Of a stretch of DNA of 64,000 nt, positions 1-64,000 are shown one piece after another. How positions within the stretch are numbered: the first letter of the stretch is position 1; each line of letters opens with the position of its first letter. The translations under genes were made by a program, and so were the position numbers. The stretch comes from Phaeosaccion multiseriatum (lineage: Eukaryota; Protista; Ochrophyta, other classes): the NCBI GenBank assembly GCA_965112735.1, contig OZ218951.1, forward strand, positions 186,001 through 250,000. Direction: 5' to 3'. A model generated the notes under the pieces. That model worked only from the letters and a program-made list of their open reading frames with translations, searched no databases and had not been told where the DNA came from.

Positions 1-1196
1 CAGCAGCAGTGGGTACAGCGGCTGAGCGGCTGATCAAAAGCCCCTCCAACCCACACAACCCACACAGCACATCCAGCTGCTCTACTCGATCTAACTGATC
101 TAAGCGCTTCCTCTGCCCAGGCCCTTTCCAAGCGATAGACGGGAGGGGAGGGGTTGATTGTGGATTGTTATAGGATGCACTCCCCTCCCTCACCTTTCTG
201 ACGAGCGTTCTGAGGATGGTGGCCCTCTCTATTTCGCGCTGGATGTCCCTCAGCACAGTGGCCGAGTCGCCTGCATCAGTCAAAAGGTGTCAGGACGAGG
301 TGGGGGGTTGCCAACAGGTGTCAGGACGGGAACACGAGAAGAGCGAAGAACAACACGTGAGGGCCTCGAGATGACTCAGGGGAGGGGGATAGAGCTCTTG
401 TGGCCAAAAGGAAGGGAGAGCGGCAGAGCAACACAAAGAGGGAGGGAACAGCGGCGAGAAGGCGCGGCGGTGACATCACACACCGAAGTGCGGGGGACAG
501 AAGGTCAAGGGTTAGAGCTATGGTTTGTCGAGGGTAAGAGTACTGACCTGTGAGGGGAAGAAGGTCCAGTAGCACCGACTCAGTAAGGATGGGAGTGCCG
601 AGGCGCGTGCGGTCCAGCACAGCAGCCAGGGCAGGAGAGGCACCCCACAACCCGGAGGGGAGGGGCCGAGGGCTGGCGGGCCACGGCATGAAGGGCACCA
701 CGGACGCAACGAAGGCCCCGGACACCGACTGCTGGAGCATGGATCGCCGGTTCACGCCTCGCCCCCATGCTGAGGCCTCTCCTACCTGAGCCCTTGGTGC
801 TGCTGCCTGCTCCTCGTTTTCCTCCTCCTCCTCCTCCTCCTCCCCCTTCCCCCCCCTACGCTGTGCTGCGAGTCTGTTGTATCGCTGCTGTTGTGGTTGG
901 AACTGCCAAGGCCTGCCTCGCGTGTCGCCCCCACCGACTCCGCTGGTGATGAGCCTCCTCCTCCTCCTACACCTCCCATTGGTATTGCCTTTGCCCGTAC
1001 ACAGCGGCGCCACGGGCGCAAAGGCCGACACCCTCGTGGCCGTGCCCGCCGAGGACTCCCCCCCCTCCTGCACGCACAGCAGCGCTAGCACTGACACACC
1101 AAGACCCGCCACCACGCCCGCCCACCGAGGCCTCTGCCTCTGTCTTCGACGACTCGCCCCAGCGCCTCCCTCGGCCGCCTCTGCTCGCCGCCCCAT
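1..1196 (-). CDS. Thylakoid-lumen protein, CYP38/CYP37 cyclophilin-like N-terminus (partial; 3' end probably runs off the window)
   Basis: Exon 1 (~1196-549) has a hydrophobic signal plus SAFAP, then twin-Arg RRSMLQ...PALA and mature AVLDRTRLGTPILTESVLLDLLPLT. Exon 2 (~270-194) encodes DSATVLRDIQREIERATILRTLVRK. This resembles the CYP38-family helical N-terminus; the cyclophilin domain itself is not seen. Confidence 0.5.
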
Positions 1197-1757
1197 GTGA
1201 CTTGGTGTTACCTCTATCATGGCAGGGCTTCCTGTTGCGAAGCACTGTACGGGCATGCTCCCTGAGCTGCTCCTGCCCCTGTGGCGGCCCGTCGTGCCAA
1301 GGTAGTAAGCGGGTTGGGGGTGTCAGCTCTCTGCTCACGGTGGCACAGGCGCAGCACAGCAAGTCGGTCAAGGGAGTAAGAGAACATCGGCAGCACCCGC
1401 AGCAGAAGCAGCACAAGCATTGTCGGTCGATACGTGAGAACCTGTCCTATTGCACACGAGAACGCATCCCGGGCGGGGGTAGGATAAAACCTGAATGCAA
1501 GAGCTATAGGGAGCTTTGGCAAGTGCCCTGCTCTGGCAACAGCCCTTTCTTCCATTTCTTACAGCTCAGTCTTCTATTACTTACCTTCGTTGTGTCTCTT
1601 ACACACCCACTTTTCTTGATTCGTGCAAGATACCATCGTTGACTTAGGATTTTCGAGGCGGGCACCATATCCGGGCACCCCCACCCACCTCCACGGTCAA
1701 TAAATACACTCTCTATCCTACCCACCCACCCGTGCCTCTCTCTTCTACACCCCCGCT

Positions 1758-4700
1758 ATGACTCACGTGCTTCGCAGCTGTGCCAAGCATGCGAGGAGCG
1801 CCCCGTGTATGTCGCATCTAGGCGGCAGTCGCAGCAGTAGGAGCCGGGAGAGAAAGAGTAGCAGCAGCGGCTCAGTGCTCGTCCCCGCCCACGTCGCCAG
1901 CAGAAGGCCCAGGCCACCGGAGATTGGCGGTGCGGTATGCCTCCCGTTGCAGGAGGAGGATTGTCCTCTTCGTCACGCAGCGCCGGGCTGTATCCAGGGG
2001 CTGCACAGACCGACAAGGTTGCCGGGAGTGTTAACTCTGGGGCGGGGAATGGGTCCTGGAGTAGCCTTAGCAGCCGCCTCCGTGCCAAGGTACTCGGGAG
2101 AGGCGCAGGAGCTTCCCCAGTGCAGCCGGCAGCTTCGGCACCTGAGCTCGCGAGGGGGAAGGGGCAGAGGAAGAGGGAGGGGTGGGCGAGGTGGCATTCG
2201 GCCTAGAACGCCCAGGGTTCCTACGGAGGGAGGGGGAGACAAGGAGGAGGAAGCGGAGAAGAAGAGCAAAAAGCCGAAGTATTTGCTCAACGCGGATATC
2301 AAGGACAAGGAAATACGCCTCGTCACAGGTCAATGGCTGTGTCAGTTTGTGTGTGTGTGTGCGTGTTTGTTTATATGTTGCGTCACTGGTTGCCAGATTG
2401 GAGTGTCTGTTGATGCTCAAGTTGCCCCCCCCCTGTGTGCCCCCACCCATCTGCCTCCGTCTGTCTCCATCTGTGGTGCTGACAGTGGCTGCGGATGGGA
2501 CATCAACTTCGGAGGTGGTGACCCGCCAACTCGCGCTGTCCATGGCTCTCGACGCGGGTCTGGACCTCGTCCTGAGTAAGTGATACAAGAAGGGATATGG
2601 TCCTGAGTAAGGGATACAAGAAGGGGCATGGTCCTGAGTAAGGGATACAAGAAGGGGGGTGGTCCTGAGTAAGTGATACAAGAAGGGGGGTGGTCCTGAG
2701 TAAGTGATACAAGAAGGGGGGTGGTCCTGAGTAAGTGATACTATCCTGAGTAAGTGATACAAGAAGGGGGGTGGTCCTGAGGAAGTGATACAAGAAGATG
2801 AATGGTCGGGGAAGGTTCTGGGAGAGCAGTGGCAAGCATGGTGAAACTTTCCTCTCCTCCCCGAGCCGATCCTCCCACCCTCGCTGGCGCACGCCTATGA
2901 TGGCCTGCTGCCCACCTTAGGCCCTACCCCTCCCCTCCCGCCCCAGTAAATGCCAAGGCCCAGCCCGTGGTGTGCCGCATCATGGACTACCGCAAGGAGC
3001 AGCACCGTCAGAGGGCAGCCGCCAAGAAGGCCTCCATCTCGGCCACTGGCGGTAATCGGAAGGCGTCGCAGCAGAAGGAGATCCGCTTCAAGGTCAGGAA
3101 GGAAGGAAGGAAGGAGGGAGGGAGGGAGGGAGGGAGGGAGGCAAGCAAGCACGGAAGGAACAAATGAAAGGGGGCAAGCCAGGCAGGCAGTCAGTCAGTC
3201 AGTCCGTCAGTCAGTCCGTCCGTCCGTCCATCAGTCAGTCAGGCGACCCAACAGCCAGACCATTTGGGGGAGTACGGGGGGTGTGCGGATGGCATGGTGC
3301 GGGGCCATCCGACCTCTGGACATTGCACCATACCCAACGCAAAACCTAACCGAGACTCTTCCACCGTGTTCCCCTGCCCTGCCCGTACGCCGCCAACTGG
3401 CTCGACCGACCGACCGACCGACCGACCGACCGACCAACAGGGTCTCATCACCGACCATGACCTGGGTGTGAAGCTGTCCCTGGTCCGCACCATCCTCTCG
3501 CAGGGAGACACGGTCAAGCTCACGCTCAGTGCCTTCCCCAGGCTGCTGCAGAGACAGCCCGACTGCCTCGCCACCTTGGAGGTACAGAGGGATGGGGGTC
3601 GCAGGGACCCAACTTGGTGGGACCCAACTTGGTGAAGGAGGTGATTGAGCAATTGCTGACCAATCGCTGACCAGTTGCTCTTCGCTTCTTTCTCTCTCTC
3701 TCTCCCTCCCGCTTTCTCTCTCTCCTTCTACCCCTCCCTCTCTCTCCCTCTCTGGTTTAGGCCCGCATCCTAGCTGCGCTGAACACCGAGGACGTGGCGG
3801 AGGAGGAAAGGGTGGCAGTGGATATCGGAACCAACGCAAAGCCCACCATACGTAGGGAGATGTTCGTCAGCCTCAAGATCCCGCTGGTCAAGGTGAGAGG
3901 AGTAAGGGGTGTCAGGCTCAAGCTTGCTCATGAAGAAAGGGGTGTCAGGCCCATATGCTTGCTCATGCTTTGTGCCAAGGGCGGGTTCCAAACCGGTTTT
4001 GCTCGGGCGGTGCGGTGGTGCGGTGGTCGGTTACGGCAGAGGAGCTGTAACTCTTGGCGACTCTAACGCCCCTGATCCTCGCTGCGTGCGTGCTCCCGCC
4101 CCGTGCTTGCGTGGCGACATGCCCATATGCCCAAGCCCCTCGCTCCCCCCTTCCCTCCATCTGAGGGCTTTGGTTCCCTCCATCTGAGTGCTTTGATTCC
4201 CTCCATCTGAGTGCGTTGGTTCCCTCCCTCCGATCTTCTTTGCTTGCTGTCTGCTTTGCGCTGCAGACGGTGCAGAGGGAGGCTAAGACGAAGAAGGGCG
4301 TGACTTTCGTCAAGAGGGAGAGAGAGGCCGCCCGGCTACAGAGAACAGAGAAGGCCATGAGGGACAAGCAAAGGCAGAGGGAGGAGATGCAGAGGAGGCT
4401 GGAGGTAGGTGACTGACTGACTGACTGACTGACAGACAGACTGACTGACTGACAGACAGACAGACTAACTGACTGACTGACCAGCAGAGTTGGAGGGAGG
4501 CACCGATCGGGCATGCGCATGTTGGAAGTACGGGGCTTGGCAGATATTCAATCGGTCTGACTTTCGACTCTCGGGGCTTTGGACTCATTCTTGTCTCACT
4601 TGCTCTCTTCCTGGCCGGAGGCTTAACACTTGATTTTTGTCTGCACGTCACTGCTGTATCGTATCACCAACTCGCATCGATGTTGTGGGCCAAAGGTGGA

Positions 4701-5064
4701 GTACGGGGAGGTTGACGAGGAGCACAGCCAAGAGGCAAGACACAGCAGCTCCTTCGCAGCTGCACGAGGGGGCTGGGGTGAGGGCGGCGAGAAGGAGGAG
4801 GAGGGGGAGGAGCCGGAGGAGGAGGAGGAGGAGCAGGAGGAGCAGGAGGAGGAGGAGGAGGAGGAGGAGGAGGACGAAGAGAAGGACCTCTTAGCACCTC
4901 CGATGCCGCCGAACGGGGTGCCGCCGTTCGGGGCGCCCCGCTTTGGGGTAGGGGTCGGGGCTGGCCCGGGAGGGGTGGGGAACACCACCAACACCACCAA
5001 CTTGGAGTCGAGGCTGCGCGACCTCCTCAAGCGCAAGTCCAGGAGCCGTAGCCAAGACAGATGA
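1758..5064 (+). CDS. infC: Organellar (probably mitochondrial) translation initiation factor IF-3 with acidic C-terminal extension, 7 exons
   Basis: Exons ~1758-2328, 2486-2575, 2947-3092, 3441-3581, 3761-3892, 4267-4404, 4696-5064. They give YLLNADIKDKEIRLV...ALSMALDAGLDLVLINAKAQPVVCRIMDYRK (IF3_N) and KEIRFKGLITDHDLGVKL...LSQGDTVKLTL (IF3_C). The N-terminal presequence is Arg/Ser-rich. Confidence 0.88.
2569..2797 (+). repeat. 31-bp minisatellite (~7 copies) starting at an exon end/splice donor
   Basis: Unit GTCCTGAGTAAGTGATACAAGAAGGGGGGTG; the first copy spans the IF-3 exon 2 donor at 2576. Confidence 0.9.
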
Positions 5065-5185
5065 GGAGGGAGGGGTCTTATTGACTTACAAGTTCCATTC
5101 TTGTCCGACGGTTAAAAGCTCCTCTACCGTTACATCTCTGATCTCTAGTCTTTGATGTATGTACTTTGTATCTAAGCAAAACAGC

Positions 5186-8100
5186 ATGGAGTTGTCTCGG
5201 CTCCACTCATCGCTGCTGGCCCTGGCCCTGCTCATGCTCGCTCAGCTCCTTGTAGGCACAAGGGTGCAAGCCCTCGGTTTTACTGAGCACGTGGTGGTGA
5301 GTTGATGGGGCGCTCCAAATGTGACAGACCATACGCACACCTCTCTCTTCAAGAGTTAGGCGCCAACGCCCCCTACATAGGGATCTCTGTAAGCCTCAAC
5401 TGTACAGTCTATCCTTCTGTTACTGCCGCTGCTTTTCTTCACAGGACGAGGAGCAAGATGGGATCATGAGCGTACACGCAGGGGACATGTGAGTGGACAG
5501 CAAGACAGAGAGGAGGGGCATTGAGCCAAAGGATCCAAGAGAGGGACAAGGGTGGTCTGAGTTAGGGACAGAGGCAGACGCGAACTTGAAGAGAGAGAAG
5601 AGAGAGGAGCACAGACAGAGGGGAGAGAGAGAGACCAGAGAAGGAGGCAGGGGATAAATTGTAGTTTATCCAGGGACATCCCACCCACCCCTAAACACGC
5701 TCACACTGTCTGCGCTGCCCCCCCCCCCGCCCTGTCCTTTACCCCTTCTGCCCCGATGAATTGGATGCTATGGCTCAATGCGAGTAGCGACGACGACGGC
5801 GACATTGACTTTGTCAGCTGCAACGCACAGGATGGAAGAGGTGGGCAGCGCAGACAGAGAGGGGGGGGAGTGGGGGCTGGACGGGCAGAGAGGTAGAGCA
5901 GCGAACGCACTGACAAAAGGGCCACTCTGTCAGGGAAGCAAGTAGCTCGAACAGAAGAGCGCGCTCCTTCCCTGCTCCTGCCCCCCGCTGCGTGTCCGAC
6001 TACTCTGCGTGCCCTGTCCTGTACTGACTGCCTCCCCGCCCCCCCCTCTTTGCAGTCCATTGGTGGGAGAACGACGGCATGCAGGCCTTCACCAAGCACC
6101 TGGTCGAGTTCAACGCCAACGGAGGGGCCACCAGCGTCATTGCCGTGGGTGAGTGAGTGAGGGAGTGAGTTAGTGAGTGAGTGAGTGAGTGAGCGAGGTG
6201 AGAGAGAGAAATGACTACACTCTATCAGGCAGAGGGGGAGAGGGGGCACCGACTACTGGTAGGGGGGGGGGGATGGGCGGCACAGAGGCGCTGACTCGTG
6301 GAAACGGCGTTGGTTGCTCGGGAGTGCTCGTGCAGCGCTGATACCTCCCTTTTGACACCCTGTCTGTCTTCCTCCCAAGAGCCGGAAAGCCCCCTCTCAA
6401 CGCCGCTGACTTGACTCCCTCCACCCTCCTTCCGCTCACTTACACCTACCCCGCCGTCCACTCCTCGCTCGCCCCCCTCCGCTCAGACGTGAACGAGGAC
6501 GGCCACTTGGACCTGCTGACGTGCAACGAGGAGGACGACTACGTGCGGCTCTTCGTCAACGACGGCTCGCAGCAGTACTCCGCCAGGGATGTTGCCCTTG
6601 ACGCTGACTCGTGCCAGGCCGTCTTTGGTGAGCACCGCGGGGGGGGGGGGCAGGGAGGAAGAGAGACATACGAAGAGAGGGAAAGAAGCGAGCAACAACT
6701 ACAGGGAGAGCCAAAGGGAGGAAGACAGGGAGAGCCGGGGTAGCGCACCTACTTTCCTCCCCCGCCTTACTCGCATGGCCTTTCCTGCGCTCCCCCCCCC
6801 CTCGCCTCCCTCTCTTACCGCCATTCTCCTCTCGCCTCTCTCCTCTCTCCTCTCCCTCTCCTCCCTTTCCTCCCTCTCCTCCCTTTCTGACGTGTATGTA
6901 TTTGTGCCTTGTGCGTGGTGCCATCAGCGATTGACCTCGACGGAGACGGTGACGTGGACATCTTGAGTGCGAGTCGATCCGACGACAGCGTGAGGTACGC
7001 AGTAGGCAGGCATGACTCCAAACCGCCCCTTCCTTGATCCATTTGGTTCCCATACGTACTTGTTCTGCTGCCCCTGCGACCCGCGCCCGGCGCTGAGCTG
7101 ACACTCAAACTCGCACCATCCCCTCCTGCTCTCATGCCCTCGTGCCCGTATGCCTATTCTATGCCCTCAGGTGGTACGAGAACAGCGGCTCGGAGAGCTT
7201 CACGACGCACGTCATCTCCTCCTCAGTGGACGGGGCCTTCTCCGTGTTCGCCGTGGACATGGATGACGACGGGGTGGGTGGGAAATGGAGAGGGGAATGT
7301 TGAGGACCTCGTTGTTGGGAATGGACAGGGGAATGGAGTGGTAGGGGGCCTCGTTGTTAGGAGTGTAGAGATCCAGGATGCTGTCGACTCTCCCGACACT
7401 GCCACTTCCGCACGCAACTCCCCGCTGGCCCTCTCATCAGAGCCCCTCCCATGCCCCCCTGCTGTGGCCCTCCATCCCGTATGCCTCCACCCATCCATCC
7501 CGTATGCCTCCACCCATCCATCCCGCATGCCTCCACCCATCCATCCCGCATGCCTCCACCCATCCATCCCGTATGCCTCCACCCGCAGGACGTGGACGTG
7601 ATCGCCGCTGCCCGCTTCGCCAACAGCGTACATCTCTTCGTCAACGACGGAGACGCCAACTTCCCCAACACCACTCAGGTCAGTGTCCAGTGCCAGTGCT
7701 TAGTGCTCAGTGCCCAGATGGCCGTAGAGGGAAGTGCCCCTTACTCCTTGCACCACACGCACGTGCATATTTGTGGGGTATCTGCTTCGGTATGGGTATC
7801 GGCAAGGGGCCCACAAGGGCACAGTTGTGTCGGTATTGGTGTTGGTGTTGACGCGCTCCTCCCTTTGGCAGAGCACAAGCAGGGTGTCGAGGTCGCAGAG
7901 GTTATTGATTGACTTAATAGGAATCACGCAGAGGTAGCTCACATGTCCCCCGCCCCCTCCCATATGCCTCCTCCTGCCCCTCCCTGCTGCTGTGTCAGGT
8001 GGTGGTGAGTGACGACGCTGATGGCGTCATCTCCGTCTACGCCACAGGTACGTAGTCTTACGTGATCCCTTGCCGCAAGCAAGCCTTGCGCAAGCAGAAC

Positions 8101-8654
8101 GAGCGACTCGGGGCTCAGGCTCAGGCTCTCGCCCCTCCCACTGCGTGCATGACTTTTGAACTTAAGAGCGGTAGAGTCGACTGACTGACTTGCGATTGCC
8201 GCCCCCGATGTGATCATGCTCGCTGACTGACCTCATCGCTGATGCATGCTTCCTGACTACAGACGTTGATGGCGATGGAGACATGGACGTGCTCAGCGCA
8301 AGTCAAAGTGAGTAGTGCAGACAGTAGCCCAGCCTCAAGCAGCCAGCCTCAAGCAGCAGTGGAGCATGCAGCACACTTACAAGTGGCAGACTCCCTCCTC
8401 ACCTCCGAGAGAGAGAGAGAGAGAGAACAGCTGTGGCCATAGCAGCCAATGCCATGCCTTTTGCCGGACCTTTGTGCGCTGTAAGGGGGGTAGGCTCGGC
8501 TTGGCTTGGCTCCGCTTTGCTTGGCGAAGTGCTGACGAGATATCCTCCACCATGCATACTCGCTCCCCGCTCCTCTCCGTACCCGCTAAGACACAGCCGA
8601 GAGCTCCATCCACTCGCTTATAGGACGAAGAGTACTCACCTCGTATGTGTGTGC

Positions 8655-8691
<37 letters not shown>

Positions 8692-9821
8692 CCCCAGACG
8701 ACGGGCAGGTGCGGTGGTACGAGCAAACGGCGCTACTCACCTTCGTGGCCCATAACCTCACCAGCACCGCAGAGGGGGCCTGCTCCGTGCATGCCATCGG
8801 TGAGTCAAGGCAGAGCACCAACACCACCAACACGCATGCATGTCCTATCCATGTCCATGCTGTAACGTCTGTCGCTCTGCACGGGGTTGGGGACTGTGGG
8901 CAGGGCAGTCGCTTCTCTTGACTTGTGTGCTCCATGCAACGCTCCAGCTTGTGCCCTCATCTTCGACCTCGCCCCCCCCCCTCCTCCCTCCTCTGCCCTG
9001 GCCGCAGATCTGGATGGAGACGGTGACGTGGACATCGTGTCAGCCTCGGAGGATGACGACACACTCAGGGCCTTCATCAACGACGGGGAGCAGAACTTCA
9101 ACGAGACCTTCGTCAGCAGGGGCGTGAATGGTGAGGCACGGACCAGGGTAGGATGGCAGTGGATGGCAATCGCTGGGCAGGCAGAATGGCAGCAGATGGC
9201 ACCATTGGTTTGCTTCAACAAGACGGACTGAATTGAATGTCTTCCTGACATGACCCTATCCCGTGTGTGTGTGCGACAGGTGCCCAGAGCGTGCTGGCCA
9301 TCGACGTGAATAACGATACGCGGGTGGACCTCGTCGTCGCAGCTTTCTTCGCAGACAGGTGCGCGCGTGCGTGCGTACATGCGTGTGTGTGCGGGTGGGT
9401 AGGTGGGTGCGTGGGTGCGTGTGTGGGTCGGTGGAAGGGTGTGTGTGTGGGTCCGTGGGTGGGTGCATGTGCGTGTGTGGCCCGTGCACACATATTGCTA
9501 CTGGAGCAGGAAGAGTCTAGTCTCAGTCCACTCCCAGTCCTAAGACTGACTCTCCTGCCCATTTCCTCTGCTCCTCTCTCTCTCTCTCTCTCTCTCTCCT
9601 CCCTCTCTTTCCCCCGTCGTTGATGCTCTGACGGCCCATTACTCTCTCGCAGCATTTCCTGGTTCGAGCAGGAAGAGAGCACCACAAACTCAGCAACGGG
9701 CCCGCCCCTCCTTCCGTGGGTGCCCTTAGCGCTGACCAGCCTGCTCTCGTGCCTTCTTGGAGTTGCCTCGGTGGCAGGGCTCGGAGCAGCTGGCAATGCC
9801 CGTGTCAGCTCTTTGTGGTGA
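5186..9821 (+). CDS. Secreted/membrane-anchored FG-GAP (VCBS/integrin-alpha-like) repeat beta-propeller protein, many small exons
   Basis: Signal peptide MELSRLHSSLLALALLMLAQLLVGTRVQA. Repeated DxD/NxDGxxD motifs: DIDDDGDIDF, DVNEDGHLDLL, DLDGDGDVDIL, DVDGDGDMDVL, DVNNDTRVDLV. Hydrophobic C-terminus LLPWVPLALTSLLSCLLGVASVAGL; TGA at 9819-9821. Confidence 0.85.
7472..7585 (+). repeat. 23-bp intronic tandem repeat (~5 copies) abutting a splice acceptor
   Basis: Unit CATCCCGYATGCCTCCACCCATC, ending in ...CACCCGCAG. Confidence 0.85.
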
Positions 9822-10531
9822 GCGGCGACCGCTGGTGAGCGGCGACCGCTGCTGAGCGGCGGAGGAAGAGCCCCCCTCCCTCCCTCCCTCGGGCTACGCT
9901 ACGGCGTATCCACCGCATAGAGCGAGGGGCGAATTCTTTGCCCTAGCGTATAGGCGTCCTTCATGTAGGGGGGCGTGGATGTACACACTCGTGATCCTGC
10001 TGCACACGCACGCACGCACGCACGCACGCACTCACTCACACTAGAACAGTCCGGAGCTATGCCACAACGCCCAAGAAATCACTGACTTCCCTCGTGCGAA
10101 CGCACACCCCCAGGGGGGGGGGATGGTACCCTACGCCCCTCCGACATCCGACACTCGGAGGCGGCCTCACCAGAGAGAGCATCAAAGGGAGGGAGGGGCG
10201 CAGTTAGCAGGCATGCTGTGGAGCTGTGGAGCTGCGGTGTAGCGAGGGCAGGAGGAGGCCACGGGGCCTGCCGCTGTCAGTGCGCCGACCTACTCCGTGA
10301 GTACGCCACACCCTCCCTCCTGTGAGCGCCGCTAGCCCGTGACTTTGTCCATCTCGGCCGTGACCTTGGCTGTGCTGACCTTGGCTGTGCGTACCGGCCG
10401 AGAGATGAAGCCATGAGATGGAGCCATGGGATGGAGCCATGGGATGGAGCCAGGGCATGCGTGAGCGGACTCTGTGAAGTGAGCAGCAGCGTGAGGGGGG
10501 CGTCTCTACCAAGGCACTCAACACCCCCTGC

Positions 10532-10620
10532 CAAAGCCGTGTGAAAGGCCGTGTGAAAGGCCGTGTGAAAGGCCGTGTGAAAGGCCGTGTGAAAGGCCGT
10601 GTGAAAGGCCGTGTGAAAGG
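10532..10620 (+). repeat. 12-bp tandem repeat (GCCGTGTGAAAG)x~7, intergenic
   Basis: Seen directly in the sequence. Confidence 0.9.
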
Positions 10621-11010
10621 GAGGCACGGCGCAGAGCGAGCGGCGACACACTCTTGAGCGAAATACATGGCAAACCCACGCCAGTTACACAGTTACATAA
10701 GAGTAGAGGAGATGCGAGTTTCCGAGCATCTCAGTCGTGACGACGGCGAGAGGGTGGACAGTGCCGATGAACACGGGGCCCTCTAACAGATGTCTAGAGC
10801 GTAAATAACCCTTGTGTGTGTGTCTCTCTCTCTTTCTCTCTTCCCTCCTGCGGTCTGCAGCAGGACAGCGCCCAACTCCCAAAGGGAAGGTGAAGCGCCC
10901 AAGCTGTTGCTGCTCAGCCTGTTGCTGCTCAGCCTGTGGCTGCTCAGGATGCCACCACCCGCCCTTCACGCTTGACCCTCCCCCCTTCACCCCGCCGCTG
11001 GCTTGAAGAA

Positions 11011-11183
11011 TCACCCCCCCGCTGGCTTGAAGAATTTGACGCCGTCCTCCTCCGAGGAGTCTCCCCTAAAGAGCTCCGCCTTTCCCTCCCTCTCCAGCAC
11101 GGCGATGGCCTTGCGAAACGCCGCCTCCTCCAGCCCGTAAAACTCCTATTGTTGTTGCAAAGTAGTGCAAGCGCAGCGAAGCA

Positions 11184-11221
<38 letters not shown>

Positions 11222-12704
11222 AGAGAGGGACGCGACAAGCGAACAGCATGGAGCATCAGCATGGGGCATCCAGAGTCATCAATCAGTGTCTAGCACCAGC
11301 CCTCCATGTCGGACCCAGTGACCCTCCAGCAACAGCACCCCAGCAAGTGAACCCCCCTTCCGATCATCACCTCGCCGTCCTGTGACTGCTCCCAACTCCG
11401 TCCCTCCCTCACCTGTCCCTGCACCTCATCCCCCTCTCGCAGCTCGTACAATGTGAACACCTCCCCGATGCGGTCCTCGGCCTTGACCCAAGCGAAGATG
11501 CAAGCCGCCACCTCCGCTGGGCTCTTGAAGAACAGCGTCAGTCTGACCCGGGGGTGGGAGGGTGGGGGGGGTGTCCGCAGGGGAGAGGATGAGGGTTGAG
11601 GATAGCAGATGTGAGCTTTGAATGACGACCATGTGCAAGTAGGAGGCGGGCTGCTGGCTGGCTGAGCAGGAAATATGAGCAGGAAGATATGGAGGAAACG
11701 AACGAAGAAATGGAGCAGGAAACGAAGGAAGAAATGGAGGCGGGCTGTCTGGCTTCCTTCCTTTATTCCTCCATTTTTCCCTTCGTTTCCTCCATTTCTT
11801 CCTTCCTTCCTTCCTTCCTTCCTTCCAGACTGAGTCGAACCTGGTCTGGGCGGTGTCGGTCCACTCCGCTCTCCCCTCCTTCACAAGCTGATCTACCACC
11901 TGGGCGAGGAGCACGCACGGGGGGGAAAGGGGACGGTATATCGTGCGTCAGAAGGGGAGTTGCGGGGGTTGGTTGGGTATGAGGAGGGGGGCGGGGTGCT
12001 CGACTTCGGCATGCATGCATGCGGTCACGGCCCGAGCATGGCCATCAGCCACACAAGCCACCATAGCAATGGTAGTTACGTTAGTCGTCATCAATCGCGG
12101 GTGTTGCGGGCCAAGCGTACGTGTGCCTGCGGCCGTGCCTGCTCACCTGCTTTGCAGCGGCCCCGTCCAACCTCCGCCGGATGGAGGGGTTCTCCCACAG
12201 CGACCACTCCTTCCACGCGAAGTGCTGCTGCTTGCGGCTGCTGTGGTACTCCAGCACGAGGTCCATCCACAGCTTCAGCTGCTTCTCTCTGGCGGAGCAG
12301 AGGCAGTGAGCGGGAGCGGGAAACGTGGACAGGGGGAGGGGAGGGGACCAGGGAGGGAGAGGGGAGAGAGGGTCACCGAGGCGGCGCAGAGTGGGAGGAG
12401 CGAGGGGTGGAGAGAGGGGAGAAAGGAAGAGGCGGCGTCACATTCACGAAGTCATCGTCTTCACCTTCCCCCTTTCTATATTCCCCATGTCGTCCGTTCT
12501 CCTTGAGCTCACTCCGCCCCCTTGACCCTCCATGTCTTGGCGAGTGCATATGTCTACGCACCACTCCTCAATCACTCCTCACCTCGTTGCCAGGACGGGC
12601 TGCAGCGTGAAGAAGGGCGGGAAATGGTAGAACTCAGGCAGGGCGGACGAGTCCTCGCTGTCACTGCTTCCGACGCTTGTGATGCTTGCGCTGAGCTCCG
12701 CCAT
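11011..12704 (-). CDS. VPS25: ESCRT-II subunit VPS25, 5 exons
   Basis: LPEFYHFPPFFTLQPVLATR / EKQLKLWMDLVLEY...WENPSIRRRL / VVDQLVKEGRAEW / FKSPAEVAACIFAW...VFTLYELREGD / EFYGLEEAAFRKAIAVLEREGKAELF...DGVKFF; canonical GT-AG junctions. Confidence 0.95.
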
Positions 12705-13559
12705 TGCAGGCGCAGCGCTGATGACGGGGGTTCAACGCTGCAGACTTCTCAGTGAGGGACACTTGGGGGGGGGCTGTTGTATCACCAACCTGCTGCTGCT
12801 GCTGCTGCTGCTGCTGCTTCTCCAGTTGCAGCTACAATCGCCTCCGTCAAAGGAGAAGGGGGACAGTGTTACACGGGGCTCAGATCGCGTCCGCTACAAG
12901 AAGAGAAGAGAAGAGGGAGACGGGGTGAAGTGGGACGGGGGGGAAACTTGTTGGCTCTCCAAAATAGCCATCTGTGCTTGCGTTGCCTGGGTGAGCGCCC
13001 CCGGCCGCCCCTCCACTTCCATCATTATTACAAAGAAGATACGCGTCTATTTAGGACTACTAAATAACTGACGAAGAAGCATGCGTAGGCGCCTGCCGTG
13101 CAAGCCCTTCCAAGAGCCACACAATAGAGAGAGAGTTTTGGTCCTTGCCAAGACCCAAGCCAAGGAAAAAAAGCGCTGCCTTTCATCTTTTTTCCCGCCC
13201 AGGTCCTTGCTCCATGTGGCCTCCAGCCTCTCCACCCTCGCCTGCGTGCATCAGACCAGGCCATGGAGCACTCCCCTCCAAGGGGAAGAGACGCCCAGAG
13301 CGGCGTGTGCTCCTTGGTGTGCTGGCCCAATCTCACAGCCAATGAATGCTTTGTGGCCGATAAACAGAGTGCGAGGCACGCTCTATCCTCGGCCCCGTGG
13401 CAAGGGCCTCTATGTATAGGGCGTCTATATATGCATATGTATTCGTGCATTCTGGAGGCGCGTCCGGCGCAACGAGAAGGAGAGCTGCCGACTGCTGACT
13501 GCCCACTGACAGCTGGCGACTGCCGACTGTCAACCAAGTACCAATTGTCAAAGTGCAGC

Positions 13560-14243
13560 TCACTTCTTCTTCAGGAACTTCTTGCAGTCGGCTTTGCAGC
13601 CTGGGAAGCACTCTCCCCGAGTCTGCTGCTGCTCGCCTTTGGCCTGGCAGAAGGGTGGCGGGGGGGGGTGGGACAAGGAGGGAGGCGGTCGCGGCGGAGA
13701 CGCAATGAGGAGGAGGAGGAGGGGGCGGGGGGTTTACATACCCCATCAGGAGGGGGAGGAACGAATGGACGAAAGCCCTCAGCCCTCACCTTCGTGCAGA
13801 AGTAGAGGCATTCGCTGAGGCAGTTGACGTAGTTGGGGTCGTCCTTGGTACCCAATAGCGCTGGGTCTACATTCTTAATCTCCTTGGGGGCCGCCCACAC
13901 GGCGCCCCCCATGCCCACTGCGCCTGCAGAGCACGTACCGACCGCAACATCAATGACATGGGGGTAGGGCAGGGTGGGGTTAGCACAGCTTCAGAATGGA
14001 AGAACCGAGTAGGGCCACCATCGGGTATCCATCCGCGCCAGCCCTCCCTCGTTGAAGGGAGCCTGCCCCCACCCACACGCACGTACCGGTCAACCCCGCT
14101 ACTCCGCTTAAAAATGCGCGCCGGCTGCTGCTTCCGCCGCTACTCGCACTCATGCTCATGTCGCTGCTGCTACTCCTCGCCTCAGTTGCTGCTCGGACAG
14201 GCGTCGTCGGCCGCCTCACTGCCGGTGTGGAGAGGGAGGCATG

Positions 14244-14292
<49 letters not shown>

Positions 14293-14605
14293 AAGAAAAC
14301 TAAAGCACTTTTCCTGATGGCATGGAGTCAAGATAGCCCGGACCATCACAGTCGCGGCCTGGTCTTCACGTCTGCGGGAAGCCTTCTTTTCATTTCTTTC
14401 CCTCTCTAACCCACTTCTTTCGGAGGGAGGGCGAGATGCGACGCGAGAGGCATGTCCATGCTCACCTCAAGGAAGAGACAACCCCAAAAGTGTTTAATAA
14501 GGAGGAAGAGTACTTACCGGCAACGGAGGGAGAGAAGGCCCAGCCAATTGCCACGGCTGCCCAGCATACAACCGCCAGCAGCGCCAGCGGGGACAGTTGC
14601 GCCAT
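13560..14605 (-). CDS. Small cysteine-rich thylakoid-lumen protein of unknown function, 4 exons
   Basis: Signal MAQLSPLALLAVVCWAAVAIGWA|FSP, a Ser-rich transit peptide and Tat motif SRRAFLSG...AVWA. Mature APKEIKNVDPALLGTKDDPNYVNCLSECLYFCTKAKGEQQQTRGECFPGCKADCKKFLKKK. Confidence 0.8.
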
Positions 14606-15039
14606 CCTAAAGGGGAGAGAGGAGAAAGAGAGAGAGAGCAAACAACGATGCAATCGCTTTCCGTCGCAGAGCTGAGGGAATGGGGGAGCAAAGACCAAGG
14701 AGGGGGGGGTACACGGGAAGGGGAGGGTGCGAAAGGACAGCAAGGCAGCAGCGGGGGACAGGAGTGAGTTCAGAGAGGATGAAGAGAAGATATGGAAGGA
14801 AGGAAGAAGAAGCAAAGAGCGGGCTTCAGAGGAAGCAAAACTCGCATGGAGTAAGGGACTACTCCCCGCCATTTTTGTTTGTTGTTTTTGTCTTACTTGT
14901 TGTGTGTGTTGTGTGGAATGAAAAAATGAAAATGCATTACAACATGCTCAAAGGAAGGGCTGTATGTCGATTTGCTCGATTTTAGATCGAGGTGGCCGAA
15001 ATCAAATTGTGTAACTGTAAGCGTCCCGTCCCCCCCATA

Positions 15040-16411
15040 ATGTCGCTCAAGTACGACGAGAACATGTTCGAGGTCAGGGTGCCCCCTCCCCCCTCCCTGG
15101 CGGACCCGCCGTACGCCCAGGAGAGGAGGCCGGCTCCTGGTTTTGCGGGAGACATCGAGGACGAAGATACCGAGGCGGCAGGGGGTCCATGTGATGTTGG
15201 GGATCTAGGTGGCAGCAGCACGGATCCTTTCCCGCTCCTCAAGAAAGAGGACCCACCTCAAGAGGGGGAGTCTTTCACCTCTCCGTTGGCGCTCTTCTCA
15301 TTGGGACCACATTCACTTTCTACGGCGGCAGGGACATCACAGCAAGTCCAAGGCCCCATCGACGACGAGGAGGGAGGAGTAGGCCTGCAGCCCCCCCCGC
15401 AGCCCCTCGGGTTCCAGGAGCTCTCTGTGAAGATGGGGGAGCACGAAGGCGAGGTGCAGCAGGCCATGTCACATCTCAAGGTGAGATGGCTGAGAGGGGG
15501 TTTAGACGCTACTTTTGGTTGCACCCGTGCTGGCCTTCGAAAGTACCTTGCATTCCCCTCCGCCATCTCGCCGCCCTTTTCTCGCCGTTTTACTGATGCG
15601 GTGCGTCTTCTCCCCCTTCTCCTCATCCTCCCAGACGCTGAGGACACGGGGAGATATATCCGCCGACGAATTCCAGCACCGCGAGACTTTCATCTCCTCC
15701 TACGCAGCCATGAAGGAGTCAAGGCTCACTGGCGAGAGCGGCGGGGTCATGGAGGAAGGCGGCCTGCTCGACGGCGATGACGACGACGGCAGTGGTCGAG
15801 GCCAGGGAGGGAATGGAGAAGGGGGGCCTCTCGCGCTGAGGTCCTCCGCAGAGTACAGCGCCCTCGTGAAGGAGTACCTGCACTGCCTGGGGGGGGGGCT
15901 CAGCCTGGCCAAGCAGACCATGGGCCCCCTCGGCTCGTATGTGTTGCACCTGGCGTCCACTGTGACCGCAGCCGTGTTCTCAGGAGGGGGCTGGGGAGGC
16001 GCCGGGGAGGAGGGTGGCGACGACGCGTACCACCCGTACCACCAACAGGATGGAGGGAGGGGGGCGCGGCCACGGAGGAGGACGATGGCGGAGGCCGACC
16101 TGGAGGGAGGGGACGACGCGGAGGAGGGGACGGGAGAGGCGGTCCTTGGAGGAGCTGGGCACGCGTCTGCACCATTCGTAGAGGGTGGGTGGGATACGTC
16201 AACAGAGGTAATAGGGGCAGGGGCAGAAACAGGGGCAGGCTTCAGTCTGTCTGCTGCAAAGCGACGTGTGATGGAGCTGTGCCGTGGCGCCCCTTCCCTG
16301 CCCACTCGGCACGACCAGCCCCTCCCTGCCTTTGGCGGCTCCTCCTCTTTCAGGGACGTCCCGCTGTACCAAGCGGGGGGGCAGGAGGGCGGCGACGAGA
16401 CGGCATTTTGA
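15040..16411 (+). CDS. Hypothetical protein (2 exons) with a short SHOCT-like helical segment
   Basis: Exon 1 15040-15480 (AAG|GTGAGA) joins exon 2 15635-16411 in frame. The segment AMSHLKTLRTRGDISADEFQHR fits the SHOCT-like pattern; the rest is acidic/Gly-rich. Confidence 0.65.
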
Positions 16412-17126
16412 GTCGCGGAGGGGATGCCCCACCCCTGTTTCCTACAGTACTCCCTCGGCCCCCTTCTGAACCATATAGAGGCGCCAGGGCCACTGCTTGC
16501 CCTCGCTCGTCCCGAGAAGGACTGAGGAGGAGAGAGAAACTCCTCTCTCGAGGCCTCACTCACCCGCGGCGGCGATGGAGAGAGCCACACCCCCACAATG
16601 AAGGAGGGCAGCGCTCCTGTGTGGCCTGCGCACAACAGAGATGGGCTGAATGACCGCTAGATGAACACAGCCTTGAGAAAGAGAAGAGAAAACCAACTCT
16701 ATTTTCAACATCTATCGTATCTATGCATAAAACAAATTAAAATCAAACATGGGGTCTCATGCCGTGAGTGCAGCGGCCGGCCCTCCCTCTATCCGTCACG
16801 GAGAGAGCGAGACGAGAAGGACCTCCCCGTCTCCCCCCCGCCTGACCGGCCGTTCTGCTCCCCTCTCGTCTGCAATGTCTCTTCCTACCGCCTCTCTGGG
16901 CTCCATGCTTCGCCCCCCGCGACGGCACTTGTCCTCATCTAGTGCCATCTCTCCCGACGATCTTTTAATGACCAACGCCCCCCGGGAGGAGACCTGCCGT
17001 AAACTAAGCCCCTTGTATAACTCCTTGCGCGCCCCTCGCTCGTCGTCTCCTCTCTACCGCAGCGCCGAGGGGCCTCACTTGACGTCAGTCACTTGCTTGG
17101 ACTTGGCACCTCACTCCTCGCCCCTC

Positions 17127-19334
17127 TTAGGTGTCGCTCCTGATTTGTTGGCTGACAGCTTGGCACTCCTCAGACGTCTGACTCAGGATGTAGTTGTAGT
17201 TCCTCTCAAATTCGGGCAGCGATCTGAGTACGAGAGGAGGACAGCACGTGCGAAAAACGAGTCAAGAGCTGAAACCCGATGGCAACCTACAGCCAGGTTG
17301 AAAGGACCAAACTGAAATGCAATGCGTTACGTGTACGTACTTGAGCTCGAGTTTGCTCCCGTCCTTAAGCTCCAGCACCACGTCACCGCAGCGGCCAAAG
17401 AAGCGGTACACATACACCATTCGCCTGAACAAGGCATATGGGAAAAGTTATGTGCGAGGGATCTGTGAGGAACGGGCGAGGGGGGCACACTGCGAGAGGG
17501 GTCCTCGCCCTCCCACACAATTCAATGCCCTGCCCTGCCCTGCAATGACGTACTTGATCTCCGGGTAAACAATTTCGGAAAACTCGTTTCCGCCGAAGCC
17601 GCTGACGATGCTGATGCGCCTGCTGGTGATGGTGTACGTCACCCACACCTGACGAGCAATAGCGGCCGCGAAGGGCACAATACCTGCGACGGGGGTTAGG
17701 ACCAGGGGGGGGGGGGTTGAAGGTCAGGACCAAAGGGCTTCAAGGGGGGGGGGGGGGGTGAGGGTCAGCACGAAATGGCCAAGACTCAAAGGCCCAAGGG
17801 GGGTGGGGAGGCGCAGCACACACACACGGAGGTACACAACGCGTACGTGTCGAGGCTGCGAGGAGCACATTGAGGGAGGAGGGTCCGGCTCTTGGGGCAA
17901 TTCGAGCCTTTGGAGATGGCCACAGTACACGCGGGGCCGCCACTGATCCATCACGACCAAGCACCTATGGCCAGAGCTCAGAGGGAAAGGCCCATCTGTG
18001 CAACGCTCTCTTTGCCAACTTACCGAGGATGGTGATGATAGAAACGGCGGGAATGAATGTCTCGCTCACGTCAGGCTTGCCCTCCCAAAACGTCTCCTCG
18101 GGCGCCAGCGAAATCTGCAGAGGGACGACACCACCAGCACCACCAGCACCAGCACCACCACCAGCAGCAGCAGAGCAGCAGCAGGAAGACACGCAGGCAG
18201 GCCCGGGTTAGGACTGCTTCGAGAGGATAGACGAAAGACGCTGAGACGAAGGGCCCTTTCACAAGGAACCATATGCCCGGCCGCCCTTGTCGCCCCTCAC
18301 CTTGCTGGTGTCGCCCCTCTTCCCCTCGGTGGCCTCCTTCTTCTCCCTCTTGGCTCCAGTGCGCTGCACCTCCTCCCCGTCCGCGTCCAGGAGACCCTCC
18401 TCCAACGTCGACTGGGGAGGGAGCGCAAAGCGTGCATACACACACAGGTAAAGAGAGAGAGTGAGGAGAGTGAGAGGGGAGAGAAGGAGGGTGTGTGCAT
18501 ACACACACAAACTGTGTCCTTTCCCCCCTCTGCTGCCATCCCACTGCGCCATAGTGCAAGTCTCCAACTCTTGAGCCTGACCTTGCCGAACATGGTGACT
18601 CCGGAGGGCCGCACTGACAGAGATGGTGTCCTCGCCGGTGCCGAGCAAGAGGAAGCTATCTGTGGTTGGTTTGCTACAGCACGAGGGCATCGTACACTAG
18701 CTGCTTACCGCAAGAAGCATCGCGGGAAGGGGATGCCACCAGCAGTAGACAGCGGAGAAGGGGTAGAACGGGGCAAGCAGGGAAGCAGAGACTGGTTTAG
18801 AGTCGAGGACGCGAGCCAGTGGGAAGGAGCCAGCCAGAGGGGAAAGAAGGAGCATGGGTCGCTCGAAAAGAAATCGCCTCTCCTTCCTGCTCCCCCGTGG
18901 CCTCGCCTCTCTGTACGACTCCAAAAACGCCACTAGTTCTCGAGTACATGGGCTCACAGGCCATCAGTCCTCCAAGCAGAGCAGCCTGTCTACGTCAAGC
19001 CGAGCTGACGAAGCGGAGGGCCTCGTCAGTGGGAGGTGACTCCCTCAGTGGGAGATGACTCCCCCTGCAATGATTACTCCCAGATTGAACACTCTCGTAG
19101 AGGGGTTCCTCGGAGGTACCCAGCACCTGATTACACCCCTCAGAACACTCGCGCAGGCCCACCGCTCCCCTCTCTCTCTTTGCTCAACCTTTCCTTGCCA
19201 CGTACTACTTTAAACCCATTGGGCTTCGCTTTGCAAGCCCCTGCCTCGCACGAACCTGATGGAACGAAGGCCACCGCAACCCGAGCGAGGCTCAGGACCC
19301 CGACAAGGAGCAGTACCCATAATTGTTGAGCCAT
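17127..19334 (-). CDS. Plastid-targeted membrane protein with cyanobacterial-type bacterial PH (bPH_2) domain
   Basis: Signal MAQQLWVLLLVGVLSLARVAVA|FVP. Core EETFWEGKP...SIITILGIVPFAAAIARQVWVTYTITSRRISIVSGFGG...EIVYPEI...GDVVLELKDGSKLELKSLPEFERNYNYI. Transit-peptide exons are uncertain. Confidence 0.78.
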
Positions 19335-19520
19335 CGTGGAGAAGCAGAGTTGGAGATGAAGGAGGAGATGAAAAAAAACTATTTCACCTTTGGTTGCTAA
19401 AAGATACCAAACCCAGGGGGTCGCGACGCCTTGCTCGAACGAGGAGGGAAAAGACACACAGCTCCAGCTACTGAACAACCACAGCCTACGGAGGAAGAGG
19501 GACCAATAGAGCGTAGTTCA

Positions 19521-20165
19521 ATGTCTAAACCCGCAGCAGCAGCAGCAGGAGGAGGAGGAGGAGGGGGGGGCAAGCAGCACCAGGAGAACGTGCTGAACCT
19601 GGAGAAGTACCTCGACCAAGGCGTGCGAGTCAAATTCCAGGGAGGGAGGGAGGTGTCGGGCACGCTCAAGGGATACGATCAGCTCGTCAATCTCGTGCTG
19701 GACGGCTGCGTGGAGACTCTCAGAGGTGAGTGGGCAGAGGGCGGTGGGTGGTGCTGTGCCGAGTGAGGCTCGGGAGTAGCAGGTGTATCTTATGGAAGGT
19801 GAGGGCAAGCAGTGGAGAGATTACTGGGTGTTGCTGCTCCTGCTACTGCTGAGAGTGCTGGGAAGTGTATGGTTAGGAGCCTTGCTAAGGTCGCCCTGGG
19901 AGGCAGCGAAAGCAGAGAAGTTAAGGCCAGCCTGCGCCCAACGCTCCCCCTTCTTTGATGTTGGTCTGCCCGCCATTGACCTCCATCCTCTCCTCTCACA
20001 CCCCTGACACTGTTGCACACAGACCCCAGCGACCCCTACCGTATGACGGACGAGACGCGCACCCTTGGTCTGGTGGTGTGCAGAGGGACGCAAGTGAGCC
20101 TCATAAGCCCGCTGGACGGCATGGAGGAGATCGAGAACCCCTTCACCGCCGGGCAAGAAGGTTGA
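19521..20165 (+). CDS. LSM7: U6 snRNA-associated Sm-like protein LSm7, 2 exons
   Basis: ENVLNLEKYLDQGVRVKFQGGREVSGTLKGYDQLVNLVLD...LR|DPSDPYRMTDETRTLGLVVCRGTQVSLISPLDGMEEIENPF; intron ~19726-20022. Confidence 0.97.
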
Positions 20166-20420
20166 GGACGAGGAGAGTCTGGCGCAGGACGGGAATTCCG
20201 CTTCTGTGCTACCTTTGGAGTGCTCGGCGATGGATTGCTGCAGCGGTGGGGGGGGGCTTCGGTCTGTGTGTCCGCCTCCCCGCCCCTGCAGAGCCACTGC
20301 CGCCCACGGGGAGGGAGGCCACGCTCGCGCGCTCGAGGCTCCTGAAGGGGAGGCCCAGAGTAGGCAGGCAATTGCTGGTTCTACCTACCACCCTGCCGCC
20401 ACATTCGTCTGCTCTCCCTC

Positions 20421-20864
20421 ACGGCCGTGAGGGTGGACAGCCCGTCCGCTGTGCTGGACACAAGGGGCCCGGGATGGTGGACCTTAAGCACAAGAGATGC
20501 CAGCACGAAGGGTGTCAGGCAGCGTCCTCTTACGGCCGTGAGGGTGGACCGCGCGTCCGCTGTGCTGGACACAAGGGGCCCGGGATGGTGTGCTATAAGA
20601 AAAGAAGGTTGTCATGAACCACCTTCGACATGTCGTCAGCGTCTTACGCATCCATGTAGAAGGTGGTTCATGACAACTTTCTTTTCTTGTAGCACACCAT
20701 CCCGGGCCCCTTGTGTCCAGCACAGCGGACGCGCGGTCCACCCTCACGGCCGTAAGAGGACGCTGCCTGACACCCTTCGTGCTGGCATCTCTTGTGCTTA
20801 AGGTCCACCATCCCGGACCCCTGGTGTCCAGCACAGCGGACGGGCTGTCCACCCTCACGGCCGT
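20421..20864. repeat. Long inverted repeat: 212-bp arms (20421-20632 / 20653-20864) with a 20-nt loop
   Basis: Arms align without indels; ~5 mismatches by eye. Confidence 0.95.
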
Positions 20865-21051
20865 AAGAGGGGTGTTTCCGACACCCTTCGTGCTGGCATC
20901 TCCTGGCCGGGGAGGCGCTGGTTTCAGACGGCGAACAGGCGCCATAACAGCAAAAGGAGCAGCAGCTGCGTCTCAGCAGATGACGTGTCGGGGGCTGAAA
21001 GTGAACATGAACCCACTGTTGCTGGTGCCTTGGGCACAGAACACAAGGCAC
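20668..21051 (-). CDS. EsV-1-7 cysteine-rich repeat protein (two repeats); 5' end unclear, possibly a pseudogene
   Basis: CQHEGCRKHPSYGREGGQPVRCAGHQGSGMVDLKHKRCQHEGCQAASSYGREGGPRVRCAGHKGPGMV matches the EsV-1-7 motif C-x4-C...C-x2-H...GMVD. No in-frame ATG was found upstream of the repeats. Confidence 0.7.
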   Translation of the reverse strand: MPCVLCPRHQQQWVHVHFQPPTRHLLRRSCCSFCCYGACSPSETSASPARRCQHEGCRKHPSYGREGGQPVRCAGHQGSGMVDLKHKRCQHEGCQAASSYGREGGPRVRCAGHKGPGMVCYKKRKLS

Positions 21052-21564
21052 TCTCTCTCCTCCTTCTCTCCGGAGGGAAGCCGGAGGCGGCGGGACACGT
21101 TCGCTGGTGAGGGTGCGGCTTTGCTTTCCCTGAGGCTTGGAGCCCTAGCGGCACTCTGAGTCTGGAGCTGTGTCCGAAGCTTCCGAGTCTGAAGCTCTGG
21201 AGCCTTTCTATTTCTAGAGTCTCCAAGCCAGGGGGCTAGGAAAGTAGTGCGGGACTGCTCGCCCCGCTCTTCTGAAGGGTTATGAGAGTCATAAAGAGTG
21301 AAATGAAGGTTGTCGTCTCATCACAAGATGCTTGCTTATCCATCACCCTACGGTCCACTTCCCTCCCTTGATCCTCCCTTCCCGCCCACCTCTATCCTTT
21401 CCTTCTCCCTCTCCCACTATGACGTCCTCTCATCTTATCACTCACCTCACCTACCTCGACAGAGCGCCAATGCCGATTGAGTCGACATGAAAACTCGCAG
21501 AGGTCGAAACCTCCTCCAAAAAATCGACCTTGTTAAAGCTCCTCATCTTCCCCTCTCTTATAGG

Positions 21565-23766
21565 ATGGGGCCTGTGTTCCTCTTCCTCGTCGTCCTCAGC
21601 TTCCTCGCCATCGGATGGAGCGCCGGACAGCACCTTCCGCTCCCTCCACTGCCTTGTAAGCTCTCCTTTTTTTTCTTTTTCCTTCTCCACTTTCTCCTTT
21701 TAATTCAATCTTTCTCCCCTTTCAGACGAGTACAACGCCCTGGAGCCTTTCATCAGCGAGGCGGCTCTCCGTAGACACCATCTCGTGCATCACAAGGTAA
21801 AGACTCTCTCTTTTTCACCGCTGTTTAGCACGATCGCCTCTGAACACCTCGTTCCCCCCGCTGTGTGTTCAGGCGTATGCAGACAAGCTCAATGACACGT
21901 TGGAGGCAATGCGCTGGAACGAGGTAAGACAAGAGGAGTGGTGGGCTGTATCCGTCCAAGAGCAGAGCAGATGCTTATTTTCTCCCCCCCCCCCCCAATT
22001 ATATTTGTCGGGGTGTTGTCCTGTCTTATCGGAGCAGGACCTCAAGCACCTCCCAAAGATGGGCATCGACAAGCTGCTGCAGGAGCCCAACCTCGCCCAA
22101 GTCCCCGACGAGTACCGCTTGACCATCAGGCAAGACACAATGCCCGGTCCGGTCCACCGCACTCCCTACCTGACTCTACTCCCCTCTCTCCGTCTCCGTC
22201 CTCCCCCCCCACTTCCTTCCTCGCTGCAAACTCTACTCCAGGAACGCGGGGGGCGGCTTTGTGAACCATGCTCTGTTCTGGCGCTGCCTGGCCCCGTCGG
22301 CGAGCGGCAGCCCCAGCAACAGGTGGGTATTATTATTTTATGTGGGGGGTTGTGTGTCCGCCCCCGGCAGTGCGTGTGCCGTGGCCACTGCCAGAAACCA
22401 CGGCTGCTAGTCGCTCCCTCGGGGCCATCGGGGCCACAGTGATTTCCCTTCGAGAGCCGATCCGCCGACTGTCTGTCTCGTTGTTGTTGCTTGTCCTTAC
22501 TTGCGGCGCTTCCTGTCCCCTCTCTGTGCCTGGCCCCTCTGTACAGTACCGAGGAGGGGAAGAGGCTCACCTTGGCGCTGTCGGAGGCATTCGGCAGCGT
22601 GGAGGCCTTCAAACAAGCCTTTACGGACAAGGCCCTGCAACTCTTCGGTGCGTGGGTTGGTGTGCGTATGTGTGTGGGGATGTGGGAGTGGGAGTGTGTG
22701 GGTATGTGTGGGTTGGAAAGGACGCAGAGCTGGTCCTGGACAGGACCACATCCCGACTCGGAGTTTCAGAGTACCATACCAGATCGGAACCCCTCAGATC
22801 CTCAAGCGGTTTCCAAGCCCCACGCCACTGCTCCACCTGGCGTGTTAACCCTACACTTCCACCCTAACCCCCTAATCACAGGCTCCGGGTGGGTATGGCT
22901 GGTGTACAACAACCGCAGACACCCCACAGGGCAGAGGGGGAAGGGTACTCTGGAGCTGGTCACCACAGGCAATCAGGACACCCCCGCCGCTGACGCCGCC
23001 GTCTTCCCCCTTCTGCTCGTGGACATGTGGGAACGTGAGTTGTGGGAGGGAGGGGGAGGAGGGAGGGAGGGAGGAAGGGAGGGAGGGCGGGAGGCAGGCA
23101 GGCAGGCAGGGAGGGAGCGAGGGAGGGGGGGCAGGGAGGGAGGGAGGGAGGGAGGGAGGGGGGCAGGGAGGGAGGGGGGCAGGGAGGGGAAGGAACGGAG
23201 GGAGAGAGGGAGAGAGGGAGAGACGGGGAGGAGCGAGGGAGAGAGGGGGAGGAGCGAGGGAGGGAGGGAGAGGGGAAGGAACGGCAGAAGGGAAGGAGGG
23301 AGGCGAGGGAGGAAGGGAGGGAGGAGGGAGGGAGGGAGGAGGGAAGGAAGGAAGGAAGGGAGGGAGGGAGGGAGGGAGGGAGGGAGAGGGGAAGGAACGG
23401 AGGGAGGGGGAGGTGCGAGGGAGCGAGGGAGAGGGGAAGGAACGGAGGGAGAGAGGGGGAGGAGGGAGAGGGGAAGGAACGGAGGGAGGGAAGGAGGGAG
23501 GGGAGGGAGGGAGGAGAGGGCTTGGCTTAAGTCCTGTGACCCTGACCCCCAATTCATTCCTTCACTGCTGCCTGTCTGTTGGCGACGCGGCAGATGCCTA
23601 CTACCTGGACTACCCGGAGGCGAGAGAGGAGTGGCTGACAGCCTTCTGGAAGCTCGTCAACTGGCAGGAGGTGGCCAACAATCTCAGCGTGGCCATCACC
23701 AAAGGCGTGGAGCAACACACAGAGGGGCTGGAGCGCGAGCATGCCGGCGCCGAGGGGGACCTCTGA
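21565..23766 (+). CDS. Fe/Mn-family superoxide dismutase (Mn-type signature) with N-terminal signal peptide, 8 exons
   Basis: [31 protein letters not shown]...RNAGGGFVNHALFW...FGSGWVWL...NQDTP...VDMWEHAYYLDY. All four metal ligands are present; GGG and NQD indicate the Mn type. One GC-AG intron (22130-22241). Confidence 0.93.
23044..23520 (+). repeat. Polypurine (GGGA/GGAA)n intronic tract
   Basis: Lies within the last SOD intron; potentially G4-forming. Confidence 0.9.
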
Positions 23767-24588
23767 TGTTCAAACTCAAACTCTCATTCAGGACCACCTC
23801 CTGCGCGGCTGGCGACGATGTGGAGTGAGCTGCGCCGGCTTCTCGGCTGGTCTATATCGTTCCTCTGTCCTCCCCCTCCTCCCACCCGGTCTGGCCTGAC
23901 CTGAGCATTTGCAGCCCTGCCAGCGCCGCTCAGCGCAGGAGCTGAGCTCGCCCCTCCAAAGCGTTGTGAATGTGTCACTCACAAGAGTGGACCTTGAGGC
24001 CGAGAAAGCGACGAGAACGTGTGGGCATAGGCATAGGCATAGGCATAGGCCTCTTCCTTTCTGCAGACTTTGAGCAGAGCTTCTGGCTGGCTCCTTTTCG
24101 CCGCCCCAGGCCTTGATGCATCTCAACGACGGCGGAGGTCGAGTGCTGGCTGGATAGAGACGCGGCACCCGCCGGGGGGGTGAGGTGCTACAGAAACACT
24201 TCATCGGCCCCATCCTCTTCTCTCGAGTGATGTGTGAGGAGCGGAGAGCCAGAGGTGTTGGTGCTACGGCGCAAGGGCAATGTGACTGTGAGTGTGCCAA
24301 GGCACACACGCTTGGCTTAGCTGCCTTGGCCTAAAGGGGCAACAGGAGCAAGAGACGGCCTCCAAGATACTTTTTGAGGCTATGATACTATTTATTTTAT
24401 TATAAAAATACATAAAATTCAAGTCTTATCAAAATATGAAAGGAAAAAGGAAAGGATTCTGTCTTCATTCCACCAGGCGTGAAGGCGTGAAGGTGCGAAG
24501 GAGTGCGTATCTCAGTAACAGTAGCATAGCAGTAAGAAGCCGCGGTAGGAATGGAGCAGTTGGTGAACCATCGGTCGTCGCCATCCGA

Positions 24589-26458
24589 TCACAAGTGGAA
24601 ATGCTCGGGCACGGGCAGGAAGATGGACTGCCTCGCTCGCCCATCCACGGCCTTCGAGCGGTGCCCCTGCTCGCCAGGCCGGTTGGTGATACGGCCGCAG
24701 AGCCAGGGGGAGGTTAGGGGGGCAGCACTCGAGCACTACAAACGATATCGACATCGTCGACATTACACAACGAGTGCCTTGAAGTCTTGTTCCCCAACAA
24801 AGTTGACACAATACACATGGCTGATGATACCCCCCACCCCGTCCCATCTCCCCCTCCCCAGCCCCACGAAAGGCCTCCGGAGGCCTCCCCTTGTGCCTTC
24901 ACTTCACTTCCACTCACCTTGCCCCACACATCCTCGAGTAAGAACACCCCACCTCTCGGCACGACTCTTACTCTCGGCTCTCCGCTGCTCACCTCCAGCG
25001 ACACCGCGGCGGTGAGGTTCACCACAAACTGCCTTCGGGGGGCACAGTGCCAGTCAAATGCGTAGTTGCCTGCGTGGGAGGGAGGGAGGGAGGAAGGGGA
25101 GGGAGGGAGGGAGGGAGGGAGGGAGAGAGGGAGGGAGGGAGGGAGGGAGGGAGGGGGGGAGGGAGGGAGGGAGGGAGGGAGGGAGGGAGGGAGGGAGGGA
25201 GGGAGGGAGGGAGGGAGGGAGGGAGGGAGGGAGGGAGGGAGGGAGGGAGGGAGGGAGGAGTGAGTACGTGGGCGAATGAGGCAAGCCGGCGGGCAGCGCG
25301 AGGCACCGAACTCAAACATAGTATGACCAAGGAATGGTCATCCTAGCGAAGCGGCGCAAGCCAAGGCCAGGGACTCACACAGGGCGAGTCAGCGAGTCTC
25401 GCTCACTTCAGGGGCGCTCTCAACGGTCTGAAGGAGGCCTAATGGACTGAAACTGATACCTGGGGTGGTTCTAAACTGCATGCCTTGGCAAGGAAATATG
25501 CTGGACAACGCCCCGATGGCGTTCCCACTCTCTGCTTCCGAGAGGAGGGGAAGGCAGGCAGAGGGGTGGAACGAGAGGTGGGGCATAGAGAGTGAGAAAG
25601 AAAGAGGGGCATAAGAGGGAGGGTTGGGATGGCGTGTAGGCGTGCTTGGGACGGCCAGAGGGGAGGAGGCGCAGGAGACATGATACCCATAATACCCAAT
25701 GACCACCCTCAGCAACCCCTCAAGTCAGCAAGTCAGCAACCCAGTAAGTCAGCAAGTTAGCAACCCCCTAAGTCAGCAAGTCAGCAAGTCAGCAATCCCC
25801 TGTCCCCCCCTACCTGCTGCTTCGCCTTGGCCGCCCCCCGCCCGTCCCTTCCCTCCCACGGCGATGCGCTTGTCTGTGAAGAAGGTGTTCCCGTCCCCGT
25901 CAACGCTGATGCATGGCAGCACCCACCGCCCCTCTGAGTCCACTTCCACCCCCCCCTCTCCCCCCTCCTCCCCCGCCGCGTCTCGGGCCGCAGTGTCCTC
26001 TCTCCGCCTCTTCTCTCCCCGTGAGCTCCCGTCGGAGAGCGGCGAGAGTGACTGGGAAGATGGGTCTGCTGGCGGGTTGACGTAATGTAGAGTAGAGCAG
26101 GGCGGGGTAGGTAAGGGGGCGAGCAGCCAAAATACACGCTCCCAAGTTTCATATCCGAGATGTGAGGAGGAGAAGGTTCTCGACTTACCTACTGGCAAGG
26201 GCATGGCGGTGTGAGCGTCCCCTCTCTCTAGGCCCTCCAGCTGGGTCTATGCAGCAAAGCAGACACGCGCACACGCATTGGTAGGAGGAGAGGGTGGGTG
26301 GGGGAAACGAAGGGAAAAGAAGCGAAAGGGGGGGAACGGAGGCTCCATGTAGGCAGGAGCTAACGCCGTGTTTACGCTTCTGATTGACGGACGCCAAGCC
26401 CTTCCAGCCCCTCTTCCCTCCCATGGCGTCACGGGGATGGGGTGGTGCAGCAGCATCC

Positions 26459-26492
<34 letters not shown>

Positions 26493-26500
26493 CGTCGTCG

Positions 26501-26578
<78 letters not shown>

Positions 26579-27080
26579 CAAGTTACCTGTGCCTCCCACA
26601 GTAGCGCCATGTCTCGGGGGTGGAAGGCCACCTCCTCGCTCTCAAGCAGGTCCTCCTGATGAGAGAGAGAGGGGGAGCAGAGGAGGGGAGAACGGCGTAG
26701 AGGGGGGGAAGAGGGGAGCAGAGCAGAGCGGAGGGAGGGGGGTTAGTGAGCCACGCTGCGGCCAGCGGAGGGGCGGCAGGTAAGCGTGTTGGTGGAGGGA
26801 GGCAGAGGCGCCTTAACCTCACAATAGACACCTCCACACAGGACCGGGGCCCTACCTCGGTCAGGCGCAGGAACAAATGCCCGTCGATGCCGAAGAGCAG
26901 CAGTGCGTCCAAGGTCTCATCCCGCAGGGAGGGGAAGCGCGCCTTGAGCCATTGCATTAGGCTGCGCGTGCCCCAGCTGGACGGAGGAGAAGATTCGATG
27001 GGAGCTGCTGTTGCTGCGGGTTGGTTGGAGGATGCAGCACCCACAGAATCATCTCCAGTGTCGACAGCCATCTCCGACAT
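24589..27080 (-). CDS. SAM-like domain + bacterial-type cupin domain fusion, 7 exons
   Basis: N-terminus WGTRSLMQWL...LLLFGIDGHLFLRLTEEDL (SAM pattern). C-terminus ISVDGDGNTFF...MQFRTTPGNYAFDWHCAPRRQFVVNL...VFLLEDVWGKGHRSKAV (cupin). Exons splice in frame. Confidence 0.75.
25074..25260 (+). repeat. (GGGA)n microsatellite, intronic
   Basis: Seen directly in the sequence. Confidence 0.9.
26447..26578 (+). repeat. Compound (CAG)n(CAT)n microsatellite, intronic
   Basis: Follows the CAG|GTAACT donor of the SAM-cupin gene on the minus strand. Confidence 0.9.
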
Positions 27081-27265
27081 TGCAGCACAGTCCCTCCTTT
27101 CCTTCACAGGGGGTGAGGGGTGGGGATGAGGGGGCAACGTAAGGATTTTTGAATTCCTTGTTGTGTTGGTTCTTGAGCGTCGAGAGGATCACAGATGTAC
27201 CGCGCGCTCCACAATATAAACGCTCCACAAGCTCAGCCAAGTATAGAGGCCAGGTGCTGTCTATC

Positions 27266-30200
27266 ATGTGTCAGCCAAAGACTGATTCGAGCAGCTGGTG
27301 GACAGTTGTGCCCGTCAGCACCGAAAAGGCCCTGCGCGGGTACAAGTACAAAGGCCAGGACCTGTCTCTCGCCTATCGGTACTTCCTCTCCCCACTAGCA
27401 GAGAGATGCCTGGCCTTCATCCCGCGCTCCATGGCCCCCAATCTCATCACCTTCGTGGGGCTCTTGATCAGTTTGCTTGGGGCCACCACCTTCTGCGTCC
27501 TCTGCCCGGATTGGGTCTCCATGGACGCACCTAGGTTAGTGAAGGAGGAGGTAGGAGGACTTGAGGGACGGAGGGATGCCCATAGTCCTCCTCAGGCGCA
27601 AGCTGAGAGTCAGAACTAGGCTGAGAGTTAGGACCAGGATCGGGATCAATGAGCCGCCCAGAACAGACGACGCCTCTCCAGCCTCTTCCTTTGCCTCCCC
27701 GCGTAACATCTGCCAGCAGGCCAGCGACTTTTCTCATCTCATTGTCCTTGTTGCTTCCTTTCCCTCTCCAAGGTGGATGTTTCCCTTCATGGGCCTGTGT
27801 CTGTTCGTGTACCAGACGCTCGACAACATTGACGGGAAGCAAGCAAGGTAGGCGGAAGGTGCAGTCGGCAGGGCGGGGCACATGGGCTGCAACCGTCTCT
27901 TCTCGGGGGGTGTGTCGCTCGAATGTATGGCAGAGAAGGCGTGGTAGGCCAGAGAAGGGCAAAGGACACCTGGGCCGCAGGAAGCCAGAGAAGGGTAATA
28001 TACCTAAGCCGACCACGACCATATGAACATGAACACGAAGGAGAATATGATAAGACACGCCCGGCGCCTCGCCCTCTTCATCAGCGAGCAACAGAGCAGC
28101 AAGCGGCTTTCATCTTACCCCTTCAGAGTGCGTGACCAGACCGGCTCAGAGGTATGGCTCCAATTCCCCTCATCCTTCACCCCTCCTCGCCCAATTGTCC
28201 CCTCCCCGCCCCAGACGCACCGGCACCGGCAGCGCTTTGGGCCTGCTGTTCGACCACGGCTGCGACGCCATCAACGCCACCATCGGCCTGTTTATCCTCC
28301 TCGCCATCGCCGGTGAGAAATTGTGTAGAGCACCGAGGGGGGCAGAGTAGTATGATGGGCACATCGAAATTCGTCGACGACATGACCATGACATTGAGCC
28401 CCGAGTGCGTGCGTCTGTCTGTAGGGAAGACAGGGTGCGTGTCTGTCTGCTGCTCACTCACTCGTGCTGAGGATTCTTGCGCGGCTGATTGCAGACGATC
28501 CGCTCCTCCCCGCTCCCTACTCCTCCTACCCGCTCCTCCTCGGCCCCCTCTCCTCCACTGGGCGCCTGGGCATACGGGTATATGGGCATTTGGCCATTTG
28601 GGCATACGTGTGTATGTGCAGGCAACGCGGGCTTCTCCCTTGGGACAGTGGCGCTGTGCGTGGGAAACAACGTCGTGCCCTTCTTCTTCGCCACGTGGGA
28701 GCACTACTACACGTAAGTCACTAAGAGTCACCACGCCAGTATTGTACGGCAGTAGGCTCAGTGTCAGTATGTAAGCAGTACGGTGTATCATTTGTATGTG
28801 ATGACGTACATCTGTATGTCAGTGGAGGGAAGCAAGTCGTGCGGCCACTGTACTCAGAGGGAAGGAAGTACAAAGCAATGCGATATGTGGGTGGGTGGGT
28901 TTGACGACAGTGCCTGACCGGGCAAGGCAGACGCAGCAGCCCAGCAACAATGGCCTCACTGCCTGCCTGCCCGTATGCCTGCCTGTCCTTCCCTCAGCGA
29001 GGAGATGGTGCTTCCCCTAGTGAACGGCCCCTCCGAGGGGGTGCTCATCGGAGTCGCTCTCTCCATCATCACGTACTTCAAGGGCCCAGACCTCTGGCAG
29101 CAGGTTAGTATGATGTACCTACCCACCTCTCAGCCTACCTACCTACCTACCTACCATCAGCTGCTCTCACATCCTTGCTCCACCTCCTCAACACAAACCC
29201 CCCACCCACTCGTCCCCCCCGCCGGGTTGTGCTGCCCCCCCCCCCTGCAGGAGCTGGAGATACCCTCCTCTCTGCCCTTGGTGGGCGGTGTGTCCATGCC
29301 GCTGTGGCAGGCCATGTTGGGGGGGGTTTACTTGGGCATCTTCGCCACAGTAGCCGGGCAGGTCTGCGCCGTGCTGGCCAAGGAGAGGAGGAAGGGAGCT
29401 TCCCTGCTCAAGGTCAGTGCTCGCTCAGCGCCGCTATCGTACTGACACTACGGGATGGCAGTAGATGGACAGGGCTGGGGGGAAAGAGGGGCCACAGACA
29501 CTCACTGTCAAAACCAAGCTGCTGCTGCTGCTGCTGCTGCTGCTGCTACTGCTACTACTGCTGCTACTGCTGCTGTTACTACCACCGCTTGCACTGATTC
29601 CCTCCCTCCCTCCCTCCCTCCCTCCCTCCCCTGCCCGACCCGTACACCTCTACCCTGCCCCCCCCCCCCCCCCTGGGGTCTTAGCCGCTGGTGGACACCC
29701 TCCCTTTCTTCGTGCTCGTAGGCGGCTTAGCGGCCCTGCTCCTCTCTGACCCCTCCCTCTTCCCCACCCACCCCTACCTGAGTGTGGCCGTGATCGGCAG
29801 CCTCAGCACGGAGATGAACGTGGCCCTGATGCTTGCGCACATGACGGGGCGGAGCTTCTCCCCCTACCGCCTTGCCCTCGTACCGCTCCTCCTTGCTGCT
29901 GCCAACGCCACTCTGCTGGAAGATAAGGTGCGTGTGTGTGTGCGTGTGTGTATGTATGTGTGTGTGTGTGTGTGCGTACATTTGTGCGTGTGTGTATATG
30001 GGAGTGCAGTATCCCCGCCCCCCGAATCCCCCAGGGCCCCACCGTCCGCATCAGCACACGCACACACACACACACACACACATACATCACACACACAACA
30101 CACACATACATCACACACACACATACATCACACACACACAACACACACACCACACACACACACACCACACACAACACACTCAGGAGCCATGCTCTCGGTA

Positions 30201-30427
30201 GTCGGCGCCTCACATGGCTCACTCCTCCCTCTACCCCTCTCCCTCTCCCTCCCTCCCCACTCCTCCCCCTCCTCGCTGCGCAGGTGGTGTCCAACGCGAC
30301 AGCGCTCCAGGCTTGCAGCGCGTGTGCTGTGCTGCACACTTCTGTATATGTCATTAAAGTGGTGGTGGGGCTCAGGGACAGGCTGGGCATCTTCATCTTC
30401 TCTGTGGACAAGAGGAAGATGACATGA
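27266..30427 (+). CDS. Choline/ethanolamine phosphotransferase (CEPT1/AAPT family, CDP-alcohol phosphotransferase)
   Basis: YKYKGQDLSLAYRYFLSP...MAPNLIT; signature [40 protein letters not shown]; C-terminal KRKMT (KxKxx ER retrieval). Confidence 0.93.
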
Positions 30428-31273
30428 AGAGATGGAGAGAGAGAGAGATACACGGAGATGGCAGCAGATGGCTGAAGATGGCAGAAGATGGCATAGATGC
30501 GCGAGACTGCTGTGCCGATGAGGCGCTGTGGGGCTGAGGCGCTTTATATTATGCGCGGGCGCGGCTGGCGCTTGCTTTATGAACGGGCACGACCGACGTG
30601 TGCTTTCACACGATGTCAAGCCCGAGAGAAGGGAGGGAGAAACAGAGACATAGAGAGAGGCAGAGGCAAAGAGGGAGAAGGGGATGGACGGAGATTCGGA
30701 CATGTGAGAGGGAGGGAGTAGGGAAGAGCAATTAGTTAGAGCCATTAAGAGGTGGGCGCGCAATCTTCTGTTTGCGTACCCTAGAACTGCAAACAGACAT
30801 ACACCCTTTGGCTTTGGAATGGACCTCAAGCCGGGGGTTCAATTTGTACACTTTGTTCTGGCCTCAAGCCGGCCGCAAGCCTCCCCCCCCCCCCCCCAGG
30901 CTCACTATCACTACTTGCTGCGTGTCACTTTGTTCTAGTTTCAAGCTGGAGGCTCACAGCTTGGCTCTCCATTTGATTTTTGTTTAGAAAAGGCTAAGAT
31001 CTTGTTCACACCGAAGAGTCTAAGAGGGCAAGGGGGAGGCCGAACGCCGCAACCCCCCTTACAGTTTAATTTGATCTAATAATTTAATTGCACAAAACTA
31101 AATGAAAACGAGAGCACCAGTGTGGCGGTTGCAAGTGCATCTTCGCGTTGGATAATGTGAGGTAGAGAAGCTCTCGATAATGTGAGGTACACAAGCTCTC
31201 GCGGTGGGCGCATCAGAGAGATTCGAACCTCTCCAGGAGCTCTATTTTCGGAGCTCCGTCTCTCATCGGCTCT

Positions 31274-32248
31274 CTACAGCGCAAGTCCCGAGCTTGGGCC
31301 CTCCACACGCACGCACGCTCGCAGCGCCTTCCGCCCGCGCCTCTTCCTCTCGCTCGCCGTCACCATGCTCTCCTCCAGCACCGCCCACTCCTCCTCCTGC
31401 TGCTCATCGTCAGCATCATCACCCCCTCCTCCTCCTGAGCGATAGCGGTGGTAGGCAGACACAAAGTCTCCAACAATGCTCTCCACGCTGGCCCCCTTCC
31501 TCTTGGTACGGACCGCACAGTAGGGAAGTAGCCTCACCTTGCTCTGGTCCACAGTCACCACCACGCCATTCGACAGCTCTGTGTCTCGATGGCCCAAGCA
31601 GACCGTGGCAGCCTCAGCCCCACCACCCTCCAGCTCCCTCCACAGACCAGCGGGCAGCTGAACCTCGTCCCCGCCACGGAGCCCCAGCCTCGCGATCAAT
31701 CCTTCCGCACTCTCCTCCTCCCTGTCGTTCTCTTCATTGTCTTCTTCCTTGGTTGGAAGTCTTGCCCTCTTCCCTTCTCTCCCACGGATATCGGTCGCAG
31801 CTCGTCGCTTGGATCCAGGCGCACACTGAAGCCCCTCCTCCTGCTGCTTGGCTCTCTCTCGTCTCATTCGAGCATGCCCTTTGCACATCCCACCTAAGCC
31901 ATGCTGAGGGTGTTTGTTGCAGCCCCCTTCACTACACCTCTTCCTCACAGCTCCATGAGACGTACACAATCCTCCCTGCCTCGACTGCGTTTGACACCCC
32001 TCGACAGAACACCTCTTCCTCACAGCTCCATGAGACGCACCCAATCCTCCCTGGATACGCATCTTTTCACACCCCTCGACAGAACACCTCTTCCTCACAG
32101 CTCCATGAGACGCACACAATCCTCCCTGCCTCGAGTGCTTTTGACACCCCTCGACAGAACACCTCTTCAGCACAGCTCCATGAGACGCACACAATCCTCC
32201 CTGCCTCGACTGCTTTTGACACCCCTCAACTTTACACACTCCTGGCAT
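31274..32248 (-). CDS. Intronless protein with five C-x4-C-x9/10-C-x2-H (WRKY19-like) zinc-finger repeats
   Basis: Repeats such as CSVEGCQKHSRQGGLCASHG are encoded by 75-bp tandem DNA units (~31930-32230). One repeat lacks the third Cys. Confidence 0.8.
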   Translation of the reverse strand: MPGVCKVEGCQKQSRQGGLCASHGAVLKRCSVEGCQKHSRQGGLCASHGAVRKRCSVEGCEKMRIQGGLGASHGAVRKRCSVEGCQTQSRQGGLCTSHGAVRKRCSEGGCNKHPQHGLGGMCKGHARMRRERAKQQEEGLQCAPGSKRRAATDIRGREGKRARLPTKEEDNEENDREEESAEGLIARLGLRGGDEVQLPAGLWRELEGGGAEAATVCLGHRDTELSNGVVVTVDQSKVRLLPYCAVRTKRKGASVESIVGDFVSAYHRYRSGGGGGDDADDEQQEEEWAVLEESMVTASERKRRGRKALRACVRVEGPSSGLAL

Positions 32249-32407
32249 AGCTTCCCTCCAAGGCTCCAGTGGTGTCCTTGAAAGACTTGAACGCCTTGCT
32301 GTTGCTGCTGCTCCTGCCACTGCTTTTGTCACTGCTGCTACTTCCGTTGGGAGTCAAGATCGGCAACACCCTCTCGATTCTCCTCTTGACTTGAGCTAAA
32401 GGGAAGC

Positions 32408-32438
32408 CTCTCTTTATAAAGAGAGCCTGTTAATTAAC
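32408..32438. promoter_or_regulatory. Palindromic TATA-containing element upstream of the zinc-finger gene
   Basis: CTCTCTTTATAAAGAGAG (perfect 18-bp palindrome) followed by GTTAATTAAC. Confidence 0.4.
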
Positions 32439-33837
32439 GCCTTGCTGCTGCCGCCGCTGCTGCTGCCGGCTGCTAGAATTTGCGTCATAAAGGGGGGGAG
32501 GAGAAGGGAAAATGAAGGGGTTGAGCACTTACTCACTTACTTCTACTCAACGAGGTTGCAAAGGAAAGGAACAGGAGTTTCAGTTTGTTAGGCCTCCCCA
32601 TTTTGAGCCGAACTTTTCGACAATTAATCACAACACGATGCGCATGTTCAAACTCGCTAAAACAGTAGTTTGGGGTGAAGATGATATCTTTTACCTCAAA
32701 AAACAACAATGACAAGAGGCCCCTTGTGAAGTCAGTCAAGAGGGAGGGAGGCTCAAAACGAGGGTGTAGGTGCGTGAGTGCACGAAGGAACAGCTCCTCG
32801 AAAGGAGCAAGGAGAGCTTGCTGTTGCCCCCCAACCATGGCCGAGGGCCGATCTCAACAGGGCCACTGCGCCCCCAAGGAGGTGCCCAACCGGTGCATTC
32901 CTCCCTCCCTCCCTCCCTCCCTCCCTCCTCTGGCTGACTCTTCACGTGAGTCATTCCTCCCTCCGTTCGCTGCCGCTTCAATGCCCAATCCTCAATGGGG
33001 CGCATCCGAGACGGGACGGACGAACGCGCTCCCTCGACGTCATTACTCTCATTCCCACGGGCGGGGATGCTGACCAACGCCTCATCACCATATCAACAAC
33101 AGCACACAACAACAGCGTAAGCAGCTCAACCACACGGCGGGGGGCGATGTGGTGTGGCGGTGTGGTGTGCCTCCCCCTGTCCGGTGGCTCCCTCCCATAC
33201 AGAGCGTGGGGCGGAGTGTGTCAGGGAGGAAGGTGACTCCATGCTGTCAGGCTCAGGCATATGCCGCCGCTGTCTCTGCCGTCACCTGCCAGGCCACCCC
33301 TAGCAGCCAGGGTCCAGTGCCCGCAAGGGGAGGGAAGGGCCGGGACTCATGTGGGCCAACCCAACCCAACTCCGCTGTGCTGGCCCTTCCCTCCCTCGCT
33401 CGCTCTACTCTGGACGGATGCCCGCACGACCACAGATGCGGCTTCCACTGTCCGTCCAGCTGTTGGGCGTCCCTTCTGCCCTCCTTGCGCCATACGCCTC
33501 CACATGCCTCAAGCTGCTCAAGCTCCTCAAGCTGCTCTTCGCTGCTCCCTTGTGCGCTCTGTCGGGGTGTGTGGAGGAGCAAGCACGTAAGAGTGACAAG
33601 CCCCCCTGGGTCCCCAGAGCGGCTGCAGAGTGGCCGCTCCGGGGAAGAGGGGCGAAGCGAAGCGCAGCGAAGCGCAGCGAACATGCCCGCACATGCCCTT
33701 GGTGGGGGGGGAAGGCCCATGGGATCCCCCCCACCTAGGGCCCTCTTCGCATGTGCCTGCACCGCTAACTGCCATAAACCGCCATGGCCACCCGCCACAA
33801 TAACGACGCTGAATCACCAACTGCTGCACTCAAAAGC

Positions 33838-34026
33838 TCAAACAAGCTCAGCGTACTGCCCCCCCGTGCTTCTCCGCCTCAAGCGGCCCGCAGCCCTCCT
33901 TACCCCCAGCAGCACGAGCATCACTGCACACAGGCTGGCGACGACTAGCACGGGGCCGGACAGCGACTGATGAGAGGACTGTGAGGGTTCCCTCTTGCCT
34001 CTTCCGCGGTCACCAAGCTCTGCCTG

Positions 34027-34063
<37 letters not shown>

Positions 34064-37000
34064 GTCGCCAACTGCAGCTGCTCGTGCTGTGCTCCGCCCA
34101 GAGCGTCGCCTCCCGTTGAGTCGAGCTGACTCAGCCCATGCTTGTGTCCCTGCTCCTCCTCCTGCTCCTGCTCCTGCTCCTCCGTCTCCCCCCTGGGCAT
34201 GGCCTGAATCGAGAGTGAAGGCATCCCCCCTTCCCCTTCCACCGCATTCGGCTGCCCCTCCTCCACGCCCCCCACTTGCCGCACAAAGAAGCTCTCCCGC
34301 CCCTCCGAGTGGAACCTCTCGCTGTTGAGCTCCTCCCTCCACCTCCGAAGCACCTCCTTGTTGGCCTGCACGCGCGTGTCCCCAAAGCCCACCCCCTTCC
34401 ACATGGGGAGCGTGTCCCAGTTGCAGTTGATGTAGCTCAGCAGCCTCACGTCTCGGCGGTACACAAACTCGAACAGCGTCTCGAACCAGGTGTCCCACGT
34501 GTCGTTGCCGCTGCCGCTAAACTCCGAACCATCTGCTCCCCCTGTTGCTGAGGAGATCCCCCCCATTGGCGTAGCCTCAGCGATCATGAGCTTCTTGCCC
34601 CTCTCCTGCGCAAAGTCCGCCACGGCCTCCACGTAGCCCATAGGACTGGACATGGAGTAGCCGAACACGCCTGCCGCAGGGGGGACAGCAACCGTCCCCG
34701 GAGGGCCGCCAGCGAAGGGCCCCGGGGGGGCGACCCCTTCCTTGTCCAGCTGCGGCAAGGCCCCTTCCCCTTCCCCGAGGATTACGTGGGGCATTACGTA
34801 AGGCAGGCCTTCTGCTGCGCCTTGTGGGGCTGTGGGTGCGTGTGCGTGTGTCTGTGTCTGTCCCTCACCCTCCTCTCCCTCCGTGTCATCCCCATTCCCT
34901 GCTAGACTCTGAGGTCGGATCGCCAGCTGCTCACCCCCTTTCTGCTGCGTTTCACCCTTGTTTGGGGCGCATCACGACGAAGAAACAGACACACAAACAG
35001 AGAGAGACACAACCGGGGAAGGGGGGGTGCGAGGGGGGAAGAGAGTGCGCGGAGAGACCAAGTGAGAAAGAGCTCAGCGGCAGCAACCCTAACCCTAGCG
35101 TTACAGAAAGAGCTCAGCGGCAGCAACCCTAACCCTAGCGTTACAGAAAGAGCTCAGCGGCAGCAACCCTAACCCTAGCGTTACAGAAAGAGCTCAGCGG
35201 CAGCAACCCTAACCCTAGCGTGACTCTCCTCGCGTTGCATCCCCTCCCTCTCTCCCTCCCTTCCTCCCTCCCCCCCTCCCTCACTCACTCACTCACTCAC
35301 CTGCTTCTCCCTGAAGGGCTGGTCGAAGAGCGACACCCCAACCCAATCCACGTACTCGTCCCCGGGGTACCACTTCGACAAGGGGTGCTTCAGGTACGTG
35401 TCTTGGCTGACAGGGGGGCAGAGGGGGGGGGGGCAAAGGGGGGTGAGGCAAAGTGTCTTGTCTGAGGCAGAGGCGAACAGGAAAAGGCCGAGGGGGGTGG
35501 GGGTGGGCCAAGCCATGCCCGTGGAGCAACAGACAGGTGATTCAGTGATTCGGCGCTGCCATCGGCTGCCATCGGCTGCCGTCAGCTTGTGCTCGTGGGG
35601 GTGCTGTGTCCCCCCTTCCCTCCTTCTTTCCCTCCCTCCCTCCCTCCCTCCCCCAAGCCCCACCTCCTACTTCATGAAGCAAGCTTCACGCCTCACGCCA
35701 CTCAAGTCACTCACCCCCAGGAGTGCCACACGAATTGCACCTTCCCGTTCCCCTTGCGGCCCCTGCTTCCGCCTTCTGCCCTGAGCTCAGATAGAGAGAG
35801 ATAGGAGGGTGGGTACAGCAGGGGGGGGGTGGAAGGGGTAAGCACTCCGAGGAATTGCAGCGCCGGAGCATAGCGGAATGGGATGGCAGTCGAAGGGAAC
35901 GGCGCTCTCCAGAGGTGCTCTCCAGAGGTGCACACGCTTACGTAAGCCTACTTACCTAAACACGTCAGATGCCGGCGAGGGTCGAGCCCTCATTCTGCAC
36001 GTAAAAAGGACGTGCACAAGAGGGGAGAACAGTCAGATTCTTTGAGATGGAAAGGAGAACTGGGGGCGGGGGGGGGGTTCAGACGCAATGAGAGGGAAGG
36101 AGATCATCCCCACCCAAAGTCTCGGCCCATCCGTGTTCATGGGCTCTCTCGCTGTCCCGCCCCACCCACCCCACCGACCTGTCTACGATGTAGATGAAGG
36201 CCTCTTTGAAGTCGAGGGGCTCCAGCGCGTTGGACGGATTGTCGAACTCTGCAGCAGGGAGAGGGAGAGGGAGAGGGGACACGAGGGATAGAGTCAGTCA
36301 GTCTGTCAGTCACGCAAGTAGGCAGTCATCAACTGTATAGAACAAGAGACAGCAGACTGGGACAGAGCGAGGAGCTTGCTGACGGGTTCAAGGCCGAACA
36401 TCCCTTGCTGACGGGTCAGAGATGGAACATTCCATTGAGGAGGGCGGGAAATGCGCAGCCTCTGCCCAGGCTCTCATTGGTATCGACAGACGTGTGTGTG
36501 TGCGTGTGCGTGTATGTGTGTGTATGTGTGTGTGTGTGTGTGCGCGTGACTCACCATAGCCCAGCCTGAGGTACACGGTGGGGGCTGCGCTGCTCTCCAG
36601 CACTTGAGCCAGAGCGTCGATGTTCTTGTCGAAGGCCCCTCTGCAGGCAGGCAGGGAGGGATGGACAGAGAGTATGGCGGACAAGTAGGGGGTAGAACGG
36701 AGACAGTAGGGGGTATGGCGGAGAGAGAGGAGGGCATAGGGTGAGACACCATGTGCCATGGCCATCCGAGGAATGATCTTGTTGGAGGTTCGAAAGCCTA
36801 CAAGCCTCCTCCGTCGTGGGGAGAGGGCTCACATATGGGGAGGGGGCTCATATTAAGCCTCCGCCCCATGTGGCAACCTCGGTGCCTGTCTGGTAGTCCA
36901 TACAGCTGCAGCTGCCCCAGCACCAACCTCAGTGCCTACCTGATCGTCTCCTCGAGCAGTCCATTCATCCACACTCCGAGCTGAATGCTCTTGCCCGGGA

Positions 37001-38392
37001 AGGCCTTGACAAGCCCCAGGAAGTACTCCTCGCCAGAGCCGTAGTCCACGGGGTGGAGCAGGCCTGCGTATCACAGCCAGAGGGAGGGAGAGAGAGAGAG
37101 CCCAGGCAAAAGCGTGCAAAGGAGGGAGGCGAGGCGGGAGGAAGCGAGGGAGGCGAGCGAGAACAGAGGTCGATGGTGTAGACAGACGCAAGAGTGAGGC
37201 AGACGGAAGGGTGGATACTACAGATATGGATAGAGGGTTGGGCGCGCAGGGGGGGGGTAACCGCCACAGACCCGCCTACTCAGCCGTAGCTACACGGCCG
37301 GCGTTAAGCGTTAAGTTTGTGTCCAGGTGCCTCACCTTGCAAGTTGTGCAGCGCAGTGTAGCACATGACCCCGTCCAGAGGAGAGGAGCTGAGTGGGAGG
37401 GGGGGAGGGGGAGACTCGATTCGATTAGGCGGGGCCATTGAGCCAATCAATGGTGATCTTTGGCCGCGTGTAGCAGCACGAAGGGAAGTTGTTGGGCAGC
37501 TGGGTGGGACAAATTGGCCGCTGGGGACAGGGTTAGGGGGATGGAGGCGGTGGGAAGCAAGATGCTCGGACATGGAGGTTGTTTCCCTCCGAAACGACTT
37601 GCACCGGAGAGTGTGGGGTGCAGGGGAGAAAGAGTGGCTTTTAGGTGACAGAGGAGAACAAAAGGGTAGGGGGAGGGGGGGGGAGTGGGAAAGGAAGACC
37701 CAGGACGCGAGCGTGTAGACAAAACAGGAGATGGTGGCCAGAGAGGAGGCGAGAAGAAGGGCTGGGGGAAGAGAGGATACGGGAGAGGTGCCTTGCGACA
37801 TGTTTGAAGGGAAGAGGAGAGGAGCGCGGAGGAAGGGAGGTAGTGATAGGGAGGGGAGGAGGGAGAGAGAGCCCACTGATGCGAGAGGAAGCGGGGGAAA
37901 GCAAACAGAGAGACACACAGAGAGAGAGGAAGGGGAAGGTGTGGAGTACAAAACAAGATGACAGCATGGATGCAAATTTGCTCACCTCTCTCCCTCCCCC
38001 GAGACATCCGCGGAGTAGTTCTTGATGGACGCTGTGTCTTGGCCCACCACCAGCAGAGTCATTATCCCTACTGTCCTGGGTTGCTGAAGGTAGGAGAGGG
38101 AAAGAGAGAGAAGAGGGGCTGAAGAGATCCGAAGAGGGTTTCCGCCGCATATCCAATAATTTATAATTTCATTTCTTCTTCCCTCCCGACCCCGCCAACC
38201 CGCCAACCCCCCCCCGATATCCCCCCCCAACACTCACAACACAGACGCAAGATATCGAAATAAGAGCTTTTTTTCTTCTTGGTACAACACTTATAAGCAG
38301 GATAAAATCATTCTGCCCTCCTGGGCACTGGCGGAGGGAGGCCGCTCGAGGCCGCAAGAAGGCAACGACGCCCTGACTGACGGAAGACGAAA

Positions 38393-38453
<61 letters not shown>

Positions 38454-38480
38454 AGTGCTACTACTCATGCACTTCTCCAT
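33838..38480 (-). CDS. Glycoside hydrolase family 26 (beta-1,3-xylanase-like) with C-terminal TM anchor; 5' end uncertain
   Basis: TLLVVGQD; YTAL; VYLRLGY|EFDNP (acid/base Glu); QFVWHSW; WYPGDEYVDWVGVSLF; KLMIAEATP (nucleophile); SYINCNWD...FGDTRVQ; TM GPVLVVASLCAVMLVLLGV; tail YAELV. Confidence 0.85.
35065..35221 (+). repeat. 40-bp minisatellite x4 containing telomere-like AACCCTAACCCTA
   Basis: Unit AGAAAGAGCTCAGCGGCAGCAACCCTAACCCTAGCGTTAC, in a GH26 intron. Confidence 0.9.
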
Positions 38481-38730
38481 CCCCTCTGCACTACCTCTTC
38501 CATGAAAGCTATTCGACAACTCCCGCCAGCTTGACTCCCTCTATCAAATGCACACCCTCCTCCCCATTCGCACAAACACAAACATACAAAACACATACCG
38601 CACCCCCCGGTGCACTATACCATCACTGGACCACTGGCCATGCGGCAAGGTGCACTATACCATGCCCTTCCGCTTTGTCGGGCACGCAGCGCCACAGCAT
38701 CGCATCGTCATCCTGGCTGCCGTATCACCA

Positions 38731-38763
<33 letters not shown>

Positions 38764-39019
38764 CGCCTCTTCTCTCTGTCGCTCACCCCCTGCGCCTCTC
38801 GACCTGTTTGGGTCACCCCCCTCCCAACCGCAGCATGATGGAGCGTCTCCGCCCCGCCTTTCCCTGATGCCCTCCTTGAAGCCCTCCTCCCCAGCTGGAC
38901 CCAGGCCGGAACACCCACTGCCATCCCCTGCCTTCACTGCCATCCCCTCCCTGACCTGGAGCCCGACTCACTCATTGACTTACAGCCTCTCTCACTGACA
39001 TAGGCTAGTAGCTAATGCC

Positions 39020-42000
39020 TCACCGCACCTCAAACAAGTTGAGGGTTCCCCCAAAGTCCCTCCTGCGTGCCGCGTCGTCAGCGCCTGTGAACAGCTCTCC
39101 GTAGTCAGAGCCCTCCGCCAACAGGGCCTGTAGATGGATGGATGGATGGATGGATGGATGGATGGATGGGCGGATGGATGGATGGATGGATGGATGGATG
39201 GATGGATGGATGGATGGATGGATGGATGGATGGATGGATGGATGGATGGATGGATGGATGGATGGATGGATGGATGGATGGATGGATGGATGGATGGATG
39301 GATGGATGGATGGATAGATAGATGGATGGATGGGTGGCAGCAGATGGCAGCAGATGGAGGGAAGCGGAGGTCAGCAGAGAGCGTAGTAGCAAGGTTCGTG
39401 GGGAGGTGAGGAGCGATGGAGCGGAAGGGGAAGGGCGCCTGAGTTATGGGCCGTAAGTCAACGATCAGGGAGCCTAAGGTATGTAAGTCAACGGTTGCAA
39501 GTGAGTACCCTCCTATGCCTCACGCACGCACGCTCGCACGCACTTACCCTGTGGAAAGCGTTGGCCCTTCGAATGTCGCGCACCGTGATGATCTCGAGCA
39601 AGGACTCGTAGTCAGTGCGGCAATGCCTCTGTGGAGGGGTGGGGGGGCGGGGAGGAGGAGGTGAGGGCACTGCACTTGACGGGGGACTGTTGTCTGACTG
39701 CTGTATGCATGTGTCTAGATAGCAACCTACTCGTCCACCAGGCAGACAGACCGAGAGACCGAGAGATCGAGAGACAGACACATGGGCAGGACGGCATATG
39801 CATACAGCCATGGGCAGACAGACAGGCAGGGAGATAGATTCGCAGGCCGGCCGGGAGGCAGACATTTGGGCAGGCTGAGAGGAGAGGCATATGGGAGAGG
39901 CGTATGGCAGAGGCTTGCTGACCTTGGGGAAGAAGAAGGCCGCGAGCATGTCCTTGTGTCGGCTGTCGAAGTCCACGAAGAACTGAGGAGGGAGGAGAAG
40001 AAGAGAGAGAAGGGGAGGGGGGGGGTCAGTGACGCGAGATGGGGAGACGCACACCCTCGCAGGCGACCAGGTGGGGCAAGGCGGAGAGGGCCGCAGGACG
40101 GGGGCGAGGGGGAGGGAGACAATCCCACCCACCACCCTCCTTACCTCAGCGGTGACGTCGTTGACAGTTTCGATGAACTGCTCCTGGCTGATCTTGCCGG
40201 TGTTGTTGACATCGAAGGCTAGGAAGTGCTTGCGCAGCATCTTCTTCCTGTTGGCCCTGGCGAAGCAGGAGCTGAAGGAGCGCATTGCCCCCGCCAGCTG
40301 CTTAGAGATGTCCCCGTTGTGCGAGAACAGGTTCTGGTTGACCTGTTGGTGGTTCGGCGGTTGGGGTGGGGGGATATGAGAATCAATGTACGCTTCCCTC
40401 CCTCTTGTCTCGAGCTTTCCTGCGTCCCTCCCTGCCTGTCTGCCTGCCTGCCTGCCTGCCTTCTCTCCTCGTCCTCCTTGCCATGTCCTATCCTACCCGT
40501 AACAACTTCCCTACATCATCGACGTATCTCTACACCCCAGCTCGACCTCTATATCGACCTCTACTCTATATAGACCTCTATGTCGAGGTCTTCATGCCAG
40601 GTCGAGCAGCTCTACATCCGATGACGACACGCACGCACTCACACTCTCACCTTGTTGAGGTAGCTGCCCACCGTGGGGGGCTTTTCGTAGCGCTTCTGCT
40701 TGGCGGGGCGGGAGGGCATGTTGAGGCATATGGGCACGGACATGTTGTTCTGTAACGGTATGTTGGACAGCCGCCTCTCCACCTCCTTCAGGTCAGCAGA
40801 GTTGCGCCGCCGCAGCTGGAGCCTGGGGATGGATGGATGGATGGATGGATGGCAGTGGATGGGGTGGGGGGTGGGCGTTTTGTGAGCAGGCGGCGGGAGG
40901 AAAGAGGGGAGGAAGAAGGACAAGAAGGGGAGGAAATCCATCCCATCCGCTGCCATCATCGGTCGAACAAAGGACGTACCCGGATCCGGATCCAGATTGT
41001 CGCAGGCTGCCCAGGGGGGGCACTCCGGAGGCGGCCATGGCCATAGCACTGGCACTGCCCTTGTCGCTGCCGCTGCCGCTGGCCTGACTGGCTGTCTCTG
41101 GGCAGTCCTCACCACCCTCTCCCTCCTCATCCCCGAGGTCGAACTCCTCTTGGCCAGCCTCGGAGCCCCCCTCGGAGGAGAAGGTGTCTGCGTACTTGAA
41201 GTGATCGAAGTCGCCTGCGAAGACCTGTTGGTTTGCAAGGAGTAAGTCAGTAAGGCGTAGTAAGTCAGTAAGGGCGCAGTAGGTCAGTTGGACGAGACTT
41301 GGAAGGAAGCAAGATGGAAGTAAGTCGTAGGGTAATAGAGTACGACACCGACACAGAAACTCGTACTGATGGAACTAAGTCATAAGGCAGAGTAAGACAC
41401 TGAAACTGAAACCAATACTGATACAAGTCAAGGATGAACGCACCTCATCGCAGAGGGAGGAGTAGTTGAGCTGTCCACATCCGTGAGTGTCGTGCTCCAG
41501 GAACAGAGCCTCCGCCACCTGTGAGTGAATCACCAATCAGTGAGTGAGTGAGTGAGTGAGTGGGTGAGTGAGTGAGTGAGGGGAGGGGAGGGAAGGAGGG
41601 AGAGACGCAGACGCGCATCAGAGGAGAATCCCCCCCCCCCCTTCCGGTACCATCTACATCCCCACCCCTCTACTGCCATCTTATCCCCTCCACCCACCTG
41701 CTTGGTCATGATGGCGTTGAGGTTGGTCTGCCTCAGGACGTTGATCCAATCGCTCTTCTGCACGTGGGCCTCCACGTAGGCAGAGCGCAAGCCCTTGCCG
41801 CCCGAGCTCGACGACTCGCCGAACGCGCCTGATTCGTTGATTCAGTGGGAGGGTGAGTGGTTGGTTAGTTGGTTGGTTGGTTGGTTGGTTGGTTGGTTGG
41901 TTGGTTGGTTGGTTGGTTGGTTGGTTGGTTGGTTGGTTGGTTGGTTGGTTGGTTGGTTGGTTGGTTGGTTGGTTGGTTGGTTGGTTGGTTGGTTGGTTGG

Positions 42001-42871
42001 TTGGTTGGTTGGTTGGTTGGTCGGTTGGTTGGTTGGTTGGTTGGTTGGCTGGGTTGGTTGGGTTGGTTGGGTGGTTGGGTTGGTCGGATGGTTCACATAC
42101 ACAACCACTCACTCACTCACCCTCGAGTGCGGTGTCATTGGCGCCACTGCCCCCGTCCCTGCGCAGCCTCTCCCTGGCACGGAACAGCTGTCGGAGCCGC
42201 CCACCTGCCGCCTCCTTCTCGAAGGCCAGAGTCATCACCTGGGGGAGGGGAGGACAGAGGGAAGGAGGCCGGCAGGGGGGGTGAGGTGAGTTTATTTAGT
42301 CAGTGGTTATTTTCAGCCAGCCTAAGTGTCAGCCAACACTTGGTGTCAGTAAGCCAGTGAGCTAGTAAGTCAGTGAGTGACTAGGCCTGACCTTGAGAAT
42401 ACGGTCGGTGACCTTGAGGGAGCGGTTGCGGTCCTTAAGCTTGAGGGCGGCGGGGGAGGCAACCACCAGAGCGTCAACGAAGTCGTCGTACTGGATCATC
42501 GTGCTGATAAGTTCCAGGCGTTACAGAAGGGGAGGGTTATTCGTTGCTGTTCATTAGGGGGGAAGGTCCATAGAGGGGGGGGCATGGCGCTTCGTTGCCA
42601 TGTGCTAGGGCGGCTTACGCATGCGATGCGAAACTGCCGTAACTGTCGTACCTGGTGTCATCGCTCTTCTCGTAATCGGTGAAGTCCGTGATGATGAGGG
42701 CCATATCTCTGTCCGACAGGCGGCAGATGGGCCCTCTCTTCTGCTTAGAGGGCACGCGCTCGGACATGTCTTCCAGCTCACGCAGCAGGTCTGAGGATGG
42801 CAGTGGATGGCAGGGGTGGCAGTTTGTATGGGGGCGGGGGGATTTGCTTAATGGCAGTGACTCTCTCATCT

Positions 42872-42910
<39 letters not shown>

Positions 42911-45900
42911 GCAGCTCCAGTCCACCCCTCCCTTTATCCTACAGGCCCAAGTACAAGCCCTAGCCGTTGGTGGCACAGCTGCAGGAGCAATTGGTGGTAC
43001 AGCTACAGAAAACAAATACAGCTCCAGCGGCGACACTACACCCGAAACGAGCGATAAGCGACTCACTCTTGAAGTGCTCTGCGCTGAGCACGCCCCTCCC
43101 CTTCTTGTCTTGCTCGCGCATCACGCTCCTGACGGGCAGGCGGGAGGAGGAGAAGACTTCTGCCAGGCGGGTCATGCACAGCGAGGACGCCCCCTGTGGG
43201 AAGATCTCCTTCTGTAACAGCAGCTTGCCTGGGGGGGTAGGGGGACGGCAGGGGGGGGAGGAGAGAGAGCAAGGGGCGTCGATTCATGATTGGTGGCGTG
43301 CAGTGCTTGGCACGGGGGGGGTGACAGGATGGATGGCAGTGGATGGTGTCGTGGGGCGTGGGATTTTTGCGGAGTGTCAGGACTGACGAGAATGATGGTC
43401 TTCCTCAGCCTTCCTTACAAGGCCTTACGTGTGTACTTACGTGTGTACTCGTCGTAGCCCGTGATACGCAGCGTGAAGAGCTTGGAGCCGCTGCGGGGCA
43501 TCTCGAACGTGACGATAGAGCCGGGGATGAAGTCCGTCGCCTGGGAACGGCAAAGGCAGTGGATAGGGGAGGAGGAGGGAGAGAGACAAGTGCGTCAAGC
43601 CCAGCCTCATCACCGACCCATCCACTGCCTTCCACTGCCCCCCCCTGCCTTCCACTGCCTTCCACTGCCTTTCACTGCCCTTCCACCGCCTTCCACTGCC
43701 TTCCATCGCCTTCCGCTGCCGGCCCCGCGCCAAGTGCAAGCAAATCCGGCCCACGCACAAGCAAGCAACAAGCAAGCAAGCATGCACGCATCCCCGCCAC
43801 CCGCACCATCCATCCACCATCCACTGCCTTCCCTCACCTTGACCCATCGGCTGAGCTCCCCTCCCAGGCCCACCATTGCTTCAGCGAGTCCTCCGTCGCA
43901 GTGCTCCATGACGTCAGAGGCCCTCGTGCCTTCCTTGGCCTGTCCCAGGGCGGGAATGTACTTCTTGTAACGGCCACGGGCAAGAAACAGTCTGGAGGGG
44001 GGGGGCATTGCGTAGGGCAGGGGCAGTCATATGGGCAGGGTGAGTACTGTATGGGGCAGGGGTGAGGTCAGGTGGGGTGGACATGAAGGAAGGGCGTGGT
44101 AGGGATTCGGTAAGGAGCTCTCTACCTCTCTCCCTGGCGCCCCCCCTCCCTCCCGTTCTGTCTCACGGTCTCACTATATCACGGCCTCACTGCCTCACTG
44201 CCTCACTGCCTCACTGCCTCACTGCCTTACTCTCTCACTGCCTCACTGCCTCACTCCCTCACTGCCTCACTGCCTCACTGCCTCACTGCCTCACTCTCTC
44301 ACTGCCTCACTGCCTCACAGCCTCCCTCCCTCCCTCCCTCCCTCCCTCCCTCCCACCGTATCACCAGCCCACTCACCCTCCGATCACTCCGCTGTTCCTA
44401 ACGGGAGGCTCGAACACGCTGAGGGAATCGTCCGCAAGGAAGTAGTTCACCACGAACTCACGGTTTTGCTAACATTGCATGGGGCAGGGGAGAGGGAGGA
44501 GGGGGGGGGGGTGAGGAGGGGGGATAGCGATACTCTATCCCGTGTATCCTGTGTGCCCACCGTCCCTTCGCACCTCTACACTCCCTGCAACACACACGCA
44601 CGCGCACACGCACACACGTACGCACACACGCACACACGCACACGCACACACGCACACGCACACACGCACACGCACACACGCGCACACACACACTTACACC
44701 CACACACCCACACACCCACACACCCACACACCACCCCCACGACTTACTTTGACGGAGTCGGGTCCCTCCGGCAGCTCAAGCTTGGCGAGGAAGCGCAGCA
44801 CCTTCTTGTCGCCCTTGAGGAAGCGCTCGTACTCCTCCTGATTCACCTCGCGGCTCATGGGCTCCAGAGACAGGCCCATAGCGAAGAGGTCGTCCTCGTT
44901 TCCGTAACCGTTGTAAGGGGCGATCTTCTCCATGTGCAGGGCCTCTACCTCCTCGTGGCCAACTGTGAGTGTCTTCTGGTGCACCCCTCGGGCGGCGTAC
45001 CAGGCGGCGGTGGCGCTGTCGCAGCTCATCAGCAGGAGGTGTCTATGGGTGTCCGCGGGATTGATTGATAGAGGCGTATGGGTGAGGGGAATACATTAGA
45101 GGCATATGGGGATTGTTGAAGGGAAAGCTTGAGCCCCTGTCAAGGACCGAATGCGGTGTGACTTACATCCCACTTATGCCACTCACTCACTCACCTGCCG
45201 TACACGTTGATGGCCTCTCCGCAGCGAAGATCCTCCCACGTCACCACCTATGGAGGGAGGTGTACAGACCACGCGATGGTAAGTAAGGAATGGCGTAGGA
45301 CGTATTGTGACTTAATGTTACTTAACGTGAGCTAATATCACTTGATGTGGTGCAGCGTGAGTTAATGCGAGTAAGTAGGCTAAGTTAACGTTGCTCAACG
45401 TGACAACTTGTCTTACCTGCACGTGCTCCTTCTGGGGGTCGCGGGGAGACACAACTCCGCCGTAGCCCGTGGGGACGTGCAGGCTGTGGGGATGGCAGGG
45501 AAGGGCAGGGGGTGTGGTGGGGGGGGGTGGGCATGTTAGAGGCATATGGGAAGGAGGCACATTTCGGACACACATACACACGCCCGCTACCGCCTGACAC
45601 CAAGTATTAGTAAGTAGTATTAAGCATTGACACCCAAGTGGTGACACCAGGTATTGACTGACACCAGGTACTGACTGACACCAGGCTCTGACTGACACCA
45701 GGCTATGACTGACACCAGGCTCTGACTGACACCAGGCACTGACTGACACCAGGCACCGACTGACCTGTTCTTGGGCAGCTTCTGCCTCCTGAGCAGGTTG
45801 GGGAAGTTGTGCCTGCCCTCAGCGGCCACCTCCTTGATCTCCACCGTGTCGTTGAGCAGGTAGTAGTACAGCACGTAGTCGCGCTTGTCGCCCTGTGAGT

Positions 45901-48270
45901 AAGGGAGTGAGTAGGGTGAGCAATAACAGGGACCAATAGTGCCAGGTACTACTAAAGGCCACTAGGTACTGACTGACACCAGGCCATGACTGACTGACTC
46001 GCTGACTCACTCACTCACTCACTCACTCACTCACTCACTCACTCACTCACTCACTCACTGAGTGACTGACTGACTGACTGACTGACTGACTGACTGACTG
46101 ACTGACTGACTGACTGACTGGCTGGCTGGCTGGATGACTGACTGACTGACTGACTGACTCACGCACTCACTCACTCACTCACTCACTCACTCACTCACTC
46201 ACTCACTCACTCACTCACTCACTCACTCACTCACTCACTCACTCACTCACTCACTCACTCACTCACTCACTCACTCACTCACTCACTCACTCACTCACTC
46301 ACTCACTCACTCACTCACTCACTCACTCACTCACTCACTCACTCACTCACTCACTCACTCACTCACTCACGGACAAACTGACTGACTGACTGACTAACTG
46401 ACTGACTGACTGACTGACTGACTGAATGACTGACTGAATGACTGACTGACTGACCGACTGACAACAGGCAACGCCCCACACACCTGCAGGCGGTCGTCGG
46501 CGTACTTGCAGAAGAAGCGCAGCACCCTCCTGTCGCGCTTGTAGTACTCGCCCTGGAGAGAGCAGCGTAGCAGATGGCAGTAAATGGAACGACGGCAGGG
46601 AATGCGGTGAGTGGCACAGCAATCAAAGCTGACAGAAAGAGGGACTTACTGACTTACTGCAACAAGGTGCGCGGGAAAGCATCAAAGTAGACAAAAGGGG
46701 GACTTAGGCCTGCCTCTATGCCGTGTCACTGGACCCATAGACCTCCCATACGCCTCCCATATGCCTCCCATATGCCTCCCATATGCCTGTATCTGTGCTT
46801 ACCTTCTCTCTACGCGGCCCCTGCTTGACCTTGCCCTTGTTCCCCTCGAAGCGGCTCCTCTCCTGCTTGTACCCGTCTTCGGGGTATGCCTCCTTAGCCG
46901 CCAGCTGTGACGGGGGGAGAACAACCAATACGCAAGGCACACAAGCAGGTAGGTGAGAAGATGGCGGGCGTGAGTGCTGGCGTCTCCCACGCCACTCATC
47001 CCCCCTCCCTCCACTGCATGTTTACGGCATGTTTACGGCATGTTTACGGGCCTCCTTCCCAATTGCAGGGCCCCCGCCTCCCTCCCCCCCTACTCGGCTC
47101 TATCTGTCTATCTCTCACCGCGTGCAGGCCGTCGGTCTGACCGAAGTAGCTGTGGGTGGAGGCGTCCGCGTCGACGAGGCGGAAGCGGCGACCGTAGATC
47201 CACAGCTCGCAGCCCACCTGTTGGTTTGACGGTTTCGCAGTCCAGAAGTGTTCACAAGTGGGTCAACTCAGAAAGGAGAAAAGAAAGAAAGACTCCTCCC
47301 CTTAGATACTAAGCAAGAAAGAAAGACTCCTCCCCTTAGATGCTAAGCAAGAAAGAAAGATCCGCCCCCCGTCTCAGAAGAGCTTGAAGAGCATGTGTGT
47401 GTGTGCGTGTGCGTGCGTGTGTGTGCGTGCGTGGCCCACTCACCTGGAAGTCCTTCGGCTTGTACCTGCCCCCCCCGAGGGCCTTGGGCTTGTTCACAGG
47501 GCCCCTTCGCATGAACTTGCCCTGACTCAGGCCACTGTCACAAGGTAAACGAAGTCAGCAGGGGCGGCAGTAAGTCAGTGAACGCACGAGAGTACATGAG
47601 TCGCAGTAAGGAAAGAGGCTGCTGCTGTTCTCCCTTCCCCTCTCCCTCTAGGCCTCCTTCATTCGTCCCTAACCTCCCCTCAAGTCGCCTTACGGTAAGG
47701 CGCTTGCTCATGGTACGTGACGATACGTAATACCTGTTGGCCTCTCGGGGCTCCTCGATGGACATGGTGTCGTCCTCCAAGTAGTACATGATGGAGAACT
47801 TGCGCACGCGGTACCCCTAGCCAAGGGGCACAAAGGGTAGGCCAAGGGACACAAAGGATAGACGTGGTTAGAGGGCGATACCCCTGGCGAAAGGGCACAA
47901 AGGATAGGGGGAAGCGTGCCTCGGCCGAAGGAAGGAGCCACAGCCTGAGCGAAATGCCGAAATGCCCCTCTTCAAGGGGCACGATACCCTTGCCAAGGGG
48001 CACAAACTGTGTCTCTCTCTTACCGTGGTGTCCATGCTTCCTCCCTCATGCACCTCCTCCTGAAAGTAGGCGAAGAAGCGCAGCACTTGCTTCTCCCTCG
48101 TCACGTACATGGGCACCTGCGCAGCCCAACCAGAGAAAGGAGAGAGGCCCAATCAGGAGAAGGAGAGGGAGGAGAGCGAAGGAACGCGACAGGCAACAGG
48201 CGGCAGAGTGATGGAAAGGCCCCTCACAAACGCCCATCACACCGCTGCCTCTCTCTCCTCCTCTCTCTAC

Positions 48271-48321
<51 letters not shown>

Positions 48322-49312
48322 TGTGTCTTTCTGTGTCAATGAGGCGAAGACGCTACCTGTGGCTTCACGTCCCTGTCAGACTCGGCGGAGGGGTGCGCCG
48401 TGCTGGGCCGGTTCAGGGGGGGGCGGAAGCCTGTGTCTGTGTGTGCGTGTAGGGAATGGTGTGGTAGTGTGGGTTTGTGGGTGTGGGTGTGGGTGTGGGT
48501 GTGAATATGTGTTAGTATGGGTGTGTGTGTCCGTGGGAGTCAGTGTGAGAGTACATGCGTTGTGTGTTAACGTGTATGTGTATTATGCGTGTGTGTTCGT
48601 GTGTGTGTTAGGTGTCCACTCTTACCTGCGTTAGTGTTAATGGGCGATCCCATGGGGGCTCCCGCGGTGGAGCTGAGCGAAGAGGAGGCCATACGGGGGA
48701 TGGCAGAGCTGCTGCTGCTCGCGGAGCCTGGCGCCGCCGACTTGGGCCGACGGTTCAAGGCACGCTGCGGGGAAGAGGGAGGAAAAGGAGGAGATGAGTC
48801 GGGAGACGGAAGAGTGCGCTAGTGCGACGGAGAGGAAGAGGTAGAGGAAGGGGGGGAGGGACACACAGAGGCTCGAGTAGGTTTGCTGCTCTGCTCGACG
48901 GGAGTGCAGGTGAGGGAAGGCCAGATGGATAGATGCCCGAAAAAAATCGGGGAGAATAATAAGCGCTTACGCTCCGCCCTGTCGCTATCGCTAGTGGTGG
49001 TCCATCTGCTTTTCCATTTGTCCCACTGCTCTGCTGTGCCCATCACCACTACGCGACGCATGTGCATTCATTCCACGGAAGGGGGTTGAAGCCGTGTTGG
49101 ACAAGAAGGATCGCTTCCCAATGGACGGTCGCCGCCCAGGAAGAACGAACCCCCCTCTCTGTGCTTGTTTGCTCGAGGCGGGTGTGTTCACTCACCGACA
49201 AGTACGGGTCCATCGCTCGCGTGACTCCGGGTACAAGAGGAAGGGTGGCCGCGGACGCCGACTTGCCCATCGCCCCACTGCCCCCCCGCGTCTGTGCCCA
49301 CTTGTTAGACAT
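39020..49312 (-). CDS. EFHC1/EFHC2 (Rib72)-like axonemal protein: three DM10 domains plus EF-hand-like C-terminal region, >20 exons
   Basis: DM10-1 [12 protein letters not shown]...[30 protein letters not shown]...[17 protein letters not shown]10-2 RVLRFFC...[10 protein letters not shown]...[15 protein letters not shown]10-3 KVLRFLAKL...[22 protein letters not shown]-hand [14 protein letters not shown]. Confidence 0.9.
39132..39333 (+). repeat. (GATG)n microsatellite, intronic
   Basis: Seen directly in the sequence. Confidence 0.92.
41858..42083 (+). repeat. (GGTT)n microsatellite, intronic
   Basis: Seen directly in the sequence. Confidence 0.92.
45648..45765 (-). repeat. 19-20-bp tandem repeat (CCTGGTGTCAGTCAG...) right after an EFHC donor
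   Basis: About 6 copies, plus a related copy at ~45965-45985. Confidence 0.8.
45986..46462 (+). repeat. Compound (ACTC)n/(ACTG)n microsatellite; reads (GTGA)n/(GTCA)n in gene sense
   Basis: Seen directly in the sequence; lies in an EFHC intron. Confidence 0.92.
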
Positions 49313-49964
49313 GCTGTTTCAAACAATCCCTCGCGTCCCCACCCTCGCTCTCCTCCTCCTCCCTGCTGGGCGCCCTGTCTCAGCGTCTCTCTCTTCTACT
49401 GCCGCTGCTCCTCTCTTCTTCTGCTGCTGCTGCCGCTGCTCACTCTCGCTCGCCTGCTTCTCCACGGCTGCTCCTCCTCCACAGTATTCCCCTTAAGCTG
49501 AGGGGGCCTAGCTCTCCTCACGCTCCTGCTGGTGCTGCTGCTCTCCCAGCAAAAGCTCTCGTCTCAAAACGGAAACGTTTAGGAGGACAAGATGAAACCG
49601 TTAAATTTAAGTTTGCGGGCCTTGGCCCATGCAATGGTACGCGTTCTTATACCAAGCCGGAAGTTTAGAAGAAAGGGCGTCGGTGTGCCTCCTGCTTGGC
49701 CCTTGCGTGCTGCAGCGGTGCAGCTCGGAGTGTCTGGAACATGGACCTGTGTTGAGACCTTGGTGTTACTGCAGGGGTGGGAAACAGGCAGTTGGCGTTG
49801 GGCGGAAAGCCGCTCTTCAAATTCTCTTGCACTTCATCTGTCATGCTGCCTCCACCAACACCGCTTTAGAGGCTGGAAAGTAGCTACCCATTACGTAGAG
49901 GAGGGAGGTGTAAGACTCCATTATTGGCTTGGAGTCTTGGCTGTCGTACTAGCCGGTCTTTCGC

Positions 49965-50764
49965 ATGTCGGACATGAGTACGTGCACCTGGGGGGTGGCT
50001 CCATCGGACATGGGGCCCTCGGACGACGACGAAGACGACGATGACTACGATGACCTCTCAGAGGGGGAGGAGGACGACGAGGAGGCGGAGGTGGAGATGC
50101 TGGCGAACTCCATGCAGGCCACGCACTATTCAGAGGTGAGAGAGCACCTGCTGACTGGGCCTAAATGGCGGGTGGGTCAGTGTTCGGTGGGTGCTTGCAG
50201 GAGGAAAGCTTGGAGCTCTGGCACACACGTGTTCCAAACGGGTACTGGACATGGTACCGAGTAGCCGTGCGCTCTCTCACAGCTGTGGAGCGGACTGCAC
50301 GCGCTGCACAGTGCGGTAGAGGCAAGGGGACTGTGGGTGGCGTGTGATCTGCAGGCTTAGCTTCTGCTGCCGCTGGTGCTGACAGAGGCTCTCTTCAATC
50401 GACAAATACTTGCAACACGCCCTGGCTGGCACCCTAGACCCAACTGCTGGGTTTCCACGGCCTTAGTTGCCCCCCCCCCCCCCCCCCCCCCTCTCTCTCT
50501 CTCCCTCCCTCCGTCCCCCTCCTCCCTCCTCCTCACCGCCCTCCTATTTCCCGCCTCCGTCGTCGTCCCTCTCTCTCCCTCTGTCCGGGGTGTGGTCAGG
50601 TGCGCTTTGCGAGCAGCCTCACCACTCGCTATGTGGCACCAGGCGAGGGTTATGACGTAGAGGGCGGGTGAGTCATTACGTGACGTTGCTTTCGCGCTCT
50701 TACTTACGCGTGCTCTATCCCAGTGGGTATGGCTCGGGCAGCCTTGTCGAGCTTGTCTACTTGT

Positions 50765-50804
<40 letters not shown>

Positions 50805-53800
50805 CTCCCTGCGATTGATCGGTAATCCGCTTTCCGCCGCCACGGAACCGTTTGAGCGCCGTCGGTTTGGCCAAGCAACATGAAACCGACACCAATGAAT
50901 GTCATTCATCTCTCTTGCGTCTCGTGTCTCCGTCCGTGCCCGGTCCGCTGCCATCCACTGCCTTCCCCTGTCATCCACTGCCACCCCCCGCAGGCACTGG
51001 AACTTTGGCTTTGTGGAGCTAGACGGGGCCTCTCTGCACCTGTACGCCTCTCGGGCCGCCAAACGGGGGGTGGCGGGGGTGGCAGACGGTGGGCATGATG
51101 AGGAGCCACTCTTCATGCTCGCGGTCGTGGACGTTACCATGGGTGAGTGGAGGTGTATCGGCATAAGTATAGATAGATGAGGTGGGGCGGCTGCGTATGA
51201 AGTCTGACTCGTGTGATTGCACCATCACTGACATAATGATATGAACTCGGACCACACCACTCTTGTGCCACCTGCTACCATCTGCTGCCATCTGCTGCCA
51301 TCCCACCACCCACCCCACCAGGCGAAGACGTGTTTGGGAAGAACTACGACAGAGGCTTTGCAATCGGGCTGGAGGGAGGGGGAAGCCTCCTGTGCAGGGC
51401 CGATAACCCTCAGCAGGCGCAGCACTGGACCAAGGCCCTTACTGTGATGGTGGAGCTGCTGCACGATGCCCTCGTTGACGAGCCCGTCTCTGAGGTGTCT
51501 CTCTCAGACGAGGAGGGGGGGGTGCCAGGCGGACGTGACGACCGAGAGGACGAGGGGGAGGAGGAGGACAGGAAGGAGCGAGAGAGGACGGAGGAAGAGG
51601 AGGAAGAAGAGGAGGACGAGGACGAGGAGGAGTACGACCTAGAGGACCTCGGGGACGAGCTGCAGGAGCAGAGGGACGGGCTCTTTAGTCGCTCCGAGCT
51701 GCAGGAGGCGGCGCTGGTGGTGCTGCAGGTGTTCGGGAAGGAGCTGCGCCGGCTTGACGCACTCGACAATGGGTCCTTCAACAATGGCGACGTTTACATG
51801 GTGTACCACTGCTCGCACGTACGTGTGTGTGTGATGTGGTGCTCATGGGAGAGGAAAGGATATTCCGAAGGGAAGCGCGCCACCACCTTTCCTCTCTGTA
51901 ACTGCCTGCTTGCTCTACTTTTCTGTAACTCCCTTGTAACTGCCCCTGTTCTCTCTACTGTACCCCCTTGTTACCCTGCCTCTTCCTAAGTCTGCTGAGG
52001 GCGGCGGTGTGAGCAAGGTGCTTTACTATTGGGTGGGGAGCAAAGCGGCTATGGACAAGGCGGTTGTCGCCTCCATCAAGGCCGTCGAGCTCAAAAGCAG
52101 TCTAGGAAGGGCCACGTGAGTAGGGGGGAGGAGGAGGGGGGGGGGGAGGGAGGGGAGGGCTGTGTAGGGAGGGCTACAATTACAAGGTGGAGAAGCGTCT
52201 TGACCCTAGTCCCTCCCCCCCCTCCCTCTCCGACAGCATCACTCGTGTGGACGAGGGGGAGGAGCCCGCGGAGTTCCTGTGGCTCTTCAACTACGATCTG
52301 CGAGTCAGCGACACCACAAGCGCCCCAGAGACGCTCAACAAGGTACGGTGGGTGCTGTACCGGGCCATCACACACGTGTTGGTTGTACACAGCCTTGCAG
52401 CCTCCCTCTCGCTCTCGCCGCGGACGGTAAACAACAACCTTATGTGCGTCTCTATTAAGCCCCCTGCCATCCCTTGCCATCCCTTGCCATCCATCTGCCG
52501 CCGCCATCTGTGTGTACTGTGTAACAGGTGGTGCAGTGGAGCGAGATGGGGGGATGCATGTTGGTGGTACGGCTGCTTGGGCCCGACGAGCTACGTCAGC
52601 CTGACGCAGAGGACTGGGGGGGGGAGTGGGGTGGCGAGATGCCCAAGAGGGCCATGAGGGCTGCATACACCTTGCACAGAGTGCGCTGCGAGACCGAGGT
52701 CAGTGCCCAGTGTCAATTTCATGGCTGAGTTTCAGTTTCAGTGTCAGTGTCAGTGCCGCTGTGTCTGTTCCAGAGCCGCTTGGCTTTGCCTCACTTCGCT
52801 GTACCGCTGTGCCCTTATGTGTGCCCTTATGTGTGCCCTCATGTGTGCCCTTATGTGTGCCCTTATGTGTGCCCTTATGTGTGCCCTTATGTGTGCCCTC
52901 ATGTGTGCCCTTATGTGTGCCCTTATGTGTGCCCTCATGTGTGCCCTTATGTGTGCCCTTATGTGTGCCCTTATGTGTGCCCTTATGTGTGCCCTCATGT
53001 GTGCCCTTATGTGTGCCCTTATGTGTGCCCTTATGTGTGCCCTTATGTGTGCCCTTATGTGTGCCCTTATGTGTGCCCTTATGTGTGCCCTTATGTGTGC
53101 CCTCATGTGTGCCCTTATGTGTGCCCTTATGTGTGCCCTCATGTGTGCCCTTATGTGTGCCCTTATGTGTGCCCTTATGTGTGCCCTCATGTGTGCCCTC
53201 ATGTGTGCCCTTATGTGTGCCCTTATGTGTGCCCTCATGTGTGCCCTTATGTGTGCCCTCATGTGTGCCCTTATGTGTGCCCTTATGTGTGCCCTCATGT
53301 GTGCCCTTATGTGTGCCCTCATGTGTGCCCTTATGTGTGCCCTCATGTGTGCCCTTATGTGTGCCCTTGTGCCCTCTCGCTTGATTGGATTGCATTGAAC
53401 AGGAGCTTGTGTCCGACCGCGTGGTGGTCATCGACGACCGCATGGGAAAGGTCTATCTGTGGGTCGGGCACTTCGCCAAGTTCCAGCACAAGAACCACGG
53501 TGAGGCATGGATGGCAGTGGATGGCGGAGGGGGGGAGATATGCCAAAGACGATACAATCTCGATGTCCGTTCCTCACACTGTCCTCTAATATCACCCCCT
53601 GCCATCCACTACCACCTACTACCATCTACTGCCATCCCCAGGTATTGAGGCGGCCAACGCTCTGAAGCGTGACTTCGCTAAGGCTGCTCAGGTGGTGGTG
53701 GTGGACGAAGACGAGGAGCCCGACAGCCTCATTGACCTCCTCAGGAAGACCAAGGCCAGGTACGGTATGCTTTGTTGCTTGGGCTGTTTGGGGTACTTGT

Positions 53801-56800
53801 TGGGGTCCTTGAGGGGCACTTGTCTGAGTAGGGGTGGAGAGGGGCACTTTGCCCAATGTCGATGTCAATGTCGATGTCAATGTCGATGTCTGTCACCTCC
53901 CCATGCCCGTGACTCCCTGCCATATACTGCCATCTGCCCCCCTCATGTCATGTCTTTCCCCTGCCATCCACCCGCCACCCATCTGCTGTCCACTGCCATC
54001 CCACCCCTCAGCCTCAACCGCCTCGACGCCGCAAGCCGCCAGGAGGAGCTGTTCGACCTGTTGGAGCAGGGGGAGGAGGAGGACGAGGACGAGCAGCCCG
54101 GATGGCAGCTCGCGGAGGAGCGGGTGAAGGCCTACGGAGGCCTCGCCATGAGCCTGTTCCGCGTGACGCCGGACGAGGAGGCTGCGAGAGACGACCGCAC
54201 GGTACTCAATGTCGACCTCGTCAGTACCACCAGCAAGGTGAGCAAGAGTTTCAGTTTCAGCTAGAGCAGGGGTTTAGTGTAGTTGCAGCTGAGAAGCGGC
54301 GAAGGAGGAGGAGGAGGAGGAGGAGGAGGAGGAGGAGGAGGACCCCAAAAATTCCCCCAACCCACCCCACCCCTCCCCTCCCCTCCCCTCCCCTCTCTTC
54401 CCAACCCCATCAGGAGCATCTGCAAGAGACCGTAGGGGACTCGTTCGAGGAGGAGGAGGAGGGCTACCCGCCCCTCCTGCAGCACCTCAACACCTCCTTC
54501 GCCTTCGTGTTGGACTGCTTTGCCGAGGTGTTTGTGTGGTACGGCACCAAGGCCCCCCGGGGCGTGAGGCTTGGAGCGCTCAAAGTGGCTGCGCAGATGG
54601 TCAAGGGGTCCTATCGGCCCTCCTGGATAGAGAGGTAGGGAGGGGGTCAGGCTCAGTCATGTGCTCGGTCATGGTCCAGCTGCAGGCGTTGGTGGTTCGC
54701 TGATTCCCCGATCGGCCCTGTGATCCGTGCCGGACCACCGGATCTCCTACTTGCTTTCCTTTCATTTCCTTGCCCCCCACGAAAGCAGACCTCTGAAGCG
54801 CTTGCCTTGCGTTGCCTGCTTTGCCCCCCCTCCCCCGCCCAATCACCCCCAATCACCCCCAATCAGCATCGTTCATGTCCGAGAGGGCTCTGAGCTGTTC
54901 GTGTTCAAGAGCAAGTTCAGGGACTGGGGAGTCACGGGGCTGCAGGCTCAGGCAGGGGCGGGAAGGGCACCCATCATAAGCAGGGACCTTTTCCACAAGT
55001 AAGGCCGTCGATGGAAAGTAGTAGAAAGATAGCACCACAATGGGTCTACCGTCAGGTGTCGGGTGTAGGCCTACTCTACCCTGCGCTGTATCACCAACTG
55101 CCCTGCCTTGACACTGACACTTGTCTTCTCTCCCCCACCCTCCCTCCATCCCTCAGGAGCACACGCACCATCGCGGCGCACAGTGTCGCCCCCGAGGACG
55201 AGGTGGTGCAGCGCCTTGTGGAGCAGCTCAAGGCAGTGGCCAAACCGAGGGTACTGCTCTCCAGGGTGGATGAGGAGGTGGCCGCACTTGGGGTCGGGGA
55301 CAACTTGGGCTACGGGGAGTTCTTGGTGAGTGTGTTGGTGATACGGAGGGAGAGGATCGAGTGGGGCCCGCCCTGCCCTCGGTCGGCAAAGGCGAGCGAC
55401 TGAAGGACCCGAGTGACTGAATTGTCGGATCGGAAAGCCCATCCACTGCCATCTGAGTATTATAGTCGTTTCCTTGAGTCGCTTGTGGTCTCTTGCCCAC
55501 CACCTCCGTAACCCCCCCCCCCCGTATGCTCCAAGACTCGCCTCTTTCCCCTTTCCCCCTCCTCCTCACTCCCCAGCCGTCTCTTGTACCCCATAAGTCA
55601 ATAAATCTCACTCCTCGCTCCTCCCTCCTAACTCCTCCCCCCTACCCTCCCTCCTCCCTCCTTAGGTGTGGCGGGTGGGCAAGAAGGCTCTTGTGGAGGT
55701 GGGCCCTTTAGAGCTCGGCCACTTCCAAAGCCACCACTGCTACGTCGTACTCTTCGGCTATGAGATCGACGAGCACGGCAAGGGCACCGGCACAGAGGGA
55801 GGAGGGGGGGAAGAAGGGGAGGAAGGCGCGGCAGGAGGTGAGTGTGAGGAGAGAAGGGAGGGAGGGAGGGAGGGAGCTGACCGAGCGGACCCGCCATGTC
55901 GAACTCAAACTTCCATTCCATACACGCCCCGGTGCTTGATGGGGGCAGTCCCCCCTTTCCTTGCGTCATGTGTGTACCCTTCACCAACAGCCATTACCAT
56001 CCAGTGCCATCCACCACCAGCCATTACCATCCATCACCCTCCACCACCAACCCTTTTCCATCCACTGCCATCCATCGTATTGGCATGCCCCAACGACCCA
56101 ACTCTCGACCTCCATGCGTGCCTGTGTCTGTCTGTGTGTGTCTCTCGCCCACTCTCTCTCTTTGTCTCTGTATCACCAACTGCTCAGGCGCACGGCCTGG
56201 ACCTGGAGGGGCAGACACCGAGAGCCTCGCCTCGGAGAGTGTCCTCGGCAGTCTGCAGAGGGCCTCAGTGGGGGGCAAGGGACAGGCAGGAGGAGGAGGA
56301 GGGGGGGGGGGGACATCCTCGTCTTTGAAGAGGCACCGGAGGCTCGCCACAGATAAGGCAGAGGCTCTCGAGGATGCGCTGGAGGACGGGGAGGACGACG
56401 ACGAGGAGGAGGAAGGGATGGAGGAGGAGGAGGAGGACGACGACGACGACGGGGAAGGGAGTGGGTCAGGTTGGGGGGGAAGAGGCACCACAGGCAGGAG
56501 GAAGGGCGCCAAGCAGAAGCAGTACATTGTGTACTTCTGGCAAGGTGAGTGTGTTGGTGATACGGAGTGAGGGAGGCAGAGGGAGGGAGGGAGGGAGGGA
56601 GGGAATGTCAGCGGTGGATCGTGATCGTGCGGCTGTGCGTCGCGCAAAGAGAATGTCGTTGCCTTCTCCTCCTTTGATTGCCCCACCCCACCCCCCCCCA
56701 ACTCTGCAGGAGCGAGGGCCAAGAAAGGCGACTGGATCTTGTGGCAAATGAAGCTGCGCAAGGAGAGCTTGCCCCAGTGGAAGGCGTGCTTCGGGCAGGT

Positions 56801-56974
56801 GCGTGGGCGTGGTTTGCTTCATTCATTTGTTAAGGAACCCTGACTCCATTGTTGCCATTTGTTGCCATGACCCTTCCTCCTCCCTCCTCCCATGAGCTGA
56901 TGCGATGGCCGAGCTTAATGCGCCATGTCCCTCCTCCCTCTTGCCAACTGTGATTTGGCCTTCCACCCCCCACC

Positions 56975-57018
<44 letters not shown>

Positions 57019-57495
57019 CGACTCAGCGGGATCGTGTTGTGCGTGTGGAGCAGGGCAGAGAGCCCTTTCACTTCCGCACAATCTTCGGCAGGTATGTATG
57101 ATGTGTGATCACTGACTTATCGATCTCCTCGCTTGTCTCACTGACTTGCCCTCCCCTCCCCTCCATTCTTGACCTGTACAAACCCCAGGGGGCGTGGGCA
57201 TGGGCGATTGGTGCTGCATGACTCTCGCTGGAGGGGCAGACACGTGCCCGACAGACGCGTGGCCCTGTTCAAAGTGCTGGAGGTGGAGGGCGGGATGGCA
57301 GTGGAGGGAGAGGAGGGCGGGATGGCAGTGGAGGGAGAGGAGGGCGGGATGGCAGTGGGTGGCGCGCTGTGCCAGGTGTTCCAGGTGCCGGCCCTGCTCA
57401 GCAGCCTGAGCTCGCAGGCCGTGTTCGTGTGCCTACTCACCACCGTCTACAGCGACGACGCGCTGGTAAGTGTGTGTGTGTGCATGTGTGTGTGT

Positions 57496-57526
<31 letters not shown>

Positions 57527-60006
57527 CGTGTGCGTGTGTGGTTGGGTATGTATGTGCGTGTGTGTTGATGTCCTCTCCAATGCCCATTATCCGATGTTTC
57601 TACCTCTGTTCCTGTCTCAGGAGAGCGAGGACAGCGAGGACGGGCTGGAGGAGGAGGGCGTGTGGTTCTGGATGGGCCGCCACGCCAAGCAGGAGGTTCA
57701 AGAGTTCAGCGTCAAGGCCCTCCTCTCGCTCATGGCCTACTACTCCATGCCGCCGGACTTCCCCGCTGCCATCATCGAGGAGGCGAGTAGGGGAAGCAGG
57801 GGACAAGGGCCGGCCGCTCTTCTCTCTCTTGTGTCTCCCGCTTCCTCTCCCATGTCTTGTGTTTGCCTCTCCTCCTCTGTCTCCCTCCTTCCTCCCTCCC
57901 CCCTCTGCGAGAGTGAGCCTAACCGTAAGGACTTGTGTGTGTTGGTGCGCGTGTTGGTTGTCCACTCCAGGGGGAGATGGACGAGTATGACGACGACACT
58001 CGCCAAGCGTGGGAAGCCATGGCACAGCTCCTCAGTGGCGGACAGCCTAGTGATGCACCACTGCCCACCCGCGGGGAGTGGGCACGATGGGAGGACTGGC
58101 CCGATGACGTGCAGGCCTTGGGCTTGGATCACCAACACGAGGGGGATGGAGAGGACGGGCAGGCGGGCGGGCTGCGGCTGGCCAGGGGGCTCGTGTCGGA
58201 CAGCAGCGACGCACAGGGGGGACTCACGCTGAGGCCACTGCACGGCATGCAGCAGGGAGACGTTGAGGTGTGAGACAGAGAGAGGGGAGGGCAGAGGAGG
58301 CGGTGTTTGCGAGTGCTCTGCAGGAGATAAAACGCCCTCACCCCACTTCCCCCCCTCATTCTCTTGCCTCCCTCCCTCCCTTTGATCAGGAGGGGCGAGT
58401 AGTGGTGGTCGACGCACCGGAGGGAGTGTATGTGTGGAGGGGAAGAGAGGCGAAGAAGGACGTGTTCGAGCTCGTGTGGAAGGCAGCCCAAGCCTACAAA
58501 GACTGCAAGGCCCTCCCTTGGGGGAGGAGAGTATTCCTCGTAGGGCACGGGGCAGAGGAGGAGGAGTGGAGGATGGAGGAGGAGGGGAAGGAGGAGGGGG
58601 CGGGGGAGGAGGGAGATGGGGGCAAGGTGAAGGTGGGGAGACATAGACATCGGGAGCGCTTGCTGGAGTTCCGGGCACACTTCCAGGCCTGGGATGAGGG
58701 GCAGGATGGCAGTGGACAGGCGTTCGACGACGTGTATGAGAAGAGGCTGGGCAAGATGCAGGAGGCAGGCAAGCTGGGGGACATCGCGGGCATACGGGGA
58801 AGGGTGATGGACGACGAGGAGGCTGGTCGGTACTGGACGAGGAAGAAGGAGGACGAGGCCAGGAAGAAGAAGGCAGAGGAGAGGAAGGAGACCTGGCCCA
58901 TGCCCATCCCGACCGTGGAGCCGGCACTGGAGGGAGCAGGGGGCGGACAGGGAGGCGAAGACTCGAAGGGTCGATACGATGCTGCTCGGGCGCTGTTCCG
59001 GAGCACGGAGCGCAAGGCGGAGGAGGAGGGGCTTGCAGCCTTTAGACCGGACAAGGAGCTGAGGAGGTGGGCCATTAGCACCAGTCAGAAGGGCGTGGCC
59101 TCGCCCTTGTGCAAGGCCACCCCGCCCGGGGCGGCCAAGGGCAAGGCCATGGGACGGCCCAGGGACTTCACGGCGTTGAGCCGAGCGGGTAAGGAAGGAG
59201 GGGGAGGAGGGGGAGGAGGGAAGGACTTTCTCGACGCACTGACGCTTTTTGTACACGTTGAGCCCTCTCCCTCCTCCCCCCAGCCTCTTGCTCTCTCAAG
59301 ACCGGCTACAGCCCTACCTCCTGACTCCCTCTTCCCTGAGACCGGCTGCTAATCCCCCCTCTCTCTCTCTCTCTCTCCAGACCGGCTGATGCAGGCGCTT
59401 GATGAGGCCTCAGGCACTCCAAGAACCAAAGCTCTGCACCGCAGGCGCACTCGCAGCAAGGTACGGTGCTGTACAGTAAGTCAGTGGACAGTAAGTCAGT
59501 GGACAGTAAGTCAGTGGACAGTAAGTCAGTGGACGGACACGCACGCACGCGCGGCGAGGTCCACGGCATGCCTCAAGAACGGAGCTCGAGGACGGAGTAC
59601 GCCTTGCCCCCCCTCGAGAGCAAACATTATACTCTACTCCGTGCTAAACTCCTACGCCCCCCCTGACTGTCTATCTGCCCATCTGCCTCCCTCCTTCCCT
59701 CCCTCCCTCTACGTACTACCGGGTGTCAGGTATCGTTTGCGGTGCAGTTGGGAGAGGCCGGCATGGACGCCACAGAGGTTTCCGTCCCTGCCCCTGTCGG
59801 GGTGCCCCCCGGGACCACCCTCCCCAAGGGGTACGCCTCTGCTCTGGAGGAGGCCAAGGAGGAGCTTGCCAGAGAGAGTGTGGAGAGGGCAAGGCTTGTA
59901 TTCGAAGGAGGCAGGTGTGTGTGTGTGTGGAGAGGGCAAGGCTTGTATTCGAAGGAGGCAGGTGTGTGTGAGTGTGGAGAGGGCAAGGCTTGTATTCGAA
60001 GGAGGC

Positions 60007-60039
<33 letters not shown>

Positions 60040-63000
60040 GGAGGCTCTGGGAGGGGGGAGTGAGAAAAGGCTCCCACTCTAACAGTTGGGCCCTGAAGTG
60101 TACATGTTGGGGCTTCACTCGCCGATGACCGTGTAAGGGAAGCTCAGACGCTCTTCCGCTGATTGCGCTCGTCTCTTCCGTCTCTAATCCCATCCCACTC
60201 CATCTCATCCCACCTCTCATACTATGTCCACTCGGAACCCTCCCCTCCCCTCCCCTTCCCTTCCTTTCCCTTCCCTTTGCTACCCTTCCTTTTCGTTCCC
60301 TACCCTTCCCTTCCCTTCCTTTCCCTTGCCTTCGCTACCCTTCCCTTCCCTTCCTTTCCCTTCCCTTCGCTACCCTTCCTTTCCTTTCCCTACCCTTCCC
60401 TTTCTTTCCCTTCCCTTCGCTACCCTTCCCTTCCCTTCCCTTCCTTTCCCTTCCCTTCCTACCCTTCCTTTCCTTTCCCTACCCTTCCCTTCCCTTCCTT
60501 TCCCTTCCCTTCGCTACCCTTCCTTTCCTTTCCCTACTCTACCCTTCCTTTCCCTTCTCTTCCCTTCCCTTCCCTTCCCTTCCTTTCCCTTCCCTTCCCT
60601 TCCCTTCCCTTCCTTTCCCTCCCCTTCCTTTCCCTCCCCTACCCTTCCCTTCCCTTCCCTTCCCATCCCTACCCTTCCCTTCCCTTCCCATCCCTCCCCT
60701 CCCCTTCCCTTCCCTTCCCCAGTGCGGCGCGTATGGCCCGGCGGACGAACGCACCCCCCGGGGGTGGGGCACCGACACTGACCCTCGCCATCGCGGAGCA
60801 AGAGCGACAGAAAGGGCTCGACGGCTTATGGACGCCGGACAGTGGTGAGTGAGTGAGTCGGGCGGGGGGGAGGCAGTAATGCTGGGAGGGAGTGGGTGGA
60901 TGTGTAGGTGTGTGGGTGCGTGTGTGTGAGTGCGTGCGTGTGTGTGAGTGAGTAAGGGAGTGAGGAGGATGAGTGAGTGTTTCTTTCTTTGCGTACTTGA
61001 ACTTCAAACGATCACTCGGACCCCCCTGTCCTTCCTGTCTTTTTGTCCATACCCAGGCTCCATGAGCGGCTCTGGGCTGATGGCGCAGCTGCAGCGGAGA
61101 GGCGGCGGTACCCCCTCGGGTATCACCCCCTCGGGCACCACCCCCCTGGGAACCACCCCCCTGGGAACCACTCCCTCGGGGACCACCCCGTCGGGGAAGG
61201 TGAACCCTCTGTCCCTGCACGAGGCCATGGTCTTCGCTGCCAAGGTGCGCTCTTCTGCTGTCCATCCACTGCCATCCCCTCCTGCCCCTCCCCATCCGCT
61301 GCCTGCCCCTCCTGCTCCTCCTTCCACTCACCATCCACTGCCCCCCCCTCCTGTCCCTCTCTGTCTCTCTCCCTCCCTCCCTCCCTCCCTCCCTCCCCCC
61401 CTCCTTCTCACTCTCCCTCTGTCTCTCTTTCTTCCTCTCCCCCTCTCTCTCCCTGTCTGTCTATCTACGTCTCTTTTGCGGAGTCAATGGTGTGCTCACT
61501 CACTGACTCACTGACTCACTCACTGACTCACTCACTGACTCACTGACTCACTCACTGACTCACTGACTCACTCACTGACTCACTGACTGACTCACTCACT
61601 CACTCACTGACTCACCCGCCCCCCTCCCCCCCCCCTCACCAAAACCCTTTTTTGATCCTTTGGTGCTTTGTCTTCCGACAGGAGGTGCAAGAAGGAAAAG
61701 GAGGAAAGGGAGGAGGAGACAAGGGAGCTCGGGCAGCAGGGGCAGCAGGGGCAGCAGGAGAAGCAGCAGCGGCAGGGGCAACTGGAGAGGCAACTGGAGA
61801 GGCAGGGTCCGGGTCAGGGCCAACGCCGGGGGCGGGGGGGGCGGAGAGGGGCGGCGACGAGATGCGACGTCGAAGGAGGGCGCGAGGGGGCTCTGCGGGG
61901 GGTGCGGCGGCGTGGCAGGACGAGGGGGCAAGGGATGAGGCGCTGGCGTCCTTCCTCGGCAGACTTGCGAGCAAGAATAGAAACCCCAACATGTATGTAG
62001 TTGGGCAGGAGTGGGCATGAGAGGGCATGAGAGGGCATGAGCAGGTGTTGAGCAGGTGTTGCAGCTACATTTACAATGGGCTCCGGCAAACCGGCGGTTC
62101 TTTCGGCGCCGGCTCCGCCTCTGATCTTCCCATGCTCTTATCATGTTACCTTGTGCGTTCCCCCCCCCCCCCTTTGCCCCCCCCCAGACCCACCCCCACA
62201 CACTCCGCTCGAGGCCACCGGCGCTCTCACCGAGGCCACCGCTTGTCGGGCTCCAGCAGCCTTACGCCAGACACCCTCACAGGGCTCACGGAGGGGCAGG
62301 GGCAGGGGCAGGCATATGGGCTGGAGCACGCGTATGCGCAGGTGTATGGGAGTGCAAGTCTGTGCATGTCCTCCTCATCATCCTCCTCCTCCTCCGACGA
62401 CGACGACAGTGATGAAGGCAAGGAAGCGTGCCCGCCATCGCCGGCGGGGGCGGGAGTGGGCAGGGCATCACACGTGGCATCGGGGGGGGAAGGAGGGGGG
62501 GAAGGAGGGGCAGGGGCGGTGGAGGGGGGCAGAGGTTTACGCTTCAAGGACTTGACGGTGGGGACGGAGGGGTTGGAGGCATACCGAGAGGACTCGTCTT
62601 CAGATGACGACCACCGCGACGATTTCGACGACCACGACGAGGAGGGTGATGGGAACGACGTCGGAGCGACAGGTGAGAGGGGGCTTGGTCCTTCGTCTTT
62701 CGTCACTGTCACTTGCCTGTATGTATGCCTTCGTATGTTTGCCCATACGCCTGCATGCTGCGCCTCGATGCGCTGCGGTGCTGCGGGTGTTGTGCGCTAC
62801 ACATGTCATGTGCAAACGGATGGCAGCGGATGGAGGATTGGATGGCAGCGGATGGAGGGTTGGGCTTTGGGTTGTGGCAGTGGAAAGTCGAGGGGGATGG
62901 CGCCACCCAAGGAAAGAAGGGAGGAAGGGAGGAAGGGAGGAAGGAAGGAACGGAGCGCTCCTTCATGCATCCATCCACCCTCTTGCTTCTCTTTTGCCTC

Positions 63001-63309
63001 ATTCCTCCCTCTCTTGCTGCTGCCCTTGCTGTTGGTGATACAGCCCGCGCGCGGCTCATGTCCCCCGGTCTGACGGTGGCGACCGCCAACTTCGATATGG
63101 CCCCCACCCCGGACCGCATGCTCAGTAGCCACAGCTACAGCTACAGCCAAGCTATGAGCCGCAGCCACGGCAACAGCCACACCAAGCCACGTAAGCGCAT
63201 CAGCATCTCCCTCCACCCCGATGCCTTGGCCGACGACGAGGAGGACGGCCACACATTCGTCGGGGGTAAGTGCGCGTGCGTGCGTGTGTGGGGCCGTGTG
63301 TGTGTGGGG

Positions 63310-63347
<38 letters not shown>

Positions 63348-64000
63348 GTGCGTGTGAGGCACCGCCTCGAAGTGCCGATGAGGAGGCACCCGCCTGCCCT
63401 GGCTCGACCCCCAACTAACGCCCCGATGCCCAACTGCCCCCACTTTACATTTGTCCGTCCCTGCCAATACACACACACACGTGCACACACACGCACCCAC
63501 ACAGCATCCCTGCCCGCCCCCGCAGCCCCCCTCCCACCAGGCCCGAGCCACACACACACACACACACAGGCATCGCCTCCCCGCCTGAGGATCGGGATCA
63601 AGGACAACGAGGACAACGAGGACAACGAGGACAGCGAGGACAAGAAGCACCCCCCCTGGCAAAAGCCCATGTCCCCCCCGGGGAAGCCAACGAGCCCCAT
63701 GGCTATGGCGGAGCTTCCCCCCCTGGGCTTTGGGGCCACGACGATCAGCACCCGTGGGCAGCCCGTGACGGTTTCGGACCTCGGCAACGGCACGTGGTGC
63801 ACCACATATCGCACGGCCTACGGGGGTACGTACACGAGCTTCAGGCTCGATGACTCCTTCGACCCCAGCATGGACACTCACCACATTGGCCACGGGCTCA
63901 GCGGCGGCGGCGGCGGCGGCGGCGGCAGTGGGTTGGGCGGCAGTGGCGCCATCGGCAGCGGTGGTTTGAGTGGCAGCGGTGCAATGGGTGGCAGTGGCGG
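49965..64000 (+). CDS. Large PH-domain + six gelsolin-like segment (villin/villidin-like) protein with long low-complexity tail (partial; runs off the window)
   Basis: PH: HWNFGFVELDGASLHLY...LLCRADNPQQAQHWTKAL. Gelsolin segments: GSFNNGDVYMV..YYWVGSKA..VDEGEEPAEF; KVYLWVGH; LNTSFAFVLDCFAEVFVWYG..REGSELFVFKSKF; GHFQSHHCYVVL..YFWQG..VEQGREPFHF; VWFWMG; VYVWRGRE..EFRAHFQAW. Confidence 0.85.
52808..53375 (+). repeat. 12-bp satellite (ATGTGTGCCCTY)x~47, intronic
   Basis: Two variants (CTT/CTC) are interspersed. Confidence 0.95.
59473..59534 (+). repeat. 15-bp repeat ACAGTAAGTCAGTGG x4, intronic
   Basis: Each unit contains a donor-like AGTAAGT. Confidence 0.85.
59878..60015 (+). repeat. 47-bp triplication of exon end plus splice donor
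   Basis: GTGTGGAGAGGGCAAGGCTTGTATTCGAAGGAGGCAG|GTGTG x3; donors at 59915, 59962, 60009. Confidence 0.9.
60238..60720 (+). repeat. ~480-bp polypyrimidine (CCCTT)n tract before an acceptor
   Basis: Seen directly in the sequence. Confidence 0.9.
61496..61615 (+). repeat. (CTCA/CTGA)n array upstream of an acceptor
   Basis: Tandem CTGAC/CTCAC branch-point-like words. Confidence 0.85.

Follow-up and report, generated by a model that had tools for sequence, protein, structure and literature searches.

Is the inverted copy of gene sequence found on contig C2 a working source of small RNAs, or is it the scar of a repair event that struck a gene of the EsV-1-7 family? Fold-backs derived from genes are the proposed raw material of new hairpin-RNA and microRNA genes. 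An earlier note on this DNA had read the locus as a recent inverted duplication with the potential to silence the EsV-1-7 family in trans. The window, which is the whole 64,000-nt stretch analysed here, corresponds to C2:186001–250000 in a 67.1-Mb genome of 22 contigs with about 60% G+C. The locus lies about 206 kb into the 5.99-Mb contig C2, with unique flanks on either side.

A repeat search of the window located an inverted repeat with arms at 20418–20632 and 20653–20867. Each arm is 215 nt long, the arms are 97% complementary, and 20 nt separate them. Comparing the arms base by base revealed six substitutions (four transitions and two transversions) and no indels, a divergence of 2.8%. The interval 20421–20864 given in the earlier note, with 212-nt arms and about five substitutions, is the same repeat minus its outermost 3 nt, which include one mismatch; the 20-nt loop and the indel-free arms described there agree with both analyses. 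Within each arm we observe a tandem periodicity of 111 nt, whose units are 88–90% alike and equal the 37-codon EsV-1-7 repeat.

The right arm (20653–20867, minus strand) is the parental 3' end and holds the last 66 codons of an EsV-1-7 frame, its stop at 20668–20670 and 15 nt of the 3' flank. The left arm (20418–20632, plus strand) is the derived inverted copy. It contains 1.6 EsV-1-7 repeats, a TGA stop at 20615–20617 and 15 nt of 3' flank, and it starts in the middle of a repeat, with secure homology from 20421 onward. The 20-nt single-copy spacer between the arms (20633–20652) belongs to the original 3' flank of the parent and is the loop of the hairpin. The tetranucleotide CATG is present at the inner end of each arm, and the outer junction coincides with an 8-nt palindrome, ACGGCCGT, which encodes Tyr-Gly-Arg of the repeat.

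Four of the differences between the arms are non-synonymous, one is synonymous and one lies past the stop. This is what neutral change would give, with no sign of selection on the copies, in numbers too small to settle the matter. The arms share an identical core of 127 nt, and a run that long has a probability of about 0.03 given six mismatches. The core may result from conversion between the arms, or the duplex may be under constraint. Having persisted until its arms diverged by 2.8%, the long palindrome must at least be tolerated.

The earlier note had suggested folding this region and had expected a long stem in any transcript that crosses it. Folding of 20400–20900 (501 nt) as RNA agrees: the predicted stem spans about 215 bp and reaches about -500 kcal/mol on either strand (-500.5 on the plus strand and -498.2 on the minus strand). 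Shuffled versions of the same interval yield approximately -196 ± 7 kcal/mol, corresponding to z scores of -42.7 (plus) and -41.1 (minus). With z near -42 against the shuffles, a chance origin of the fold is excluded. The locus is therefore a long, near-perfect inverted repeat capable of intramolecular pairing, with 215-bp arms and a 20-nt loop, as in hairpin-RNA genes.

The two arms differ in how they end, and this indicates which of them is original. The left arm is cut off mid-repeat, whereas the right arm runs outward into a complete repeat. In addition, a segment of about 50 nt (20643–20692), which extends from mid-spacer into the inner part of the right arm and includes the last codons and the stop, has homologues elsewhere in the genome. 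It is 87% identical to C2:3518641–3518693 and homologous in part to C16:746872–746945. The alignment to these loci runs unbroken over the boundary between spacer and right arm. Therefore, the right arm and the spacer are ancestral, and the left arm was inserted as a copy. The earlier note had likewise taken the minus-strand copy for the parent, and both the mid-repeat end of the left arm and the continuous homology across spacer and right arm bear this out. The arm comparison and the translation equally uphold its view that the 3' coding end and the stop of a minus-strand EsV-1-7 gene underwent a recent inverted duplication.

Because the 50-nt segment occurs at other loci, the last eight codons and the stop of the parent have an origin separate from the repeats. 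When the left flank was aligned as a continuation of the segment common to the C2:3518641 and C16:746872 loci, its score was not significant, being reached by 27 of 300 shuffles. The segment is low-copy, being common to the three loci in the window, elsewhere on C2 and on C16. The C16 copy closes a 111-aa ORF ahead of a GT donor, and the C2 and C16 copies also resemble each other in the first part of the intron. The ORFs that carry the segment at these other loci matched no Pfam family.

A second fold-back, unrelated to the one in the window, is located on the same contig at C2:3518829–3519452. Its arms of 309 nt are 96% alike and separated by a 6-nt spacer, and weaker pairing extends out to about 380 nt (C2:3518763–3519523) in single-copy, coding-looking sequence. 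The outer weak pairing lies 70 nt from the C2 copy of the 50-nt segment, and the 96% arms about 135 nt away from it. Given this second, unrelated case on one contig, we read the fold-back as a recurrent type of mutation. A palindrome scan of the other EsV-1-7 loci found no fold-backs.

The parental gene is represented by an open frame at 20668–21051 on the minus strand with two cysteine-rich EsV-1-7 repeats (C-x4-C-x15-C-x2-H). The frame matches the Pfam family EsV_1_7_cys (PF19114) over two repeat stretches with a score of 60.7 bits (cut-off 25, E 1.2e-16), and it was also recovered by a genome-wide search for the EsV-1-7 family. The right arm encloses its stop together with 15 nt of 3' flank. 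The repeat units at 20695–20794 and 20806–20905 (111-nt units) are 88% identical. In both repeats, all four ligand positions (Cys-x4-Cys ... Cys-x2-His) are intact, and the two can be aligned with 39 repeats located elsewhere in the genome. They differ at eight amino acids, none of which is a ligand residue, an outcome expected by chance with a probability of about 0.3 (hand calculation).

There is no in-frame ATG in the parental frame; an ATG at 20945 is one base off frame. The earlier note had taken the missing start codon as a sign of conversion into an RNA gene. The codon is indeed missing, but the argument built on it is weak, since the repeat exon could be joined in frame to an upstream ORF. 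We notice a speculative upstream exon at 21451–21690 (minus strand) that possesses an in-frame ATG and has a GTAGGT donor at its end, with the GT at 21454–21453. Judging from the splice motifs, an AG acceptor at 21030–21029 would hold this candidate exon in frame with the repeat exon. The absent ATG is thus no proof of a pseudogene.

Word-based searching of public proteins with the 127-aa ORF returned no match, and an exact look-up of the ORFs across the palindrome centre in public collections gave none. The spacer had no match in a metagenome scan. Against Rfam, the locus produced only sub-threshold chance matches (mir-335 at 24 bits versus 64, U6atac and Chlorobi-1). Taken together with its repeats and its tail, the parent looks like a lone, divergent two-repeat member of the EsV-1-7 family, truncated and chimeric in appearance. 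It also looks like a dispensable member of what is a large family: the genome contains at least 67 EsV-1-7 repeat matches, grouped into roughly 20 gene clusters. Relatives outside the brown algae are reported to have 31–54 members of the family (bioRxiv 10.1101/2024.02.19.579948), with which this count broadly agrees.

The gap of about 2 kb between LSM7 and a superoxide dismutase gene is taken up by the EsV-1-7 relic together with its fold-back. LSM7 (19521–20165, plus strand) converges on the parent and comprises exons at about 19521–19725 and 20023–20165, each of which, searched separately, matches the LSM domain. Its stop at 20163–20165 is 252 nt before the left arm, and the convergent LSM7 some 250 bp off in the earlier note is thereby confirmed. 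In the protein collection, the best match to LSM7 exon 1 shows 83% identity, and the best named match is Tribonema minus (79%), with Fibrocapsa (77%), Chrysoparadoxa (76%) and Vaucheria (67%) after it. Phytophthora and other oomycetes, at 64–69%, are interleaved among the algal matches. These matches point to a stramenopile alga close to the lineage of the brown algae.

On the other side, a domain match marks the C-terminal domain of an Fe/Mn superoxide dismutase at 22875–23033 (plus strand). The frame of this gene (22491–23828) enters low-complexity sequence, several hundred nucleotides long and coding for GGREGG-type repeats, which is probably intron or repeat sequence and not protein. Other low-complexity features are scattered through the window. 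Tetranucleotide arrays resembling (CAGT)n and (CTGA)n, at 3177–3242 and 4410–4481, are mutually inverted and about 1.2 kb apart. A small purine/pyrimidine-rich palindrome of low complexity occupies 11681–11803, with 51-nt arms (84%) and a 21-nt spacer. At 26185–26783, a trinucleotide repeat gives rise to long homopolymeric codon runs, which, according to frame, read as poly-Asp, poly-Met or poly-His.

The fold-back duplication is genuine and fairly young. The inverted copy adjoins its original, the spacer between them is single-copy, and the flanks are unique; across the 67-Mb genome, the arms are single-copy, as is the 1 kb upstream. Fold-back repair characteristically leaves a single-copy spacer and 2–8 bp of inverted microhomology; in yeast, 4–6 bp are enough (PMC3907307). 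The CATG and the palindromic outer junction fit a fold-back model, although the CATG could also simply be the innermost bases of the arms.

We propose that the event began with a break or a stalled fork some 35 nt past the EsV-1-7 stop codon. The 3' end would have snapped back on itself, probably through the self-complementary CATG at the edges of the 20-nt spacer. Some 212–215 nt of the gene's own 3' end would then have been copied in reverse and rejoined to the flank.

What would such an insertion do to the gene that received it? The inverted copy has neither a promoter nor a start of its own and begins 35 nt after the parental stop, so its sole predictable effect is in cis. Since the copy lies this close to the stop, any full parental mRNA buries the last 66 codons in a near-perfect duplex of 215 bp. 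This duplex should block translation and serve as a Dicer substrate. Most likely, the event disabled a lone, divergent EsV-1-7 gene or left it silencing itself, and the parent is probably crippled by the fold-back. On balance, we favour the view that the locus is a young fold-back duplication scar, left by break repair or template switching, that disables or self-silences its parent and is not a selected regulator of the family.

A scar and a source of siRNAs are not mutually exclusive, and the genome is equipped for the latter. Domain matches identify one Argonaute (PAZ at C13:416749 and Piwi at C13:419.6–420.9 kb, together C13:416749–420865) and one RNA-dependent RNA polymerase (C1:3767137–3770084). 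Two Dicer-like genes combine Dicer_dimer and RNase III domains, one at C1:4938046/4947333 (span C1:4938046–4947887) and the other at C2:3566810/3563452 (span C2:3563452–3566917). With Argonaute, two Dicer-like proteins and an RdRP encoded, siRNA production is possible and would very likely follow if the hairpin is transcribed. The 215-bp near-perfect stem predicted here is of the siRNA type and argues against a microRNA gene.

Which transcripts could these siRNAs reach? The earlier note had envisaged repression of the EsV-1-7 family in trans, and this finds no support. In a comparison with 30 other EsV-1-7 loci, no uninterrupted run in common with the arms exceeded 12 bases, and the nearest paralogue of the parent has only 42% protein identity. 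The genome-wide BLAST search for targets that the earlier note had advised, in which the best candidates were scored, returned the two arms and one unrelated match of 42 nt, and no separate antisense target. We therefore reject silencing of the family in trans on sequence grounds, as no complementary EsV-1-7 locus was found beyond the parent in these comparisons. Pairing would thus be confined to the parent, or to an LSM7 transcript that reads through the hairpin.

This leaves a narrower proposal, in which the locus already works as a hairpin-RNA (endo-siRNA) gene: the parental transcript or LSM7 read-through would be diced, and the products would regulate the parent, or LSM7 through a shared 3' UTR. 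We consider this unlikely, and it survives best among the alternatives. The predicted duplex is near-perfect over 215 bp on either strand, and the arms have a 127-nt identical core in common. The required RNAi genes are encoded. Transcription through the locus is plausible, as it sits between convergent genes about 500 nt apart. The arms derive from a protein-coding progenitor, namely the 3' end of the adjacent EsV-1-7 frame, as is the case for Drosophila hpRNAs (PMC10317233) and for young plant MIR genes (Allen 2004, cited in PMC5381526). However, the parent is the only complementary target, and the differences between the arms look neutral. In Ectocarpus, the nearest studied lineage, no derivation of miRNAs from protein-coding genes was detected (PMC4513859).

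A shared 3' UTR would raise a further objection to a working hairpin-RNA gene, one that concerns the neighbour. LSM7 is an essential splicing and decay factor, and siRNAs on its 3' UTR would threaten it.

Palindromes are also a known class of artefact. It might be argued that the locus is a chimeric palindrome, generated by long-read fold-back reads or by amplification, which we regard as very unlikely. Fold-back chimeras at the read level would instead produce long, identical arms, typically at contig ends. The arms here are short, they differ by six substitutions without any indel, and they lie between unique flanks deep inside a 6-Mb contig. Moreover, the copy stops at a defined point within a repeat.

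Could both arms be translated, as two convergent EsV-1-7 genes arranged tail to tail? Both arms have kept an open frame with its own TGA stop, and the frame of the left copy is open back to 19955. This upstream frame, however, crosses the intron and the second exon of LSM7 in another frame. The left copy begins mid-repeat, includes only one complete repeat and has no Pfam match by itself, and the arms differ by four non-synonymous changes to one synonymous. We find this arrangement highly improbable. A transposon origin, as a MITE-like element or as terminal inverted repeats around an EsV-1-7 module, is hardly credible and was rejected: a Mariner transposase of Ectocarpus has gained an EsV-1-7 domain (PMC12477816), but the arms and flanks here are single-copy in the 67-Mb genome, no transposase ORF is present, and target-site duplication is absent at 20418/20867.

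We return to the scar of fold-back duplication, the reading preferred above, and compare it with known systems. Like the fold-back duplications that arise from break repair or replication template switching (PMC3907307), the locus consists of an original and its inverted copy around a short single-copy spacer, is embedded in unique flanks and represents a single, non-recurrent event; the CATG at the inner arm ends may correspond to the short self-complementary motif that bounds such spacers. The human cases differ in scale, being megabase-sized with kilobase spacers and terminal deletions (PMC3907307), whereas the duplication here measures 215 bp, has a 20-nt spacer and is interstitial. In yeast, templated inverted insertions at breaks are mostly 5–34 bp long (PMC11724301), and the locus is intermediate in size.

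In its repeats, the parent resembles the EsV-1-7 genes of brown algae and their relatives, for example IMMEDIATE UPRIGHT (bioRxiv 10.1101/2024.02.19.579948), and contains two canonical cysteine-rich repeats. It departs from other EsV-1-7 genes in being at most 42% identical to its paralogues, in its foreign-looking tail and in an exon that has no evident start codon. By itself, the locus is an ordinary structural mutation.

Young plant MIR genes arise by inverted duplication of their target genes (Allen et al. 2004, as cited in PMC5381526). They share with our locus the proposed birth by fold-back of target-gene sequence and the extended similarity of arm and target, while transcription and processing have been demonstrated for the plant proto-MIR loci. 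The microRNA criteria call for a short imperfect hairpin and one precise miRNA/miRNA* pair (PMC4513859), and a 215-bp near-perfect stem is not miRNA-like.

The locus could come to work like the hpRNAs of Drosophila, such as hp58 of D. simulans, which was born beside its progenitor CG17385 (PMC10317233). In both systems, a fragment of an exon has given rise to an inverted repeat of some 200 bp that adjoins its protein-coding source and forms a near-perfect duplex, and by analogy the expected product would be siRNAs antisense to the progenitor. The Drosophila hpRNA is a separate transcription unit, for which Dcr-2-dependent siRNAs and derepression of the target have been demonstrated by experiment (PMC10317233). 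A hairpin-RNA gene proper is recognised by one transcript across both arms, Dicer-dependent small RNAs of 20–24 nt and a separate target. The inverted copy described here is instead placed within the 3' end of its own parent, and no other target was found for it. It could serve as raw material for a hairpin-RNA gene rather than being a demonstrated one. That the fold-back is transcribed and diced, which would make it a newborn hairpin-RNA gene within the very gene it came from, in an alga related to the brown algae, strikes us as quite unlikely. If true, it would be the first case in this lineage of small-RNA birth by inverted duplication of a target gene, of the type found in plants and Drosophila. 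An alga that combines a complete set of RNAi genes with young gene-derived fold-backs would be a convenient system in which to ask if such scars get diced and become regulators.
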